Origin: an uncultured Gemmatimonadales bacterium
Lineage (GTDB): Bacteria > Gemmatimonadota > Gemmatimonadetes > Gemmatimonadales > GWC2-71-9
Direction: 5' to 3'
NCBI GenBank assembly: GCA_963730185.1
Contig: CAVSQW010000009.1
Location: 256,001-320,000 of the forward strand
DNA length: 64,000 nt
The position numbers were made by a program, and so were the translations under genes. Shown here piece by piece: positions 1-64,000 of the stretch. Positions within the stretch are counted from its first letter, which is position 1; each line of letters begins with the position of its first letter. The notes under the pieces are model-generated. The model saw only the letters and a list, made by a program, of their open reading frames with translations. It was not told the DNA's origin and searched no databases.

Positions 1-590
1 CCGACACCCAGGGCCCCGTCGGAGAGTCCCTCGCGGATCGCTCCGCCCAGCGCCTCGACCTGCGCCCCGCTCGCCGCCGCATTGGCGGCCGCCGGCATCG
101 GCCCCGCCTCCTTGGCCGCGGTCGGATTGGTCGGCCAGTGACCGACCTTGATGTGGTTGAATACCCAGAACCGGGCGGCGATGTGACTCACGGTCGCCCC
201 GAAATTGACCGGCGCCTTGCCGGCCATCGCCTCGTACCACGGCGCCACCGGATAAACCCCCACCTCGAGCTCGAGTGCCGTGGTCACGCCGTCCCGCGCC
301 ATGATCTCCATGTCGCTGGTCGTCTGGCCGTGGGCGTGGAGGTCGATGAAGCCCGGGGCCACCACGTTGCCCGCCACGTCCACCACCTGTTTGCCCCGGA
401 GCGGGTCAACCGAAATCGCCGCGATCTTCCCGCCGTTGATCCCGACGTTCCGAACCGAGTCGAGGCCCGAGGCGGGATCCATCACCCGGCCACCCTGGAG
501 CACCAGATCGTACTCCGGCGTCCGGGTGCAGCCGGCAAAACCCGCGAGCAGCATCAGAGCCAAACCGAGGCGAGAGCCGCGAGAAGGCAT
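1..590 (-). CDS. Amidohydrolase, D-aminoacylase-like, probable lipoprotein; 3' part runs off the window
   Basis: Not in ORF track. Manual translation from ATG 590: MPSRGSRLGLALMLLAGFAGC...YDLVLQGGRVMDPASGLD...VVAPGFIDLHAH...DGVTTALELE (lipobox, HxH metal motif, GVTT). Confidence 0.85.
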   Translation of the reverse strand, partial: MPSRGSRLGLALMLLAGFAGCTRTPEYDLVLQGGRVMDPASGLDSVRNVGINGGKIAAISVDPLRGKQVVDVAGNVVAPGFIDLHAHGQTTSDMEIMARDGVTTALELEVGVYPVAPWYEAMAGKAPVNFGATVSHIAARFWVFNHIKVGHWPTNPTAAKEAGPMPAAANAAASGAQVEALGGAIREGLSDGALGV

Positions 591-739
591 GGGAGACCTT
601 TCAGGATCGAATTAAAGGAAACCAGCGTACCCGTATTTCGTCTTCAATCATACGAAGTGACGCTGCGATCGGCCAGTCGACCTGGCGTACCTGGCGCCGA
701 TCTCGAACGGCATCGGCCCGGGCGTCCAATCGGTTGCCG

Positions 740-2113
740 CTAGCCTCCGGCCGGGTGCCGCTGGAGGATGGCGCGGACAGCGTCGCTCATCCGAAGCGCC
801 GGTTCGAGCGGGGGTGCGGTCGCGCCCGCCGCCAAGAGGGCCGCCACGGTGCCGGGATGGTCGCCCTCCTCCTTGTGCCACGCGTTGAGCGAGCCGTGGA
901 TCGCCCATCCGAGGGGCGTCCCTCCGAACTGCTGCTCGCGCACCTCGAGCGGCGCGCCGCGGCGGAGCAGGTCCTCGACCACGGCCAGGTCGCCGTGCCA
1001 GGCGGCCCAGTGGAGCGCCGTCTGGCCCTCGCCGCCCGAGGCCTCGACCGGCCAGCCTGCCTCGAGCAGGCGGTGCACGGCTCCGGGGTTCCGATTCTGG
1101 GCCGCGTCGGGCAACCGTCGTCGATCGGCCTCCGTCAGCGTCGCCGCCAGATTCGGGTGCCTGGCGCGGAGCCATCGCAGGGTCTCGTCGTCGCCGGCTT
1201 CGCAGGCGGTGGAGAGTTGGAGCGACGCGGGGCTGCGGTCGAGCAGCAGTCGGTAGGCGTCGAGGTGACCGCGTCGGTGGGCTGCCAGGTGCGGCGTGGT
1301 GTGCCAGCCCAGGGTCCAGATGTAGATCGATCCGCCGGCTCGCGGGTTACGGCGAGGGAACCATTCGTCGGACACGCTGATTCGGATGGCGTCGGGCTCC
1401 CGGTCGAGGAGGGCGCGCATCCGGCCCCCGTCGCCCAGGGCGGCCAGGAGCAGAAGGTCGGCCTGGCAGCCCCGCTCCACCAGATGCCGGGCGACGTCCG
1501 GGTGCTCCGACACGAGATACTGGGCCGGGGTCGACTCGTGGTCCACGTCGAGAGCGTCCAGGTCCGCGCCGTGTTCCAGCAACAGCTCGGCGATCTCCAC
1601 CGTGGCGGCGCGGTGCAGCGGCGTCTGGCCGTCTCCGCCCCGGGATCGGGCCAGCGCCGGCTCGGCCGCGAGCAGGGCCGCGAGCCGATCCGACCAGCCC
1701 AGTCGGGCCGCGGCGTGGGGAGTGAGGGTGGCACCCCGCTCGAGGAGATGCCGGGCGAGCTCCGGCGTGGCCTCGTCGAGCGCCGTGAAGCCGCCGGCCC
1801 ACCATTGGCTCCGGGCGTCGGGGTCGGCGCCGGCGTCCAGCAGCACGTCGACCAGGGCTCGGTCGTCTCGACTGACGGCCGTGTTGAGCGGCAGACTCCC
1901 GAAAGCGCCGCCCGGAATCGGCTGCCTGACCAGCCCCCGGAGGGATGCATGCCGGGTCAGGAGCTCACGCAGCCGAGGCGCGTCACCCTGATGAAAGGCG
2001 GCGATCACCTCCTCGAGCGCCGACGGGTCGCCCTGACGAAACTGGCGGAGCAGCTCCTTGGCCTGGGCCTTCAGATGGTCGAGATGGGGGCGAGACGGCA
2101 GGTCACGAGGCAC
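740..2113 (-). CDS. Ankyrin-repeat protein
   Basis: Repeated GQTPLHRAA / GQTALHWAAWHG / GGTPLGWA ankyrin motifs; N-terminal LPSRPHLDHLKAQAK; GTG start with SD GGGAGG. Confidence 0.9.
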   Translation of the reverse strand: MPRDLPSRPHLDHLKAQAKELLRQFRQGDPSALEEVIAAFHQGDAPRLRELLTRHASLRGLVRQPIPGGAFGSLPLNTAVSRDDRALVDVLLDAGADPDARSQWWAGGFTALDEATPELARHLLERGATLTPHAAARLGWSDRLAALLAAEPALARSRGGDGQTPLHRAATVEIAELLLEHGADLDALDVDHESTPAQYLVSEHPDVARHLVERGCQADLLLLAALGDGGRMRALLDREPDAIRISVSDEWFPRRNPRAGGSIYIWTLGWHTTPHLAAHRRGHLDAYRLLLDRSPASLQLSTACEAGDDETLRWLRARHPNLAATLTEADRRRLPDAAQNRNPGAVHRLLEAGWPVEASGGEGQTALHWAAWHGDLAVVEDLLRRGAPLEVREQQFGGTPLGWAIHGSLNAWHKEEGDHPGTVAALLAAGATAPPLEPALRMSDAVRAILQRHPAGG

Positions 2114-2241
2114 GATTCCTCCCTTGACGAGCCCGGTGTCCGCTGAGTCGGGCCCAAGAGAGGTTCACGCTCTGGGGCGATCGGGCACGGCACAGGAGGG
2201 ATCGTCCCTTTCCGCGGACTGGACGCAACCTGTCTTGCGCC
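2114..2241 (-). ncRNA. Candidate structured 5' leader RNA of the ankyrin gene (family not assigned)
   Basis: Three hairpins, two loop-mediated long-range pairings and an anti-SD segment; begins at the predicted TSS (see findings). Confidence 0.5.
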
Positions 2242-2246
2242 CCGGG

Positions 2247-2275
2247 AGTGTATCCGTGGCCGGGCGCCGAAGCAA
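2247..2275 (-). promoter_or_regulatory. Sigma70-like promoter of the ankyrin gene
   Basis: TTGCTT (2275-2270)-N17-TACACT (2252-2247) on the minus strand. Confidence 0.6.
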
Positions 2276-2378
2276 ACGCCTCCGGCCGTCCCTCTTCGCG
2301 CCGGCCAACGTCGCTCCGGTCGCCGGCGTGTATCCTTCCTGCCGGATCGATCCTCGGCGCCGGCGACGGAGAGTACGG

Positions 2379-3614
2379 ATGGCAGGCGAGCGGAGCGTGG
2401 TGGTGATTGGTGCGGGGGCGGCGGGCCTGATGGCGGCGATCTTCGCCGCGCGGGCCGGCGCCCGGGTTCGCCTGCTCGAGCGGACCCGCGACGGCGGTCG
2501 GAAGATCCTGATCAGCGGCGGTGGCCGATGCAACGTGCTTCCGGCCCGACTCGATGAGACGAGATTCGTCACCGACTCGTCGCCGCACACGCTCCGGAAG
2601 ATGCTTCGCTCGTGGCCACTCGCCGATCAGATTGCGTTCTTCCGGGCCGACCTCGGGATTCCGCTCGAGGAGGAGATCGAGTCGGGCAAGCTCTTTCCCG
2701 TCTCCAATCGGGCCCGGGACGTCCGGGACGGGCTGCTGGCGGGCGCCGTCGGGGCAGGAGTGGAGTTCCTGCCGGATACGATGGTGACCGACCTCGAGCC
2801 CGGGCCGGGTGGATGGCGGGTGCACCGCCGAGGCGCGGCTCCAATCGGTGGCGACGCGGTGGTCGTGGCGACCGGGGGGCTCTCGGTCCCGAACACGGGC
2901 AGCGACGGCGAGGGACTCGAGGTGCTTCGTCGTCTCGGGCACCATCTCCACCCGACCTACCCGGCGCTCACCCCGATCACCACCGCCGACCCGCGCCTCC
3001 TCGCCCTCGCCGGGATCTCGTTGCCGGTGAGTCTCGCCGCCGAGGACGGTCGCCGCCGGGCGAGCGCGAGCGGGGGATTTCTCTTCACCCATCGGGGGTA
3101 CAGCGGGCCCGCCGTGCTGGACGTGTCGCACGTGCTCGTCCGAGCCCGCCTCGAGGGGCGCCTCGACGCTCGACTCCGGGTTCGGTGGGGCGCCCTGGAT
3201 CCACGGACGTGGCGCGAGGCCCTGGAGCCGACCGGCCGCGGGACGGTCGGGCCGGTGGTTCGGAGCCGGCTTCCCGACCGGCTCGCCGCGGTCCTGCTGG
3301 GGCTGGCCGAGATCGACCCCGGCCGCCAACTGGCTCAGCTCACCCGGGACCAGCGCCGCGGCCTGCTCGCGGTATTGACCGAGGCCGACCTTCCCTGGAC
3401 CGGTGACGAGGGCTATCGGAAGGCGGAGGTGACGGGGGGCGGCGTGAGCCTGACCGAGGTCGATCCGCGGACCTTGGAGAGCCGGCGGTGTCCGGGCCTC
3501 TTCCTCGCGGGCGAGGTGCTGGACGCCTTCGGTCCGATCGGGGGTTACAACTTTGCCTGGGCGTGGGCCACCGGTCGCGCCGCGGGTCAGGGCAGCGCGC
3601 GACCCAGTCCCTGA
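2379..3614 (+). CDS. HI0933/BaiN-family NAD(P)/FAD-dependent oxidoreductase
   Basis: VVIGAGAAG, GRKILISGGGRCN, ATGG, LFTHRGYSGP, AEVTGGGV, GEVLDAFGPIGGYN; start trimmed to ATG 2379 after GGAG. Confidence 0.92.
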   Translation: MAGERSVVVIGAGAAGLMAAIFAARAGARVRLLERTRDGGRKILISGGGRCNVLPARLDETRFVTDSSPHTLRKMLRSWPLADQIAFFRADLGIPLEEEIESGKLFPVSNRARDVRDGLLAGAVGAGVEFLPDTMVTDLEPGPGGWRVHRRGAAPIGGDAVVVATGGLSVPNTGSDGEGLEVLRRLGHHLHPTYPALTPITTADPRLLALAGISLPVSLAAEDGRRRASASGGFLFTHRGYSGPAVLDVSHVLVRARLEGRLDARLRVRWGALDPRTWREALEPTGRGTVGPVVRSRLPDRLAAVLLGLAEIDPGRQLAQLTRDQRRGLLAVLTEADLPWTGDEGYRKAEVTGGGVSLTEVDPRTLESRRCPGLFLAGEVLDAFGPIGGYNFAWAWATGRAAGQGSARPSP

Positions 3615-3750
3615 GGCGGGCCCGTCGCGGCCTGGCCGCCGAGGTGAAGCGACCGGTGGAGGTCGGCCGTCGTCGCCGAGATTTCGCCCGCCCTGGCGGA
3701 CGCCGGCGACGTCCGGCAGAACGCCGGCCGGACCGCGCCCGTTCCGGCGC

Positions 3751-6492
3751 TCAGGGCTGGGTCGAGCCGGACCCCAGCCGTTCCAGGACGGCACCGAGCT
3801 GGCGGATCTCGTCGCCGTAGCGAGCCCAATCGCCCGCCCGCTGAGCGGCCAGGGCGGCGTCGTAGTGCCGGCGGGCCTCCGCGGCCAGGGCCCGGAGCGT
3901 GGCGCTCGCGGGGGCGGCCTCCGATCCGGCGGCAGCTGCCGCCGGCTGGCCCGGTGCGGCCGTGGCCACCTGGCTCCGCGGGCCGGCTTCGCCCCCGAAC
4001 AGCTCGGCCAGGGCCCCGTCCAGGGTCTCCTGCATCACCACCTGATTCTGGTAGGCGACGACGACCCGCTTGAGCTCGGGAATCCGGCCCCCTTCGGCCT
4101 GGAGGTAGAGCGGCTGGACGTAGAGCAGCGCCTTCTCGATCGGGATCACCAGGAGATCGCCACGGATGACTTGCGACCCGCGCTGGTCCCAGAGGGAAAC
4201 CTGCCGCGAGATCTCGGTGTCCTGGTTGATCCGGTTCTCGATCTGCCGGGGGCCGTACACCAGGCTCTGCCGGGGGAAGCGGTAGACCCGGAGCTTACCG
4301 TAGGCATCGCCGTCGTTTCGGGCGACCATCCAGGCCGCCATGTTGTCCTTCCCACGCGGCGTGAACGGCACCATGTAGATGAACTCGGCCTTCGGCTCGT
4401 CGGGAAGCCGCATCACGATGTGCCGCATGAATGGCACCGAGGCGTCGCTCTCGTCGATCACCGGGATCTGCCACTGGTCCTCCCGGTGATAGAACGCGTC
4501 CGGGGCGTCCATGTGGTAGGTGGTGTAGAGCGCGGCCTGGGTCCGGTAGAGGTCGTCCGGGTAGCGGAGATGGGCCCGCAGGTCCGCCGGCATCTGGTCC
4601 AAGGGCTGGAAGATCCCCGGGAAGATCTTCGACCAGGTCTCGATGATCGGGTCGTGGGGGGCGGCCACGTACGAGGTGATCGACCCGTCATAGGCGTCGA
4701 TCACGACCTTCACGCTGTTCCGCATGTAGGAGGTGCCGTCGGGGAGCCGGAATGCGTACGGGTAGCGCGAGGTGCGGGTGTACCCGTCGATGATCCACTT
4801 GAGCGTGCCGTCGTCCGCCAGCACCATGTAGGGGTCGCGATCGAACTGGAGGAAGGGCAGCGCCTTCTTGACCCGATCGGTGATGTGCCGGTAATAGAGC
4901 ACCCGGCTCTCGTTGGTGATGTCCTGCGAGAAGAGGATCTTGGACGAGCCGAAGTCGTAGGCGAACAGGAGCCGGCGAAGCAGGTTGCCGACCTTCACGC
5001 CCCCGGTACCGCTGTACGAGGTGAAGACGTTGTCCTCGCCCGAGGGGTGGTCGAACTCCCGCTGCTTGGTGTTGACGAACACGTAGTCGTTGCCCAACTC
5101 GCCATAGTAAATCTGAGGCCGGGTAACCTTGAGCGAGACCGTCGAGACCGGGGGCAGGTCCTTCACGAACAGCACCGGGAGACCTTCGGTGGTCACCTGG
5201 TTGACCGGGCTCAGCGTAAGGCCCATGCCGTGGGTGAAGGTCAGGTGCTCGTTGATGAAGGTCCGGGTCGGAAGCGACGCCGGGTTGAGCTCCCGGGGTG
5301 AGAGGAGTACCTGCCGGTACTTGCCGTCGATCCAGTACCGATCGTCGTCGACGTTGACGAAGTCGTAGTACGTCCGGATCTCCTGGAGCTGACCGAAGGT
5401 CTTCAGCAACGGGTCGCGGTCCCAGAGTCGGACGTTCTCGATCGTGGGCGCGTTGTTCCGGATGTCGGCGAGGGTGAGGCTCGCTTCGCCGTTCAGGTCA
5501 CGCACCTCGACGCTGTCGAGACCCCAGGCGTGACGGGTCGCCGCGATGTGATTGGCGAGATAGGGCGCCTCCCGGGTGAGCTCGGTCGGCGCGACGAGGA
5601 ACTTCTGCATCAGGCCGGGCAGCAGGCCGCGCCCGACGATCGCCACGGCCAGGTAGGCGCCCACCGACCAGAGCGCGTACCACGCCAGCCGCTGCCGCAA
5701 GGCGCCGACGATGACCGCCACCGCGGCCAGCACCGCCAGCGCGGCCGATACCCGGAGCGCCGGCAGCGTGGCGTGTAGATCGGTGTAGCTCGCGCCGATC
5801 AACGGTCCGGTGTCGGAGTAGAGCAGACTCGGAATGTCCACCAGCCACAGGCGGATCGCCGTGAGCACCAACATCGTGGCCAGCAGAATGGAGAGGTGCC
5901 CCCCGGCCGACGGCTCGACGCGAAGCTGGCGGCCCCGGACCACGATGTCGCCCCTCAGCACATAGAGCGGCACCAGGATCAGCAGGCTGATCACCACCAG
6001 GCTCGAGAGAAAGCCCAGCAGCGCGGCGATCCCGGGCAGGCTGAAGACGTAGTACCCCACGTCGCGACCGAACACCGGGTCGGCCACCCCGAAGGGCGTG
6101 CCGTTGAGGGCCCGGAGCACCAGTTCCCAGCTGGACGAGGCGCCCAGACCGAAGAGCAGACCGAACACGATCGCCACCGGAAACGAGAGCTTCCGGAGAA
6201 TCTGGGTCACGTCCAGGCCCGGCGACGTCCGGGCCAGCCGCAGGACGATTGGGTCCGGGACCAGGCCGCGCTGGGCGAGCGCCAGGTTGAGGTAGAGCAC
6301 CAGCGCCGTGAGGCCGCCGGCCCCGAGAAAGACGAAGAACCGGGTCGAGATCTCCTTGGTGTACACGATCTGGTAGCCGATGTCCCGGAAGAACCAGAGA
6401 TCGACCAGAAAACTGACCGATCCCGGGATCAACAGGAAGAAGAGCACCAGGAAGGCGATCACAACGAGCGGAAAGATGCGACGTCGGGCCAC
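3751..6492 (-). CDS. UPF0182 family membrane protein
   Basis: N-terminal TM bundle, DPVFGRDVGYYVF, NVRLWD, QLQEIRTYYDF, DDDRY, YMRNSVK, IPELKRV; 913 aa. Confidence 0.92.
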   Translation of the reverse strand: MARRRIFPLVVIAFLVLFFLLIPGSVSFLVDLWFFRDIGYQIVYTKEISTRFFVFLGAGGLTALVLYLNLALAQRGLVPDPIVLRLARTSPGLDVTQILRKLSFPVAIVFGLLFGLGASSSWELVLRALNGTPFGVADPVFGRDVGYYVFSLPGIAALLGFLSSLVVISLLILVPLYVLRGDIVVRGRQLRVEPSAGGHLSILLATMLVLTAIRLWLVDIPSLLYSDTGPLIGASYTDLHATLPALRVSAALAVLAAVAVIVGALRQRLAWYALWSVGAYLAVAIVGRGLLPGLMQKFLVAPTELTREAPYLANHIAATRHAWGLDSVEVRDLNGEASLTLADIRNNAPTIENVRLWDRDPLLKTFGQLQEIRTYYDFVNVDDDRYWIDGKYRQVLLSPRELNPASLPTRTFINEHLTFTHGMGLTLSPVNQVTTEGLPVLFVKDLPPVSTVSLKVTRPQIYYGELGNDYVFVNTKQREFDHPSGEDNVFTSYSGTGGVKVGNLLRRLLFAYDFGSSKILFSQDITNESRVLYYRHITDRVKKALPFLQFDRDPYMVLADDGTLKWIIDGYTRTSRYPYAFRLPDGTSYMRNSVKVVIDAYDGSITSYVAAPHDPIIETWSKIFPGIFQPLDQMPADLRAHLRYPDDLYRTQAALYTTYHMDAPDAFYHREDQWQIPVIDESDASVPFMRHIVMRLPDEPKAEFIYMVPFTPRGKDNMAAWMVARNDGDAYGKLRVYRFPRQSLVYGPRQIENRINQDTEISRQVSLWDQRGSQVIRGDLLVIPIEKALLYVQPLYLQAEGGRIPELKRVVVAYQNQVVMQETLDGALAELFGGEAGPRSQVATAAPGQPAAAAAGSEAAPASATLRALAAEARRHYDAALAAQRAGDWARYGDEIRQLGAVLERLGSGSTQP

Positions 6493-6632
6493 TGGGCTGC
6501 ACCTCGGCGGATGGTCGGAACGGGGCTAACCCTCTCAACCTAGCCGATTTGCCGCTCCGGTGCCCGGTGACGAGTGCCCCAGGGTCCGGGCCCACCCCCA
6601 GTGCGCCGGCAAGGCCTGGTCCGCCCCGCCGG

Positions 6633-9071
6633 CTACTCGTGGCGGAGGGCGACCACGGGGCTGACCGCGGCGGCCCGCCGGGCCGGGAGCCAGATCGCAA
6701 CCAGCGCAACGGCCCCGAGCACCAGGGGCACCACGACGAAGGTGATGGGGTCGAGTCCGCTCCCGTAGAGAATGCCCTGAAGGAGCCGCGCCCCGGCGAG
6801 GGCGCCACCCAGACCGATCAGCACGCCGATACCGACCAGCCGGAGGCCCTCACCGATCAGCATCCCGACCACGTTGCCATGATCCGCACCGACCGCCACC
6901 CGGATCCCGATTTCGCGCTGCCGCTGCGCCACCGAGCGCGACATGACGCCGTAGATCCCGACCGACGCCAACCCGAGCCCCAAGAGACCGAAGATGCCGA
7001 GCACGATGCCCGCCAGCCGAGCCGGGAGGAGCGCCACGCCGAGATGGGCGTTCATGGTCCGGAGGTTGGCGAGGGGAAGGTTCGGGTCGAGCGCCTTCAC
7101 CTCGCGGCGAAGGATCGGGGCGAGCGTCGTCGGGTCATCGCTCGTCCGGATCATGATGTTCATGCCCGACGACCAGTGCTGTGCCTGGGCCAGGTACATG
7201 TAGGGGAGGGGATCCTCGCCCAACCGCTGGTACTTGCCGGTCGGCACCAGGCCGATCACGGCGTGCTCCTGGTCGCCGACGCGCACCGTCCGCCCGATCG
7301 GGTCCTGCCCCGGCCAGAACCGCTCCGCGAACCGCGCGTTCACCACCACCGTCGGCGCGGCGGCGCTGTCGTCCTGGGCCGCGAAGCCTCGGCCCTTGAG
7401 CAGCGGCGTGCCGATCGCGTCGAAATACCCCGGGGAGACGATGGAGTAGTCGATCGACATGTTCTCGTTCGGTCCGGGAGTGTACCCCGGAATCTCCACC
7501 CCGCGGTCGCTGGACCCGAACCCGAGGGGCACCTCGTCGGAAAAGCCCACCGACCGCACGGTTGGAACGGCGGTGAGCCGCGCTCTCAACTGCCGGTAGA
7601 AATCCTCAGTGCGGGCCCTGCCGTAGCCCTGTAGCCCGGGATCCACGTCGGCCAGGAGGAGATTGTCGCTGACGAAGCCCTTGTCCACCTGGGTGGCCGC
7701 GTCGAGGTTCCGGAGAAAGAGGCCCGCGCACACCAGCAGCACGATCGAGAGCGCCATCTGGGCCACCACCAGCCCACGGCGCATTCGCGAGCGGGACCCG
7801 CCCGGCGGCGCTTCGCCCTTGAGGGCCGGAACCAGCGCCGGCCGGGTGGCCTGAAGCGCCGGCGCCAACCCGAACATGACGCCGGTCACCAACGAGACCC
7901 CCAGGGTGAAGAGCAGCACCTTGGGGCTCACCTGGAGGTTCGGCGTGAGGTTGAAATCGCCGGGCACTGACACCCGGTTGGCCAGGCCGATCGCCCACCA
8001 CGCCACCAGGAGCCCGGCGGCGCCCGACACCGCCGCGAGGAGCAAGCTCTCCGTCAGGAGCTGGCGCACCAGCACGCCCCGGCGGGCGCCGAGGCTCAGC
8101 CGGACGGCCATCTCGCGGCTCCGCTCCCGGGCGCGGGCCAGCATCAGGTTGGCCACGTTGACGCAGGCGATCAGGAGAAGCATCGCCACCACTGCCATGA
8201 TCACCGCGCTCAACCCAACCTCCGCACTCCGGAACATCGGGTGGATGCCGGCGTCGGACTGGAGCACGAGATTGATCCCGCTCTGACGGTAGTCGTCGGG
8301 ATACTCGCTCCGGAGCTCGGTGGTCAGCGCATCCATCCGTTGCCGGGCCACCGCGATGCCGACCCCATCCTTGAGACGGGCGAGCACGCTCATGAAGTTG
8401 TTGCCCCGAGCCTGGAAGCGATCGTAGCCGGAGGGCTCCAACAGATTGACTTGCGCCATCGGCGCCCAGAGGAGCGGCGACAGCACCGGGATGGCGCCGC
8501 GGAAGTCCTTCGGCGTGACCCCGATGACCTGGTAGGTCTGGCCGTCCAGGATCAGCGACTTGCCCACCACGTCCGGGACGCCGCCGAAGAGGGTCTGCCA
8601 CCCCGTGTGGCTCAGCACCACCACCGGGTGCGCTCCCTCTCCCACCCCCTCGTCCGGACCGAACGTCCGGCCCAGCGCCGCGTCGACCCCCAGCACCGAG
8701 AAGTAGTTCGCCGAGGCGATCTGGCCCATGATCCGGCGCGGCTCCCCGGCGACCGACAGGTTCATCGACGCAAAGCTCCACGCGGCCACGCCGGAAAATG
8801 CCGAGCCGGTCCGGTCCCGGACGTCCCGGTAGTGGGGAATCGAGTTGGAGCCATAGACCTGGTCGCCGGGCCAGGTGCGGTACACCTGGACCAGCTGGCC
8901 CGCCTGCCGAACCCCCGGCAGCGGGCGGAGCAGCAACCCGTCGATGGCCGAGAAGACCGCCGTATTGAGACCTATCCCGAGGGCCAGGGTCACCACCACC
9001 ACGGCCGTGAAGGACGGGTTTTTGATCAGCAACCGAAGGGCGTAGCGAAGATCCTGCGCGACATTGGACAT
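6633..9071 (-). CDS. Duplicated MacB/FtsX-type ABC permease (ADOP family)
   Basis: QDLRYALRLL, TLALGIGLNTAVFS, LLIACVNVANL, REMAVRLSLGA, REIGIRVAVGA, PARRAA; 812 aa. Confidence 0.93.
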   Translation of the reverse strand: MSNVAQDLRYALRLLIKNPSFTAVVVVTLALGIGLNTAVFSAIDGLLLRPLPGVRQAGQLVQVYRTWPGDQVYGSNSIPHYRDVRDRTGSAFSGVAAWSFASMNLSVAGEPRRIMGQIASANYFSVLGVDAALGRTFGPDEGVGEGAHPVVVLSHTGWQTLFGGVPDVVGKSLILDGQTYQVIGVTPKDFRGAIPVLSPLLWAPMAQVNLLEPSGYDRFQARGNNFMSVLARLKDGVGIAVARQRMDALTTELRSEYPDDYRQSGINLVLQSDAGIHPMFRSAEVGLSAVIMAVVAMLLLIACVNVANLMLARARERSREMAVRLSLGARRGVLVRQLLTESLLLAAVSGAAGLLVAWWAIGLANRVSVPGDFNLTPNLQVSPKVLLFTLGVSLVTGVMFGLAPALQATRPALVPALKGEAPPGGSRSRMRRGLVVAQMALSIVLLVCAGLFLRNLDAATQVDKGFVSDNLLLADVDPGLQGYGRARTEDFYRQLRARLTAVPTVRSVGFSDEVPLGFGSSDRGVEIPGYTPGPNENMSIDYSIVSPGYFDAIGTPLLKGRGFAAQDDSAAAPTVVVNARFAERFWPGQDPIGRTVRVGDQEHAVIGLVPTGKYQRLGEDPLPYMYLAQAQHWSSGMNIMIRTSDDPTTLAPILRREVKALDPNLPLANLRTMNAHLGVALLPARLAGIVLGIFGLLGLGLASVGIYGVMSRSVAQRQREIGIRVAVGADHGNVVGMLIGEGLRLVGIGVLIGLGGALAGARLLQGILYGSGLDPITFVVVPLVLGAVALVAIWLPARRAAAVSPVVALRHE

Positions 9072-9105
9072 CGATCACGTCCGACGCAAATGGAGAGGCC
9101 TCCTG

Positions 9106-9132
9106 TACGTCGACCGCCGGGTGGTGGTTTCA
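9106..9132 (-). promoter_or_regulatory. ECF sigma-type promoter upstream of the ADOP permease
   Basis: TGAAAC (9132-9127)-N17-CGTA (9109-9106); a second AAC-N17-CGTA at 9166-9143. Confidence 0.55.
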
Positions 9133-9233
9133 GAGGTGAACGTACGCTGCCCGTGGTGCCCGCGTTGCTCGGCCGCTTTGCTTGGGGTATCGTCCGCGCG
9201 TGCTGCCCGTTCCGTCTCGCGCCTGAGCTACCG

Positions 9234-9605
9234 GTGTCCGAACCCCACGCATCGCTTCGCATCACCCGCATCGTTCTCCCCGTTCACCTCGGTTGGGAAT
9301 CCGAAGAGCGGTCCGCGACCCAGCCCGTGGAGGTGGAGCTGGAGCTCCGCTTCGAACGGCCGCCCCGGGCGTGCGCGACCGACGACCTCCAGGACGCGGT
9401 CGACTACGGCGAATTGGTCCAACGGCTCTCGGGCCTGGCCCGGGCCCGGGCGTACCGCCTGATCGAACACCTGGGCCGCTCGCTGTTTGACGCCACCCGC
9501 GAGGCGCTTCCCGACCGGTGTCGCCTCGCCCTCACCGTCTCCAAGTGGCCGCCGCTCGAGGAAGTCGAGGGTGTCGCCGCGTTCCGGCTGGCTGAATGGG
9601 AATGA
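9234..9605 (+). CDS. folB: Dihydroneopterin aldolase
   Basis: C-terminal part of ORF 8241..9605: HLGWESEERSATQPV, DDLQDAVDYGEL, RLIEHL, VSK; directly upstream of folK-folP; GTG start approximate. Confidence 0.85.
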   Translation: MSEPHASLRITRIVLPVHLGWESEERSATQPVEVELELRFERPPRACATDDLQDAVDYGELVQRLSGLARARAYRLIEHLGRSLFDATREALPDRCRLALTVSKWPPLEEVEGVAAFRLAEWE

Positions 9606-10981
9606 GGTCTGAACCCGCGGTGCTTGGCCTCGGGACCAATCTCGGCGACCGGCTGGCCTCGCTGCGGATGGCGGTGGCTCGCCTCCGGGCCCTGCCGGAT
9701 CTCAGGATCGACGCCGTGTCGCCGGTCTACGAGTCGGACGCGATGGTGCCCGAGGGGGCGCCCCCCGATTGGGGTCGCCCATATCTGAACCTCGCCGTGC
9801 TGGCCCGGTGGGCCGACCCTGCCGAGGGACTGCTCCGAACCCTCAAGCAAATCGAGGCCGACCTCGGTCGGCGACCGCGAGAGCGGTGGGCGCCGCGGGT
9901 GATCGACCTCGACCTCCTGGCTTTCGGCCGTCTGGCCCTGGCCAACGGCACCTTGACCGTGCCGCAGGCCGGCCTCTCGGACCGGCCGTTCGCGCTCCTG
10001 CCGTTCGCCGACGTCGCGCCGGGTTGGCGCTTTCCGGTGGCCACCTCCTTGGCCGGCCGGACCGCCGCCGAGCTGGCGGGCCGCTGGAGCGGAACGGCCG
10101 ATCAGGTGCCGTTCCGTACTCGCCGGACCGGCCTGTCGTTGACCGAGGTCGTCGGGATCGTGAACCTGACGCCGGACTCGTTCTCCGACGGAGGCCGGCT
10201 CACCGACCCGGCGGTGGCCCTCGACCACGCCCGGCGGCTGGTGGCCGAAGGGGCCACGGTCCTCGACCTCGGGGCCGAGTCGAGCCGGCCCGGGGCGGCC
10301 GCCGTCGACCCGGCGGAGGAGTGGCGGCGTCTGGGCCCCGTGCTCCGTGGTCTGGCCTCGGGCCTCCCGACCGCGCTGAGCGTCGACACCCGCCACGCGG
10401 CCACCGCTCGCCGGGCCCTCGACGAAGGCGCTGGCTGGATCAACGACGTTGGTGGCCTCACCGATCCGGAGATGGTTGCCGTCGCGGCTGCCGCGCGGTG
10501 TCGGGTCGTCGTGATGCACAGCCTGGGGTTGCCACCGACCCGGGATCGGGTGCTGCCCCCCGAGCGCGACCCGGTGGACGTCCTGCTCGAATGGGGTCGC
10601 GAGACCGTCGAGCGCCTCGACACCGCGGGCGTCGACCCGAGCCGGATCGTCCTGGATCCGGGCATTGGCTTCGGGAAGACAGCCGAGCAGAGCACCGCCA
10701 TTCTCCGACGAGCGGGCCGGTTGCTGGATCTCGGGGCCCGGGTCCTGGTCGGGCATTCGAGAAAGTCGTTCCTGACGGCCTGGTTGCCCGCCAGCCACCC
10801 GGCGGCGGCCGATCCGGCCGCGCGCGACCCGGAGAGCGCCTGGCTGGCGGGGCACCTCGCCGCTCAGGGCGTGAGCTACGTCAGGGTGCACGACGTGGAC
10901 GGCGCCGTCCGCTCCATCCGGGGTGCCGCCCTAGTCGGCCCGGTGGTCGGGCGACTTGACCCACCTCCGGCCGACGCCTAA
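9602..10981 (+). CDS. folKP: Bifunctional HPPK / dihydropteroate synthase
   Basis: FolK motifs LGLGTNLGDR, WAPRVIDLDLL; FolP motifs GIVNLTPDSFSDGG, GAESSRPGA, INDVGG, DPGIGFGK, SRKSF, RVHDV; ATGA overlap with the folB stop. Confidence 0.93.
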   Translation: MRSEPAVLGLGTNLGDRLASLRMAVARLRALPDLRIDAVSPVYESDAMVPEGAPPDWGRPYLNLAVLARWADPAEGLLRTLKQIEADLGRRPRERWAPRVIDLDLLAFGRLALANGTLTVPQAGLSDRPFALLPFADVAPGWRFPVATSLAGRTAAELAGRWSGTADQVPFRTRRTGLSLTEVVGIVNLTPDSFSDGGRLTDPAVALDHARRLVAEGATVLDLGAESSRPGAAAVDPAEEWRRLGPVLRGLASGLPTALSVDTRHAATARRALDEGAGWINDVGGLTDPEMVAVAAAARCRVVVMHSLGLPPTRDRVLPPERDPVDVLLEWGRETVERLDTAGVDPSRIVLDPGIGFGKTAEQSTAILRRAGRLLDLGARVLVGHSRKSFLTAWLPASHPAAADPAARDPESAWLAGHLAAQGVSYVRVHDVDGAVRSIRGAALVGPVVGRLDPPPADA

Positions 10982-11021
10982 CGTCAGCACTCCCCACCGT
11001 TCACGGAAACGGGTCACCCCT

Positions 11022-11546
11022 ATGCACTCCATTGCACTCGGACGCGGCTCTCGCTGGATCGGGCGCCTGGTCTCGCCGTTTCTCCTCCTGGTCCTCGCGT
11101 GCGGCGGGGATCACCCCGCCGCGGACGCCAAGGCGACCCCGGCGGCCGGCGCCGGCGCACCCGCCGGTGCCACGTTCGCCCCCTCGCTCGGCGTCGACCT
11201 GACGGCGATGACCAAGACGCCGTCCGGTCTCTACTACCGCGATCTGGTGGCGGGCGATGGCAAAGTCGTGGCCGCGGATCAGTTCGTCGCGGCCAAGTAC
11301 ACGGGCTGGCTCACCAACGGGACCCAATTCGACGCGACCGGGCCGAACGGATCGCCGTACGTGTTCAAGATCGGCACGGGTCAGGTAATCAAAGGCTGGG
11401 ACGAGGGGCTGCTGGGGATGAGGGTCGGCGGGATCCGTCTGCTCGTGGTGCCGCCGGAGCTGGGTTACGGGGCAGCCGGTTCGGGCGACGTGATTCCGCC
11501 CAACGCGATCCTGGTCTTCCGGGTCGAGATGGTCAGCGCCGACTAG
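11022..11546 (+). CDS. FKBP-type peptidyl-prolyl isomerase, probable lipoprotein
   Basis: YTGWLTNGTQFD, VIKGWDEGL, VPPELGYG, IPPNAILVF; lipobox VLAC. Confidence 0.92.
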   Translation: MHSIALGRGSRWIGRLVSPFLLLVLACGGDHPAADAKATPAAGAGAPAGATFAPSLGVDLTAMTKTPSGLYYRDLVAGDGKVVAADQFVAAKYTGWLTNGTQFDATGPNGSPYVFKIGTGQVIKGWDEGLLGMRVGGIRLLVVPPELGYGAAGSGDVIPPNAILVFRVEMVSAD

Positions 11547-12811
11547 CCCTGCTCGGGATCGGGGGCCCGCCGCCGGCGCGACAGCTTGCCGAGATAACTC
11601 CGCCGGCCCTGGAGGACGGCTGCGCCTCGGGCCAGGTGATACTTCCGGTCGTGGCTGTCGTAGTGCCGGTCCTCGATCCGACCCGCTTCGGCGAGCAGGT
11701 CCTCGATCTCTTCAGTCGCTTCCGGACACCCGTGGTTCAGCGCGTCGGACGCTTCCCTGAGCAGGCGGGCGGCTTCGTCGTACCGCCCTTCGTCGGCGGC
11801 GCGCACCGCGTCGGTTCGGGTCCGGGCCGCCTGGAACCGGACCAGGGTTCGTTCGATGTCGGGCTTGAGTCGGGCCTGCCCGTCGAGCGTGGCGACCACC
11901 GGCATGGTCACGACCCGATGGTCGACCCCGTCGGAGCGGAGGTGATCGGCCGAGACCCGCACCTGACCGAGCGTCGCCTCGCCGAGGCTGACGGCGTCGT
12001 CGACGTGGAAGACGATCCCGAGCTCTCGAGGGCTGGTCGCCAGCAGGTCGCCGAGCGTCACCTGCCAGCCGCCCGCGGGGGTACGGCGGGTGGGATAGTC
12101 CTGGAGCAGCGTGACGCCCTGGACCCGCGGATGCACCAGGTCGATCTCCACCTCGAGGTTTTGCGCCACCAGCGCCTCCAGGCCATCGATCTCTTCCTGG
12201 AAGATCCCGCCCATCTGGTCGACCTCTTCGACGTACCAGAAGTTGCCGCCGCCGGCGCGGGCCATCGAGACCAGCAGGTCTTCGCTGAACCGGGGGCCAA
12301 AGCCGATCGAGGTCGTGCTGATGCCATGCTCGAGGGCGCCGTGGGCGAGGCTGGTCAGCTGGTAGGGGTCGACGATCCCGGCGTTGGCGAGGCCGTCGGT
12401 CAGGAGCACGATCCGGTTCGTTCCCGTCACCAGACCACCGTGCACCAGCTTGCGTCCTTTGAGCCAGCCGCCCGAGAGGTTGGTGATGCCACCCGGGGCG
12501 ATGGGCCGGATGGCAGCCTCTACCCCGGCGCTGCCGCCAGGGGCCGGACCGTACACCGTGATTACATCGTCGCCGTAGGCCACCACCGAGATCCGATCCT
12601 CGGGGCCGAGGCACCGGGCGAACCGGATGGCGGCCTCCTTGGCAGCCGCCAGGGGCGCCCCCATCATGGAGCCCGACCGATCCAGCACCAGCGCGATGTT
12701 GAGCCGCGGCCGTTCGACCGGCGCCGGCGCTCCCACCGACACCAGCATCCCGACTCGGTGGGCGCTTCTGGCGGTCAGAAACTCGGTGGACAGGTCGACG
12801 GTCGCTCGCAT
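11543..12811 (-). CDS. von Willebrand factor A domain protein
   Basis: MIDAS motif LVLDRSGSM, T-N, LLTDGLAN. Confidence 0.88.
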   Translation of the reverse strand: MRATVDLSTEFLTARSAHRVGMLVSVGAPAPVERPRLNIALVLDRSGSMMGAPLAAAKEAAIRFARCLGPEDRISVVAYGDDVITVYGPAPGGSAGVEAAIRPIAPGGITNLSGGWLKGRKLVHGGLVTGTNRIVLLTDGLANAGIVDPYQLTSLAHGALEHGISTTSIGFGPRFSEDLLVSMARAGGGNFWYVEEVDQMGGIFQEEIDGLEALVAQNLEVEIDLVHPRVQGVTLLQDYPTRRTPAGGWQVTLGDLLATSPRELGIVFHVDDAVSLGEATLGQVRVSADHLRSDGVDHRVVTMPVVATLDGQARLKPDIERTLVRFQAARTRTDAVRAADEGRYDEAARLLREASDALNHGCPEATEEIEDLLAEAGRIEDRHYDSHDRKYHLARGAAVLQGRRSYLGKLSRRRRAPDPEQG

Positions 12812-13005
12812 GCCCTCCCCCTCGCCCGACCAAGGTATCGACCCCGTGTGACGGTCCGGCGAGGTGCCGGACCGTCCCGGGTCGAGATTCCAAGGTCGGG
12901 GAGGGCCGTCAGAGCGCCGTCAGGCGGCCGCCCCTCACGGGGCGCTCGCCCAAGCGCACCAGCTGCAGCCTTCTGCGTTCGGGGAGGACTGGACTGGACG
13001 CCGGG

Positions 13006-13776
13006 TCACCACTCGAGCGCCAACCCGGTGGTCAGCGCGGTGTCCAGCGATTCGATCCCATCCGGCGGGCGACTGTCGTAGCGAATCCGTGAGGTGACGG
13101 TGAGCGAGAGCGCGCCGACCAGTTGCACCGCCAATCGGAGGTCGCTTAGCAGCCGGAGGTCGCCGAATGCGTCGACCCTTGGCTGGGCGTAGAGCGTGCC
13201 GGCGATCGACAGACGCTGTGCGTCCCGGAAATTTCCGGTGACGTAGGTGGTCCAACGAACGGCGTTGGTCTCGTCAGGGTGTGAGGCGGTCGCGGGCAGC
13301 TCGAGGCGCTCGTGCTCGACCATGAGGCCCGTGCCGGTCGACAGCCGCCATTGGACCGACCGGGCCAGGTTGAGCCGAGCCCCCGCGCCCGCGATGGCTC
13401 GGAACGACAGGAGCCGCGACCGGTCGTAGTCGATCTGGGTGAACAGCTCTCCGGCCACCACCGAGCTGAGCAGGAGATTGCCGCGGAGGTGGAGCAACCC
13501 GGAATTCGAAAAGCGCTGGCCGCCCTGCCAGCCGACGTCGGCGTTGCCGACCACGAAGGCGAGCCAGCCGGGCCGTCCGTAGTCGAGCCGTCCGTCCACG
13601 TTGAGTAGCACGAGACGGACGTTGCCCGTCCGGGCGGTGAGATTGGCGCCCACCGTGCCGGCAAAACCGGAGTCCGGTCCGGTCCGCCGGAGACTCTCGA
13701 TGTTGATCTGGGCGTTGGCTTGGCTCACCGCTCCAAAGACTACGAGCGCAAGCAGGAATCCTGCGGATTTCGTCAT
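13006..13776 (-). CDS. DUF481-like outer-membrane beta-barrel protein
   Basis: Signal peptide MTKSAGFLLALVVFGAVSQANA-QINIESLR, amphipathic strands, RYDSRPP, terminal aromatic W; start trimmed. Confidence 0.75.
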   Translation of the reverse strand: MTKSAGFLLALVVFGAVSQANAQINIESLRRTGPDSGFAGTVGANLTARTGNVRLVLLNVDGRLDYGRPGWLAFVVGNADVGWQGGQRFSNSGLLHLRGNLLLSSVVAGELFTQIDYDRSRLLSFRAIAGAGARLNLARSVQWRLSTGTGLMVEHERLELPATASHPDETNAVRWTTYVTGNFRDAQRLSIAGTLYAQPRVDAFGDLRLLSDLRLAVQLVGALSLTVTSRIRYDSRPPDGIESLDTALTTGLALEW

Positions 13777-13889
13777 TCCGTCGTCCGGCGTCGGTCGTCC
13801 TCGATCGGCCCCCGACGAATCTAGTCGGATGGGCTCGCTCGCCCTCCGCGAAGCTCGGTGCCGCCCCACCCTTGCCAGACGCGCCCCGC

Positions 13890-14465
13890 TCAATGGCCCA
13901 GCTGTCGCTCGATCCGTCGGTCGGGTACCAGCCAGATGATCGCGACGAGGACGAAAATCAGATCGGCGACGACCGGGCTGACGAAGGCCAGACCGACCCC
14001 TGTCACATAGAGCCCCGGTGAGGCCTTTCCCTTCCAGTCGCCGCCAACGGCAGCCGCCAGCCGTGATCCGGACCCCTGAGCCCGAATGATGGTTGCCTGC
14101 AGGACATAGTAGGCGATGGCGGCCATCAGCAGCACGAACCCGTACACCGCGGTCGGAAGAGAGGCCGTGTGGTGCTCGCCCAGCCAGCCGGTCACGAAGG
14201 GGATCAGGGAGAGCCAGAAGAGCAAATGGAGATTGGCCCAGAGGATGACGCCGGTTACCCGATCGGTCATGTGGAGCATGTGGTGGTGGTTGTTCCAGTA
14301 AATCCCGAGGTAGACGAAGCTGAGGACGTAGCTCATCAAGCCCGGCCAGGTCTCATGCAGCGCCGCCCAGTCCGCGCCGGCTGGTGCGCGGAGCTCGAGC
14401 ACCATGATCGTGATGATGATGGCGATCACGCCGTCGCTGAACGCCTCCAGCCTGCTCTTGCTCAT
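13890..14465 (-). CDS. TMEM175 family potassium channel (DUF1211)
   Basis: RLEAFSDGVIAIIITIMVLEL signature, YWNNHH, LIPFVT; start trimmed to MSKSR. Confidence 0.92.
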   Translation of the reverse strand: MSKSRLEAFSDGVIAIIITIMVLELRAPAGADWAALHETWPGLMSYVLSFVYLGIYWNNHHHMLHMTDRVTGVILWANLHLLFWLSLIPFVTGWLGEHHTASLPTAVYGFVLLMAAIAYYVLQATIIRAQGSGSRLAAAVGGDWKGKASPGLYVTGVGLAFVSPVVADLIFVLVAIIWLVPDRRIERQLGH

Positions 14466-15029
14466 CCGCTGGTCTCGCCGTTGTCGGGACCGGAAATCTA
14501 GATCGACCGCCCTGTCTCGCGGACGTGACCGGATTCCAGCGGGAACCTCGCTCTGTCGGCAAGGGCGTCTCCGAGGCCTCCGCCGGGCCATCGAGCGGAA
14601 GCGAAGGCCCCCGCCGCCGGATCACTCTTTCGTCATGGATCCTCCGATCGGGCTGGCCACCACCTTCGGCGCCGACTTGAAGTGGCCTGGGCGGGCCCGT
14701 GGTGGAGGCTCGACCCATTCCGCTTCGGGCCCAATGGTGCTATCAGTGAGATGGGGGAGTTCGCTGGGCCTCGCTCGCCCGGACGGGGAGTCCGGCCCGT
14801 GGGGGGCCGGACGAGGCTAAATTGCGTTGGGGTATCCGCTCCTCGCGGCTGGGTTTCCGGCCGTCCGACCTCGCCCTCACCGGGCTCCGACCGCGGGGAT
14901 CTGAAGCGTCGCTCGTGCTCCCGGCACAGTCAGGGGTTCCAGCATTCGTTGCCGCGAGGTCGGGGCGCCGGGCCCCGCATCGTCGTCGTCGTCGTACTGA
15001 AGCGTCCGTTTCGTGTAAGGAGTGCCGTC

Positions 15030-15956
15030 ATGCTACCAGGTCAGACTGCATCGGCCCCCGGGTTTGGGATCGCCCCGGGTGGGAACCGACTGTCGACGGC
15101 TGCCCGGCTCGGTCGGGTCCGCCTCCAGGTTGCCGATCTGGACCGATCGATCGCCTGGTACCGTCGGACCATGGGCCTCGAGCTCCGTGATGCCCGTGGC
15201 AACCGCGCGGTGCTGGGCCCGGGCGCGGTTCCGGAGCCGTTGATCGAGCTCCGCGAGCTCCCCGGTGCCGCGCCGGTGCCGGAGCGGGGTCGCCTCGGCC
15301 TCTACCATGCGGCGCTCCGCCTTCCGGGCCGGCGGTCCCTCGCCAACTTCGTCCAGCATGCCCGGGCCGCCGGCGTGGAGCTCGGCGCCTCCGATCACCT
15401 GGTGAGCGAGTCGGTCTATCTCCGTGATCCCGACGGCCACGGACTCGAGGTCTATGCCGACCGGCCGCAGGAAGGGTGGAAGAGCCGCGAGACTCCCCAG
15501 GGGCGCGAGCTGCTCATGGTGACTGAGCCCTTGGACATGGACGGGTTGGTGGCGACCGCTGCGGAGGTACCCTGGAGCGGGATCGCCGGTGACACCGTGG
15601 TAGGGCACGTGCACCTGCACGTCGGCAACCTCGAGCAAGCTCGCGACTTCTATCACCGGGGTCTGGGTCTGGACCTGGTGGTCTGGTCCTCCCCGGGGGC
15701 GCTCTTCTTCTCGGCCGGCGGATATCACCATCGCATCGGGGTCAACGTCTGGTCAGGCCCGGAGGCCGTGCCGGCCCCCGCCGACGAGGCTCGTCTGCTC
15801 TCCTGGACCCTGATCGTTCCCGCGGAGAGCGATCTCGAGGCCCTGGCCGCTGGTCTGGAGGCCGCGGGCTACCCGGTTACCCGGGCCGAGCCCGGCTACT
15901 ACAAGGCTGCGGACCCCTGGGGCACCCAGGTCGTGATGCGCACGCCGCCGAGATAA
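15030..15956 (+). CDS. VOC family protein, CatE-like ring-cleavage dioxygenase
   Basis: GLYHAAL, GASDHLVSESVYLRDPDGHGLEVYAD, GHVHLHV, AGGYHHRIGVNVW; SD AAGGAG before ATG 15030. Confidence 0.88.
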   Translation: MLPGQTASAPGFGIAPGGNRLSTAARLGRVRLQVADLDRSIAWYRRTMGLELRDARGNRAVLGPGAVPEPLIELRELPGAAPVPERGRLGLYHAALRLPGRRSLANFVQHARAAGVELGASDHLVSESVYLRDPDGHGLEVYADRPQEGWKSRETPQGRELLMVTEPLDMDGLVATAAEVPWSGIAGDTVVGHVHLHVGNLEQARDFYHRGLGLDLVVWSSPGALFFSAGGYHHRIGVNVWSGPEAVPAPADEARLLSWTLIVPAESDLEALAAGLEAAGYPVTRAEPGYYKAADPWGTQVVMRTPPR

Positions 15957-15980
15957 GACGGTGGACGGGTCGCCCGTCCG

Positions 15981-17147
15981 TCACGCCTGTCTCAGCGCCT
16001 CCACCACCTGCTGCCGGGCCGCATGCCGGGCCGGTAGCAGCCCGCCGACCACCCCCATCACCACCGCGAAGATCATCCCGTTCAGGAGCAGCGCCGGCGT
16101 GACCCGGAAGGCGAAGGCCACCTCGCTGAACGAGGCCCAGTTGGTCGTGCTGGTGACCAGTCCATTGATCGGGAGTGCCAGGAGGCACCCGATTCCGCCG
16201 CCCAGGGCGGCGATGAAGACCGCCTCCAGGAGAAACGAGGCCAGGATGCTTCGGGGGCGAAACCCGAGTGTCAGCAGGACCCCGATCTCCGGCGCTCGTG
16301 ACGCCACCGCCGCGTACATCGTGTTGATCGCGCCGAAGATGGCGCCCACCCCCATGATCAGGGCCACGAACACGGCGATGAAGCCCAGCACCCGGGAGAG
16401 CATGATCGACTGATTGGCGTAGAAGTCCCGCTCCCGGAACGCGTCCACGGCCAGCCGCGAATCGCCTTCGAGGGTCTCCTTGATGCCGGCGAACGCCGCG
16501 GGGTCTTTCATCCGGAAGGTCACCGTCTGGAAGATCTCGCCCCGAAAGACCGGCATGAACTGCTCGTTCTCGCCCCAGATCTCCGACTCGAAGGAGGATC
16601 CGCCGGCGGTGAAGTGCCCGACGATGGTCCAGTCCTCGTCGGCGAAGCGCACCACCTTCCCGACCTCGGAGTTGGGGAACCGCTGGGCGTAGGCGACCCC
16701 GACCACTACCTCGCGCGACCCGGGCCGGAACTGGCGCCCGTCCACGATCTGGACGTCCTTCCGAACCTGGAACGCCTCGGGGCTCACGCCCCGCACCACC
16801 ACGTTCGCCATTCCGCCCTGGTTGGCCCGTTGCAGGGGAACCACGACGAACGTCTCGGGGCTCACCAGCGGTCGCCCCTCCGGCCCGCGCGCGACGAACG
16901 GGTAGCCGCCGATGATGCTGGCTGCCTGCCGGTTGATGCCGCTGCTCATCTCCGAGTTGGCGCCCTTCCGGAGCACCAGCACGTTCTCGGTCGACCCGGT
17001 GCTGACCAGCGCCGCCTGAAAACCGTTGGCCATGGCGTTCATGGCCACGAACACGGCGACCACCAGCGCCATGCCGAGCGCCGTGGTGAGGGTCGACACC
17101 GGGCGCTGACGGAGGCTGCGGAGGTTGTAGACGATCGGAATCTTCAT
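15981..17147 (-). CDS. ABC transporter permease (MacB/FtsX-like)
   Basis: YNLRSLRQR, NTMYAAVASRAPEIGVLLTLGF, GGLLPARHAA. Confidence 0.9.
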   Translation of the reverse strand: MKIPIVYNLRSLRQRPVSTLTTALGMALVVAVFVAMNAMANGFQAALVSTGSTENVLVLRKGANSEMSSGINRQAASIIGGYPFVARGPEGRPLVSPETFVVVPLQRANQGGMANVVVRGVSPEAFQVRKDVQIVDGRQFRPGSREVVVGVAYAQRFPNSEVGKVVRFADEDWTIVGHFTAGGSSFESEIWGENEQFMPVFRGEIFQTVTFRMKDPAAFAGIKETLEGDSRLAVDAFRERDFYANQSIMLSRVLGFIAVFVALIMGVGAIFGAINTMYAAVASRAPEIGVLLTLGFRPRSILASFLLEAVFIAALGGGIGCLLALPINGLVTSTTNWASFSEVAFAFRVTPALLLNGMIFAVVMGVVGGLLPARHAARQQVVEALRQA

Positions 17148-17157
17148 CGAGTCCCCC

Positions 17158-18297
17158 TCACGCCACACGGCGGAGCGCGCCTACGACCGAGAGCCGCGCG
17201 GATTGAATGGCCGGGATCGTCCCGCTCACCACGCCGAGCAGGGCGGCGAGACCGAGACCCAGCCCGATGGTGCCGACCGTGACGCTGAACCCCGGGAAAA
17301 ACGAGGTGAGCGGGTTGTTGCCGGAGAAAGCCAGCCGAGCCAGCCCCAGCCCGAGGCCTCCGCCGAGCACCGCGATCGCCACCGACTCGAGTACCACCAG
17401 GGCCGAGAGCATCCCGTCGCGGAAGCCCAGGGTCTTGAGGACCGCCGTCTCGCCGACCCGCTCCCGGACCGCCATCATCATGGTGTTGGCCGCCACGAAG
17501 AGAATGGCGAAGAACACCGCCGTCCCGATGGCGCTCACCAGGAAACCGATGTTCCCCCACATGGTCACGAACCCCGCCTGGAACGCCCGCTCCGTCTCGG
17601 TCTTGGTGGGCGCCCGGGAGTTCTTGAACTGGCCGTCGATCGCGGCGGCCACCTCGGCGGCCCGATCGGGGCGCTCGAGCTGCAGCACGAACCACCCGGG
17701 CGTGATCTGCCGGTTGGTCCGTTCGTAGAGGTACTGGTAGTGGAAATACAGAACCTGATCGCCGATGCTCGGATCGCTGGGGCGATAGGCGGCCCGGATG
17801 GTGAACTCCCAATCGCCGGGAAAGATGGTGCCCTTGAGAGTGACCGTCTGGCCGAGCTTCCAGCCGTATTTCTTCATCAGCCCTTCGCCGACCACGGCCG
17901 CGGTCCGCTCCCGGAGGTACTGGTCCAGGTTGCCTTGGGAGATCTGGATCTCCGGGTACATCGCGAAGTAGGTGTCGCCTTTGACCGCGAACTGGGCGAA
18001 GAAGTCCTGCGGGTTCTGGTAGTACCCGCCGAACCAGTTGGCCCAGGTGACGCTCTTGACGCCGTCGGCCGCCACCAGGCGGTTGGCGTAGGACTCGGGC
18101 AGGAGGAAGGTGATCCCGCTGGCGTTCGAGGTCACCAGTCGGGCCTCGCTGCCCACCCGCGACGCCGCGTCGAGCGTGGTGGTCACCGACCGGAGCATGC
18201 CAAAGAGAAAGAACGCCACGGCGACGCTGGCCACCGTCAAAAAGGTCCGCTTCTTGTTCCGGAACACGTTGGCCCGGATCAGTCGCGCCACGGTCAT
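17158..18297 (-). CDS. ABC transporter permease (MacB/FtsX-like)
   Basis: RNKKRTFLT, ANTMMMAVRERVGETAVLKTLGF; ATG 18297 overlaps the ATPase stop (ATGA). Confidence 0.9.
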   Translation of the reverse strand: MTVARLIRANVFRNKKRTFLTVASVAVAFFLFGMLRSVTTTLDAASRVGSEARLVTSNASGITFLLPESYANRLVAADGVKSVTWANWFGGYYQNPQDFFAQFAVKGDTYFAMYPEIQISQGNLDQYLRERTAAVVGEGLMKKYGWKLGQTVTLKGTIFPGDWEFTIRAAYRPSDPSIGDQVLYFHYQYLYERTNRQITPGWFVLQLERPDRAAEVAAAIDGQFKNSRAPTKTETERAFQAGFVTMWGNIGFLVSAIGTAVFFAILFVAANTMMMAVRERVGETAVLKTLGFRDGMLSALVVLESVAIAVLGGGLGLGLARLAFSGNNPLTSFFPGFSVTVGTIGLGLGLAALLGVVSGTIPAIQSARLSVVGALRRVA

Positions 18298-19016
18298 CGG
18301 GACAAGACCCCCTTGTCCATGTGCATCGTCGCCTGGGCCCGGGCGGCGGCGTGCGCGTCGTGGGTGACGATTAGGATGGTCTTGTTGAATTCCCGGTTCA
18401 GGCGCTCGAGCAGGGTCAGGATCTCGTCGCCTGAGGCGGCGTCCAGGTCGCCCGTGGGCTCGTCGCCGAGGATGATGGTGGGGTCGCTGACGATGGCTCG
18501 CGCGATGCCCACCCGCTGCTGCTGGCCGCCGGAGAGCTGGTTGGGGTAGTGGCGGGCCCGATCGCTGAGCCCGACTACCTCCAGCGCGGTCATGACGTGT
18601 TCCCGCCGCTGCTTGGACGAAAGGTGGGTCAGGAGCAGCGGCAGCTCTACGTTCTCCGCCGCCGTAAGCACGGGGAGCAGGTTGTAGAACTGGAAGATGA
18701 AGCCGATATGGGTCGCCCGCCATGCGGCCAGCTGCTTGGCCTTGAGCCGGGTGATCTCTTGACCGCCGATCGCCACGCTGCCCCGGTCGGGCCGGTCCAG
18801 ACCGGCCAGGATGTTGAGCAGGGTGGACTTGCCACTTCCCGAGGGGCCCATCAAGGCCAGGAACTCGCCGTCCCGAATCTCGAGGTCCACGTTCTCGAAC
18901 ACCTGGATGATTTCGGCGCCGCGGCGATAGGACTTGGCGAGATCGCGAATCTCCACCAACACCGCGCCCGGCCGGCCCGTCCCTCCGTTCGCCTGCATCG
19001 TCTCACTGGCCGTCAT
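18294..19016 (-). CDS. ABC ATP-binding protein (LolD/MacB-like)
   Basis: Walker [26 protein letters not shown]. Confidence 0.95.
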
Positions 19017-20220
19017 GGACCTTGTCTCCCTGCTTGAGTGTGAGCGGAGGGTCGATCACGATGTTCTCGCCGCCGGAGAGACCCGAGCGCACCTCCCGCC
19101 GCCCGCCCGACACCGGCCCGGCCTCGACGAGGGTCCGGGACACCGCGCCGTCCCGGACCACCCAGACGATCGTCCGGCCCCCGTCCGACGCCACCGCGTC
19201 GGCCGGGACGAAGATTCGCATCGGTGCGGCCGAGTCGGCCGCGGCCGTGAGGAAGTCCACTCGGGCGCCCATCTCCGGCAGGATCCTGGGATCCTTGTCG
19301 ACGATGGTCACCTTGACCTGAACCGTGGCCCGCTGGCGGTCGGCGGTCGGCACGATCTGTCGCACCTCCCCGGCAAAGCTCGCGGTGGGGTACGCGTCGA
19401 GCACGATGCGGGTCGGCTGGCCACTCTGGATCTGGGCGATGTACGCCTCGTTGACGTCGACCTCGACCTCGAGAGTTTGAAGGTCGGCCATCGTCACTAC
19501 CGCCCCCCGGGTCAGGCCGCCGCCCGTCGCCACCGGCGCCACCACCTCGCCGACCTCGGCGTCCTTGCGGAGGACGGTGCCGTCGAACGGTGCTCGAATG
19601 GAGGTGTTCTCGAGATTGGCGCGGGCGTAGGCGATGGCCGCCGTCGCCGACTGAACCTGCGCCTCCTGGACCCCGATACGGGCGTCGGCGGCGGCCACCT
19701 GCGAGGTCAGATCCTCCACCGTCCGGGCCGCCTCCAGGTTCCGGACGAGCAGGTCCTTCGCCCGCTGGAGGTCCCGAGCCAGCTGCTCTCGCGTCGTCTT
19801 CGCCTCGAGGAGCGACGCCTCGGCCCGAGCACTGTCGGCGACGGCCTGCGCCACCGCGGCGCCATACTCCGCGTTTTCGAGCCGGGCCAGCACCTGGCCG
19901 CGCTTGACCACGCTGCCCTCCTCGACGGTGAGCGACGCCAGACGCCCGGAGATCCGGGAGGACACCGAGGCCCTGGTGCGGGCGACCACGTAGCCGTTGG
20001 CGGTGATCCCGGCGGCTGAGCCGTTCTCGCCGCCGCTGACCTCGACCCGCGCCAACTTGACGTCGACCGTGGCGTTCCGGCGGAGAAACCAGAGCGTCCC
20101 GCCGACGAAGACGATTGCCGCGACCGCGAGCCCGATCACCCACGGGAGGGCTCGATTCGGCGCGGCCGAGGGTTGGTTCCGGTCGATCCGGAGGCGATGG
20201 AGGTCGGGCGGTGTGGTCAT
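19003..20220 (-). CDS. Efflux membrane-fusion (HlyD/MacA-like) adaptor
   Basis: N-terminal TM, ANGYVVAR, SGRLASLTVEEG, coiled coil, IRAPFDGTV, ILPEMGARV. Confidence 0.92.
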   Translation of the reverse strand: MTTPPDLHRLRIDRNQPSAAPNRALPWVIGLAVAAIVFVGGTLWFLRRNATVDVKLARVEVSGGENGSAAGITANGYVVARTRASVSSRISGRLASLTVEEGSVVKRGQVLARLENAEYGAAVAQAVADSARAEASLLEAKTTREQLARDLQRAKDLLVRNLEAARTVEDLTSQVAAADARIGVQEAQVQSATAAIAYARANLENTSIRAPFDGTVLRKDAEVGEVVAPVATGGGLTRGAVVTMADLQTLEVEVDVNEAYIAQIQSGQPTRIVLDAYPTASFAGEVRQIVPTADRQRATVQVKVTIVDKDPRILPEMGARVDFLTAAADSAAPMRIFVPADAVASDGGRTIVWVVRDGAVSRTLVEAGPVSGGRREVRSGLSGGENIVIDPPLTLKQGDKVHDGQ

Positions 20221-20241
20221 GTCGATCGATCGTGAAAAGGG

Positions 20242-20811
20242 TCAGGCCACGTCCCAGGCGCGCTCGACCTCGTCGGTGGCGCGGCGGAGCACCTCGATTA
20301 CCCGCTCCAGCGACGGGTGATCGGGACCGTAGCGCCAGGCTCGGCGGAAGGTGACCGACGCCAGCTTGGCGAACGCGGAATTCAACTCGGCCATCCGCCC
20401 GCCGGCGAACCCGCGGATCGTGTCGCGGACCCGCTCCAAGATGCCGTCGAGGGTCTCCGCGTTCTCCTCGAGAAACGCCTCGCCCTCGGCGGTGATCGAA
20501 TAGACCCTCTTGCCCTCGTGCTCGACCGACTTGACGTAGCCCTGGTCCTCCAGGAGCTGAAGGGTGGGGTAGATCGTCCCCGCCGAAGGCGTATAGCAGC
20601 CGGCGAACCGCTCCTCCAGCTCCTTAATCACGTCGTAGCCGTGACGGGGCTTTTCGCGGAGGAGACGGAGAATTACGAACTTGATCTCGCCGGCCTCGAA
20701 CATCGGTTGGCGGCGCTTCCGGCGCCGCTGCTTTCGCGACCAGTCGCGCCCCCACCAGTCGAAGCCGAGGAGGTCACCGAGATCGAAGCTCCAGTCGTCG
20801 TGGCTGGCCAT
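20242..20811 (-). CDS. PadR family transcriptional regulator
   Basis: ILRLLREKPRHGYDVIK, PSAGTIYPTLQLLEDQG, KRVYSITAEG; start at MASHDD is approximate. Confidence 0.92.
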   Translation of the reverse strand: MASHDDWSFDLGDLLGFDWWGRDWSRKQRRRKRRQPMFEAGEIKFVILRLLREKPRHGYDVIKELEERFAGCYTPSAGTIYPTLQLLEDQGYVKSVEHEGKRVYSITAEGEAFLEENAETLDGILERVRDTIRGFAGGRMAELNSAFAKLASVTFRRAWRYGPDHPSLERVIEVLRRATDEVERAWDVA

Positions 20812-20872
20812 GATATTCACCCAGGTTGGGCGGAAGCGAGACCCCAGATGGGCCTCGGCTCGTCGCGTTGTT

Positions 20873-20926
20873 CGATATGACGTCGACATATCTCCAGATA
20901 TAGCTAGCACAGCACACGATATATCG
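20873..20926. promoter_or_regulatory. Array of CGATATATCG-like boxes, probable PadR operator
   Basis: Perfect palindrome CGATATATCG 20917-20926 plus degenerate copies starting at 20873, 20884 and 20896 in an AT-rich patch upstream of padR. Confidence 0.6.
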
Positions 20927-20936
20927 ATTGTTCAGA

Positions 20937-20963
20937 TACGGAACTGCGACTTCAGCTGTTTCA
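20937..20963 (-). promoter_or_regulatory. ECF sigma-type promoter of the padR-hlyD-ABC operon
   Basis: TGAAAC (20963-20958)-N17-CGTA (20940-20937); same boxes and spacing as 9132-9106. Confidence 0.55.
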
Positions 20964-20993
20964 ACGGACGCGAAAAGGGTGTGGCGGAGGGAC

Positions 20994-21278
20994 TCAGGGC
21001 TCCAGGCCGGCAGCTCTAAGGAACCGGGTGGTGAGGGTCTCGAGGCGGTCGTCGTCGCCCTCGATCGCTTCCGCAAGTAGCTGCCGCACCTCGGCTTCCA
21101 GGCGCGGATCGCCCCAGCGGAAGCCGGTGGCTTCCTCGGCGCCGATGGAATCGCCCTGATTGGCGCCGGCAATCAGGGTGCGGGCCGCCGCCATCGGATA
21201 GCCGGGGTCGTCGCGGGCCGGGAGGACGTAGCGGGGCGGTGGCTCACCCTGATCCTCGTTGACGAAAGCGCGGGACAT
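20994..21278 (-). CDS. Small hypothetical protein (94 aa)
   Basis: MSRAFVNEDQGEPPPRYVLPARDDP...; natural composition, fills the gap between genes. Confidence 0.65.
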   Translation of the reverse strand: MSRAFVNEDQGEPPPRYVLPARDDPGYPMAAARTLIAGANQGDSIGAEEATGFRWGDPRLEAEVRQLLAEAIEGDDDRLETLTTRFLRAAGLEP

Positions 21279-21402
21279 GAACCGAAGATACCCCGGTTGG
21301 CCGCTCCCCTTAATGGTTGGGCCGTGGCGACGTCGTGGATGTGGAATGCAGGGACCCCAAGGGTCAGGGGTGCTGGCCCGGGATCCGATTGGAGGACCGA
21401 AC

Positions 21403-22124
21403 ATGTCGACCCGTACGATAGGCCTCGTGACCGGGGGCTGGCGTTGGCGCTGGCGCTGCCGCTCGTGGCCCAAACGCCGCCCGCCGATCAGCCGGCTCGC
21501 CCGCCCGAGCTGCCGATTGGCGCCGAACGAGCCTTGGGAATGAGGGCGCAGCTGGGCCTCTCCGCCCAGCAGATCGATCGGCTGGAAGCCATCCGAAAGA
21601 CCCAACTCGAGGGCCGGCAGGCGCGAATGAGCGAGATGCTGGATCTCCGGTCTCGACTGGAGGCCGGCGACATTTCGAGGGACCGGTTTCGGGCCGAGCT
21701 CGAGGCGCGCCGGGAGACGGTGCGAGTCCGGACACCGGCCGAGGGAAGTCGGGTCCGCGACATCCTGACCGACGCGCAACGGGAGAAGTTCGGGACCCTG
21801 CGGCGAGAGGCCATGCGCGAGCGTCGGTTCGCCGGCCGGGGCGGGTCGTTCCGGCGAGGAGGCGGCCGGGGGGCCGTGGTGTTCGGCCGGTCTGGCTTCG
21901 GGCGCCGGGGCTTCGGGCCGGGCCGACTCCCCGGCTTCCGCCGGGCTCCGGGTAACCGGGGAATGGGGCCCGGCCTGCCACCTGGCGGGCGACCGAGGGT
22001 GGGTGGCGCTCCCGGTCAGATGTGGCGCCGCGGACCCGACGCCGGGCCGGTCGCCCCTCGCTTCAATCGGGTCCGTCCCCGCCCGGATTCCACGGCGGTC
22101 CGTCCGCCGGACGACGGTCGGTAG
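21403..22124 (+). pseudogene. Spy/CpxP-like periplasmic protein with a frameshift in its signal peptide (real or sequencing error)
   Basis: SD GGAGG and ATG 21403 (MSTRTIGLVTG) are out of frame with LALALALPLVAQ...LGLSAQQ...ILTDAQRE; junction is the G5 run 21433-21437. Confidence 0.65.
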
Positions 22125-22133
22125 GTGTCACCG

Positions 22134-22166
22134 CTCGAGCCCGGTCCCGGTCGGACCGGGCTCGAG
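22134..22166. terminator. 14-bp GC hairpin between convergent genes
   Basis: CTCGAGCCCGGTCC-cggtc-GGACCGGGCTCGAG; no U-tract. Confidence 0.6.
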
Positions 22167-22202
22167 GTCGTTCGGCGAGTCTTACCCGTCGCCGGGACCG
22201 GG

Positions 22203-23621
22203 TCACCGGTCCCATAGGTTGTGGATGTCGCCGCAGACGGACGGCATCCCCTCGACCTTTCCCTCCGTCAAGACGTACAGCATGGCCGGGCGGGCGCAGC
22301 CGAAGCCGGCGCCGTGGGCCTCGTTCCGCACGACGATGTGGCGGGAGTTGGGGAGGTGCTCGGCGACCCGCTCCGCGACGTCCGGCGGGGTGACCGGATC
22401 GAACCAGCCCGAGAAGAGGACCGTCGGCGTGCCGGTCTGGAGCGGCTCTCGGGTGTGGGGGCCGATCGGCGCCCGGACCCACTCGTCGCAGATGGTCCGA
22501 TACTCGTCCGCCAGGTAGGTCCCCATGAAGCTGCCGGCCACCAGCGAGGGGATCTCCGCCGGCCGGATGAAGGGCACGTCCTCCGCGCAGAAGATCGCGA
22601 AGTGGAGCCCGTCCGCGAACGTTTCGGCGAAGTCGGCGGCCCGGCTCCAATAGGCTTGGGCGAAGTCGCTCAGGTCACCGGTGGAATCGGCTCGGTGGAT
22701 CAGCCCGGGCAAGGCGCGCGCGCCGCGACTGGAGTAGAGCAGGCCCCGCACGGCGTAGCGGAAGTCCCCCAGCGACATGGAGACCTGCGCCCCGGTCGAA
22801 TCCGGCCGCCGGACCGAGGCGGTCACGGGGCCCGCGGCGAAGCGCTCCATCAGGCGCCCGAACGCGCCGGCCAGGTCCGGATTGCCGGTGGCGCAGGGCG
22901 AATAGGCCGCGCAGTCGGCGAAGACCCGCTGGAGCGATTGCTCGACCGAGGCGGCGTACCCGGCCGGAGCGCGGAAGTCGAAGGGCACCACGCCGTCCAG
23001 GACGGCGGCCGTGACCCGGTCAGGATGCGCCTTCACGTACGCCTGGGCGATTCGGGTCCCGTACGACCCGCCCCAGACGATGACCCGGTCGTAGCTGAGG
23101 GCGGCCCGAACGTCGTCGACGTCCTCGACCGCGATCTCCGTGGTGTAGAAGCGGAGGTCGGCGTGGCGTTCGAGGTCGCCTCGGCAGCCGGCGAACAGGG
23201 CCGGGTCGAAGACGTGGCCGAACGCCGACTGCGGTTTCGCCACGACGTCGGCGACGCAGCGGAGCAGGTTGGAGCCGCCGGTGCCGCGCTGATCGACCAT
23301 CACGATGTCCCGGGTCTTCAGGACCGGCCCGAGAACGGCCCGAGCCATGTCGGCGAGCTCGGTGCTACCCTGACCCGGTCCGCCGGCGAAGAGGAAGACC
23401 GGCTCTCGACGGCCGGGGGCCCTTGCCCGGAACACCGCGAAGTGGATATGGAGCCGGCGACCGATCGCGGCCGCGCGATTCTCCCAGACCAGGACGGCCC
23501 CGCATTGGGCGCTGGGGCCCAGGCTCCGGTCCTGGCAAGGGTGGAGCGCCTGGGCTTCGGCCAACGGGGCCGAGCCCCCGAGCAGGGTCCCGAAGATCGC
23601 GGCGATCGTGGTGACCTTCAT
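22203..23621 (-). CDS. Secreted alpha/beta hydrolase (tripeptidyl-aminopeptidase-like)
   Basis: Signal peptide, AGGPGQ, DQRGTG, GGSYG nucleophile elbow, FDPVTP, C-terminal His. Confidence 0.88.
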   Translation of the reverse strand: MKVTTIAAIFGTLLGGSAPLAEAQALHPCQDRSLGPSAQCGAVLVWENRAAAIGRRLHIHFAVFRARAPGRREPVFLFAGGPGQGSTELADMARAVLGPVLKTRDIVMVDQRGTGGSNLLRCVADVVAKPQSAFGHVFDPALFAGCRGDLERHADLRFYTTEIAVEDVDDVRAALSYDRVIVWGGSYGTRIAQAYVKAHPDRVTAAVLDGVVPFDFRAPAGYAASVEQSLQRVFADCAAYSPCATGNPDLAGAFGRLMERFAAGPVTASVRRPDSTGAQVSMSLGDFRYAVRGLLYSSRGARALPGLIHRADSTGDLSDFAQAYWSRAADFAETFADGLHFAIFCAEDVPFIRPAEIPSLVAGSFMGTYLADEYRTICDEWVRAPIGPHTREPLQTGTPTVLFSGWFDPVTPPDVAERVAEHLPNSRHIVVRNEAHGAGFGCARPAMLYVLTEGKVEGMPSVCGDIHNLWDR

Positions 23622-23652
23622 GTTGCCTCCGAGCGGGACCCGACGAATCGGC

Positions 23653-25023
23653 TCACCGCGTGGACCGGGGCGCCGCGGCCGTTCGCCGCGACCAGTGCCA
23701 GTAGAACGGGAGCCCGACCAGCACCAGCGCCAGCCCCACCGCCGACTCCAGGGTCCGTTCCCGCGCGAGCGAGACGAGGTAGGCCGCCGAGATGGCCAGA
23801 AACAGCACCGGCGTGACGGGGTAGCCCCAGACCCGGTAGGGCCGCGGGAGGTCGGGCTCGTGCCGCCGAAGCAGGAAGATGCCGAACACGGCCAGGCAGA
23901 AGAAGGTGTAGTCGGCGAATCCCAGGTAGCTCAGGATCCGCTCGTAACTGCCGGAGAGCGCGAAGCCGGCGGCCAGAGCGCCCTGCAACACGATGGCTCG
24001 AACCGGGACCGCCGATCGGGCGCCCACCCGTTCCATGCCGCGAAAGAACAGGCCATCGCGAGCCAGAGCATACGCGATCCTGGGATAGGCCAGGATGGCG
24101 ACGTTGAGCGCTCCGAAGGTGGAGATCATCACCGCGGCCGCGACGAATCCCGCGCCCCACGGGCCGACGGCGGTCTGCATGGCGTCGGACGCGACCAGGG
24201 TCGATGCCTGGAGCTGGTCGAACGGCAGGATCGAGAGGTAGGACAGGTTCACGCCGATGTACACGGCGAGCACGATCGCCATCCCGGCGATGATCGACCG
24301 GGGAAGATTTCGGGCCGGGTCGCGAATCTCCTCGGCAACGTAGGTGCTGAACATCCAGCCGTTGTAGGCGAACAGTGTCGGGATCATGGCGGTCCCGACG
24401 GCCAGCCAGAGGCCCGGCCGGTGGTCCGCTGGGAGGAGCGGAGTGAGCCCTTGCAGCGTGCCGGAGCCGCCGGCCAGCGGCACCACGATGATGGCGCCGA
24501 GGGTGGCGAGTTTGAGGACCGTGAGGAGGTTCTGGATCTGGCCGCTCTGTCGGACCCCCCAGCAGTTGACCATGGTGAGGCTCGCGATGGCGGCCACCGC
24601 CACGAGCCGGATGCCCGCCTCGCCCCAGGGCAGGATGCGGTGCAGGAAGAACCCGGCGTAGCTGGCGAACGCCGTAGCCACGGCCGCGATCGACCCGGCG
24701 CCGTCGACGAAGAAGAAGGTCCACCCGGCCAGGAAGGCGAGGAGGGGGCTCCGGTAGATCCGGCGAATGAAGGCGTAGGTGCCACCGGCTTCGGGCAGGG
24801 CGGCTCCCAACTCCGCGAAACAGAGGGCGCCGCAGGTGGCGAGGAGGCCGGCGAGCACCCAGACGAGCAGGCTCAGACCGGGCGCGCCGACATTCCGTGC
24901 CACGATGCTCGGCGCGAGAAAGATGCCCGAGCCGATGATGCCGCCGACCACCAGCGCGATCGCCTCCGGGGCGCCGAGGCCGCGGTGGAGCGGGTTCCGC
25001 CCGGACGACGGGTCGGGGCTCAG
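23653..25023 (-). CDS. APC family amino-acid permease
   Basis: VGGIIGSGIF, FAELGAALPEAGG, FAYNGW, AEEIRDPARNLP, RPYRVWGYP; start uncertain (CTG 25023 inferred; first canonical GTG 24951 lies inside TM1). Confidence 0.88.
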   Translation of the reverse strand: MSPDPSSGRNPLHRGLGAPEAIALVVGGIIGSGIFLAPSIVARNVGAPGLSLLVWVLAGLLATCGALCFAELGAALPEAGGTYAFIRRIYRSPLLAFLAGWTFFFVDGAGSIAAVATAFASYAGFFLHRILPWGEAGIRLVAVAAIASLTMVNCWGVRQSGQIQNLLTVLKLATLGAIIVVPLAGGSGTLQGLTPLLPADHRPGLWLAVGTAMIPTLFAYNGWMFSTYVAEEIRDPARNLPRSIIAGMAIVLAVYIGVNLSYLSILPFDQLQASTLVASDAMQTAVGPWGAGFVAAAVMISTFGALNVAILAYPRIAYALARDGLFFRGMERVGARSAVPVRAIVLQGALAAGFALSGSYERILSYLGFADYTFFCLAVFGIFLLRRHEPDLPRPYRVWGYPVTPVLFLAISAAYLVSLARERTLESAVGLALVLVGLPFYWHWSRRTAAAPRSTR

Positions 25024-27146
25024 GGGGGGCTCGAAGGCGCGGGGTAGCGCAGCGCGAGCGTGGACAGGGCCTCGGGGGACCCGATCACGGTCAAGCGATC
25101 GCCGTCATCGACCGTCATGTGCCCCCGGGCGGCGACCGACCGCCCGTCGCGACCGATCAGGGCGACCAGACTGCCGGGCGGCAGGTCGAGGTGATTCACC
25201 GCCCGGCCGATGAGGGCACCGGTCGCGGTGCCGGCGACGACCCGGAGGGTCACGAACCGCTCGTCGCGGAGGAGGATCTCCTTGAGGTCCTGGTCACCGC
25301 CGGCGGCCAGCCAGCTCGCCAGGAAGCCGGGATCCTCCACCCGGCTCGCGAGCTGCGCCAGGATCCGGAGATGGCGACCGGGGTCGCTCTCGCCACTCAC
25401 CAGGAAGAAGACGGCCCGGACCGGAATCTCGTCGGGACCCGCCAGCTCCCCGCCGGCCTCGAGCGTCACCCCGCCCCGGCACCGGGCCACGACCAGCTCC
25501 GAGGCCTGGATCTCCGGCAGCCGGGTATGGAGCAGGGCCGCCCCCTTGGCGATGGCCGCCTCGCCCACGGTGACGCCGCTGCCTAACGTGACCTCGAGGG
25601 CCGCCGGGGTCGCCCGGGTGCGGCGGGCCAGAGCGGTGGCGGCCTCTTCGACGATCGCGGGCAGAGTGGTCGCCTCGTCGTGGTCCAGCACCTCGCTCGC
25701 GGCGACCAGCTCGTCGAACGGATCCTTGGCCCGGAGTCCCTTCTCCTTCATGATGCCGCGGAGCTCCCGCTCGATGCCCGCGAACCGGCGCCGTCCCAGG
25801 CGCTCGAACACGTGGAAGATGGCGCCGTCCCGTTCGATCCTGGCCCGGGCGTAGTGGTTGTACCAGCCGACACAGGCCGCCGTCACTCCGGCGGTAAAGA
25901 GCACCGACAGCCAGCCCATCTCGGCCACCAGGACCAAGGCGACGAAGATGCCGGCCAGCTGGAGCCAGGGATAGAGCGGCGCCCGGAAGCCGGGGTCGTA
26001 TGACTCGATCCGGCTCTCCCGCATCACGATCACGGCCACGTTGATCAATCCGAAGAGCAGGAGCTGGAGCGCGCTCGCCAGCTTGGCGACGCTCTCGACC
26101 CGGAGGACGAGCAGCAGCACGACCAGCAAGCTGCAGGTGAGAGCAATCGACGCCACCGGCGTACCCTTGGCGCTGGTGGCGGCGAGCCGATCGGGAAAGA
26201 GCCGATCGCGAGCCATCGCCAGCGGATAGCGAGAGGCCGCCAGAATCCCGGCGTTGGCCATCGACGCGAAGGCCACGATCGCGGCGCCGACCATGAGCCA
26301 GACCCCGATGTGGCTCGGAAGCCACCGGGTCATGGTGCCGGCCGCGTCGGCGACCGGCGTGAGGCTCCCGCTCAACCGGTCCGTCCCCAAGGTCGCCACC
26401 ATCACGAAGACGCCGGCCGCGTAGATCACCGTCACGGTAACCAGTCCGAGGGTCATGCCCAGCGGAATGTTCCGGTCCGGATTCTTCACCTCCTCGGCCA
26501 GGCTCGCGACCTTGGTGAGTCCGATGAACGACACGAACACCAGACCGATGGCCTCGAGGAATCCGTGGCTTCCGTTGGGGAAGAAGGGCGCGAAGCGCTG
26601 GAGCGCGTCACCCCGAGGTTCGCGGCCGAGCAAGTCGGCGAAACCGTGGAGGACGAAGAAGGCCAGGACGGCGAGCATCACCAGCACGAAGATCCGGAGG
26701 AGCCCGCTGGACGCCTTGGCGCCGGCGATGTTCACCAGACCCAGCAGCACCGCCCACGCCACCGCGGTGGTGACGACTGGAAGATCGAGGACCAGGGCGA
26801 CGTAGGCCCCCATGCCGATCAGCGCGAAGGCGCTCTTGAGCACCATCGTGAGCCAGGTGCCGACCCCGCCGATGGTTCCGACCAGCGGTCCCAGAGTGCG
26901 GTCCAGGAAGTAGTAGGCACCTCCGGCCCGCGGCATCGCCGTCGCCAGCTCGGCCTGGCTCAGCATGGCCGGGACGATGAGAAATCCGGCGGCGATGTAG
27001 GCGAGGACCACGCCGGGGCCGGCGTGGCGAGCCGCCAGACCGGGCAGGATGAAGAAGCCAGAGCTGATCATGGCGCCCACGCAGACCACGTAGACGTCGA
27101 ACAGCCCCAACTCCTTGTCCAGCCGCTTGAAGTCGAGGAGGCGCAT
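25020..27146 (-). CDS. APC permease with C-terminal PTS-EIIA-like and RCK_C (TrkA-C) domains
   Basis: GAMISSGFFILPG, AEEVKNPDRNIP; GAALLH...HLRILAQLA (EIIA-2-like); LDLPPGSLVALIGRDG...GDRLTVIG (RCK_C). Confidence 0.85.
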   Translation of the reverse strand: MRLLDFKRLDKELGLFDVYVVCVGAMISSGFFILPGLAARHAGPGVVLAYIAAGFLIVPAMLSQAELATAMPRAGGAYYFLDRTLGPLVGTIGGVGTWLTMVLKSAFALIGMGAYVALVLDLPVVTTAVAWAVLLGLVNIAGAKASSGLLRIFVLVMLAVLAFFVLHGFADLLGREPRGDALQRFAPFFPNGSHGFLEAIGLVFVSFIGLTKVASLAEEVKNPDRNIPLGMTLGLVTVTVIYAAGVFVMVATLGTDRLSGSLTPVADAAGTMTRWLPSHIGVWLMVGAAIVAFASMANAGILAASRYPLAMARDRLFPDRLAATSAKGTPVASIALTCSLLVVLLLVLRVESVAKLASALQLLLFGLINVAVIVMRESRIESYDPGFRAPLYPWLQLAGIFVALVLVAEMGWLSVLFTAGVTAACVGWYNHYARARIERDGAIFHVFERLGRRRFAGIERELRGIMKEKGLRAKDPFDELVAASEVLDHDEATTLPAIVEEAATALARRTRATPAALEVTLGSGVTVGEAAIAKGAALLHTRLPEIQASELVVARCRGGVTLEAGGELAGPDEIPVRAVFFLVSGESDPGRHLRILAQLASRVEDPGFLASWLAAGGDQDLKEILLRDERFVTLRVVAGTATGALIGRAVNHLDLPPGSLVALIGRDGRSVAARGHMTVDDGDRLTVIGSPEALSTLALRYPAPSSPP

Positions 27147-27169
27147 GGCGACCCGGGGCGAACGTGAGA

Positions 27170-27583
27170 CTACGGGGTCTCGGGTGTCATCGTGTAGCAC
27201 CAGGTCTCACCCTCGAGCACCACGGTGCCGTCGGCCCGGGTCACCTGGACCGCGAGTTGGGTCACCGGCTTGGTGGGGTGGACGCTCACCACCCGGGCGG
27301 ACGCGGTGATCGTGTCGCCGATGAAAACCGGCGCCGTGAACTTCCAGTCCTGGCTCAGAAACACGGTCCCCGGGCCGGGGAGGTCCATGGCGACCAGAGC
27401 GTGGAGCAGGCCGGTCGTGAGGCCTCCCTGCGTGACCAGCCGTCCGAACCGGGTCTTCGCGGCGAACGCCTCGTCGAAGTGGAGCGGATTGTAGTCGCCC
27501 GAGATCTCAGCGAACTTGGCCACGTGGTCGGCCGTGACGGTGAGGGAGCGGCGGGCTTCCTGTCCGACGACGGGTCGGGGCAT
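27170..27583 (-). CDS. MaoC family (R)-specific dehydratase
   Basis: FAEISGDYNPLHFD, LPGPGTVF, FTAPVFIGDT. Confidence 0.92.
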   Translation of the reverse strand: MPRPVVGQEARRSLTVTADHVAKFAEISGDYNPLHFDEAFAAKTRFGRLVTQGGLTTGLLHALVAMDLPGPGTVFLSQDWKFTAPVFIGDTITASARVVSVHPTKPVTQLAVQVTRADGTVVLEGETWCYTMTPETP

Positions 27584-27680
27584 GGTCGAAACCTCGATCG
27601 AGCGGGGACACAGGATAAGATGGCGGGCGCGGCGCTCCGGCGCGAGGTTGGCCGGGACCGCGCCAGGGCCCGTCGACGGA

Positions 27681-29159
27681 TTAGGACCCCAGCACCGCTG
27701 GGACGAGCAGGGTGCCGATGAGGGTGATCAGCGCGATGGCGAGCAGGTTCATCAGCAGACCGGCCTTGGCCATCTGGGGGATGGTCAGGTATCCGGAGCT
27801 GAAGACGATCGCGTTGGGCGGCGTCGCCACCGGCAGCATGAAGGCCATCGACGCGGCCAGGGCGGCGGAAGCCATCAACACGACGGGCGGCTCGCCCAGC
27901 GCCACCGCGGCGCCGGCCATGATCGGCATGGCCATGGTGGCGGTCGCCGCGTTGGACGTGATTTCGGTCAGGAACACGATCAGCGCCACGACCACCAAGA
28001 TGACGGCCCAGACCGGCGCCGATTGGAGCGTGCTCACGAAGGAGCCGATCCAGGCGGCCAGCCCGGACTGGTCCATGGCGCGGGCCAGCGACAGCCCCCC
28101 GCCGAAGAGCAGCAGCACACCCCAGGAGATCCGGCTCCCGGTCCGCCAGTCGAGGGCAAACTCCCGGCGCCGGGCGTCGATCGGGACGCAGAAGAGAGCG
28201 ACCGCGGCGAGCATGGCGATGGTGGAATCGCGGAGGCCGGGGGCCAGGGTGGTGAGTCCCGGGAGGTGAAGCGCGCCGATCGTCTTCGGCGACCGGAGGA
28301 TCCAGGCCAGGGCGGTCAGTACGAACACGGTTCCGACGACCCGTTCCGACCGACTCATCGGGCCGAGGCCGGCCCGCTCCCGCTCGATCAGGTCGGCCGC
28401 GTCGCCGGCCAACCGCCCGGGCGGATGGAGGATCCGGGTCAGGACGATCCACCCGAGGGGCAGCATGATCGCGGCGACCGGCCCCCCGACCAGCATCCAC
28501 TGGCCGAAGCCGATCCGCACCCCGGCCAGCTCCCGCGCGGCGCCGGCCATCACGGCGTTGGGCGGGGTGCCGATCAAGGTCGCGACGCCCCCGATCGAGG
28601 CCGCATACGCGATCCCGAGCATCATGGCGACGCCGAAGTGAAAGGGACCCTCCTGGTCCTTGGGGCGGAGCATCTCGCTCACCGCCAGCGCGATGGGAAG
28701 CATCATCGCGGCGGTCGCGGTGTTGGAGATCCACATCGAGAGGAACCCGGTTGCCAGCATGAAGCCGAGGACGAGCCGGGAGGGGCTGGTTCCGACGGCG
28801 GCCACGATGCCGAGCGCCAGCCGCCGGTGAAGTCCGGACCGCTCCATCGCCGCCGCGATGAAGAACCCTCCCATGAACAGGAAGATCAGCTCGTCGGCGT
28901 AGGGCGCGGCGGCCTGGCTCATGTCGAGGATGCCAAGCAACGGAAAGAGGGCCAGCGGCAGCATCGCCGTCACCGGGATCGGGACCGCCTCGGTGATCCA
29001 CCAGGTTGCCATGAGCAGGGCGACCGCGGCGGTGCGCCACCCGGCCGGCGAGAGGCCCGAGGGCGGCGGCATCACCAGGAGGACGAGGCAGAGGATTGGG
29101 CCGATCGCGAGACCGATCCGGGCTGGTCCCGCTCGATCAGGTCCTGAGGGGGACGACAC
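27681..29159 (-). CDS. DASS/SLC13 family Na+:dicarboxylate or sulfate symporter
   Basis: WWITEAVP, SMWISNTAT, TLIGTPPN, TEITSNAAT, FMLPVATPPN; start approximate. Confidence 0.92.
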   Translation of the reverse strand: MSSPSGPDRAGPARIGLAIGPILCLVLLVMPPPSGLSPAGWRTAAVALLMATWWITEAVPIPVTAMLPLALFPLLGILDMSQAAAPYADELIFLFMGGFFIAAAMERSGLHRRLALGIVAAVGTSPSRLVLGFMLATGFLSMWISNTATAAMMLPIALAVSEMLRPKDQEGPFHFGVAMMLGIAYAASIGGVATLIGTPPNAVMAGAARELAGVRIGFGQWMLVGGPVAAIMLPLGWIVLTRILHPPGRLAGDAADLIERERAGLGPMSRSERVVGTVFVLTALAWILRSPKTIGALHLPGLTTLAPGLRDSTIAMLAAVALFCVPIDARRREFALDWRTGSRISWGVLLLFGGGLSLARAMDQSGLAAWIGSFVSTLQSAPVWAVILVVVALIVFLTEITSNAATATMAMPIMAGAAVALGEPPVVLMASAALAASMAFMLPVATPPNAIVFSSGYLTIPQMAKAGLLMNLLAIALITLIGTLLVPAVLGS

Positions 29160-29390
29160 GGGCGACGAGACGTCCTTTCGACGAGCGGGCGACGAGGTGT
29201 GGGGTGGGAGACCCGGAGAAGGTGCGTTCGAGGTGAAACCGGGGCAACCCCCGCCTCTGCCTGCGTCCGGCTGGGCTCCGAGGCCTGGGATCTGATCCTG
29301 ATCTCGCACCCGAGGCATCACTTCGACGAGCCCACCTGCCGGGCGCCGCGGCGGTCGTGGCCGCGAAACCGGGGTCGGCCGCGGGCTCCG

Positions 29391-31535
29391 CTAGGGCGTG
29401 CCGGTGAGCCCCCGCTGCTCCAGGAGGGGCCGGACGCTCGGGTCCCGCCCTCGGAAGGCGCGGTACATCGGGGCGGCCTCTTCGCTCCCGCCCCGCGAAA
29501 GGATCATCCGGCGGAACCGGTCGCCGTTCTCCCGAGTCAGACCGCCATGGTCGCGGAACCAGTAGAACGCGTCGTCGTCGAGGACCTCGCTCCAGAGATA
29601 GGCGTAATAGCCGGCCGCGTAGCCGCTGTCCCAGATGTGGGAGAAGTATGTGGTCCGATAGCGCGGCGGCACCTGGGCCATCGCGATGTGGAAGTGATCG
29701 AGGGCCTGCGACTCGAAGGCGTCGACGTCCGTCACGGCACCGGCGTCGGCGGGACGGGTGTGCCAGGCCATGTCGAGCAACGCGGCGGCGAGATACTCGG
29801 TCGTGGCGTACCCCTGGTTGAACGTACTCGACTTCTTGATCCGATCCACCAGGCCGGCCGGCATGGGCGCGCCGGTCTGATAGTGCTTGGCGTAGTTGGC
29901 CAGGACCTTGGGGTCCAGCGCCCAGTGTTCGTTGAACTGGGAGGGGAACTCGACGAAGTCGCGAGGGACGTTGGTGTCGGCCAGCGAGGGGTAGCGAACG
30001 TCCGAGAACATGCCGTGCAAGGCGTGGCCGAACTCGTGGAACATCGTCCTGACGTCGTCGAAGCTGAGGAGCGCGGGCTGACCCGGCGCCGGCTTGGTGA
30101 AGTTGCCGACGTTGTACACCACTGGCTTGGTCCCCAGCAGCCCGGACTGTCCCACGAAGTTGTCCATCCAGGCCCCGCCGCTCTTACTGGGCCGCTGGAA
30201 GTAGTCGGCGTAGAAGAGGGCCAGCGAGGTGCCGTCGGCGTCGAAGACCTCGAAGACTCGGACGTCGGGCTGATAGACCGGAATGTCCTGCCGTTCCTTG
30301 AAGGTCAGGCCATAGAGCTGATTGGCGGCGAAGAAGACGCCATCCTGGAGGACGCGGTTCAGCTCGAAGTAGGGCCGGATCGCCGCCTCGTCGAGGTCGT
30401 ACTCGGCTTTCCGGACCCGCTCGGCATAGAGCTCCCAGTCCCAGGACGCGAGAGTGAACCCGCCGTGGTCGCGGTCGATCAGAGCCTGCATCTTGGCGGC
30501 CTCGCCGCGGGCCTTGGCGGTCGCGGCCGGCACCATGTCGGTCATCAGCTTCTCGGCGGCGGCGGGCGTCTTGGCCATCTCGTCGTCGAGCACGTAGGCG
30601 GCGTAGCTCGGGTAGCCCAGGAGGCGGGCCTTCTCGGCCCGGAGCTGCGCCAGCCGGGTCACGATGCCCCGGGTGTCGTGTGGCCCACCATCGCCCCGGG
30701 AGAGCGAGGCCTGCATGATCCGCTCCCGGAGCGGTCGGTTCTGGAGCGAGGCGAGCACCGGCTGCTGGGTGGTGTTCTGGAGCGCCAGCACCCACTGACC
30801 CGCGGTCCCGCGCCGCTTGGCTTCCTCGGCGGCGGCGGAGACGTCGCCGTCCGAGAGGCCCTCGAGCTCCGCCCGCCCGGTGACGGTGACCGCGTTGGCG
30901 TTTCGGCCGGCCAGGAGCTCGGTCTGGAACCGGGTGGTCAGCTCCGATTCTTCCCGGTTCAAGGCGCGGAGAGTGGTTTTGTCGCTGTCGGCCAGCTCCG
31001 CCCCAGCCCGGATGAAGCGACGGTAATAGCGCTCGACCAGGTAGTGCTGGATCGAGTCGAGGTCCAGGCCGTCACGCTGGTCGTAGATGGCCTTGACCCG
31101 CGCGAACAGGGTCGAGTCGAGATAGATCGCGTCCTTGTGGGCCGCCAGCTTGGGCGCTTCCTCGCTCTGCACCTGCTGGAGCACGCTGTCGGTGTTGGCC
31201 TGGGTGATGGCCCCGAAGACCCGCATCACCCGGGTCAGGACCTGTCCGGTCCGCTCCATGGCCTCGATCGTGTTGGCGAAGGTGGGCGGCGCGCTTTGGC
31301 GAGCGATGGAGTCGACCTCCGCCCGCTGCGCGCGCATGCCCGCTTCGATGGCCGGCTGATAGTCCTGGTCCGTGATCCGGTCGAAGGGCGGTGCTTGGAA
31401 CGGCAGCGGACTCGGCGACAGGAACGGATTCGGTTCGGACCCGCCCGCGCTCGACCCCCCGGTGGACGACGAGGGCGAGCAGGCGTAGGTCAGGATCATG
31501 AGCAAGAGTGGGGGAAGGCGGCGGCGAAGAGACAC
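29391..31535 (-). CDS. dcp: M3 family dipeptidyl carboxypeptidase, probable lipoprotein
   Basis: FHEFGHALH, DFVEFPSQ, PPRYRTTYFSHI, YAAGYYAYLW; lipobox TYAC. Confidence 0.9.
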   Translation of the reverse strand: MSLRRRLPPLLLMILTYACSPSSSTGGSSAGGSEPNPFLSPSPLPFQAPPFDRITDQDYQPAIEAGMRAQRAEVDSIARQSAPPTFANTIEAMERTGQVLTRVMRVFGAITQANTDSVLQQVQSEEAPKLAAHKDAIYLDSTLFARVKAIYDQRDGLDLDSIQHYLVERYYRRFIRAGAELADSDKTTLRALNREESELTTRFQTELLAGRNANAVTVTGRAELEGLSDGDVSAAAEEAKRRGTAGQWVLALQNTTQQPVLASLQNRPLRERIMQASLSRGDGGPHDTRGIVTRLAQLRAEKARLLGYPSYAAYVLDDEMAKTPAAAEKLMTDMVPAATAKARGEAAKMQALIDRDHGGFTLASWDWELYAERVRKAEYDLDEAAIRPYFELNRVLQDGVFFAANQLYGLTFKERQDIPVYQPDVRVFEVFDADGTSLALFYADYFQRPSKSGGAWMDNFVGQSGLLGTKPVVYNVGNFTKPAPGQPALLSFDDVRTMFHEFGHALHGMFSDVRYPSLADTNVPRDFVEFPSQFNEHWALDPKVLANYAKHYQTGAPMPAGLVDRIKKSSTFNQGYATTEYLAAALLDMAWHTRPADAGAVTDVDAFESQALDHFHIAMAQVPPRYRTTYFSHIWDSGYAAGYYAYLWSEVLDDDAFYWFRDHGGLTRENGDRFRRMILSRGGSEEAAPMYRAFRGRDPSVRPLLEQRGLTGTP

Positions 31536-31664
31536 AGGAGACTCCTGAAGAAGCGAAGGCGGCCGTGCTCACAATATAGGCCGCGGTCGGCGCCCGGTGC
31601 CGGGGTGCGCCCCGGAAGCCCTTCCGACCCATATTTCAGGTCCCCCGAGCAAGGATGAGGTGAC

Positions 31665-32147
31665 GTGAGAGCTGGGTTCCGTCGGATCGAGTGGCTGGCG
31701 CTGGCCCTGCTGGCGACCTCCGGTTGCGCCCGATATCGGTGTCCGGCCCAGCTGCCGGTGGAGCTGGCGGGTCCGGCCCGGACGGCGGTCGCCACGGTGG
31801 GGGGAGACTCGGTGGACTACACCCTGGGGGCACCGGCGGTGGCCTGCTTCCCGGGCGAATGGCCCCGGGTTCGGACCGATCGGGTCGAGCGCGCGTGGCG
31901 AGACCAGCTCTACGTCGTGGCGCCGGTAGCCGTCGGGGCGGGGGCCACCGAGGGTGGGGCCCGACCCGTGGCTCGGATCGACGCGATCGCCGAGGACGGA
32001 TCGGAGCTGGCCGCGGCGGAGACCGCGGTGCTGGTGCCCGCGTCGGCCTCCGACGGTCAGGTCCGGGCGGTGTTGGAGCTACCCGAGGAGCAGGTCAAGC
32101 GAATCCGGACGATCCGGGTTCGGTGGGTCCGGCCCGGCGCCGGATGA
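31665..32147 (+). CDS. Hypothetical lipoprotein
   Basis: Signal WLALALLATSGC; SD-like GAGG; fills the gap between genes. Confidence 0.6.
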   Translation: MRAGFRRIEWLALALLATSGCARYRCPAQLPVELAGPARTAVATVGGDSVDYTLGAPAVACFPGEWPRVRTDRVERAWRDQLYVVAPVAVGAGATEGGARPVARIDAIAEDGSELAAAETAVLVPASASDGQVRAVLELPEEQVKRIRTIRVRWVRPGAG

Positions 32148-32148
32148 G

Positions 32149-35100
32149 TCAGTCCCTCGCGGCTCGGGCTGGATAGTCCTCGCCCAGCACGCGATCGAGG
32201 CTCTCGACCAGCCGGTCGGCGTCGGCGGCCGTGAAGCAGAGGGGCGGCTTCATCTTGAGGACGTTGCCGAACGGCCCATCCGTGCTGACCAGGATACCCA
32301 GGTCGCGGAGGCGATTGGCCAGGTACGACGCTTCCTCGCGGGCCGGCTCCAGTGAGGTGCGGCTTCGCACCAGCTCGAGCCCGACGAAAAGCCCGAGCCC
32401 GCGGGCATCGCCGGCCAGGGGGTGGCGGGCCACCAGCCCCTCGAGTCCCCGGAGCAATCGGTCGCCGACGGTGTGGGCCGCTTGCCGGAGCCCCTCGTCT
32501 TCGACCACGTTCAGCACGGCCAAGCCCACGGCGCACGACACCGGATTCCCTCCGAAGGTGCTGAAGAACTCCATCCCGTTGGTGAAGGCCTGGGCGATGG
32601 CGGGCGTGGTGACGACCGCCCCGAGCGGGTGACCGTTGCCGATCGGCTTGCCCATCGTGACGATGTCGGGAATCACGCCCTGGGTCTCGAAGGCCCACCA
32701 GTGGGTGCCCACGCGGCCGAACCCCACCTGGACCTCGTCCGCGATCGCGACGCCGCCGACCTGGCGGATCCGCCGGTAGGCCTCCGCCAGGAACCCCTTG
32801 GGCAGGACGATCTGCCCCCCACAGCTCAGGATCGACTCGGCCAGGAACGCGGCCGGCGCTTCGCCCTGCGCCTCGAGGGCCGCGATGGCGTCGGTCACCG
32901 CCGCGGCGCCGGTCTGGTCTCGGCGGTCGCGCCCCCGATAGGGGTCGGGCATCGGGATCTTCCGGACCCAGGCCGGCGCGCCTCTCCCACCGGGGCCGTC
33001 GTGCTTGTAGGGGCTCACGTCGATGAGCGTCGTGGTGTTGCCGTGATAGCCCGCCTCGATCACCACCATCCCCCGTCGGCCGGTGGCCGCCCGGGCCAGC
33101 CGGATCGCCAGCTCGTTGGCCTCGCTCCCGGAATTGACGAAGTAGCAGACCCGGAGCGGCTCCGGCAGGGTGGCCGTGAGCCGTTCGGCGTACTCGAGGA
33201 TGGTCGGATGGAGATACCGGGTGTTGGTGTTGAGCACCGCCATCTGCGCCCGCGCGGCGGCCACCACCCGCGGATGGGAGTGTCCCACGTGGGGCACGTT
33301 GTTCACCCCGTCGAGATAAGCCAGCCCCAAGTCGTCGTAGAGGTGCTGCTTCCAGCCCCGAACGATCGTGAGCGGGCGCCGGTAGGATACGCTGAGCGAC
33401 GGCCCGAGCCGGGTCCGCCTGGCCTGGAGCAGGGCGCCCGCGGGCGGCGTGCCAAACGACGTCTCGGTGCGCAACCGTGTGACCAGGTTCGGGTCGGGCG
33501 ACAGACTCTTCCAGACCTCGCGCTGGTCGGCGCGGGCCACGCCGGGAAACTCGCCGTCACGATCGAGCCGGTCGACGATCAGCTGAAGATGGAGATGCGG
33601 TGGCCAGCCGCCGTTCACGTCCCGGTCGCCCACCGCGCCGATCCGGTCACCTCGGGTTACGGTCCGGCCGGGCGTCAGGGCTTCGAGGCAATCGCTGGCC
33701 AGGTGGCCGTAAAGGGTGTGGAAGACGACCCCGCCGACCGCGTGACGGAGCACGATCGTGGGCCCGTAGTCCAGGTCCATGCCGTTGTCGCGGACGGACT
33801 CGACCACCCCGTCGAGCGGCGCCAGCACGCCGGTGCCGGGTGCGACGAACAGATCCAGCCCGAGGTGCACGGTTCGGGGGACCGGCCGGTCGTTGCCCGA
33901 GGCCTGGTAGCGGTCGGTGGTATAGAGGAGCCGGGGCTCGTCGTAGCGGCCGATGCCGAGGCCGGCTCCTCGCCGCCGGATCTCGGCGAACAGCTTCCGG
34001 CCGAACCGGCCGGCGTCGAGTGGCTCGTCCGGGTGCTCGATCAGCGGACTCGCCACGCTCAGATCGAGCGTCGTGGCCGGAGGGTCGAGCGGAAGGTCCA
34101 GCACCGGGCCGATCCGGTCGCCGTGCTCCGCGAGCCAGCCGCGAACGGCCGCCGCCGCCGGGACGGGCTCGTAGCCCGCTGCGGCGCGGAAGGTGTACTC
34201 GGCGAAGCGGGGGTGGACTGACTCGAGGCGGTCGAGGGTCTCCCAGGCTGGCCGCTCGCTCACGGCCAAGTAGGCGTTGTCCGGGAAGAGCTCGCGCTGG
34301 TGGGCCGCGTTGGCTACGCTGACGGCCAGACGGGTGGCGATCAGCGGGAGCAGCACACTCAGCTCGGCTTCGGCGAGCGGGCGGGCGGCGTGGTAGCCCC
34401 GCACCACGGCCGCCGCGGCGGACAGCGGGTCGGCCGCGCCCTGCATGGCGTAGGCGCACCCGATCGCCAGCTCGGCCACCGTCACGGACTCCAGCATGTC
34501 GCCGAAATCGACGACCCCGATCACCGTGCGCTGGTCCGGGTGTCCCTCGCCGACCACCACGTTCCAGTCGTTGGCGTCGTTGTGGATCACGCTTCGGGGC
34601 AGGGCCGCCAGTGCGGAGGCGAGCGTGTCGAAGCGATCGAGGTGGCGCTCTACCAACGCCCGGCGGGTGGGGTCGGCGATCCGCCGGACGAGTGGGCGGG
34701 CCCACTGAGGCCGGGTCAGGTCCCACTTGAGCTCCCGGTGAGCCGCCGGGTGGTCGAACCCCTCGAGGGCCCGGTCGATCCTTCCCAACACCCGGCCGAG
34801 GCTGTCGAGGAGCGGGGGCGAGTGGGGGGACACCTCGGCCCAGACCCGGCCGGGGACCCAGGTCAGGACCCGGGCGAGGTGGTCGCCGCGCTGGCCCGCG
34901 AGGGTCACGAGCTCGTCGCCGGCCTGGCTGGAGACCACCATGGGCAGGGTCAGATCGGGTGCCCGGTCGGCCAGGCGAGCCAGGGCTCGATGTTGCAGAT
35001 CCAGCACGTCCCGGGCCTCGTCCGCGTGGGCGACCTTGAGCACCACGGGCGAGCGTCCCGCCGGCCGGACCAGGAAGTTCCGGTCGCGCTCGCTCGGCAG

Positions 35101-35199
35101 CTCCTCGATCGTCCCGGTCAGGCCGTACCGCTCCGCCAGGAAGCGAGCGGCCTGGCCGAGATCGACGTCGGGGCGCTGGAACGCGATGACGGGGGGCAT
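32149..35199 (-). CDS. APH-like kinase / M23-like / class-III PLP enzyme fusion (hydroxylysine kinase plus phospho-lyase-like)
   Basis: SERDRNF, IHNDANDWN, DFGD; HLGLD, HLHLQ; NNVPHVGH, NSGSEAN, DEVQVGFGR, MGKPIGNG. Confidence 0.9.
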   Translation of the reverse strand: MPPVIAFQRPDVDLGQAARFLAERYGLTGTIEELPSERDRNFLVRPAGRSPVVLKVAHADEARDVLDLQHRALARLADRAPDLTLPMVVSSQAGDELVTLAGQRGDHLARVLTWVPGRVWAEVSPHSPPLLDSLGRVLGRIDRALEGFDHPAAHRELKWDLTRPQWARPLVRRIADPTRRALVERHLDRFDTLASALAALPRSVIHNDANDWNVVVGEGHPDQRTVIGVVDFGDMLESVTVAELAIGCAYAMQGAADPLSAAAAVVRGYHAARPLAEAELSVLLPLIATRLAVSVANAAHQRELFPDNAYLAVSERPAWETLDRLESVHPRFAEYTFRAAAGYEPVPAAAAVRGWLAEHGDRIGPVLDLPLDPPATTLDLSVASPLIEHPDEPLDAGRFGRKLFAEIRRRGAGLGIGRYDEPRLLYTTDRYQASGNDRPVPRTVHLGLDLFVAPGTGVLAPLDGVVESVRDNGMDLDYGPTIVLRHAVGGVVFHTLYGHLASDCLEALTPGRTVTRGDRIGAVGDRDVNGGWPPHLHLQLIVDRLDRDGEFPGVARADQREVWKSLSPDPNLVTRLRTETSFGTPPAGALLQARRTRLGPSLSVSYRRPLTIVRGWKQHLYDDLGLAYLDGVNNVPHVGHSHPRVVAAARAQMAVLNTNTRYLHPTILEYAERLTATLPEPLRVCYFVNSGSEANELAIRLARAATGRRGMVVIEAGYHGNTTTLIDVSPYKHDGPGGRGAPAWVRKIPMPDPYRGRDRRDQTGAAAVTDAIAALEAQGEAPAAFLAESILSCGGQIVLPKGFLAEAYRRIRQVGGVAIADEVQVGFGRVGTHWWAFETQGVIPDIVTMGKPIGNGHPLGAVVTTPAIAQAFTNGMEFFSTFGGNPVSCAVGLAVLNVVEDEGLRQAAHTVGDRLLRGLEGLVARHPLAGDARGLGLFVGLELVRSRTSLEPAREEASYLANRLRDLGILVSTDGPFGNVLKMKPPLCFTAADADRLVESLDRVLGEDYPARAARD

Positions 35200-35216
35200 G
35201 CCCGAGTCGAGCCGCG

Positions 35217-36662
35217 TCAGTAGAGGCCGACCCGGCCTTTGACCGCCGCGATCAGCTTGGCCGGGTCGTACCCCACGCCCTGCTTGAAGACCGTCTCGAC
35301 CTTGCGGATGTCGGCGATGTCGGCCGCCGGGTTACCGGCGATCACCACCAGGTCGGCCTGCTTGCCGACCGCGATCGAGCCGACCCGGTCGGCCCGCTCG
35401 AGATACGTGGCGCCGTTCAACGTGCCGATCTTGATCGCCTGCTCGGGGCTGAAGCCCTCCTCCACGAGCAGCTCGATGGCCCGCTGATTCGAGTAGCCGG
35501 GGATCACCCCGCCGCCGCCGGTCGGATCGGTCCCCACCAGGAGCAGCCCGCCCGCCTCGGCGAAGGCGTGCTCCAGGGCCATCGCCTTCGGAAAGAGCGT
35601 GGCATAGAGCGAGCCCGGGTTGCGATCGACCCGGGCGTGCATCTGGTCGAAGACCTGCTGGAGCTCCGGCACCAGCACGTCGGTGCCGGGAGGCATCGGC
35701 CGCCCCGGGGTGAAGGTCTCGAAGACGGTGGGGGTCGAGGTGATGGCGACGTGGTGCGCGATCAGGTCGGCCACCAGGCGCGTGAAGGCCGGATCGGTGG
35801 GCTCGAGCTTGTCGATGCTGGCCTGTCCCTGGCCCTGGCCCGGACACACGTCCGGCTGCTTGTCCGCCACGAAGTCGGTCGACGCCAGGAAGCCATGCTC
35901 GAGGTCGTCGATCCCCAGCGCGGCGGCCTCGGCGTAGGTCACCGAGCAGAGGTGGCCGGTGACCTTGAGATGCCGGGCGTGGGCCGCCTCGATCGCCGCG
36001 CCCAGCACCTCGCGGCTGATGTTCATGTAGGCCTTGAACGAGGTGGCGCCCTGGTCCGCCCAGAAGTTGACGAACTCGCGCGCCTGCTCCGGCGTGGTCA
36101 GGCTCTGCATCTGTCCGAACGGGTTGGGGCCGTTCAGGTAGGGCGCGGTGGCGTCGATCCAGGGGCCGGGCTTGTCGCCCCGGGCGATGGCCTTGGCGAC
36201 GTTGAGCTCCGAGTACCCGTTCATGTTGCCGCCGGTGCGCATCGAGGTCACGCCGCCGGCCAGATAGAGCTTCACGAACGACTCGGTCAGGTTGCCGTAC
36301 ACGCCGGGCCCGGTCGGATAGAAGAGGTGCTCGTGCACCATCACGAAGCCGGGGATCACGGTCTTTCCGCGGAGGTCGAGCACCTGGGCACCGCTCGGGA
36401 CCGGGACGCTCGCGGCCGGGCCGACCGCGACGATGTCACCGTCCCGGACGACCACGGTCTGATCGTCCCGGGCGGGAGCACCGGTCCCGTCGATGACCCG
36501 GACGTGCTGGAGCGCCAGCACCGAGGTGTCGACGGTGACGAATGCCCGGGTGGTGGTTGAGAGGGTGGGACGCTGCGCGGCGGCTGGCGCGGTCAGCGCC
36601 GCGAAGGCCGCGAAGAGGACACCGCCCGAACGGGCGACGAGAGGGCTCTGGAGCACGGGCAT
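35217..36662 (-). CDS. Secreted amidohydrolase
   Basis: Signal peptide, PGFVMVHEH, GVTS, GHL, LEHG, VGTD, GSIAVGKQADLVV. Confidence 0.9.
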   Translation of the reverse strand: MPVLQSPLVARSGGVLFAAFAALTAPAAAQRPTLSTTTRAFVTVDTSVLALQHVRVIDGTGAPARDDQTVVVRDGDIVAVGPAASVPVPSGAQVLDLRGKTVIPGFVMVHEHLFYPTGPGVYGNLTESFVKLYLAGGVTSMRTGGNMNGYSELNVAKAIARGDKPGPWIDATAPYLNGPNPFGQMQSLTTPEQAREFVNFWADQGATSFKAYMNISREVLGAAIEAAHARHLKVTGHLCSVTYAEAAALGIDDLEHGFLASTDFVADKQPDVCPGQGQGQASIDKLEPTDPAFTRLVADLIAHHVAITSTPTVFETFTPGRPMPPGTDVLVPELQQVFDQMHARVDRNPGSLYATLFPKAMALEHAFAEAGGLLLVGTDPTGGGGVIPGYSNQRAIELLVEEGFSPEQAIKIGTLNGATYLERADRVGSIAVGKQADLVVIAGNPAADIADIRKVETVFKQGVGYDPAKLIAAVKGRVGLY

Positions 36663-36697
36663 CACCTGGCGAGTGCGAGAAGGGGGTCGGGGGCGGA

Positions 36698-37561
36698 CTA
36701 GGCTCGTTCCAGGAGCGAGACCACCGAGAACCGTCGGAATTCCTGCTGCCGGCGCTGGCTGGCGAACCGACCCACGAAGGCCCAGAATCGGGCCATCGGG
36801 AAGGTCCGCTTCAGTCGAAGGCCTTCGTGAAACATGGAGCGGTACGCGGTCTCCTTCCAGCCGAGCGCCCCGAAGAAGGCCGGGCCGTCGGCCGGACCGA
36901 ACTGGAATGGAGCGTTCCCTGCCGCGACCGCCGGTCCCCAGCTCCGGGCCAGCATCTGGAGCAAGCCCGGGCTGGCCAGGTCGGTGAGCCAGAGGGCAAA
37001 ACTCCCCTGGGCGTGGAGGTCCCGGGCCAGGCCGGTCACGGCGGGTTCCTTCAGGTAGACCAGAAGCCCTTCGGTCACCACCAGGGTTCGCCGCCCCGAT
37101 TCCCCCGCCTGCGCGAAGAGCTCGCGCCGCCCGGCTTCGTCGGCCAGGTCGAGTCCCACGGCCCGATAGTCACATCGCGGCGTCTGCCCTTGGAGCGCTG
37201 TGGTTTTGTACTCGATCATCGCCGGATGGTCGACGTCAGTCCATTGGAGGCTGTCGGGCAGGTCCATCCGCCACGGGCGGGCGTCGAGGCCGGCGGCGAG
37301 GTTGAGTACCGCCTCGACCCCCCGGTCGCGAAGACATTGGCCGATCAGCTCGTCGAGGACGGCCGTTCGCACCACCATCGGCCAGGCCATCCGCCGCCCC
37401 TGGGGCAGGGTGTCGACGATCCGTTGCCCCTCGATCCCGGCGAGTCGGCGGGCGAAGGGGTCGTGGAACAGCGCGTCGGGTCGGTCCGACTCCATGGCTC
37501 GATAGGTCGCGACCCACCGGGCGGTGTCGGAAACGTGCGAGATGACCGGGGAATCCGGCAT
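36698..37561 (-). CDS. SAM-dependent methyltransferase (LCM-like family)
   Basis: SDTARWVATYRA, DPFARRLAG, LAAGLDARPWR, TEGLLVYL. Confidence 0.9.
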   Translation of the reverse strand: MPDSPVISHVSDTARWVATYRAMESDRPDALFHDPFARRLAGIEGQRIVDTLPQGRRMAWPMVVRTAVLDELIGQCLRDRGVEAVLNLAAGLDARPWRMDLPDSLQWTDVDHPAMIEYKTTALQGQTPRCDYRAVGLDLADEAGRRELFAQAGESGRRTLVVTEGLLVYLKEPAVTGLARDLHAQGSFALWLTDLASPGLLQMLARSWGPAVAAGNAPFQFGPADGPAFFGALGWKETAYRSMFHEGLRLKRTFPMARFWAFVGRFASQRRQQEFRRFSVVSLLERA

Positions 37562-37740
37562 CGGGCCTCCTCGGGGATGGTCCTCAAGATGCCGACTCGG
37601 ACGCTACGAGGCCAACCCGGGCCCGGGCCGGCCGAAGGTCCCGAGCCGGCTTTCCCCTCGCCGCCGGTCCGATGGTGAGGTACTATCCGGCAGGTCCGTC
37701 GCGTCCGCGATGGTCTGCCCCTACCCCAAGGAGGTTCGTG

Positions 37741-38268
37741 ATGCACCGTAGATGGCGTTTTGTCGTCGCCGGGCTCGCGCTTCTGTTGGCGACATCGGTC
37801 ATGGCTCCCACGCCGGTCCGCGCCCAGGAGACCACGCTCAACCTGAACACGGCGACGCGGGAACAGCTGCTGGCTTTTCCCGGGATCGGTCAGGCCTACG
37901 CCGACAAGATCATCGCGGCGCGGCCGTTCAAGATGCGGAGCGAACTGGTGGGGCGGCACATCATGCCGGCCGCGGCGTACTTGAAGATCAAGAAGCGGCT
38001 GCTCCCCACCGCCGAGGACGCGGCGATCGAAAAGGCGATGGAATCGGCGCCCACGGGGCCGCCGGCGTCGACCTTCGACGCCGAGGGCCGACTCAACCTC
38101 AACCTGGCCACCCGGGAGCAGCTGCTCGGGATTCCTGGGATCGGGGCCGCCTATGCCGACAAGATCATCAAGGGCCGGCCGTTCAAGCAGCTGGACGAGC
38201 TCGTCCGGCGCCGGATCATGCCGCAGGCAGCCTACGACGAGATCGTTTCCAAGGTCTTCGTGAGATAA
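37741..38268 (+). CDS. Secreted ComEA-like protein with two helix-hairpin-helix domains
   Basis: Signal peptide; two copies of LNLNxATREQLLxxPGIGxAYADKII; SD AAGGAGG before ATG 37741. Confidence 0.85.
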   Translation: MHRRWRFVVAGLALLLATSVMAPTPVRAQETTLNLNTATREQLLAFPGIGQAYADKIIAARPFKMRSELVGRHIMPAAAYLKIKKRLLPTAEDAAIEKAMESAPTGPPASTFDAEGRLNLNLATREQLLGIPGIGAAYADKIIKGRPFKQLDELVRRRIMPQAAYDEIVSKVFVR

Positions 38269-38289
38269 CCGTCGCGCGAGGCTGGCGCT

Positions 38290-38322
38290 TTCGGGGGCGG
38301 GCCGTGGCGGCCCGCCCCCGAA
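38290..38322. terminator. 15-bp hairpin between convergent genes
   Basis: TTCGGGGGCGGGCCG-tgg-CGGCCCGCCCCCGAA. Confidence 0.65.
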
Positions 38323-38332
38323 GCGTGTCCGG

Positions 38333-41300
38333 CTACTTGGGGTCGAGCACCCGGCCGACGTCGAGATTGTCGAAGTTCAAGATGGTGTTGAACACCAGGA
38401 AGTAGCTTCCCACGGTCGAGCCGCGCCAGATCGGATTGATGGCGAACAGGACCACGTGCCCTTTGTCGTGGGGCACGTCGACCACGACCGGGTGCTGGGC
38501 GATGTCGCCGCCGCCGTCGAGCAGCCCGGAGACCAGGAGGTCTCGCTGCTCGCCGAAGCGGAGCACGACCCGGGGCCGCTGGTCCGGCGGGATGATTCGG
38601 AGCGGGTTCCGGAGCTGCTCGTCGCTGAGCGGAGCCCGCTCCCACGGCTTGACCTCTGGCCGGGGCGGCGCCTCGAACTTGGGGTCGAGGAGCGGGCGTC
38701 CCTGGGGGACGTCGGCCTCGTCGGACCGGCCCCGCCCGGTGGGTCGGGAGTCGACCCCGCCGAACCGGCCGCCGCGGAAGCCGCCCCCCGCCGTGCTGGC
38801 GACCGAAAACGCCCCCCCGTCTTCGCTGTAGACCGCCAGGCTGTCCGGGACGCCGTAGCTGATCGGGCTCGCGGCGTCGACCACCCGGGACCGGAGCAGC
38901 GAGCCGACCACTCGACCCCGGGTCTCCCGGGTCGAGACGCCGGCGGTGAGCCCGTAGTCGACTGCGAAGCCCGCGGTATTGTCCACGCCCACCAGCACGC
39001 CGCCGGCCTTCACGAAGTCGTCGAGATGCTGGAGGCCCTCCCACCCCAACCCGGGCCGGATGTCGTCGGTCTGGTCGATCACGCCGAGATTCGGGGTCAG
39101 GTCGGATTTCTTCCAGGGCATCGGGTTCCGCCAGGTCGGGAGACCCTGGACGATCGACGCGGCGTTCCCTCCCGTCGGTGGAAAGAGGATCACGTCGAAG
39201 CGGCTCCGAAGATCCGGCTCCCGAGCGACGTCCTGGACGCTGAGGTACTGGAATGGAATCGAGAGGAAGTCGAAGGCCTGCCGCCACCACCCTTCGGTCT
39301 GGGTGCCGAGCCAGGTATGGAGGATGGCGACCCGGGCGGCCCGAAGCGGATGGGTCTTCACCGAGGGGGGCGCGTCGAGCCCGTAGGCGGTGAGGCCCAG
39401 CGCCCGCACGGCGCGATCGAGCTCGCCCCGCTCGACGCCGCGAATCAGGAAGGTGCCCCGGTCGAATCGGCGGCCGGCCCCGTCGAACGATTCCTCCGCC
39501 GCCTGGAAGTCGGCGTCGCGGAAGCGATAGCGAAGCGTGGCCAGGGCGTTGTCGCCGTTGTGCTCGATCGCGACGATGGGTCCGGCGCCGTGAATCCCGC
39601 CGGGCGCCCTGACCGAGTCGGTCACCCGCGTCATCGGCGCCTCGAGCACCTTGGGGTCGACCACCCGGACCGCCTCGACGCCGAAGCCCTCCGGGAAGGT
39701 CCAGCCGGTGTCGTCGTACGGCGTCTTCTGGGGATCCTCGGGGCTCCAATACTGGTAGTCCAGCAAGGCGTCGGCGATCCGGGAGTACGGCTGGTCCATC
39801 CGAACCACGTAGCTCCCGGCCGGGAACGACCGGGTCCGGGCCGAATCGGCGTCGCTCGTCTTCCCGCTGCCCCGCTCCCCTCCTTTGGCGGGCAGGGCGG
39901 GCAGGGTGACGGTGAACGGCCCGGTGGCCCGCGAGATCTCCACGTGCTGCTTCTGGAGCACCCGGAGCATCTCGGCCTGGGCGCCGGGCCGGGGGTCGTC
40001 GGCGGGCAGAACGTAGGCGGCCGGCCCCTCGGTACGGGCCTTGGCGATCGACCGCTTGGCCTTCTCGTAAAAGTTCTCGAGGAAGAGCCGCCGATTGTTG
40101 GCGATGTAGCTGAGCGAGACCAGGAGCCCGGTCTGCTCGTAGTTGTTGTTGTTTCGGAGCGACCACTTGACCCGGGGCAGCGGCGGATTCTGCCGGTACC
40201 AGGTCCGCGAGGTCTGGCCGGGCGAGAGAGTCCGTTCCAGGGTTTCCGCGCTGCCGCCGTTCCCGAAGGTCTCGTAAAGGCGGCTGATGCCGTTGTGGGT
40301 GGCGGCCATGAACATCAGGTAGCCCGGCGACCAGGTGTCGAAGCTCCCGAAGGCGAAGACACCGGGCATCCCGTACCGGGTCATCTCCTGCACGTTGTTC
40401 CACCCGATCATCTGCCACTCGTTGGTGAGGAGCGGATCGAGCCAGGCGTTGTAGGGTCCGTCGCCGATGGTGTTGTCGTAGAGATAGGGCACCGACTCGT
40501 GCAGGTCGTGGATCAGGAGCGCCTTCCAGTCCACGAATGTGTTCAGGACGTTCTGGGAGAGCTTGAGCGTGAGGCCCATCGCGTCGCGGTTGTTGTCGTG
40601 GCCGACGTAGTGGCCCCAATAAAGGAGGTTGGGCCAGGTGTCGTCGGGGTGGGCCATGTGCCAGTTGAACAGGTCGACCTGCCGGTCTCGGCCGTCGACC
40701 TCGACGATCGGCGTGATCAGGGTGATCACGTGGTCGCGGATGTTCCGGATATAGGGGCTTTCGTCGACGGCCAGGCGGTAGGCCAGCTCCATCAGCGCGG
40801 TCGGCGCGCCGGTCTCGGGCGAATGGATGGTGCCGGTGATGTAGTAGATCGGCGCCGCCTCCGCGGCCAGGCGGGACGCTTCGGTGTCGTTCATCCGGAT
40901 GGTCCGCGGGTCCGCCAGCTTGGCCAGCTTGGCGCGGTTGGCGTCGAGCCCGGCGATCAGGGCGTCCGACGCCACGGCCACCGCGATCATCTCCCGCCCT
41001 TCCTCGGTCCGGCCGATCGAGAACACCTTCACCCGCGGGCTCGCGTCGTCCAGCATCCGCATGTAGCGGTAGACCTCGGTCGAGTAGGGCAGCTTGTTCG
41101 GCGCGCCCGCGATGTCGCCCAACACGGCGGCGGGCGTCGGCACCGTCTTGGACGCCGGCAGGTAGTCCACCAGCGGCGAGAGGAAGAACGGCTCGGTGGT
41201 GTACTGCTTGATCTTCCGGGTGTACTCCGGGTCGATCGGCTGATTCGGGGCGGGGCCCGGGACGATCAGCGAACCGGGCGACGGGGCGGCACTCGAACCG

Positions 41301-41386
41301 GGGCGCTGGGCGGCGGCGGTGGTCACGACCAGCGTGAGCCCGAGCCACGGAGCGAGGGCGTGCCAACGAGACGAGCGAAGCATCAT
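38333..41386 (-). CDS. Secreted M14 zinc carboxypeptidase-family protein
   Basis: IGRTEEGRE, IHSPETG (HxxE), HDNNRD, HDLHE; signal peptide. Confidence 0.88.
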   Translation of the reverse strand: MMLRSSRWHALAPWLGLTLVVTTAAAQRPGSSAAPSPGSLIVPGPAPNQPIDPEYTRKIKQYTTEPFFLSPLVDYLPASKTVPTPAAVLGDIAGAPNKLPYSTEVYRYMRMLDDASPRVKVFSIGRTEEGREMIAVAVASDALIAGLDANRAKLAKLADPRTIRMNDTEASRLAAEAAPIYYITGTIHSPETGAPTALMELAYRLAVDESPYIRNIRDHVITLITPIVEVDGRDRQVDLFNWHMAHPDDTWPNLLYWGHYVGHDNNRDAMGLTLKLSQNVLNTFVDWKALLIHDLHESVPYLYDNTIGDGPYNAWLDPLLTNEWQMIGWNNVQEMTRYGMPGVFAFGSFDTWSPGYLMFMAATHNGISRLYETFGNGGSAETLERTLSPGQTSRTWYRQNPPLPRVKWSLRNNNNYEQTGLLVSLSYIANNRRLFLENFYEKAKRSIAKARTEGPAAYVLPADDPRPGAQAEMLRVLQKQHVEISRATGPFTVTLPALPAKGGERGSGKTSDADSARTRSFPAGSYVVRMDQPYSRIADALLDYQYWSPEDPQKTPYDDTGWTFPEGFGVEAVRVVDPKVLEAPMTRVTDSVRAPGGIHGAGPIVAIEHNGDNALATLRYRFRDADFQAAEESFDGAGRRFDRGTFLIRGVERGELDRAVRALGLTAYGLDAPPSVKTHPLRAARVAILHTWLGTQTEGWWRQAFDFLSIPFQYLSVQDVAREPDLRSRFDVILFPPTGGNAASIVQGLPTWRNPMPWKKSDLTPNLGVIDQTDDIRPGLGWEGLQHLDDFVKAGGVLVGVDNTAGFAVDYGLTAGVSTRETRGRVVGSLLRSRVVDAASPISYGVPDSLAVYSEDGGAFSVASTAGGGFRGGRFGGVDSRPTGRGRSDEADVPQGRPLLDPKFEAPPRPEVKPWERAPLSDEQLRNPLRIIPPDQRPRVVLRFGEQRDLLVSGLLDGGGDIAQHPVVVDVPHDKGHVVLFAINPIWRGSTVGSYFLVFNTILNFDNLDVGRVLDPK

Positions 41387-41482
41387 CGATATCTCTGCGA
41401 TGGAGAAGGAGTGGACCGGCCTGCGGCCCGGCAGAAAGGTATGGCGGGGGGTACCGTCAGGCCAGCCGCCCGACGAGCGGGA

Positions 41483-42844
41483 TCACCGCGTGGAATCGGA
41501 GAGGGCGATCAGCCCGCGGGCCAGCATGCCTTGCCAGTTCACATACTCGTGACCGCCGTCGAACTCGGCATAGGTCACGAAGTAGCCTTGCTCCACCAGG
41601 GTGTCGTGCAACCGCCGGTTCAGGGCAAGCATGGTCAGGGAGTCTTCGGGCTCTGGCGTGTCCTCCAGTAGTCCGACCGCCAGGAAGAATCGGATCGGGA
41701 GCCGGCCCCGCTCGGCGTAGGCCCGGCGAATCCACTCTCGCGGCGAGTCCGGGCGGTCGGGGTGCCACCAGAAGGCGCCGGACATCGAAAGCACCTTCCC
41801 GAATCGTCCCGGGTAGGCCAGCGCCGCGCAGGCCGCGGCCAGACCGCCCGCGCTCGATCCGGCCAGCACGATCCGATCGGGATCGGTCGAGGTCCCGTAA
41901 CGAGCGCTCGCCCACGGCACGAGCTCGGTCGCGAGGAACTCGGCGAACGTCGGGCTGCAGTGGAGGTCGGTGTTCCGGGTCCGCCCCGGATTGCCGACGA
42001 GGAGCGCCACCGTCGGGCGGATGGCGTGGGCCGCGATCAGGTTGTCGAGGATCGTCGGGGTGGGCACCATGGAGCGATACCACGGGCCGTCGAACAGTAC
42101 CAGCAGATCGGGCGGATCGGTGGCGGTACGAGGTACCGCCGGCCGGTAGACCGTGACCGGCCGCTCGCCGCCCAGCGCCCGACTCGCGACCGTACTCTCG
42201 GCGACCACGCCGGCGGGGATCCCGGACCGGGGCCGCGACCACGGCAGCGACGGTGCCGCGGGGAGCTCGACCAGCGAATTCAGGTAGAGCGGCGGCGCCC
42301 GCCCGTCGGCCGGGTACCGGGCGGCGTTGAGCGGGTCGAGCGCGAAGGGCCTGATCCGACGGACGAAATCGTCCATGTTCGTCGGATCGATTCCCTCGAG
42401 GTCGACGTTGGCTCCGAGCAGGTAGGTGAAGCGGGCGTCCCGACCGACGACGTAGCTGGCATACCAGACGTGCGTCCCCGGGAGGCGGGTCAGCGGGTTG
42501 TCGCCGAGGTTCATCGTTGCCCGGGGACCTCGGAACAACATGACGTTCCGGGTGGAATCGGTTCCGCGATAGAGAAACGTTACCCGGGCCAAGGCCGTCT
42601 GGCCCGGGACCGGTTCCACCCACGGCGCGCCCCGCACCGCGACCTCCCGCCAGAAGGCGGCCTCGGCCCCCGGAGTGCCAGCCGCCACTCGCGCCGCAAG
42701 CTCGCGGAGCCGGGGGCTTTCCGGCGCGCGCTGCTGCGCTCCGGCCGTGCGGGCCGCCAGGGCCGCCAGGAGCCAGGCGGCTCCGGTTCGAAGCCGGATC
42801 GGGGTGCTAAAAATTGAACTCGGCACCGAGGTTCCACGCGGCAT
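41483..42844 (-). CDS. Fes-like (enterochelin esterase family) alpha/beta hydrolase
   Basis: LVLFDG, ILDNLIA, GSSAGGL, GGHE; start uncertain, overlaps the upstream gene end. Confidence 0.85.
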   Translation of the reverse strand: MPRGTSVPSSIFSTPIRLRTGAAWLLAALAARTAGAQQRAPESPRLRELAARVAAGTPGAEAAFWREVAVRGAPWVEPVPGQTALARVTFLYRGTDSTRNVMLFRGPRATMNLGDNPLTRLPGTHVWYASYVVGRDARFTYLLGANVDLEGIDPTNMDDFVRRIRPFALDPLNAARYPADGRAPPLYLNSLVELPAAPSLPWSRPRSGIPAGVVAESTVASRALGGERPVTVYRPAVPRTATDPPDLLVLFDGPWYRSMVPTPTILDNLIAAHAIRPTVALLVGNPGRTRNTDLHCSPTFAEFLATELVPWASARYGTSTDPDRIVLAGSSAGGLAAACAALAYPGRFGKVLSMSGAFWWHPDRPDSPREWIRRAYAERGRLPIRFFLAVGLLEDTPEPEDSLTMLALNRRLHDTLVEQGYFVTYAEFDGGHEYVNWQGMLARGLIALSDSTR

Positions 42845-44096
42845 ACGGCTGGAGCCCGCCCGCCCGAAGCGGCACCAGCCCGCTCGCGATGAGCAGCGGG
42901 CCGCCCTTGGTCTGGAACTTGAACCCGAACGAACCGATAACCCGATGGTCCTTCCGGTCGGCGATGTTGGTCGGGATGACGGTGCGGGGGAAGGGAGCCT
43001 GGAACTGGATCGGGCCGGGGAGCACCAGATCCGGGGTGCCCAGCTCCCATTCCGACAACACGTCGACCGCCAGGGTGGCCCAGGGGGCCATCGGATGGTC
43101 GAAGCCGATGGTGGCCAGGATGTCGTCGCTCCGGCCGGCTCCCGTGCGGAGCTGATAGCCCAGGTTCAGGTGGGGGGCGAACGACCCAAACTGGGCCGAG
43201 GCGATGGCGTTGGTGCGGAGGACCGTGTGGCCGGACCCGAGCAGATCCTCCTCGCTGCCGGTGGGCAGGCGGGCGTCTTCCATCACCGAGAGTCCGAAAC
43301 GCTCGCTCGACACCAGGCTGACCTTCAGGCGAAGGGCCAGGTCGCCCAACCCGGTCGCGGACCCATAGGTGACTGCCGTGGCCCGAAGCTCGGGGTTCTC
43401 CGGGGTGCCGCTGAAGAAGTGCACCACCTCCGGCCCGAAGGGAAAGATCTGCGCCACGCTGGTGCCCTGCAGCGAGGTCCGCACCAGGGGGACCGCCAGA
43501 CCGATGTCGACCCGGTCGCTCAGACCGTAGGTCACGAAAAACGTCGCGACGCTCAGACTCATCTGGAGATTCATCCGCACCTCGATGATGTCGTTCTCCA
43601 GGAGCGGGTCTCCCAGCACCCCGACCGGGGGACGATCCTCGTGGGCCAGGTTGAAGACCAGCTGATCGAGCGGCGTTCCCCGAATGGTCTTGAAGCTGAT
43701 GTTGGTGAGGCCCGCCCCGATCAGGAGTCGCGACCGGCCCAGGGTCTGAGCCCGCTCTCCGAAGATCGGCCCGGCCGACGTCGAGGTCCGGACCGGGAGA
43801 CCGTTCACGAACTTGAAGGTTTGGCCGCTGCTGCTGGCGGACAGCGGGATCGAGCCCGCGCTCGAGCCGATCGCCGTGGTCAGGAAGCCGAGGATGGCCG
43901 AGTTGTTGGCGATTACGTCGGGAATGAAGTGGTCGCCATGCCCGTTCGCGGCGTTGACCGAGCCGTCGAGGCAGAGGATGTGTCCGCAGTTGCCGAAGGA
44001 GAAGAGGTCCAGGATCCGGTCCCTGAGGTGCTGGGCGCGGGCCGGGACGGCCAGGACGATGAGGGCCAATCCCGCCAACAGCAGGTGACGTCGCAT
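42807..44096 (-). CDS. Secreted, probable outer-membrane beta-barrel protein
   Basis: Signal peptide, ERAQTLG, GLGDLALRLK, RLPTG, terminal EFNF. Confidence 0.7.
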   Translation of the reverse strand: MRRHLLLAGLALIVLAVPARAQHLRDRILDLFSFGNCGHILCLDGSVNAANGHGDHFIPDVIANNSAILGFLTTAIGSSAGSIPLSASSSGQTFKFVNGLPVRTSTSAGPIFGERAQTLGRSRLLIGAGLTNISFKTIRGTPLDQLVFNLAHEDRPPVGVLGDPLLENDIIEVRMNLQMSLSVATFFVTYGLSDRVDIGLAVPLVRTSLQGTSVAQIFPFGPEVVHFFSGTPENPELRATAVTYGSATGLGDLALRLKVSLVSSERFGLSVMEDARLPTGSEEDLLGSGHTVLRTNAIASAQFGSFAPHLNLGYQLRTGAGRSDDILATIGFDHPMAPWATLAVDVLSEWELGTPDLVLPGPIQFQAPFPRTVIPTNIADRKDHRVIGSFGFKFQTKGGPLLIASGLVPLRAGGLQPYAAWNLGAEFNF

Positions 44097-44159
44097 GAGG
44101 TCTCCGCGAGCGGGCGGGCCCCGCTCGAGTGGGTTTCGGGTCGGGTTGGGTCGGGTCGG

Positions 44160-45995
44160 TCAGTTGTCGACGTGCAGGAGGTGCCAGTCGTCGCCTCGGT
44201 GCTCGAGTCGGATCCGGAGGTGGACGGCTTCGGACGCTGGCTTCGCGCGAGGAGCGGTCACCTGGTTGGTTCCGGTGATCAGGGCCGTGGCGCTGTCGCC
44301 GGTCACGGTGACACTGCCCACCGTCCAGGTGGCGTGCAGCCGGCCACCGGACGAGAAGAACGCCTCGAGACCGTCACGCTGCTCCACGGTCAGGCCGGGA
44401 TAGGCCCGACGCACCCGGGTCAGGTCGCCACTCTCGAGGGCTTGGCGGTAGCGATCGATCGCCGCCTCGATGCCCGGCCGCGGGTCGACGGCCGCGGGTG
44501 CCTCGGCGGCCCGGGTGGCGATCGGCGCGGGTGGTGGCGCCGGCGTCGCGAGCCGGGGGACGGTCGGCTCCTCGGCCGCGATTCTGGCGATGGCCAGGCT
44601 CTCCGCGGGCGGCGTCACGGTGGCCGGCGGGGGAGGGGGTGACGGCATCGGCGCCGGGCTCGCGTCGACCCGAGCGGTCTCGGAGGCCGCCCGTCTGGCC
44701 GGCGGACTCGGGTCGGGCGTCACCGGCCGGGTCGCCGGCGCGTTGTCCGAGGTCGGCCCGGCGATCGAGGCCGCGACCGGGGCGGCCGCCGTCGCCGTGT
44801 CCGGGGCGGCTCCGGATCTCGCCGGCGCGACGGCCGGTGGGCGGAGCGCCAGGTAGAACGCCACCGCCAGCGCGCCGAATGTCAGCCCACCCAGCGCCGG
44901 GACCAGCCAGGGACGGGACCGGGCGGCCGGTGGGGCGGTCGGTGCCGGGGTCGGCCGGGTCGGCGCCCAGGCCCGGGCCGGTGCCCGGGTTATGGGGACC
45001 GGGCTCCGCGGTGTCTGGGCCCGGGCCACCAGATTGGCGACCGTCCCGGTTCGGGCCAACTCCACCAGGCGGCTTCGGGTGGAGTCGTCGAGTCCCGCGA
45101 CCGGCCCGCCGACCGCCTTGAGCGCCTCCTCCATCGATTGGTAGCGAGCCTCCGGCTCCTTTGCCAGCATCCGCATTACCGCGGCGCGCAGGGCCTCCGG
45201 GCAGTCGGGCCGGAGCGGCTCGAGCGGTGGCGGCGCGGTGTTGGCGTGCGCGAACATCATGGCCAGCGAGGTCCCGCCCCCGAAGGGGCGCTTCCCGGCG
45301 AGCATCTCGTAGGCAATGACGCCGAGGGAGTACTGATCGCTGGCCGGTCCGACGGTGCCGCCGAGGCACTGCTCCGGGCTCATGTAAGCCGGCGTTCCCA
45401 CCGCCATCCCAGTCAGGGTGAGCCCTTCGGCGTCGGCGACCTTGGCGATCCCGAAGTCGGTCACCACCACCCAGCCCTCGTCGTCGATCATGATGTTGCC
45501 GGGCTTCACGTCGCGATGGATGACGCCATTGCGGTGGGCGTAGCCAAGCGCGCTCCCGGCCTGGGCCAGCACCGCCTCCACCATCGCGACCGGAACCGAG
45601 CCCTCCTGCGTCAACACCGCGTCCAGGGTGGTGCCCTGGATCAGCTTCATCACGAAGAAGCAGAGCCCGTCGACTTCACGGACCGTGTAGACCGGAATGA
45701 TGTTGGGGTGGCTGAGCGCGGCCGCGGTCCGCGCCTCGCGCTTGAACCGCTCCGTCATCCCCTCGCCGAAGACCAGGCCCGGAGACATTACCTTGATGGC
45801 CACCTTGCGGTCGAGGGCCAGGTCGTGGGCGAGGTAAACCGATGCCATGCCGCCCCTGGCCAGCTCGCTGTGGACGTCATACTCGCCCAGGGTGGCGGCG
45901 CGGAGCCGCTCCAGGACGTCGTCGGTCCTGAGGCTGGACGGGGGTCCCAGGGGCGGCGTGGAGCCGGACCCGGGCGTCGTGCCGGGTTCGTTCAT
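44160..45995 (-). CDS. Hanks-type Ser/Thr protein kinase with TM helix and extracytoplasmic C-terminal domain
   Basis: GGMASVY, VAIK, HRDVKPGN, DFG, GTPAYMSPE; TM, Pro/Ala linker; start trimmed to MNEPG. Confidence 0.93.
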   Translation of the reverse strand: MNEPGTTPGSGSTPPLGPPSSLRTDDVLERLRAATLGEYDVHSELARGGMASVYLAHDLALDRKVAIKVMSPGLVFGEGMTERFKREARTAAALSHPNIIPVYTVREVDGLCFFVMKLIQGTTLDAVLTQEGSVPVAMVEAVLAQAGSALGYAHRNGVIHRDVKPGNIMIDDEGWVVVTDFGIAKVADAEGLTLTGMAVGTPAYMSPEQCLGGTVGPASDQYSLGVIAYEMLAGKRPFGGGTSLAMMFAHANTAPPPLEPLRPDCPEALRAAVMRMLAKEPEARYQSMEEALKAVGGPVAGLDDSTRSRLVELARTGTVANLVARAQTPRSPVPITRAPARAWAPTRPTPAPTAPPAARSRPWLVPALGGLTFGALAVAFYLALRPPAVAPARSGAAPDTATAAAPVAASIAGPTSDNAPATRPVTPDPSPPARRAASETARVDASPAPMPSPPPPPATVTPPAESLAIARIAAEEPTVPRLATPAPPPAPIATRAAEAPAAVDPRPGIEAAIDRYRQALESGDLTRVRRAYPGLTVEQRDGLEAFFSSGGRLHATWTVGSVTVTGDSATALITGTNQVTAPRAKPASEAVHLRIRLEHRGDDWHLLHVDN

Positions 45996-46089
45996 CGGAG
46001 ATCCTCGCCGGGGCTCGGCCCCAGCCTGAATGGAGAAGCGCTCCCCTAAGGTCTCGTCTGTCCGGCCAGGGCGCAAGCGGACCCTTGGC

Positions 46090-46752
46090 TCATCGCTTTC
46101 GCACCAGGCTCACTCCGTCGGCCAGCGGCAAGAGGCTGAGATCCACCCGAGCGTCGTCGCGGAGCTTGAGGTTGAGCGCCCGGATGGCCCGAAGGGCCGG
46201 CGTGTCGGCGTTCGGGTCGGCCACTTCGCCCCCCCAAAGCACGTTGTCGATCAGGAGCAGGCCCCCGGGTCGAAGGAGCTTCAACGCCCGCTCGTAGTAG
46301 GCGTCGTAGCGCTCCTTGTCCGCGTCGATGAAGGCGAAGTCGAAGGTCCCCGCCTGACCCTCCGCCAGGAGCGCGTCCAGGGTCTCGACGGCCGGCGCCA
46401 GACGAAGGTCGATCTTGCCGGCCACACCGGCCCGGGCCCAATAGCGCCGCGCGATCGCGGTGAACTCCTCGCTCACGTCGCAGGCAATCAGCCGGCCATC
46501 GGGGGGAAGGGCGTCGGCCACCGCCAGGGCGCTGTACCCCGTGAACACCCCGATCTCGAGGGCGCGCCGAACCCCGAGCAGGCGGACCAGGAGGCCCATG
46601 AACTGTCCCTGCTCGGGCGCGCTCTGCATCTCGGCGTTGGGGAGCCGGGCGGTCTCGGCCCGGAGATCGCGGGCCACCTCGGATTCTCGAAGCGAAACGT
46701 CGAGGACGTACTGGTACAAGACGTCGGTCAGCGGCAGGGTCTTTCGTCCCAC
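46090..46752 (-). CDS. Caffeoyl-CoA/catechol-type O-methyltransferase
   Basis: LEIGVFTGYS, FDFAFIDADK, IDNVLWGG. Confidence 0.93.
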   Translation of the reverse strand: MGRKTLPLTDVLYQYVLDVSLRESEVARDLRAETARLPNAEMQSAPEQGQFMGLLVRLLGVRRALEIGVFTGYSALAVADALPPDGRLIACDVSEEFTAIARRYWARAGVAGKIDLRLAPAVETLDALLAEGQAGTFDFAFIDADKERYDAYYERALKLLRPGGLLLIDNVLWGGEVADPNADTPALRAIRALNLKLRDDARVDLSLLPLADGVSLVRKR

Positions 46753-46911
46753 GATCTTCCTCCGGTCGAGTCCGCAAGCTAACCGGACGGGGGTACCTGG
46801 GAGCGTCCGCCCGGAGATCGACCCGACCCTGGCCTCCGCCCGCCGGGCGTGGGAGGACTGCGACTGCCTGGCTCCCGCTGACGGCGTCGGCTAGACTCCG
46901 GGCGGCCGATC

Positions 46912-49422
46912 ATGACTTCGCCCGGCAGCGGACACGCGGCCCATCGCGGCCTCAGCACCGACGAAGCCCGTCGTCGGATCGGCGAGGTCGGGCCCAATGC
47001 CCTTCCGCACTCACCCGGCGAGCCGCTCTGGCGCCGGTGGCTGCGTCAGTTTCAGAGCCCGCTGATCTACATCCTGCTCGTGGCCCTGGCCGTCGACCTC
47101 GGCGTCTGGGCGTTCGAAGGCCGGGGCGCGGGGCCGATCGACGCGGTCGCCATCGCCCTCATCCTCCTCTTCAATGCCGGCCTCGGCGTCTGGCAGGAAC
47201 GGAAGGCCGAGGGTGCTCTGGCGCGGCTGGCCACGCTCGCGGCGCCTCGGGTCTGGACTCTCCGCGACGACCGGCTGGTCGACCTCGACGCGACCGAGCT
47301 GGTGCCGGGCGACCTGATCCGGTTGGAGTCCGGCAGCCGGGTGCCGGCCGACGCGGTGGTGCGCGAGGCGTCGAGTCTGCTGGTCGACGAGTCGATCCTC
47401 ACCGGCGAGTCGTTCCCCATCGACCGGCCGGCCGGCACCGAGGCCCAGGCCGGCACGCTGGTGGTCCGTGGCCATGGCTGGCTCGAGGTGGCTCGGACCG
47501 GGTCGGCCAGCGCCTTGGGTCGGCTGGCCGTGCTGCTCGGCGAGGTGCGGGTCGAGCCGACTCCGCTGGAGCGACGGCTGGCGGCGTTCGGTCACCGGGT
47601 GGCCCGCTGGGTGACGGGTCTGGCGGCGATCGTCGCCGCGGCCGGGCTGGCAGTGGGCGGCCTCGACCATTTCGCCACCGTGTTCCTCTTTGCCGTCGCG
47701 CTCGCGGTAGCGGTGGTGCCCGAGGGGTTGCCGGCGGTACTGACGGTGACGCTCGCTCTCGGCGTGGAGCGGATGGCCCGCCGGAAGGCCGTGGTCCGGC
47801 GCCTGAGCGCCGTCGAGGCCCTCGGCTCGGTGACCGTCATCGCTACCGACAAAACCGGGACCATCACCGAGAACCGGATGGAGGTCCAGGCGCTCGACGT
47901 GCCCGACCGGGAGGCGGCGCTCCGGGCGCTGGCGCTGGCCAACGACGCCGAGCTCGACGGTGACGCCGGCGATCCAGTCGACCTGGCGCTCCTCCGGGCC
48001 GTCCGGCGAGCTGGGCTGAATCCCGCCGCCCTCCGGACCGAAGCCCCCCGGACTTCCAGCCGCCCCTTCGACGCCGACGCCCGGTTCATGCGGGTTACGG
48101 TCCGGGAGGGTGCGCGGCTGGTGAGCTATCTCAAGGGCGCCCCCGAGTCCCTCCTCGCCCGGTCGTCGCTCGACCGGACCCGGCAGGCCGAGCTGCTCGA
48201 GGCGGGACGGAGCCACGCGGCCCGCGGCGTTCGGGTCTTGGCCCTGGCCCGGGCTGAGGGCGAGGCCGAGACCGAGCTGACCTGGCTGGGCCTGGTGCTC
48301 CTCTGGGATCCACCTCGCCCGGAGGCCGCCGATGCCATCCGCCGGGCCCGTGAGGCGGGCGTCCGGGTGGTGATGGTGACCGGTGATCATCCGGCCACGG
48401 CGGTGTCCGTCGCCGAAGCGGTCGGGATCAAGGTAGGCCGGGTAGTGACCGGCCAGGAGCTGGACCAGGTCGACCCGGCTGGGCTCGACGCCCTGGTCCG
48501 CGAGGCCGGCGTCTTTGCCCGGGTCAGCCCGGAGCACAAGCTCCGGATCGTGGAGGCGCTCCGCTCGGCCGGCGAAGTCGTGGCGATGACTGGCGACGGG
48601 GTGAACGACGCGCCGGCCCTCAAGCGGGCCGATGTCGGAGTGGCGATGGGCGAGCGGGGGAGCGACCTGGCCCGCGAGGTGGCCGACTTGGTGCTGCTCG
48701 ACGACAACATCGCCACGATCGTCGGGGCCATCGAGGAAGGGCGGAGCATCTACGAGAACGTGCAGAAGTTCATCCGCTTCCTCCTCTCCACCAACCTCTC
48801 CGAAGTCCTGGTGGTCGCTCTCGGGGCGGTTGCGGCGTTCGCGCTCGGGCTCACCGATCCCGCGGGGGCCGTGCTGCTGCCCCTGACCGCCGGCCAGCTG
48901 CTCTGGATCAACCTGATCACGGACGGCGCCCCGGCCCTCGCCCTCGGCCTGGACCGGAACCCGGGGGTCATGGGCCACCGGCCGCGCGACCCCGCCGCGC
49001 CGCTCCTCGATCGGCGCTCGCTCCGCTTCGTGGTGCTCTCCGGCTCCATCAAGGCACTGGTCGCCGGCCTGATCCTCGCCCTCGTGCCGAGGCTCCTCGG
49101 TGTCGGATTCGAAGTGGCTCGGACCGCGACCTTCTTCTTTCTGGCGGCGGGCCAGCTCCTGTTCGCCTATCCCGCCCGTCACACCGACCTCTTGCCGCCG
49201 CCCAATCCGGCCGTGCATCTGGCCGTCGGGGCCAGCTTCCTGATCCAGGTGGCCGTCCTCTGGCTGCCCTGGTTCCAGAACGCCTTCCAGACCGTTCCGC
49301 TTCCGGCCTCCGTGGTGGCCTGGGTGGCGGCCAGCGTGCTCGTCTCCTGGGGCGGCGCGGAGGCGGTGAGCTGGCTCCTCTGGCGCTCCCTCAGGGACGG
49401 ATCGGCTTGTCGTCGCTCTTGA
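46912..49422 (+). CDS. P-type ATPase, P2A (Ca2+)-like
   Basis: [44 protein letters not shown]. Confidence 0.93.
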
Positions 49423-52400
49423 GGGCGTCGGGCACCACCCAATACGGGGTCCCGTACGCTCGCTGCCGCGGCCAGACCTCGTCCAGGGTGTCGTCGTCGT
49501 AGACGACCCCGTTCTTGACGACGTACCGGATGTCCTTGGTGTTCCGGATGTTCTCCAGCGGATTGGCGTCGAGCACCATGAAATCCGCCAACTTCCCGAC
49601 CTCGAGGGTGCCGAGGTCCCGCTCCTTCCCGATGAACCGAGCGCCGTGCTTGCTGGCGATCTCGAGCGCCCCCACCGGCCCGAGGGCGCTGGCTGCCATC
49701 CAGACTTCCCAATGCGAGCCCAACCCGTTGTGCTGGCCGTGGGCGCCGATCGCTCCGTAGCCACCCGCCGCGATCAGGTCGGCCAGGCCTTGGGCGATCC
49801 ACGGGTAGCTGTAGTCCGTTTCCGGGCGGAGCATCCGTCGCCGGCTCTGGGGGATGAACTGGACCCACGGCATGAACCGGCGGGTCTTGGCGTCCTTCCA
49901 GACCTCGCTCTCCTGATACCAGTACTCCTCGTTCCAGGGCCCCGGCCCGCCGACCATGAAGGTCGGCGAGTAGGTCGCATGGGCCTTGCCCAGGAAGGTG
50001 CTCAGGTCGGAGTACACCGGGGTGTAGCTGAGCGGGTGCTCCCACCCGGTATGCCCATCCATGATCATCCCGAGGGTGTACTCGAGGTCGTTGCCCTCGG
50101 CGGTCACCTGAAGGCCCAGCTTCCGGGCGATGTCGGTCACCCATTGGCGCTGATCCCGCCGCGGCTGGAGGTACTGCTTGAGCGACACCGCCCCCCACGA
50201 CTTGAGTTTGGCGATGCCGTGCTCGGCCGTCTCGTAGTCGGTGAACTCCTCCTGACGGGAACCGTCGCCGGCATAGAGGGGGTCGCCGGTGGTGAACACC
50301 CGAGGGCCGACCAGAACGCCGGCGTCGACCATCTCACCGGTGGGGAAGAGGTTTTCCGACCACATCGACGGGTCCATCGTGGTCGTCACCCCGTAGGCCA
50401 GGAAAGCGGCGCCCTCGGTGTTGTGCTGGGGGATGATGCCCCGGTGCTCCCGATAGTCGTGCGAGTGGACGTCGATGAAGCCGGGAATGATGGTCTTGCC
50501 GCTGGCGTTGAACACCTTGGCCCCTCGGGGCACGGAGCAGCGCCCGACGCAGGTGATCCGGCTCCCGGTCACGACCAGGGTTCCGTTCACGACGCCGCCC
50601 CGCCGGCTCCCGGTCGATCCGTCTCCCGCCAGCGTCACGACCCGCGCGTTGGTGAAGGCGACCGTCCCCGGCGGAATGTCCTTGGGTACCGTCAGCTGGA
50701 TCGTCGTCGTGTCGGCCTGCTTCCGGGTCACGTCGTAGCTGAAGTACCGGTCGCCGCTGCCGAACTCCACGATCCGGTCGGTGCGCCACCGGGGAAAGAG
50801 GCCGCCCTCGGTGGAGAGCTTGGTGGCCGGAAGCTTGCCCCGCTTCCGGTCCAAGCGAACCGGGGCGCCGCCGGTGCCGGCGTACGGCAGCGGAGCGACG
50901 TAGACGTTGTCGGACTCCTGGAAGGCGACCCACCGGCCGTCCGGCGAGGGAACGACCTCGTCGGCGTAGGCGAAGGTCAGGTGGACCCGGTGGTCGAGGC
51001 CGTCGGGCCGAATCGATTCGAGCGCCGACTCCACCCCGCTCTCACCGACCTGAAGGTGGGGATAGAAGATTCGTCCGTCGGGTCCCCAGGACGGGCGGAC
51101 GATCTGGTTCCGGATGTTGTTGAAGGCGCTCCCGGAGCTGCCGTCGTCGGAGGTGGTGACCCGGGTGACGTAGCGGGCGTCGCCCCCGGCGGCCGGGATC
51201 GTCACCAGGTCCCACCACGGGTTCCAGACCACGCCGCGTCCGTGCCGCGACTCGCCGGCGCCGCGGGCGAGCACCAGCTCTCGCCCGTCGGGACTCCAGG
51301 CCGGGTGGATGTACTCGCCCGGCGCCCGGGACAGCTGCTCCGGTGCCCCGCCCCCCACTCGGATCTTCCAGAGGTGCCCGCCGACCGAGTCGACCCAACT
51401 GGTGAACGCGATCCACTGCCCGTCGGGCGACCAGGCCGGCGCGTACTCGAACGGCTCGAAGCCGTCGGGTGTGAGGCGCCGCGGGGTGCCGTTCGGAAGG
51501 TCCATCACCCAGATCCGGCCGATCGCCTGGAAAGCCAGCCGCCGGCCGTCGGGCGAAGCGGTCTGCCAGCGGGCAAACCGGACGTGGAACGGATCGTCGG
51601 TGATTCGGGTCTGGGTGTTGGCCTGCTCCGAGATGATCCGGTCGACCGGCGCGGTAAACGGAATCGTCTCGACCCGCCCGCTGGCGACGTCGAGCCGCCG
51701 GAGCTTGCCGCCCTGCGAGATCACGATGGTCCGGCCGTCGTCGCTCCAGTCGTACCCGGGCAGCGGACGCAGCACCTTCCCGCCCTCGACCACGTCCTCT
51801 TCGATCGGGTCCATTGCCAGCCGCTCCGTGCCGGTCTCGAGGTCGCGAAGCCAGAGCGCGGTCCGGGGGCCGAAGCGATGGCCCTTCCAGGAGATGGTCC
51901 CGTCCGGGATCCGCCGCGCGAAGGCCAGCCAGCGCCCGTCGGGTGACACCTCCGGCGCCGCCATCCCACCGCTCGAGGTCTGGACCTGCTGCGACTGCTC
52001 GCCGAACGATACCGCCGAAACGTCGCCGGTCTGCAGGTCCATCCGCCGCACCTGGGCCGAACCGCCGAGGAAGTCCTGTCGCCCTCCATAACCGGGCTGT
52101 CCGGCGCCGGCCGCGACTTGGAAATAGAGATATCGGCCGTCGCGGGACACCGCCGGCCAGGTGGCCCCTCGCTGGGTCCGACTCGATACCAGCTCGACGC
52201 CGGTCCCGCCGTCCTTGTGGTACATCCAAATCCCGCTCTGGCCCGGGTGGCCCCCCACGGGGAGCCCTTGGCGGACCACGACGATGTACTGACCGTCCGG
52301 CGTCCAGGCCGGCATCGACACCCGCACGTTCGGATCGGTGAACACCGCCCGTGGGTTGGAGCCGTCGGCGTCCATCACCCAGAGGTTGTTCTGCCCGCCC

Positions 52401-52735
52401 CGGTCGGACACGAAGGCGATCAGCTTGCCGTCGGGAGAGATCCGGGGATGGGTGTTGATCGCGATGCCGGATCCCTGGGTCAGGGCGGTGGCCTGTCCGC
52501 CGCCGATCGGCAGGCGGTAGACGTGGGCCAGCAAGTCGAACACCAGCCACTGACCGTCCGGCGCGAGATCGACCGACATCCAGGTGCCCTCGTCGGTCGT
52601 GAAGGCGATTTCGCGGGTCTGACCTCGCGGCTTGGTCACGTCCCAGGCCGGAGCCTTGGCGTCGGCCTGGGCCAGCAGTCGAGGAGCAGGCGCCACGGTG
52701 GTGGCCAGGAGCGTCAGGCTGAGGAGCGTCCGCAT
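49391..52735 (-). CDS. Secreted amidohydrolase with N-terminal PD40/TolB-like propellers
   Basis: Many SPDG repeats; PGFIDVHSH, YGVTT, GAHGQ, GTLEVGKLAD; 3' end overlaps the ATPase by 32 bp. Confidence 0.9.
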   Translation of the reverse strand: MRTLLSLTLLATTVAPAPRLLAQADAKAPAWDVTKPRGQTREIAFTTDEGTWMSVDLAPDGQWLVFDLLAHVYRLPIGGGQATALTQGSGIAINTHPRISPDGKLIAFVSDRGGQNNLWVMDADGSNPRAVFTDPNVRVSMPAWTPDGQYIVVVRQGLPVGGHPGQSGIWMYHKDGGTGVELVSSRTQRGATWPAVSRDGRYLYFQVAAGAGQPGYGGRQDFLGGSAQVRRMDLQTGDVSAVSFGEQSQQVQTSSGGMAAPEVSPDGRWLAFARRIPDGTISWKGHRFGPRTALWLRDLETGTERLAMDPIEEDVVEGGKVLRPLPGYDWSDDGRTIVISQGGKLRRLDVASGRVETIPFTAPVDRIISEQANTQTRITDDPFHVRFARWQTASPDGRRLAFQAIGRIWVMDLPNGTPRRLTPDGFEPFEYAPAWSPDGQWIAFTSWVDSVGGHLWKIRVGGGAPEQLSRAPGEYIHPAWSPDGRELVLARGAGESRHGRGVVWNPWWDLVTIPAAGGDARYVTRVTTSDDGSSGSAFNNIRNQIVRPSWGPDGRIFYPHLQVGESGVESALESIRPDGLDHRVHLTFAYADEVVPSPDGRWVAFQESDNVYVAPLPYAGTGGAPVRLDRKRGKLPATKLSTEGGLFPRWRTDRIVEFGSGDRYFSYDVTRKQADTTTIQLTVPKDIPPGTVAFTNARVVTLAGDGSTGSRRGGVVNGTLVVTGSRITCVGRCSVPRGAKVFNASGKTIIPGFIDVHSHDYREHRGIIPQHNTEGAAFLAYGVTTTMDPSMWSENLFPTGEMVDAGVLVGPRVFTTGDPLYAGDGSRQEEFTDYETAEHGIAKLKSWGAVSLKQYLQPRRDQRQWVTDIARKLGLQVTAEGNDLEYTLGMIMDGHTGWEHPLSYTPVYSDLSTFLGKAHATYSPTFMVGGPGPWNEEYWYQESEVWKDAKTRRFMPWVQFIPQSRRRMLRPETDYSYPWIAQGLADLIAAGGYGAIGAHGQHNGLGSHWEVWMAASALGPVGALEIASKHGARFIGKERDLGTLEVGKLADFMVLDANPLENIRNTKDIRYVVKNGVVYDDDTLDEVWPRQRAYGTPYWVVPDALKSDDKPIRP

Positions 52736-52784
52736 CGGAGAGACTCGCGTCGTCTGAGGTGGTGGTCGTCGCGCCCGGCGGCGT

Positions 52785-53750
52785 CTAGTGCCACTGCTGG
52801 ACGATCCGTTCGGCGATCTTCCCGAGGGTGGCCTCGAGCTCGAAGAAGTCGCCGCGATTCTGGTTGGTGAACACGGCCACGATCGTCGGCCCGCCCTGAT
52901 AGAACAGGATCCCGACGTCGTTCCCCGCGATGGGAGGCCAGTCCCCCGTCTTGTGCGCGATCTGGACCGGCTTCCACTGAAGTCGCTGCGGCAGGCGGGA
53001 GGTGTAGAACTGCCGTTTCATGATGTCGATCATCTGGTCGGCGTGGACCTGACTCGTGTACTTGCCCGTCATGATTCCTTCGAGGAGCTGCGCCATTTCC
53101 CGAGCCGTCGTCCGCCCCAGCCATCGAGTCGAATCGCCCTCGAGCTTGAAGCTCAACCCGCCCATCTCGGGCCCCGCCGGAAATCCCTTTTCGAAGACCT
53201 CGAGATCGCTCATCGACCGGTTCTTGGGATCGGCCCGGATCCAGACTTCCCGGAACAGTTCGCCCGTGGTCATCCGGAGCCGGGTCTCCTTGAAGCCGAA
53301 GCTCGCCAGCATCTGGTTCACCCGATCCTTCCCGACGGTCTTGATCATGATGTCGGTGGCCGTGTTGTCGCTGGTGATGATCATCTGCTCGATGAGATCC
53401 CGATACGTCGGGGTGAGGCCCACGTCGAAGGTCTGGAGGAGCCCGCTGCCCCGGCGCCGGTCCTCGGGCCGGATCTGGTAGCGGGTGGTCAGATCGAGCT
53501 TGCCGGCCTCGGCGTCACGAAAGGCCTGGATCATGATCGCCAGCTTGATCACGCTCAGGGTGTTCATCGGCTGGTCGGCCCGAATGGCGATGGTCCGACC
53601 ACTCGGCAGGTTCTTCGCATAGAACCCGCTCTTGGCCTGGAGGGTCCCGAGCAGGCTGTCGATCTGGTGCTCGAGAGTGCCCTGTGCGGCCAGAGACCCG
53701 GGCGCGACGAGCAGACCCACGAGCGCGAGGTGCGGGAAGCGACGAAGCAT
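52785..53750 (-). CDS. Secreted serine hydrolase, class-A beta-lactamase-like fold
   Basis: SVIK (SxxK), SDN, HKTG; start trimmed to MLRRFPH. Confidence 0.88.
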   Translation of the reverse strand: MLRRFPHLALVGLLVAPGSLAAQGTLEHQIDSLLGTLQAKSGFYAKNLPSGRTIAIRADQPMNTLSVIKLAIMIQAFRDAEAGKLDLTTRYQIRPEDRRRGSGLLQTFDVGLTPTYRDLIEQMIITSDNTATDIMIKTVGKDRVNQMLASFGFKETRLRMTTGELFREVWIRADPKNRSMSDLEVFEKGFPAGPEMGGLSFKLEGDSTRWLGRTTAREMAQLLEGIMTGKYTSQVHADQMIDIMKRQFYTSRLPQRLQWKPVQIAHKTGDWPPIAGNDVGILFYQGGPTIVAVFTNQNRGDFFELEATLGKIAERIVQQWH

Positions 53751-53927
53751 GGCGATGTCCCGATGGGATGCGTGGCGGCACGGTGAGGCCGTGCGAGTGA
53801 GAATATCGAAAACCGTCGTTACCAAAGATCGACCCGGATCCGCCGGTCGGGAAGCCCCCGGGCGCGATTCGGCGCGGCACCCCCGGGCTCCCTATACTTC
53901 GAGCCGACCCGTCACCCGCTTCCGGCC

Positions 53928-54845
53928 ATGTTCCGCTTCTCCTACCTCGCCCTCGCCCTCGCCCTCGCTTCTCCGGCGCCTGGAGCCACCTCGGCGGCCC
54001 CCCCGCGCCCGGCCGCGGCCGACAGCATTCCGGGCACCGCGTGGACGGTGGAGGACTGGCGGGTCTTCGAGGCCAAGGTCCGCTGGGGTGTGGCGCACCA
54101 CTTGGACACCCTGCCCCTTGGCCGAGCCATCGCTCGGCTCGGTCTGACCTTCGTGGGTACCAGGTATACCCCCGGCACCCTCGACCCGCCCGGGCCGGAG
54201 CACCTCGTCGTCGACCTCCGGGAGCTCGACTGCGTGACCTTCGTCGAGAACATGCTCGCGCTGGTGCGCTTCATCCGGCACGACGGCGTCGCGGCGCTGG
54301 GCCACCCGGCGTCGGCGCGGGCTCGCTACGAACGGTATCTGACCGATCTTCGGTACCGGGGTGGTGTGTTGGGCGGCTATCCCAGCCGGCTCCACTACTT
54401 CTCCGACTGGCTGGCCGACAATGCCCGGCGGGGTCACCTGCGACTGCTCACCCGCGAGCTGGGGGGTGTGCCCGATTCCGAGCCGATCCGCTTCATGTCG
54501 GAGCACGCGAGCGCGTACCGCCAACTGGCCGATTCGGCCAACCGCCGAGCGATCGAGTCGACGGAGGCCCGGCTCGACAGCGGCCCGCGTTGGTACGTCC
54601 CGGAAGGCCGGATTCGAGCGATCGAGGATCGGATTCAGGACGGCGACGTGATCGCCGCGACCTCCACCCTGCCGGGGCTGGACGTGGCCCACACCGGGAT
54701 CGCGATCTGGCGCGAGGGGCGGCTCCATCTGCTGCACGCCCCGCTGGTCGGGAAGTCGGTGGAGCTCTCGACTCTGCCGCTCGCGGAGCGGATCGCGAAG
54801 ATCGGCTCGCAGGACGGTATCATGGTGGCCCGCCCGATCGAGTAG
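53928..54845 (+). CDS. DUF1460 / NlpC-P60-like amidase
   Basis: LDCVTFVE, RYRGG, SRLHYFSDW, LDVAHTG, LLHA; signal peptide. Confidence 0.88.
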   Translation: MFRFSYLALALALASPAPGATSAAPPRPAAADSIPGTAWTVEDWRVFEAKVRWGVAHHLDTLPLGRAIARLGLTFVGTRYTPGTLDPPGPEHLVVDLRELDCVTFVENMLALVRFIRHDGVAALGHPASARARYERYLTDLRYRGGVLGGYPSRLHYFSDWLADNARRGHLRLLTRELGGVPDSEPIRFMSEHASAYRQLADSANRRAIESTEARLDSGPRWYVPEGRIRAIEDRIQDGDVIAATSTLPGLDVAHTGIAIWREGRLHLLHAPLVGKSVELSTLPLAERIAKIGSQDGIMVARPIE

Positions 54846-54855
54846 CCCGTCCCGG

Positions 54856-56193
54856 TCAGCCGACCGTGGCGGCGCCGCGACCGGCCGCCGCGATCGCGCC
54901 GAGGGCATCCTCCGTTGCCTCCAGGAACCGATCGATCTCCGGCTCGCCCATCGGAGTCGAGAGGACGTACATCTGGCGGGTGGTTACGAACATGCCCCGG
55001 GCGAGGAGCAGCAGCTGCAGCAAGGCCTGGAGCCGCCGGCTGCCGCGGGCGGCGTCGGTGGGGTTCCGGATCGGTCCGGCGGCAAAGTGTAGTTGTGAAA
55101 CCGAGCCCGCGCCGACGATGCTGGCCTCGAGGCCGGTCCGCTCGATAATCGCGCGAACGCCGTGGCGGAGCCGGTCGCCGAGGGCGTTGAGCCGGGCGAC
55201 GGCGGGCATGTCGAAGAGCTCCATAGCGGCGAGGCCGGCGGCCATGGTGAGGGCGTTGCCGTTGTAGGTTCCCGAGTGCGAAATCGACCCGGCCCGGGTC
55301 GGGTCGAACACCGCCATCACGTCCCGCCGCCCGCCGAAGGCCCCGACCGGCAGCCCGCCACCGATGATCTTGCCAAAACAGGTCAGATCCGGCGTGATCC
55401 CATAGATCGATTGCGCGCCGCCGACCGCCAGCCGGAAGGTGATGATCTCGTCGAGGATCAGGAGGACGTCGCACTCCTCGGTCACCGCCCGGAGGCCGGT
55501 CAGGAACGGGGCGTCGGCCGGAATGGCGCCGCCGGCGCCCATCATCGGCTCGACGATCACCGCCGCCAGGCGGTCGCGGTGCCGGCGAATCAGGGCGGCG
55601 GTGTAGTCGAGGTCGTTGAACCGGCCCAGCAGCACCTCGCCCGCGGCCCCCGGGGAGATCCCGGGCCCGCCCGCCTGATACGGCGGCGCCATGGCGAAGC
55701 TCACCTGGTCGTGGGAGCCGTGGTAGCCGCCTTCCATCTTCATGATCAACGGCTTCTCGGTGAACGCCCGGGCCCCCCGAAGAGCCAGCAGCGTGGCCTC
55801 GGTCCCGGAGTTGCAGAAGCGCACTCGCTCGACCGAAGGCACCCGGGCCGTCAGCCGCTCCGCCAGCTGGATCTGCAGCAGCCCCGGACTGCCGTGGACG
55901 GTGCCGCCGGCCAGCTGGCGGGCGATCGCCCCGCTCACATAGGGGTGGTCGTGACCGTGGAGCAGCGAGGTGAAGTTGTTGAGGACGTCGAGGTACTCGT
56001 GCCCGTCGACATCCCAAACCCGGGCGCCCGCGCCGCGCTCGATGAAGAGCGGGTGGGGGGCGAAATGCGTTCCGCTCCGGGTGTCGCCGCCGGGAAGCAC
56101 GGCCTCCGCCCGCCGGTAGAGGGCGGCGGATCGAGGCGTTCGCTGCCGATACTCTGACGTGGTATCGTGCTCGAGTTGGGCGATCGACGACAT
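54856..56193 (-). CDS. Class-III aminotransferase, glutamate-1-semialdehyde aminomutase-like paralog
   Basis: DVDGHEYLD, NSGTEA, GGYHG, DEIITFR, FGKIIGGGLPVGAFGG, SGTYNGN. Confidence 0.88.
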   Translation of the reverse strand: MSSIAQLEHDTTSEYRQRTPRSAALYRRAEAVLPGGDTRSGTHFAPHPLFIERGAGARVWDVDGHEYLDVLNNFTSLLHGHDHPYVSGAIARQLAGGTVHGSPGLLQIQLAERLTARVPSVERVRFCNSGTEATLLALRGARAFTEKPLIMKMEGGYHGSHDQVSFAMAPPYQAGGPGISPGAAGEVLLGRFNDLDYTAALIRRHRDRLAAVIVEPMMGAGGAIPADAPFLTGLRAVTEECDVLLILDEIITFRLAVGGAQSIYGITPDLTCFGKIIGGGLPVGAFGGRRDVMAVFDPTRAGSISHSGTYNGNALTMAAGLAAMELFDMPAVARLNALGDRLRHGVRAIIERTGLEASIVGAGSVSQLHFAAGPIRNPTDAARGSRRLQALLQLLLLARGMFVTTRQMYVLSTPMGEPEIDRFLEATEDALGAIAAAGRGAATVG

Positions 56194-56431
56194 CGGGGGC
56201 TCTCGGTGCGAGTTGCCGAACGGTACCGTTCCGACGGCGCGCCCGGTAGATCAGTCCGGGCGGCCCCTCGCCCGGGGGAGAAGCCGGATCGTGGCAGAGG
56301 CGTCGAACTCCTGACATTCAAACGACTTGGCGCATTCTGGACTGGCGTGCGGCCGGTTCCGGCGGCTATCTTTTGGGGGTTTTCGGCAGTATTTTTGAGG
56401 AGATGAAAGTGTCTCTCAACAAGGCCCGCGC

Positions 56432-57472
56432 GTGAACCAGACCGAGTCCATCCCATCCACCTGGCGGCAAGTGGTAGAGCGCTACTCGCGCCCCAGCACT
56501 CGCGCCGCCGTGGTCCAGCTCTGCAATACGATTTTGCCGCTGATCGGCATCTTCGCGCTGATGGCCTGGGCGCTTCCGATCCACTACGGCCTGGTTCTCC
56601 TGCTCTCGATTCCGGCGGCCGGTCTGCTGGTCCGGGCCTTCATCGTGATGCACGACTGTGGTCATGGCTCCTTCTTCAAGTCCCGCCGATGGAACGACAT
56701 CGTCGGCTTCGTGACCGGCGTCATGACCCTCACGCCCTACGTCTACTGGCGGCGGGAGCACGCGATCCATCACGCCAACGCCGGCAACCTCGATCACCGG
56801 GGCTGGGGTGACATCTCGACCCTGACGGTCCGCGAGTACCTGGCTCGGAGCTGGTGGGGGCGGCTCCGCTATCGCCTCTATCGGAACCCGCTGGTGCTCT
56901 TCGGCATCGGCCCGGTCTGGCTGATGGCCAAGCACCGGTTGCCGCGGCTCGACGGGAGTATGGGGTTCCGGGAGCACAAGAACGTGATGCTCACCAACCT
57001 GGTCCTGATCGGCCTCGCGCTGGTGGCCGGGTTGCTGGGGGTGCTCGACAAGGCCGCCCTAATCTTCGGGCCGTCGTTCCTGTTGGCCGGGGCGGCCGGG
57101 GTCTGGCTGTTCTACGTGCAGCATCAGTTCGAGGAGGCGTACTGGCGGCCGGGCTCCGAGTGGAGCTACGAGTTGGCGGCGCTCCAGGGCAGCACCTACC
57201 TCAAGCTGCCCAAGGTTCTCCAGTGGTTCACCGGCAATATCGGCCTACACCACATTCATCATCTGAGTCCCCGGATCCCGAACTATCGGCTCCAGCAGTG
57301 CTATGACGAGCAGCCGATGTTTCAGCGGGTTCCGACCATCACCTTGGGTCAGGGGCTCAAGACGATGTGGCTCAAGCTGTTCGATGAGGACTCGGGGCGG
57401 CTGGTGGGCTACCGTCACCTTCGGAATCTGCGGCGGGGCGGCACGACGCCGCAGGGTGCGGCCGCCGCCTAG
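56432..57472 (+). CDS. Membrane fatty-acid desaturase (Bacillus Des-like)
   Basis: His boxes HDCGH, HAIHH, HHIHH; FYVQHQFE, PRIPNY. Confidence 0.93.
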   Translation: MNQTESIPSTWRQVVERYSRPSTRAAVVQLCNTILPLIGIFALMAWALPIHYGLVLLLSIPAAGLLVRAFIVMHDCGHGSFFKSRRWNDIVGFVTGVMTLTPYVYWRREHAIHHANAGNLDHRGWGDISTLTVREYLARSWWGRLRYRLYRNPLVLFGIGPVWLMAKHRLPRLDGSMGFREHKNVMLTNLVLIGLALVAGLLGVLDKAALIFGPSFLLAGAAGVWLFYVQHQFEEAYWRPGSEWSYELAALQGSTYLKLPKVLQWFTGNIGLHHIHHLSPRIPNYRLQQCYDEQPMFQRVPTITLGQGLKTMWLKLFDEDSGRLVGYRHLRNLRRGGTTPQGAAAA

Positions 57473-57647
57473 CGGGGGAAGCGGTTCAGGAGGTTTTCGG
57501 GCCGGGATCGAGCGCCGCTCTCGATCTCGGCCTTTCCTTCGGGCAGCCGGTCGGACGGGGAGGATGATGGGCCGGGTCGCCACGGCCAGCTGCGAATCGA
57601 GGGGCCGCGAGTCCGGTGGCCGCTCAGCGATTCGCCGGAATCGTGCG

Positions 57648-57653
57648 TATAAT
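57648..57653 (+). promoter_or_regulatory. Probable -10 element of the S9 peptidase gene
   Basis: Perfect TATAAT in a GC-rich intergenic region about 65 nt upstream of ATG 57719. Confidence 0.5.
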
Positions 57654-57718
57654 AGGGTTCAGTGAAGTCCGGCCCCCGGGCCGAGCCTTTCCGACCGCAA
57701 GCCCGAACAGAGGTTCCA

Positions 57719-60418
57719 ATGCGCCACCCCCGGTCCAGCGTCCGTCTGGCGTTCCGTGGTGTTCTCGCGTGGGCGCTCACGGCCCTTCCGCTCGCCGCGC
57801 AGCAGGCGGCTCCTCCGGACGTCGCGGCCCAGCTCGCGGCGGATCGCGCCCTGTTGGCCAAGGAGACGTACCAGGTGCCGCCGCCGGAGGTCGCCCAGCT
57901 GGTGACGGCGCCGCGATGGAAGAACGTCTCGCTCACCCGGGCGGCCCCAAACCGGCGGTATTTTCTCAAGGAACAGAGCGACGGTCTGACCGACGTGACC
58001 GCGTTCGGCAAGCCCCACTACTACTTCGCCGGGCTCCAGGTCGACTTCAAGGCCAACCGGGCGCGGAGCCTAACGACCCGGGGCGCCGCGGGGCTCGAGG
58101 TGATCGACGCCACCACGGGCAGGTCGACCACCATCACGACGCCGGCCAACGCCACGGTCTCGAGCCCGGTCTGGTCATCGGACGGCAATCAGCTGGCGTT
58201 CATCGCGAACTTCGACGACGGCTCCCAGCTCTACGTCGCCGACGTGGCCACCGGCAAGTCGCGGCAAGTCACCCGGACCCCGCTCCTGGCCACCCTGGTC
58301 ACCACGGTCGATTGGACCGCCGACGGGAAGAGCGTCATCGCCGTGCTGGTGCCCGACGGCCGAGGCCCCGAGCCCGCCAAGCCGGCGGTCGCCACCGGGC
58401 CCGAGGTCCGGCTCTGGATCGACAGCGTCAAGTCGGCGGAGCGGAACTGGGCCAGCCTGCTCGAGACGCCCTACGACGCCGAGCTCATGGAGTACTACGT
58501 CACGGGGCAGCTGGCCTTGATCGACGTCAAGTCGCGCGCGGTGCGGAAGGTCGGCACCCCGGCCATGATCCAACGGGTCGACGCCGGTCCCGAGGGGCGG
58601 TACTTCCTGGTCACCACGATGCGGACGCCCTTCTCCTACGTGGTGCCCTACGGCGACTTCGGCGAGGCGCAGGAGATCTGGGACGCGAGCGGCAAAGTCC
58701 TGGCGGAGGTGTCCCGCCATCCGACCCGAGTCGGCGACGACACCACCCGCGGTCCAGGCCGGTCGTCCAGCGATACCACCAGGCGGGACATCGCCTGGAT
58801 GCCCGCCGGCGAGGGGCTCTACTACCTGGAGCGGGCCCCGTCTCGCCGGGCCGAGAGTGACTCCACCGACGCCGACCAGGGGAACGGTCGCCCCGGACGG
58901 AACGGGGGCCGCCCGGATCGGCTGGTGCAGTGGCTTCCGCCCTTTGGTCCGTCCGACACCAAGGTGCTCTACACCCACGACGGTCCGATCTCGGATCTGG
59001 TGTTTTCCGACGACGCGACGTCGATCTTCGTCGCCTCGACCCGGAACGGCACCGGCGAGATCGTCGGGGTGAAGCTCGACGAGCCCGCCAAGAAGTACCC
59101 GATCACCCGGATGCGGGGCTACACGCCGTCCTTCACCGGCGACGGCCGTCCTTCGCGGGGCTTCTTCAACCGTCGGGGTGGCTCGCCGGCCGACTCGCTC
59201 TCGTTCTACAACGATCCGGGGGCGCTGGTCACCAAGCGGGGGACCCGGGGTGGTGGGGTGGCCCAGGTCTCGTCGGACGGCGCCGTGTTCCTCTCGGGCA
59301 CCCGCTATTCGCGGGACTGGATGGTCAACCCGCCGCGGCCGTTCGTCGACAAGGTGGTGATCCGGACCGGCGCCAAGAGCCGGATCTTCGAGGGCGCGAG
59401 CGGGCTGTCGGAGGCGGTGGGGACGCCCCTCGACGACGACTTCAGTCGGGTGATCGTGACCCGCGAGTCACCGACCACGGTGCCGAACGCCTATCTCGTC
59501 ACCACGGCGTCGGGCGCCGCCACGCAGCTGACCCAGAACGTCGACTATCAGCCCGAGTTCACCAGCGCCGTCCGGAAGAAGATGTTCGTGACCCGGCCCG
59601 ACGGGATCAAGTTCCTGGTGGACCTGACCCTGCCGGCCGACTACCGGCCCGGTACCCGGCTTCCGGCGATGCTCTGGTTCTACCCCTACGAGTTCACCGA
59701 TCAGACGAGCTACGACCGGAGCATCCGCACCGAAGACGTGAACCGGTTCCCGACCGGCAACGCCCGGACGATCGAGTATCTGGTGACGCAGGGCTACGCG
59801 GTGGCCAACTTCGACCCGCCGATCGTCGGGCCGGCCGGCCGGATGAACGACAACTACGTCTCGGACCTCCGGATGAACGTGGCGACCGTGATCGACGCCC
59901 TCGATCGGGAGGGGTACGTCGACCGGGCCCGCCTGGCGATCGGCGGGCACAGCTACGGCGCCTTCAGCACCGCCAACGCCATGGTGCACACGCCGTTCTT
60001 CAAGGCCGGCATCGCCGGCGACGGCATGTACAACCGGACGCTCACGCCGAACGGCTTCCAGTTCGAGCGGCGCGATCTCTGGAGCGGGCAGCGGGCCTAT
60101 CTCGACATGTCGCCGATGCTGGACGCCGATCACTTGCAGGGCGCCTTGCTGATGTACCACGGGATGGAGGATCAGAACGTCGGCACCACCTTGATCAGCT
60201 CGATCCGGATGATGCAGGCGCTCCGGGCCTACGGGAAAACGGCGGCGCTGTACATGTACCCGTACGAGGATCACGGTCCTGCCGCGGAGGAGACCCTGCT
60301 CGACCTCTGGTCGCGGTGGACGGCGTGGCTCGACATCTACGTCAAGCATGCCGGAGTCACGGCGCCCAAACCCGCCGCGACGACCACGGCCGGAGACAAA
60401 GCACTCCAGCCGCGTTAG
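57719..60418 (+). CDS. Secreted S9 prolyl-oligopeptidase-family peptidase
   Basis: GGHSYG, YNRTLTPNGFQ, HGMEDQN, YPYEDH; signal peptide; start trimmed. Confidence 0.92.
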   Translation: MRHPRSSVRLAFRGVLAWALTALPLAAQQAAPPDVAAQLAADRALLAKETYQVPPPEVAQLVTAPRWKNVSLTRAAPNRRYFLKEQSDGLTDVTAFGKPHYYFAGLQVDFKANRARSLTTRGAAGLEVIDATTGRSTTITTPANATVSSPVWSSDGNQLAFIANFDDGSQLYVADVATGKSRQVTRTPLLATLVTTVDWTADGKSVIAVLVPDGRGPEPAKPAVATGPEVRLWIDSVKSAERNWASLLETPYDAELMEYYVTGQLALIDVKSRAVRKVGTPAMIQRVDAGPEGRYFLVTTMRTPFSYVVPYGDFGEAQEIWDASGKVLAEVSRHPTRVGDDTTRGPGRSSSDTTRRDIAWMPAGEGLYYLERAPSRRAESDSTDADQGNGRPGRNGGRPDRLVQWLPPFGPSDTKVLYTHDGPISDLVFSDDATSIFVASTRNGTGEIVGVKLDEPAKKYPITRMRGYTPSFTGDGRPSRGFFNRRGGSPADSLSFYNDPGALVTKRGTRGGGVAQVSSDGAVFLSGTRYSRDWMVNPPRPFVDKVVIRTGAKSRIFEGASGLSEAVGTPLDDDFSRVIVTRESPTTVPNAYLVTTASGAATQLTQNVDYQPEFTSAVRKKMFVTRPDGIKFLVDLTLPADYRPGTRLPAMLWFYPYEFTDQTSYDRSIRTEDVNRFPTGNARTIEYLVTQGYAVANFDPPIVGPAGRMNDNYVSDLRMNVATVIDALDREGYVDRARLAIGGHSYGAFSTANAMVHTPFFKAGIAGDGMYNRTLTPNGFQFERRDLWSGQRAYLDMSPMLDADHLQGALLMYHGMEDQNVGTTLISSIRMMQALRAYGKTAALYMYPYEDHGPAAEETLLDLWSRWTAWLDIYVKHAGVTAPKPAATTTAGDKALQPR

Positions 60419-60834
60419 GTCAGGCCACCGGCCGCCGCCGAGGAGGGCGCGCTGGCCAGCCCTCGGGGAAGGCGGCTCGACGCCAGGGTGATCCACTCCC
60501 AGGCCTCGTCGACCTCGCGACGGGAGAAGAACCGACATTCGGCCCCGCAGGCCGCATGGATCGCGCGGGTCGCGACGTCCTCCCAGTCGGCATCGCCGAT
60601 CAGGACGATTCGCTCCAACCCGTCGAGGTGCTCGCCGAACTTGAGATCCTCCCAGAAAGCGTCGGGCGTGTCATAGGGGAACGTCCTGAGGTCGATCAGC
60701 ATTCGGGGGGAGCCCTGCGCGGCGACCGCCTGGCCGACGTCGTTCGCGATGGCTCGAGCCTCGCCTGGCTCGAGCGGTCCAGTGATCTCGTAACCGAGGA
60801 TGTTGTCGGTGCTGCGGGGGAGCTTGCGATACAT
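60415..60834 (-). CDS. SpoIIAA-like (STAS/SEC14) protein
   Basis: NILGYEITG, AFWEDLKF, ERIVLIGD, RFF...EAWEWI; SD GGAGG before ATG 60834. Confidence 0.8.
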   Translation of the reverse strand: MYRKLPRSTDNILGYEITGPLEPGEARAIANDVGQAVAAQGSPRMLIDLRTFPYDTPDAFWEDLKFGEHLDGLERIVLIGDADWEDVATRAIHAACGAECRFFSRREVDEAWEWITLASSRLPRGLASAPSSAAAGGLT

Positions 60835-61091
60835 GGGACCTCCGTCCGGGCCGGGTGACTCGGCACCTGGATGGCGGCACCCTGTCAGGGGAAGGAGCGT
60901 CGCGATCACGAAGCCAGCGGCAGTCTCGCCCGGGGTTCCGCTCCGGGAGTCGAGCACCTCGTACCCTCGGACTATACCCGGAGCGGGCGGCGGGGTAAAC
61001 CGCGATCCCTAATCCCTTGTCGGCGCGTGTCGCGCCCCCTCCGCAATTGGCGTAGGTTTGCCGGGTCCTTTCCCCAACCTCCGGCGAGCCA

Positions 61092-62453
61092 GTGTCTTCT
61101 CCTTCGGTCAGTTACGCTCGGCGGCTCGGCCTGGCGAGCGGCACCATGGCGGTGATCGGCGGGATCATCGGGTCGGGGATCTTCCTCAACCCGTCGATCG
61201 TGGCGCAGCGGGTCGGCTCGGCGCCGCTGACACTGCTGGCCTGGATCCTGGGCGGCGTGGTGGCGGTGCTGGGTGGCTTCATCTACGGCGAGCTGGGGCA
61301 GCGCATGCCGGAGGCGGGTGGCGGATATGCCTACCTCCGTGACGGTCTCCATCCCCTGCTGGGCTTTCTCTACGCCTGGGCGCTCCTGCTCACCATCGCC
61401 ACGGGGGCGGCGGCCGCGGTCGCCTACACCTTCGCCTCCTACGCGGCCGCCCTGATCGGGTTGGGCCCCCGGAGCGTCGCCCCGCTGGCCGCGGGCGCCA
61501 TCTGGGCCTTTGCCTTGGTGAATCTCTTCGGGGTGCAGTTCGGGGCCTGGACCCAGAACCTGTTCGTGGTCCTCAAGCTTGCCGCGCTCGGCCTGCTGAT
61601 CGTCGCCGGGTTCCTGCTCGTGCCGACCGGGCCGCTACCGAGTTGCGGGGACTGTCCGGCTCTGGTTCCGCCGTCCGGCTTCGGGGCCGCGTTCGGGGCA
61701 ATGGCCGCCGCGTTCGTGCCGGTGCTGTTCGCGTACGGGGGCTGGCAGCAGACCAACTTCATCGCCGAAGAGATCATCGAGCCCGAGAGGAACCTGCCCC
61801 GAGCCCTGATCCTGGGGGTGGCGGTGGTGGTGACGGTCTATCTGCTGGCCAACGGCGCCTACCTTCGCGCTCTCGGCGCGGGAGGCCTGGCGGCCAGCCG
61901 GGCCCCGGCGGCCGACACCCTCGGCCTCACCCTCGGACCGGTGGGGCGCCGCCTGATCGCCCTCGGCGTCGCGGTTTCCACCGCGGGGTTCCTCAACCTG
62001 GTCACGATGGTCTCGCCCCGGGTGTACCAAGCCATGGCGCGCGACGGCCTCTTCTTCGAGGCGTTCGCCCGGCTCCATCCCCGTTGGCGGACCCCGGTGG
62101 TGGCGATCCTGTTCCAGGCGGCCTGGGCCACCGCTTTGCTCTACTCAGGCACCTACGCCCAGCTGCTCGACTATGTGGTCTTCGCCGACTGGATCTTCTT
62201 CGGGCTCACCGCGGTGGCGCTGCTCATGATTCGTCGCCGGGATCCGGCGGGCAGGTCGCGCGGATTCCGCGTTCCGGGATACCCGGTAACGGTTTGGCTT
62301 TTCATCGGGGCGGCCGCCTACGTCTTGGTCGGGTCGGTGCTATCGAATCCCGGCAATGCCCTCCGCGGCGCCGGCCTGCTGGCGTTGGGCGTGCCGCTCT
62401 ACCTCTGGCGTCGCGAGTCTCGACGCTCCAGGGGGCCGATGGAGCGAAATTAG
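61092..62453 (+). CDS. APC family amino-acid permease
   Basis: IGGIIGSGIF, YGELG, FAYGGW, AEEIIEPERNLPR, FRVPGYP. Confidence 0.92.
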   Translation: MSSPSVSYARRLGLASGTMAVIGGIIGSGIFLNPSIVAQRVGSAPLTLLAWILGGVVAVLGGFIYGELGQRMPEAGGGYAYLRDGLHPLLGFLYAWALLLTIATGAAAAVAYTFASYAAALIGLGPRSVAPLAAGAIWAFALVNLFGVQFGAWTQNLFVVLKLAALGLLIVAGFLLVPTGPLPSCGDCPALVPPSGFGAAFGAMAAAFVPVLFAYGGWQQTNFIAEEIIEPERNLPRALILGVAVVVTVYLLANGAYLRALGAGGLAASRAPAADTLGLTLGPVGRRLIALGVAVSTAGFLNLVTMVSPRVYQAMARDGLFFEAFARLHPRWRTPVVAILFQAAWATALLYSGTYAQLLDYVVFADWIFFGLTAVALLMIRRRDPAGRSRGFRVPGYPVTVWLFIGAAAYVLVGSVLSNPGNALRGAGLLALGVPLYLWRRESRRSRGPMERN

Positions 62454-62628
62454 GCACGGCGGAGCCGATCGGCCTTCGCCAAGCCTCCGCGGGCGCCCCC
62501 CTCAGTCAGGGGAGCCGGCGCCTCACCTGTCCTTTTCCCGTCGTTCAATCTCAACCAGCCGCACGCTGACGGTCCCGGCCGTCGGCCGGACCGGCGTGAC
62601 GGTATAGGCACTAGCGGGAGGCAGTCCG

Positions 62629-63009
62629 ATGAAAGGTTCGATCTCGATCTTGATGACGAGCGCGGCATTCCTGGCTGCGGGTTGCGCCCAGAGCACACTG
62701 ACGTCCCCCGGCTCCGGTCCGGCCCAGGTGTTGATCGCGAGCGGTGATGCGCAGACCGCCGCCGTCGGGGCGCCGCTTCCGACTCCGCTCGGCGTGATGG
62801 TAATCGATGACAACGGCAAGCCCGTGTCGGGCGTGACGGTGGCCTTCGCGGCAACGGCCGGGAGTCTGGCGAGCACCACCGCCACCACCGACGCGAACGG
62901 CATGGCGCAGGACACGTTCACCCTCGGAAGCACCGCGGGCGACGAGACTGTCACCGCCACGGCTGCGGGGGTGCCGACGCCCGCCACGTTCACGGAGACC
63001 GGATCGTAA
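62629..63009 (+). CDS. Lipoprotein with a bacterial Ig-like (Big_1) domain
   Basis: Lipobox LAAGC; SGDAQT, DDNGKPVSGVTVAF, TTDANGMA; SD GGGAGG. Confidence 0.82.
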   Translation: MKGSISILMTSAAFLAAGCAQSTLTSPGSGPAQVLIASGDAQTAAVGAPLPTPLGVMVIDDNGKPVSGVTVAFAATAGSLASTTATTDANGMAQDTFTLGSTAGDETVTATAAGVPTPATFTETGS

Positions 63010-63034
63010 AGCCTCTGTGACGTCAACGCGAACG

Positions 63035-63064
63035 CGAGGGGGGGCGGCGATCCGCCCCCCCTCG
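63035..63064. terminator. 13-bp hairpin between convergent genes
   Basis: CGAGGGGGGGCGG-cgat-CCGCCCCCCCTCG, extendable by ACGCGA/TCGCGT. Confidence 0.65.
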
Positions 63065-63087
63065 TCGCGTCGGGAACCGGTGTCCCC

Positions 63088-63651
63088 TCAGGTCGCGGGC
63101 ACCAGCTCCCGCCGCCACCGCACCAGCCCGTTGAGGGCGAGCCCGAGAAAGACGGCGTACTGCACCGCGGTGGGGTATTCCTGTCGGTACACGAAAAGGG
63201 GGACCGAGATCACGTTCACGGCCACCCAGATGATCCAGGTCTCGAAGTACTTCCGGGCCATCATCCACTGGGCGGCCATGCTGATGACCGAAACGCCGGC
63301 GTCGAGGAACGGCTGCCGGTCCTCGGTGTAGTGCGCCAACGTCCATCCCAACCCGGCCGTGGCGATGGCCGAGAGCCCCAGGATGGCGAGTCCGAGCCCG
63401 GTCGGCGTTCGGGTGACCTTCACCCCTTGGTGCTGCTCCCCTCCGCGGAGCCACTGATACCAGCCGTAGACCGAGATCGCGAAGAACACTACCTGAAGCC
63501 CCATCAGAGCGTAGAGCTTGCCCTGGTAGAAGATCAGGGTGAACAGGGCGACGTTCACGATCCCGGTGGGCCACCCGAGGACGTTCTGCCGGGCGTTGAA
63601 GTACACGGCGACGATGCCGAAGACGACCGCGGTGGTCTCGAGCCAGTTCAT
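63088..63651 (-). CDS. pnuC: PnuC family vitamin (nicotinamide riboside-type) transporter
   Basis: RQNVLGWP, YGWYQW, PFLDA, AQWMMARKYFETWIIW. Confidence 0.9.
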   Translation of the reverse strand: MNWLETTAVVFGIVAVYFNARQNVLGWPTGIVNVALFTLIFYQGKLYALMGLQVVFFAISVYGWYQWLRGGEQHQGVKVTRTPTGLGLAILGLSAIATAGLGWTLAHYTEDRQPFLDAGVSVISMAAQWMMARKYFETWIIWVAVNVISVPLFVYRQEYPTAVQYAVFLGLALNGLVRWRRELVPAT

Positions 63652-64000
63652 CGCCGGGTCTCCGGGGGGCGAAAGTCGTCGAGCCGGGTGAGCAGGTCGT
63701 CGAGGCTTCGGGACAGCACCAACATTCCCCGCTGCGACTCGCGGACGAACCGGTCCAGGGCCTCGTCGCCGGCCCGTTGGAGCAGGGCGGAGTAGTAGCC
63801 GGTCTCGTCGAGCAGGCCGATCGGAAGCGAGGAGCCGCTCACCGCGGCTTCCCAGAGGGCGAGGACCTCCTCGAGCCGATCGAAGGCGCCCGGCAGGGCG
63901 AGGACAGCGTCGGCCAGCATGAGCATCTCGCGGCGCTGCTGGTCGCCGTTCTCGACTCGCCGGGTCTCGGTGAACCCGATCTCGCCGGGGGGGGCCACGC
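63648..64000 (-). CDS. LOG-family homolog with degenerate active site; 5' part outside the window
   Basis: MLMLADAVLALPG...LEE...PIGLLDETGYYSALL...FVR...LL..L..FRPP follows the LOG C-terminal pattern; stop overlaps the pnuC ATG. Confidence 0.65.
   Translation of the reverse strand, partial: VAPPGEIGFTETRRVENGDQQRREMLMLADAVLALPGAFDRLEEVLALWEAAVSGSSLPIGLLDETGYYSALLQRAGDEALDRFVRESQRGMLVLSRSLDDLLTRLDDFRPPETRR

Follow-up and report, generated by a model that had tools for sequence, protein, structure and literature searches.

Structured leaders that act on the Shine-Dalgarno (SD) sequence of a bacterial message include the riboswitches SAM-II (RF00521), preQ1-II (RF01054), and preQ1-III, all of which sequester the SD in a pseudoknot. 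The ZTP riboswitch (pfl motif, RF01750), which is found with purine and folate genes, consists of two sub-domains separated by a variable linker and joined by a long-range pseudoknot. Other leaders are bound by the protein that they encode, and these autogenous elements are exemplified by the pseudoknot of Escherichia coli rpsO, encoding S15, and by the leaders of ribosomal-protein genes. RNA thermometers, such as fourU and ROSE, form a further type. The leader described here lies in a 64,000-nt stretch of DNA from an uncultured Gemmatimonadales bacterium (the window, meaning the whole stretch that was analysed), where a riboswitch-like element upstream of an ankyrin gene had been proposed from the sequence. 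The data support a structured 5' leader that is bounded by a promoter, carries two pseudoknots, and has a predicted involvement of the SD.

A number of likenesses and differences can be noted. As in SAM-II, preQ1-II, and preQ1-III, a pseudoknotted 5' leader contains the ribosome-binding site and would control translation without a terminator. Unlike these riboswitches, the leader is larger (about 125 nt), has two domains and two pseudoknots, pairs its SD within P3, a nested helix of the ordinary kind with a predicted stability of its own, serves scaffold-type repeat proteins instead of metabolic or transport genes, and has no match in Rfam. It shares with the ZTP riboswitch the two sub-domains, the linker of variable length, and the long-range pseudoknot that ties them together, but its conserved sequences differ, its genes show no purine or folate context, and its control would operate through the SD and not through a terminator. 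Like rpsO and the ribosomal-protein leaders, it is pseudoknotted, spans the translation start region, belongs strictly to one protein family, and is duplicated with each paralogue. In contrast to them, the protein module concerned is not a known RNA-binding protein and is a putative binder here, and we know of no primary target RNA for the leader to imitate. With fourU and ROSE it has in common a U-rich strand that pairs with the SD through many G-U pairs; the large sequence-conserved second domain and the two covarying pseudoknots would be superfluous for control by melting.

The original prediction had assigned the element to no known RNA family, and the searches agree with this. Rfam 15 returned for positions 1800-2700 of the window, at E <= 10, three matches at the level of chance, scoring 11.5-15.4 bits where the gathering scores stand at 45-55, and for seven homologous loci, at E <= 1, a single chance-level match to mir-567 located away from the leader; RF01750 was absent from both sets at these thresholds. 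No ankyrin-associated bacterial RNA motif was found among the papers listed by full-text searches, a scope that leaves aside the supplements of PMC5737381 and PMC11109978. The word 'ankyrin' does not occur in the accessible portions of the ncRNA-discovery papers among the literature matches, and the supplement of PMC8632094 gave no match. By these searches, the leader is an uncatalogued RNA class within a known kind, that of structured leaders predicted to control the SD. Widespread, strongly conserved, and uncatalogued, it is the sort of orphan element that has yielded new riboswitch ligands or RNA-binding domains.

Layout and conservation of the leader

The leader is housed in a divergent intergenic spacer of 265 bp (2114-2378) with a G+C content of about 70%. 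On one side lies the ankyrin-repeat gene, and on the other a gene for an HI0933-like flavoprotein runs rightwards from an ATG at 2379. A sequence check placed every string named in the original prediction, the 17-nt promoter spacer included, on the minus strand exactly where it had been read. Table 1 presents the features from the promoter to the coding region, and a search with the covariance model R1 found a single strong leader copy in the genome of the window.

Table 1. Positions of the leader elements and of the downstream gene in the window
Feature	Position	Strand	Basis or remark
-35-like hexamer TTGCTT	2270..2275	-	String present; position conserved upstream of homologous leaders
-10-like hexamer TACACT	2247..2252	-	Follows the -35 after a 17-nt spacer; RNA start predicted near 2241-2239
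Whole conserved leader RNA	2118..2243	-	Match to covariance model R1, 100.1 bits, E ~1e-24
P1 hairpin	2223..2240	-	GCGCAA 2240-2235 with UUGCGU 2228-2223; loop GACAGG 2234-2229
PK1, 5' strand ACAGG	2229..2233	-	Within the P1 loop; predicted partner 2196-2192
PK2, 5' strand GUCCGC	2214..2219	-	Inside the near-invariant run GUCCGCGG; predicted partner is the P4 loop
P2 hairpin AGGGA-CGA-UCCCU (AGGGACGAUCCCU)	2197..2209	-	2209-2205 with 2201-2197
PK1, 3' strand CCUGU	2192..2196	-	Predicted partner 2233-2229
Variable linker joining the 5' domain to the 3' domain	2164..2191	-	Length and sequence differ among copies
P3, 5' strand (anti-SD) CCUCUCUUG	2155..2163	-	Predicted partner 2126-2118
P4 hairpin	2131..2153	-	GCCCG 2153-2149 with CGGGC 2135-2131; loop holds the PK2 3' strand GCGGAC 2143-2138
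P3, 3' strand CAAGGGAGG	2118..2126	-	Includes the SD GGGAGG 2123-2118
GTG start codon of the ankyrin-repeat gene	2111..2113	-	N-terminus aligns with homologues starting MSRxLPxRP...
Coding region of the N-terminal module	1964..2113	-	Match to the module profile; helices 1-2 only in the window copy (VPRDLPSRPHLDHLKAQAKELLRQFRQGDPSA...)
Ankyrin-repeat gene	740..2113	-	457 aa; Pfam Ank_2 (1.5e-25) and Ank (3.7e-23)

Folded by itself, the window sequence reaches a minimum free energy of -68.9 kcal/mol, compared with -58.7 +/- 4.2 kcal/mol for its shuffles (z = -2.44), and 4 out of 200 shuffles fold as well as it does. This single-sequence signal is modest and not decisive alone; it is conservation that lifts the element above chance. 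A blastn search of the spacer against 201 genomes from the window's family matched the same segment of about 65 nt (2256-2190) in other genera, for example in G182 at 1.1e-9 and in G109 at 5.6e-7, and compensating changes are visible by eye in the copies found in this way. Homologues of the ankyrin protein from named MAG records provided 79 loci, and a simple motif search located the leader immediately upstream in many of them. Forty-eight distinct copies were aligned, with a structure that was set by hand and then tested: the pair count gives 88.2% paired, compared with 41.6-54.2% when the partners are slid. RNAalifold run on a MAFFT alignment gave 15 pairs only, which correspond to PK1 (as a nested helix), P2, and P4.

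The covariance model R1 was built from the nested helices only, both pseudoknots being left out. It produced 56 matches in 95 sources, including the window copy and 43 of the 79 homologue loci. With the loci added from two phylum-wide searches, the set comprises 85 distinct copies from other genomes, and all 85 leader-bearing loci match R1 at E <= 1e-4 when searched again. In the alignment of these 85 sequences, 90.7% of the 3029 cells pair, as against 39.2-47.9% with partners slid by 1-3 columns. Changes on both sides are found in 27 of the 37 pairs, and none of 500 shuffles reaches any of the five measures used. Since the alignment was fitted to the nested helices, the pair counts of these helices are biased towards structure; those of the pseudoknots are independent of the fit because the pseudoknots were outside the model, and the pseudoknots covary all the same. 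The covariation expected among homologous leaders was thus found, and it bears out the two pseudoknots and three hairpins of the original prediction. On this comparative evidence P1, P2, P3, P4, PK1, and PK2 are shown to be a real conserved fold.

The support is distributed over all the helices. Compensatory changes affect four of the five modelled pairs in P1 (89.6% of cells pair in the 85-sequence alignment), three out of four in P2 (99.4%), all ten in P3 (84.7%), and four out of five in P4 (97.4%). PK1 shows them in four of its five pairs, with 88.2% of cells paired and an A-U pair replaced by G-C in 17 sequences; UAGG/CCUA occurs as a natural variant of its CAGG/CCUG. The core of PK2 consists of five pairs that are invariant in all 84 sequences with letters at these columns. 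Its outer pair changes from G-C to A-U in two sequences, and an extension pair occurs as A-U (11), G-C (11), C-G (4), or U-A (3) and is unpaired in 47. Two divergent copies have kept complementary strands of another sequence, namely GUCCAC/GUGGAC in L154 and CCCGCG/CGCGGG in L005. The outer pair, the extension pair, and the divergent copies favour the PK2 pairing, and the invariant core is neutral in this respect. About 26 columns reach a conservation of 97% or more across phyla, and they cluster at GUCCGCGG, at AGG, at GCGGA, and at the junctions.

A promoter had been read in the two hexamers listed in Table 1, with a transcription start near 2241. Among 75 distinct upstream regions, TANNNT begins 9-7 nt before the start of the R1 model in 51 and TTGNNN begins 32-30 nt before it in 41, in agreement with this proposal. 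The window hexamers fit the consensus at 7 of 12 positions, and a strict scan of 1900-2600 for the sigma-70 consensus and for terminators returned no promoter-like and no terminator-like site. The reading as a promoter rests on positional conservation, by which a sigma-70-like promoter is shown to stand at a fixed distance from the leader. With the promoter at that distance, the RNA would begin at or just before P1, and we infer its start at P1, near 2241. The strand is fixed mainly by the order of promoter, leader, SD, and start codon. As an indicator of the strand, the excess of G-U over A-C cells is weak for all helices together (166 vs 136) and clearer for P3 (128 vs 65).

Distribution and coupling to an N-terminal module

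Of 151 genomes sampled from the window's phylum, 39 carry the leader, the maximum being 5 copies in one genome, and a second sample, taken around an Acidobacteriota-labelled genome, gave 13 out of 151. These samples take in genomes flagged as unpublished (G229, which has no match), and the loci used come from published genomes only. The records that carry the leader are labelled Gemmatimonadota, Acidobacteriota, Verrucomicrobiota, Candidatus Eisenbacteria, Haliangiales/Kofleriaceae (Myxococcota), and Tepidisphaeraceae (Planctomycetota). Going by these labels, the leader is shown to be kept in at least six phylum-level groups. Around it lie housekeeping genes that are unrelated to one another and share no theme in metabolism or transport, in contrast to typical riboswitch regulons, and the neighbourhoods are not conserved.

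The genes behind the leader have in common an N-terminal module and not one particular C-terminal body. The signature of this module is L-E-x-L-K-x-Q-A-K-x-L-L ... L-A-D-A-Q-x-x-x-A-R-E-Y-G-F-x-S-W. A strict pattern for it occurs behind 71 of 81 leaders, and 8 of the 10 misses, when read directly, turned out to be variants of the module. The C-terminal parts were scanned for 18 proteins, many of them cut by locus ends: 15 carry ankyrin repeats, one carries leucine-rich repeats (LRR), and two gave nothing above threshold. Proteins of the Clp_N type also have the leader.

The coupling holds in both directions. Within five genomes, each of the 15 module genes is directly preceded by the leader, and 15 of the 16 leader matches stand in front of such a gene. 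Over 151 genomes, the leader stands before 59 of 67 module genes, and 59 of the 65 leaders have a module gene behind them. Of the 14 exceptions, five were fetched and four are clear: two of the leaders do precede module genes (one in a divergent subclass, the other where the contig ends), one module gene follows a divergent leader of 26.9 bits, and one leader match covers the 5' half only. Conversely, homologues of the ankyrin body that come from the 79 loci and have no leader also have no module (0 of 31 at E <= 1e-3, five loci with partial C-terminal matches having been excluded), compared with 15 of 15 leader-positive controls. The two situations coexist in one Planctomycetota-labelled genome, which encodes an ankyrin homologue with neither module nor leader as well as a module gene preceded by a leader of 84.7 bits. 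In these genome samples, the coupling of leader and module is shown to be near one-to-one, whatever the C-terminal part (ankyrin, LRR, or Clp_N). Such a tie between a putative SD-controlling leader and an undescribed protein module is unusual, and it is what the analysis chiefly adds to the original prediction. The leader further offers a way into a very large and unexplained protein family, whose members have only the leader and the N-terminal module in common.

Proposed control of the Shine-Dalgarno sequence and its possible effector

The P3-P4 hairpin, which makes up the 3' domain, has a median free energy of -18.2 kcal/mol and is predicted to be stable without an effector and without the pseudoknots. 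In the nested ensemble, the probability that the SD is unpaired has a median of 0.10 over the 85 leaders and is 0.15 for the window copy. The P3 duplex amounts to -10.5 kcal/mol with native partners and to -7.7 kcal/mol with swapped ones, the native strands pairing better by 2.76 kcal/mol, in 93% of sequences. Covariation shows the SD to lie inside the P3 helix at the predicted start of the message, and the modelled fold would hold down translation of the downstream gene through this pairing.

The switching scheme of the original prediction was not supported by the comparison. In it, CCUCC (2199-2195) served as anti-SD and AGGUU paired alternatively with AACCU, giving mutually exclusive folds. 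These pairings form in 61.9% of cells, compared with a mean of 62.1% for shuffled sequences, and 331 of 500 shuffles match them in this. Their duplexes (-4.4 and -4.7 kcal/mol) are no better with native than with swapped partners. Both alternatives were rejected, neither the shuffles nor the duplex energies lending them support. The anti-SD is instead the segment 2163-2155, predicted to pair in P3 with 2126-2118, which is the main helix and had been missed, and the conserved helices P1 to P4, PK1, and PK2 are all mutually compatible in the proposed fold. Another candidate for an ON state, in which the anti-SD would be captured by the invariant GAAAGGGA, has a mean duplex energy of -8.0 kcal/mol, compared with -10.5 kcal/mol for P3. 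The advantage of native over swapped partners is just -0.63 kcal/mol and is seen in 55% of sequences. This candidate was set aside as energetically possible but without support from covariation and with almost no native advantage.

As to what acts on this gate, our tentative first choice is autogenous feedback, in which the encoded proteins would act as effector through their own N-terminal module. The 5' domain (P1, PK1, and P2) would present GUCCGC and dock on the P4 loop GCGGAC via PK2. This docking would stabilize the P3-P4 hairpin that buries the SD, and would set how firmly the SD is held. Module protein, once accumulated, would bind the docked fold and keep it closed. The module is ranked first because the coupling is near-obligate, the products are of scaffold type, and a metabolic context is lacking. 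The leader stands, besides, directly before the gene of the putative binder, as autogenous leaders do.

A riboswitch for a small molecule or an ion is a possible, if somewhat doubtful, alternative that comes close behind autogenous control, because of its invariant core and because the adjacency of leader and module could explain the coupling. The docked double-pseudoknot core would then bind a ligand and either stabilize P3 (OFF) or release it (ON), and the module proteins would be the regulon. Such a class would be expected to show what is seen here: some 26 nearly invariant nucleotides across phyla, a compact fold in two domains that has long-range pseudoknots and places the SD in a conserved helix, and several copies per genome, up to five, as in a regulon. 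Capture of the anti-SD by GAAAGGGA would offer a possible ON state, and adjacency alone could account for the leader-module coupling. By the general marks of riboswitches, a covarying structured 5' leader and a putative SD-coupled expression platform are present, and a gene set serving one metabolite or ion is not. In the cases examined, the leader occurs only before genes of the one module with scaffold-type repeats and never before an enzyme or a transporter. Moreover, the neighbouring genes are not conserved, so that nothing indicates a metabolite, and the alternative anti-SD pairing has the negligible native advantage given above. A separate trans-acting RNA-binding repressor, titrated or recruited by the N-terminal peptide of the product, is unlikely. 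Partner switches of this sort are known from CsrA, FliW, and flagellin, and from the chaperone-coupled translation of exported proteins, and one would explain the obligatory pairing of leader and module without any RNA binding by the module. CsrA sites combine a GGA in a hairpin loop with a GGA in the SD, and both are conserved here, the former in the P4 loop (GCGGAC). Nevertheless, that loop covaries with GUCCGC, which suggests RNA-RNA pairing; CsrA (PF02599) exceeds the cut-off in three of five leader-bearing genomes, the two without a match being that of the window (G000, 81.8% complete) and G320; and no conserved neighbouring gene for such a factor was found.

Roles without a specific effector appear slightly less probable again. 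The leader could be an RNA thermometer or another physical sensor, or a constitutive damper and 5'-end stabilizer that would keep translation low and steady. The U-rich anti-SD with the many G-U pairs counted above for P3, the P3-P4 hairpin predicted to be closed by default, and a structure that starts at the predicted 5' end are all in line with this. A hairpin would suffice for a thermometer or stabilizer, yet six phylum-level groups have kept a second domain, together with two pseudoknots and some 26 nucleotides that hardly vary. It is very improbable that the element is not an RNA at all, i.e. that it represents operator or promoter sites of a divergent gene pair in DNA, or chance pairings at high G+C. 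The short divergent spacer with its G+C content of about 70%, the inverted repeat that GUCCGC/GCGGAC forms in DNA, and the z-score of only -2.44 would suit this explanation. On the other hand, the half-sites are separated by 70-100 bp and the linker between them varies in length, five other helices covary, the divergent HI0933-like gene is not conserved beside the leader in other genomes, and the element always lies on one strand between a promoter-like site and an SD with its start codon.

Returning to autogenous control, several observations weigh against it. The module belongs to no recognizable RNA-binding family or fold. Leader and module are adjacent, as 5' UTR and first codons, and their joint gain and loss could follow from this adjacency. 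Some rare riboswitch classes likewise go with just one gene family each, nadA, folE, and yjdF being examples. Finally, the P3-P4 hairpin is predicted to be closed by default, and a repressor that just closes it may be redundant; the effector may therefore activate and not repress.

A more far-reaching, and rather doubtful, version of autogenous control holds that the leader and the helical module of about 75 residues are two halves of one RNA-protein device, comprising a new RNA-binding domain and a new RNA class. If true, thousands of adaptor-like proteins of soil bacteria, with ankyrin, LRR, or Clp_N parts, would recognize the double-pseudoknot 5' end of their own message, and the outcome would be translational feedback throughout the family or possibly a working ribonucleoprotein. 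The agent that opens or closes the leader, whichever it is, would tell when these adaptor-like proteins are put to use by soil bacteria from several phyla. With an RNA this short, and with an alignment that directly supplies the compensatory mutants, the question is amenable to bench experiments.

The protein module

Of 8000 proteins scored against the module profile, at least 4198 reach E <= 1e-8. The module is predicted to form four helices (pLDDT 87). Comparisons with known families and folds returned little: Pfam gave nothing above threshold, with a sub-threshold match to the Glyoxalase_8 N-terminal family in 8 of 17 copies; NCBIfam gave no family; a sequence search of the PDB gave no relative (best E 0.041); Foldseek against the PDB gave no match below E 3.7; and VIA-align wide reached a best Z of 3.9, none being 5 or higher. 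These failed fold searches do not make the fold of the module new.

Not all copies of the module are complete. In the window protein, the alignment to profile A4 covers positions 2-51 of 80 (E 5.7e-12; G000:C9:257967-258110(-)), corresponding to helices 1-2 only, and the acidobacterial copies have a module without helix 2. The common denominator of the copies compared is thus the first helix. This is the peptide LPxRPxLxHLKxQAK to which the original prediction had drawn attention as a speculative autoregulatory binder: its link with the leader is strongly backed by the co-occurrence of leader and module, and the binding of RNA stays a proposal. Helix 1 is rich in lysine and arginine.

Divergent and decayed leaders

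Two divergent leaders differ in the letters of their pairing elements. In the leader at locus L005, P4 has become UUCACC/GGUGAA and PK2 is CCCGCG/CGCGGG; the same architecture is retained in other letters. The leader at L154, which is followed by a strong module gene, carries GUCCAC/GUGGAC as PK2, a compensatory change within a pseudoknot that is invariant elsewhere.

Other copies are incomplete. At L157, only the 5' half is present (P1, GUCCGCG, P2, and PK1) and no gene with the N-terminal module lies behind it. This half leader may be a remnant, or a 5' domain put to different use. At L051, a leader trace lies upstream of a Gemmatimonadaceae-labelled homologue whose module is truncated (MPGDLPARASLEHL), with the ankyrin body immediately after; leader and module look as if they had decayed jointly.

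Leader variants and neighbouring genes (bits, covariance model R1; L, locus; G and C, genome and contig)
Feature	Location	Strand	Score
Variant leader	L005:2917-3050 (G020:C273)	-	
Divergent leader	L154:412-535 (G269:C5)		26.9 bits
Half leader	L157 (G182:C48:15722-15827)		30 bits
Leader trace	L051:2889-2998		10 bits
Purine run	window 2205-2213	-	
Anti-SD	window 2155-2163	-	
HI0933-like flavoprotein gene	window 2379-3614	+	Pfam 1.1e-67
Hydrophobic ORF	L036:4464-4808		
Hydrophobic ORF	L047:2368-2715		
Hydrophobic ORF	L055:3972-4319		
Hydrophobic ORF	L034:1811-2158		
Hydrophobic ORF	L033:4464-4808		
Hydrophobic ORF	L066:3033-3386		
Hydrophobic ORF	L071:4464-4811		

A possible second pairing of the anti-SD

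The leader also contains a near-invariant, SD-like purine run, GGAAAGGGA. Its modelled pairing with the anti-SD has a mean energy of -8.0 kcal/mol over 85 leaders, with almost no advantage for native partners, and capture of the anti-SD by GGAAAGGGA could for this reason be regarded only as a possible second state of the leader.

Genes beside the leader

Across other genomes, the divergently transcribed flavoprotein gene of the window does not recur as a conserved neighbour of the leader. Several loci labelled Acidobacteriota share a conserved hydrophobic ORF of about 116 aa, which overlaps by 4 nt (ATGA) with the stop codon of the ankyrin gene under leader control. Its seven copies, without any Pfam family match, show 51-58% identity to the first, and their product may be a membrane partner translationally coupled to the ankyrin gene.
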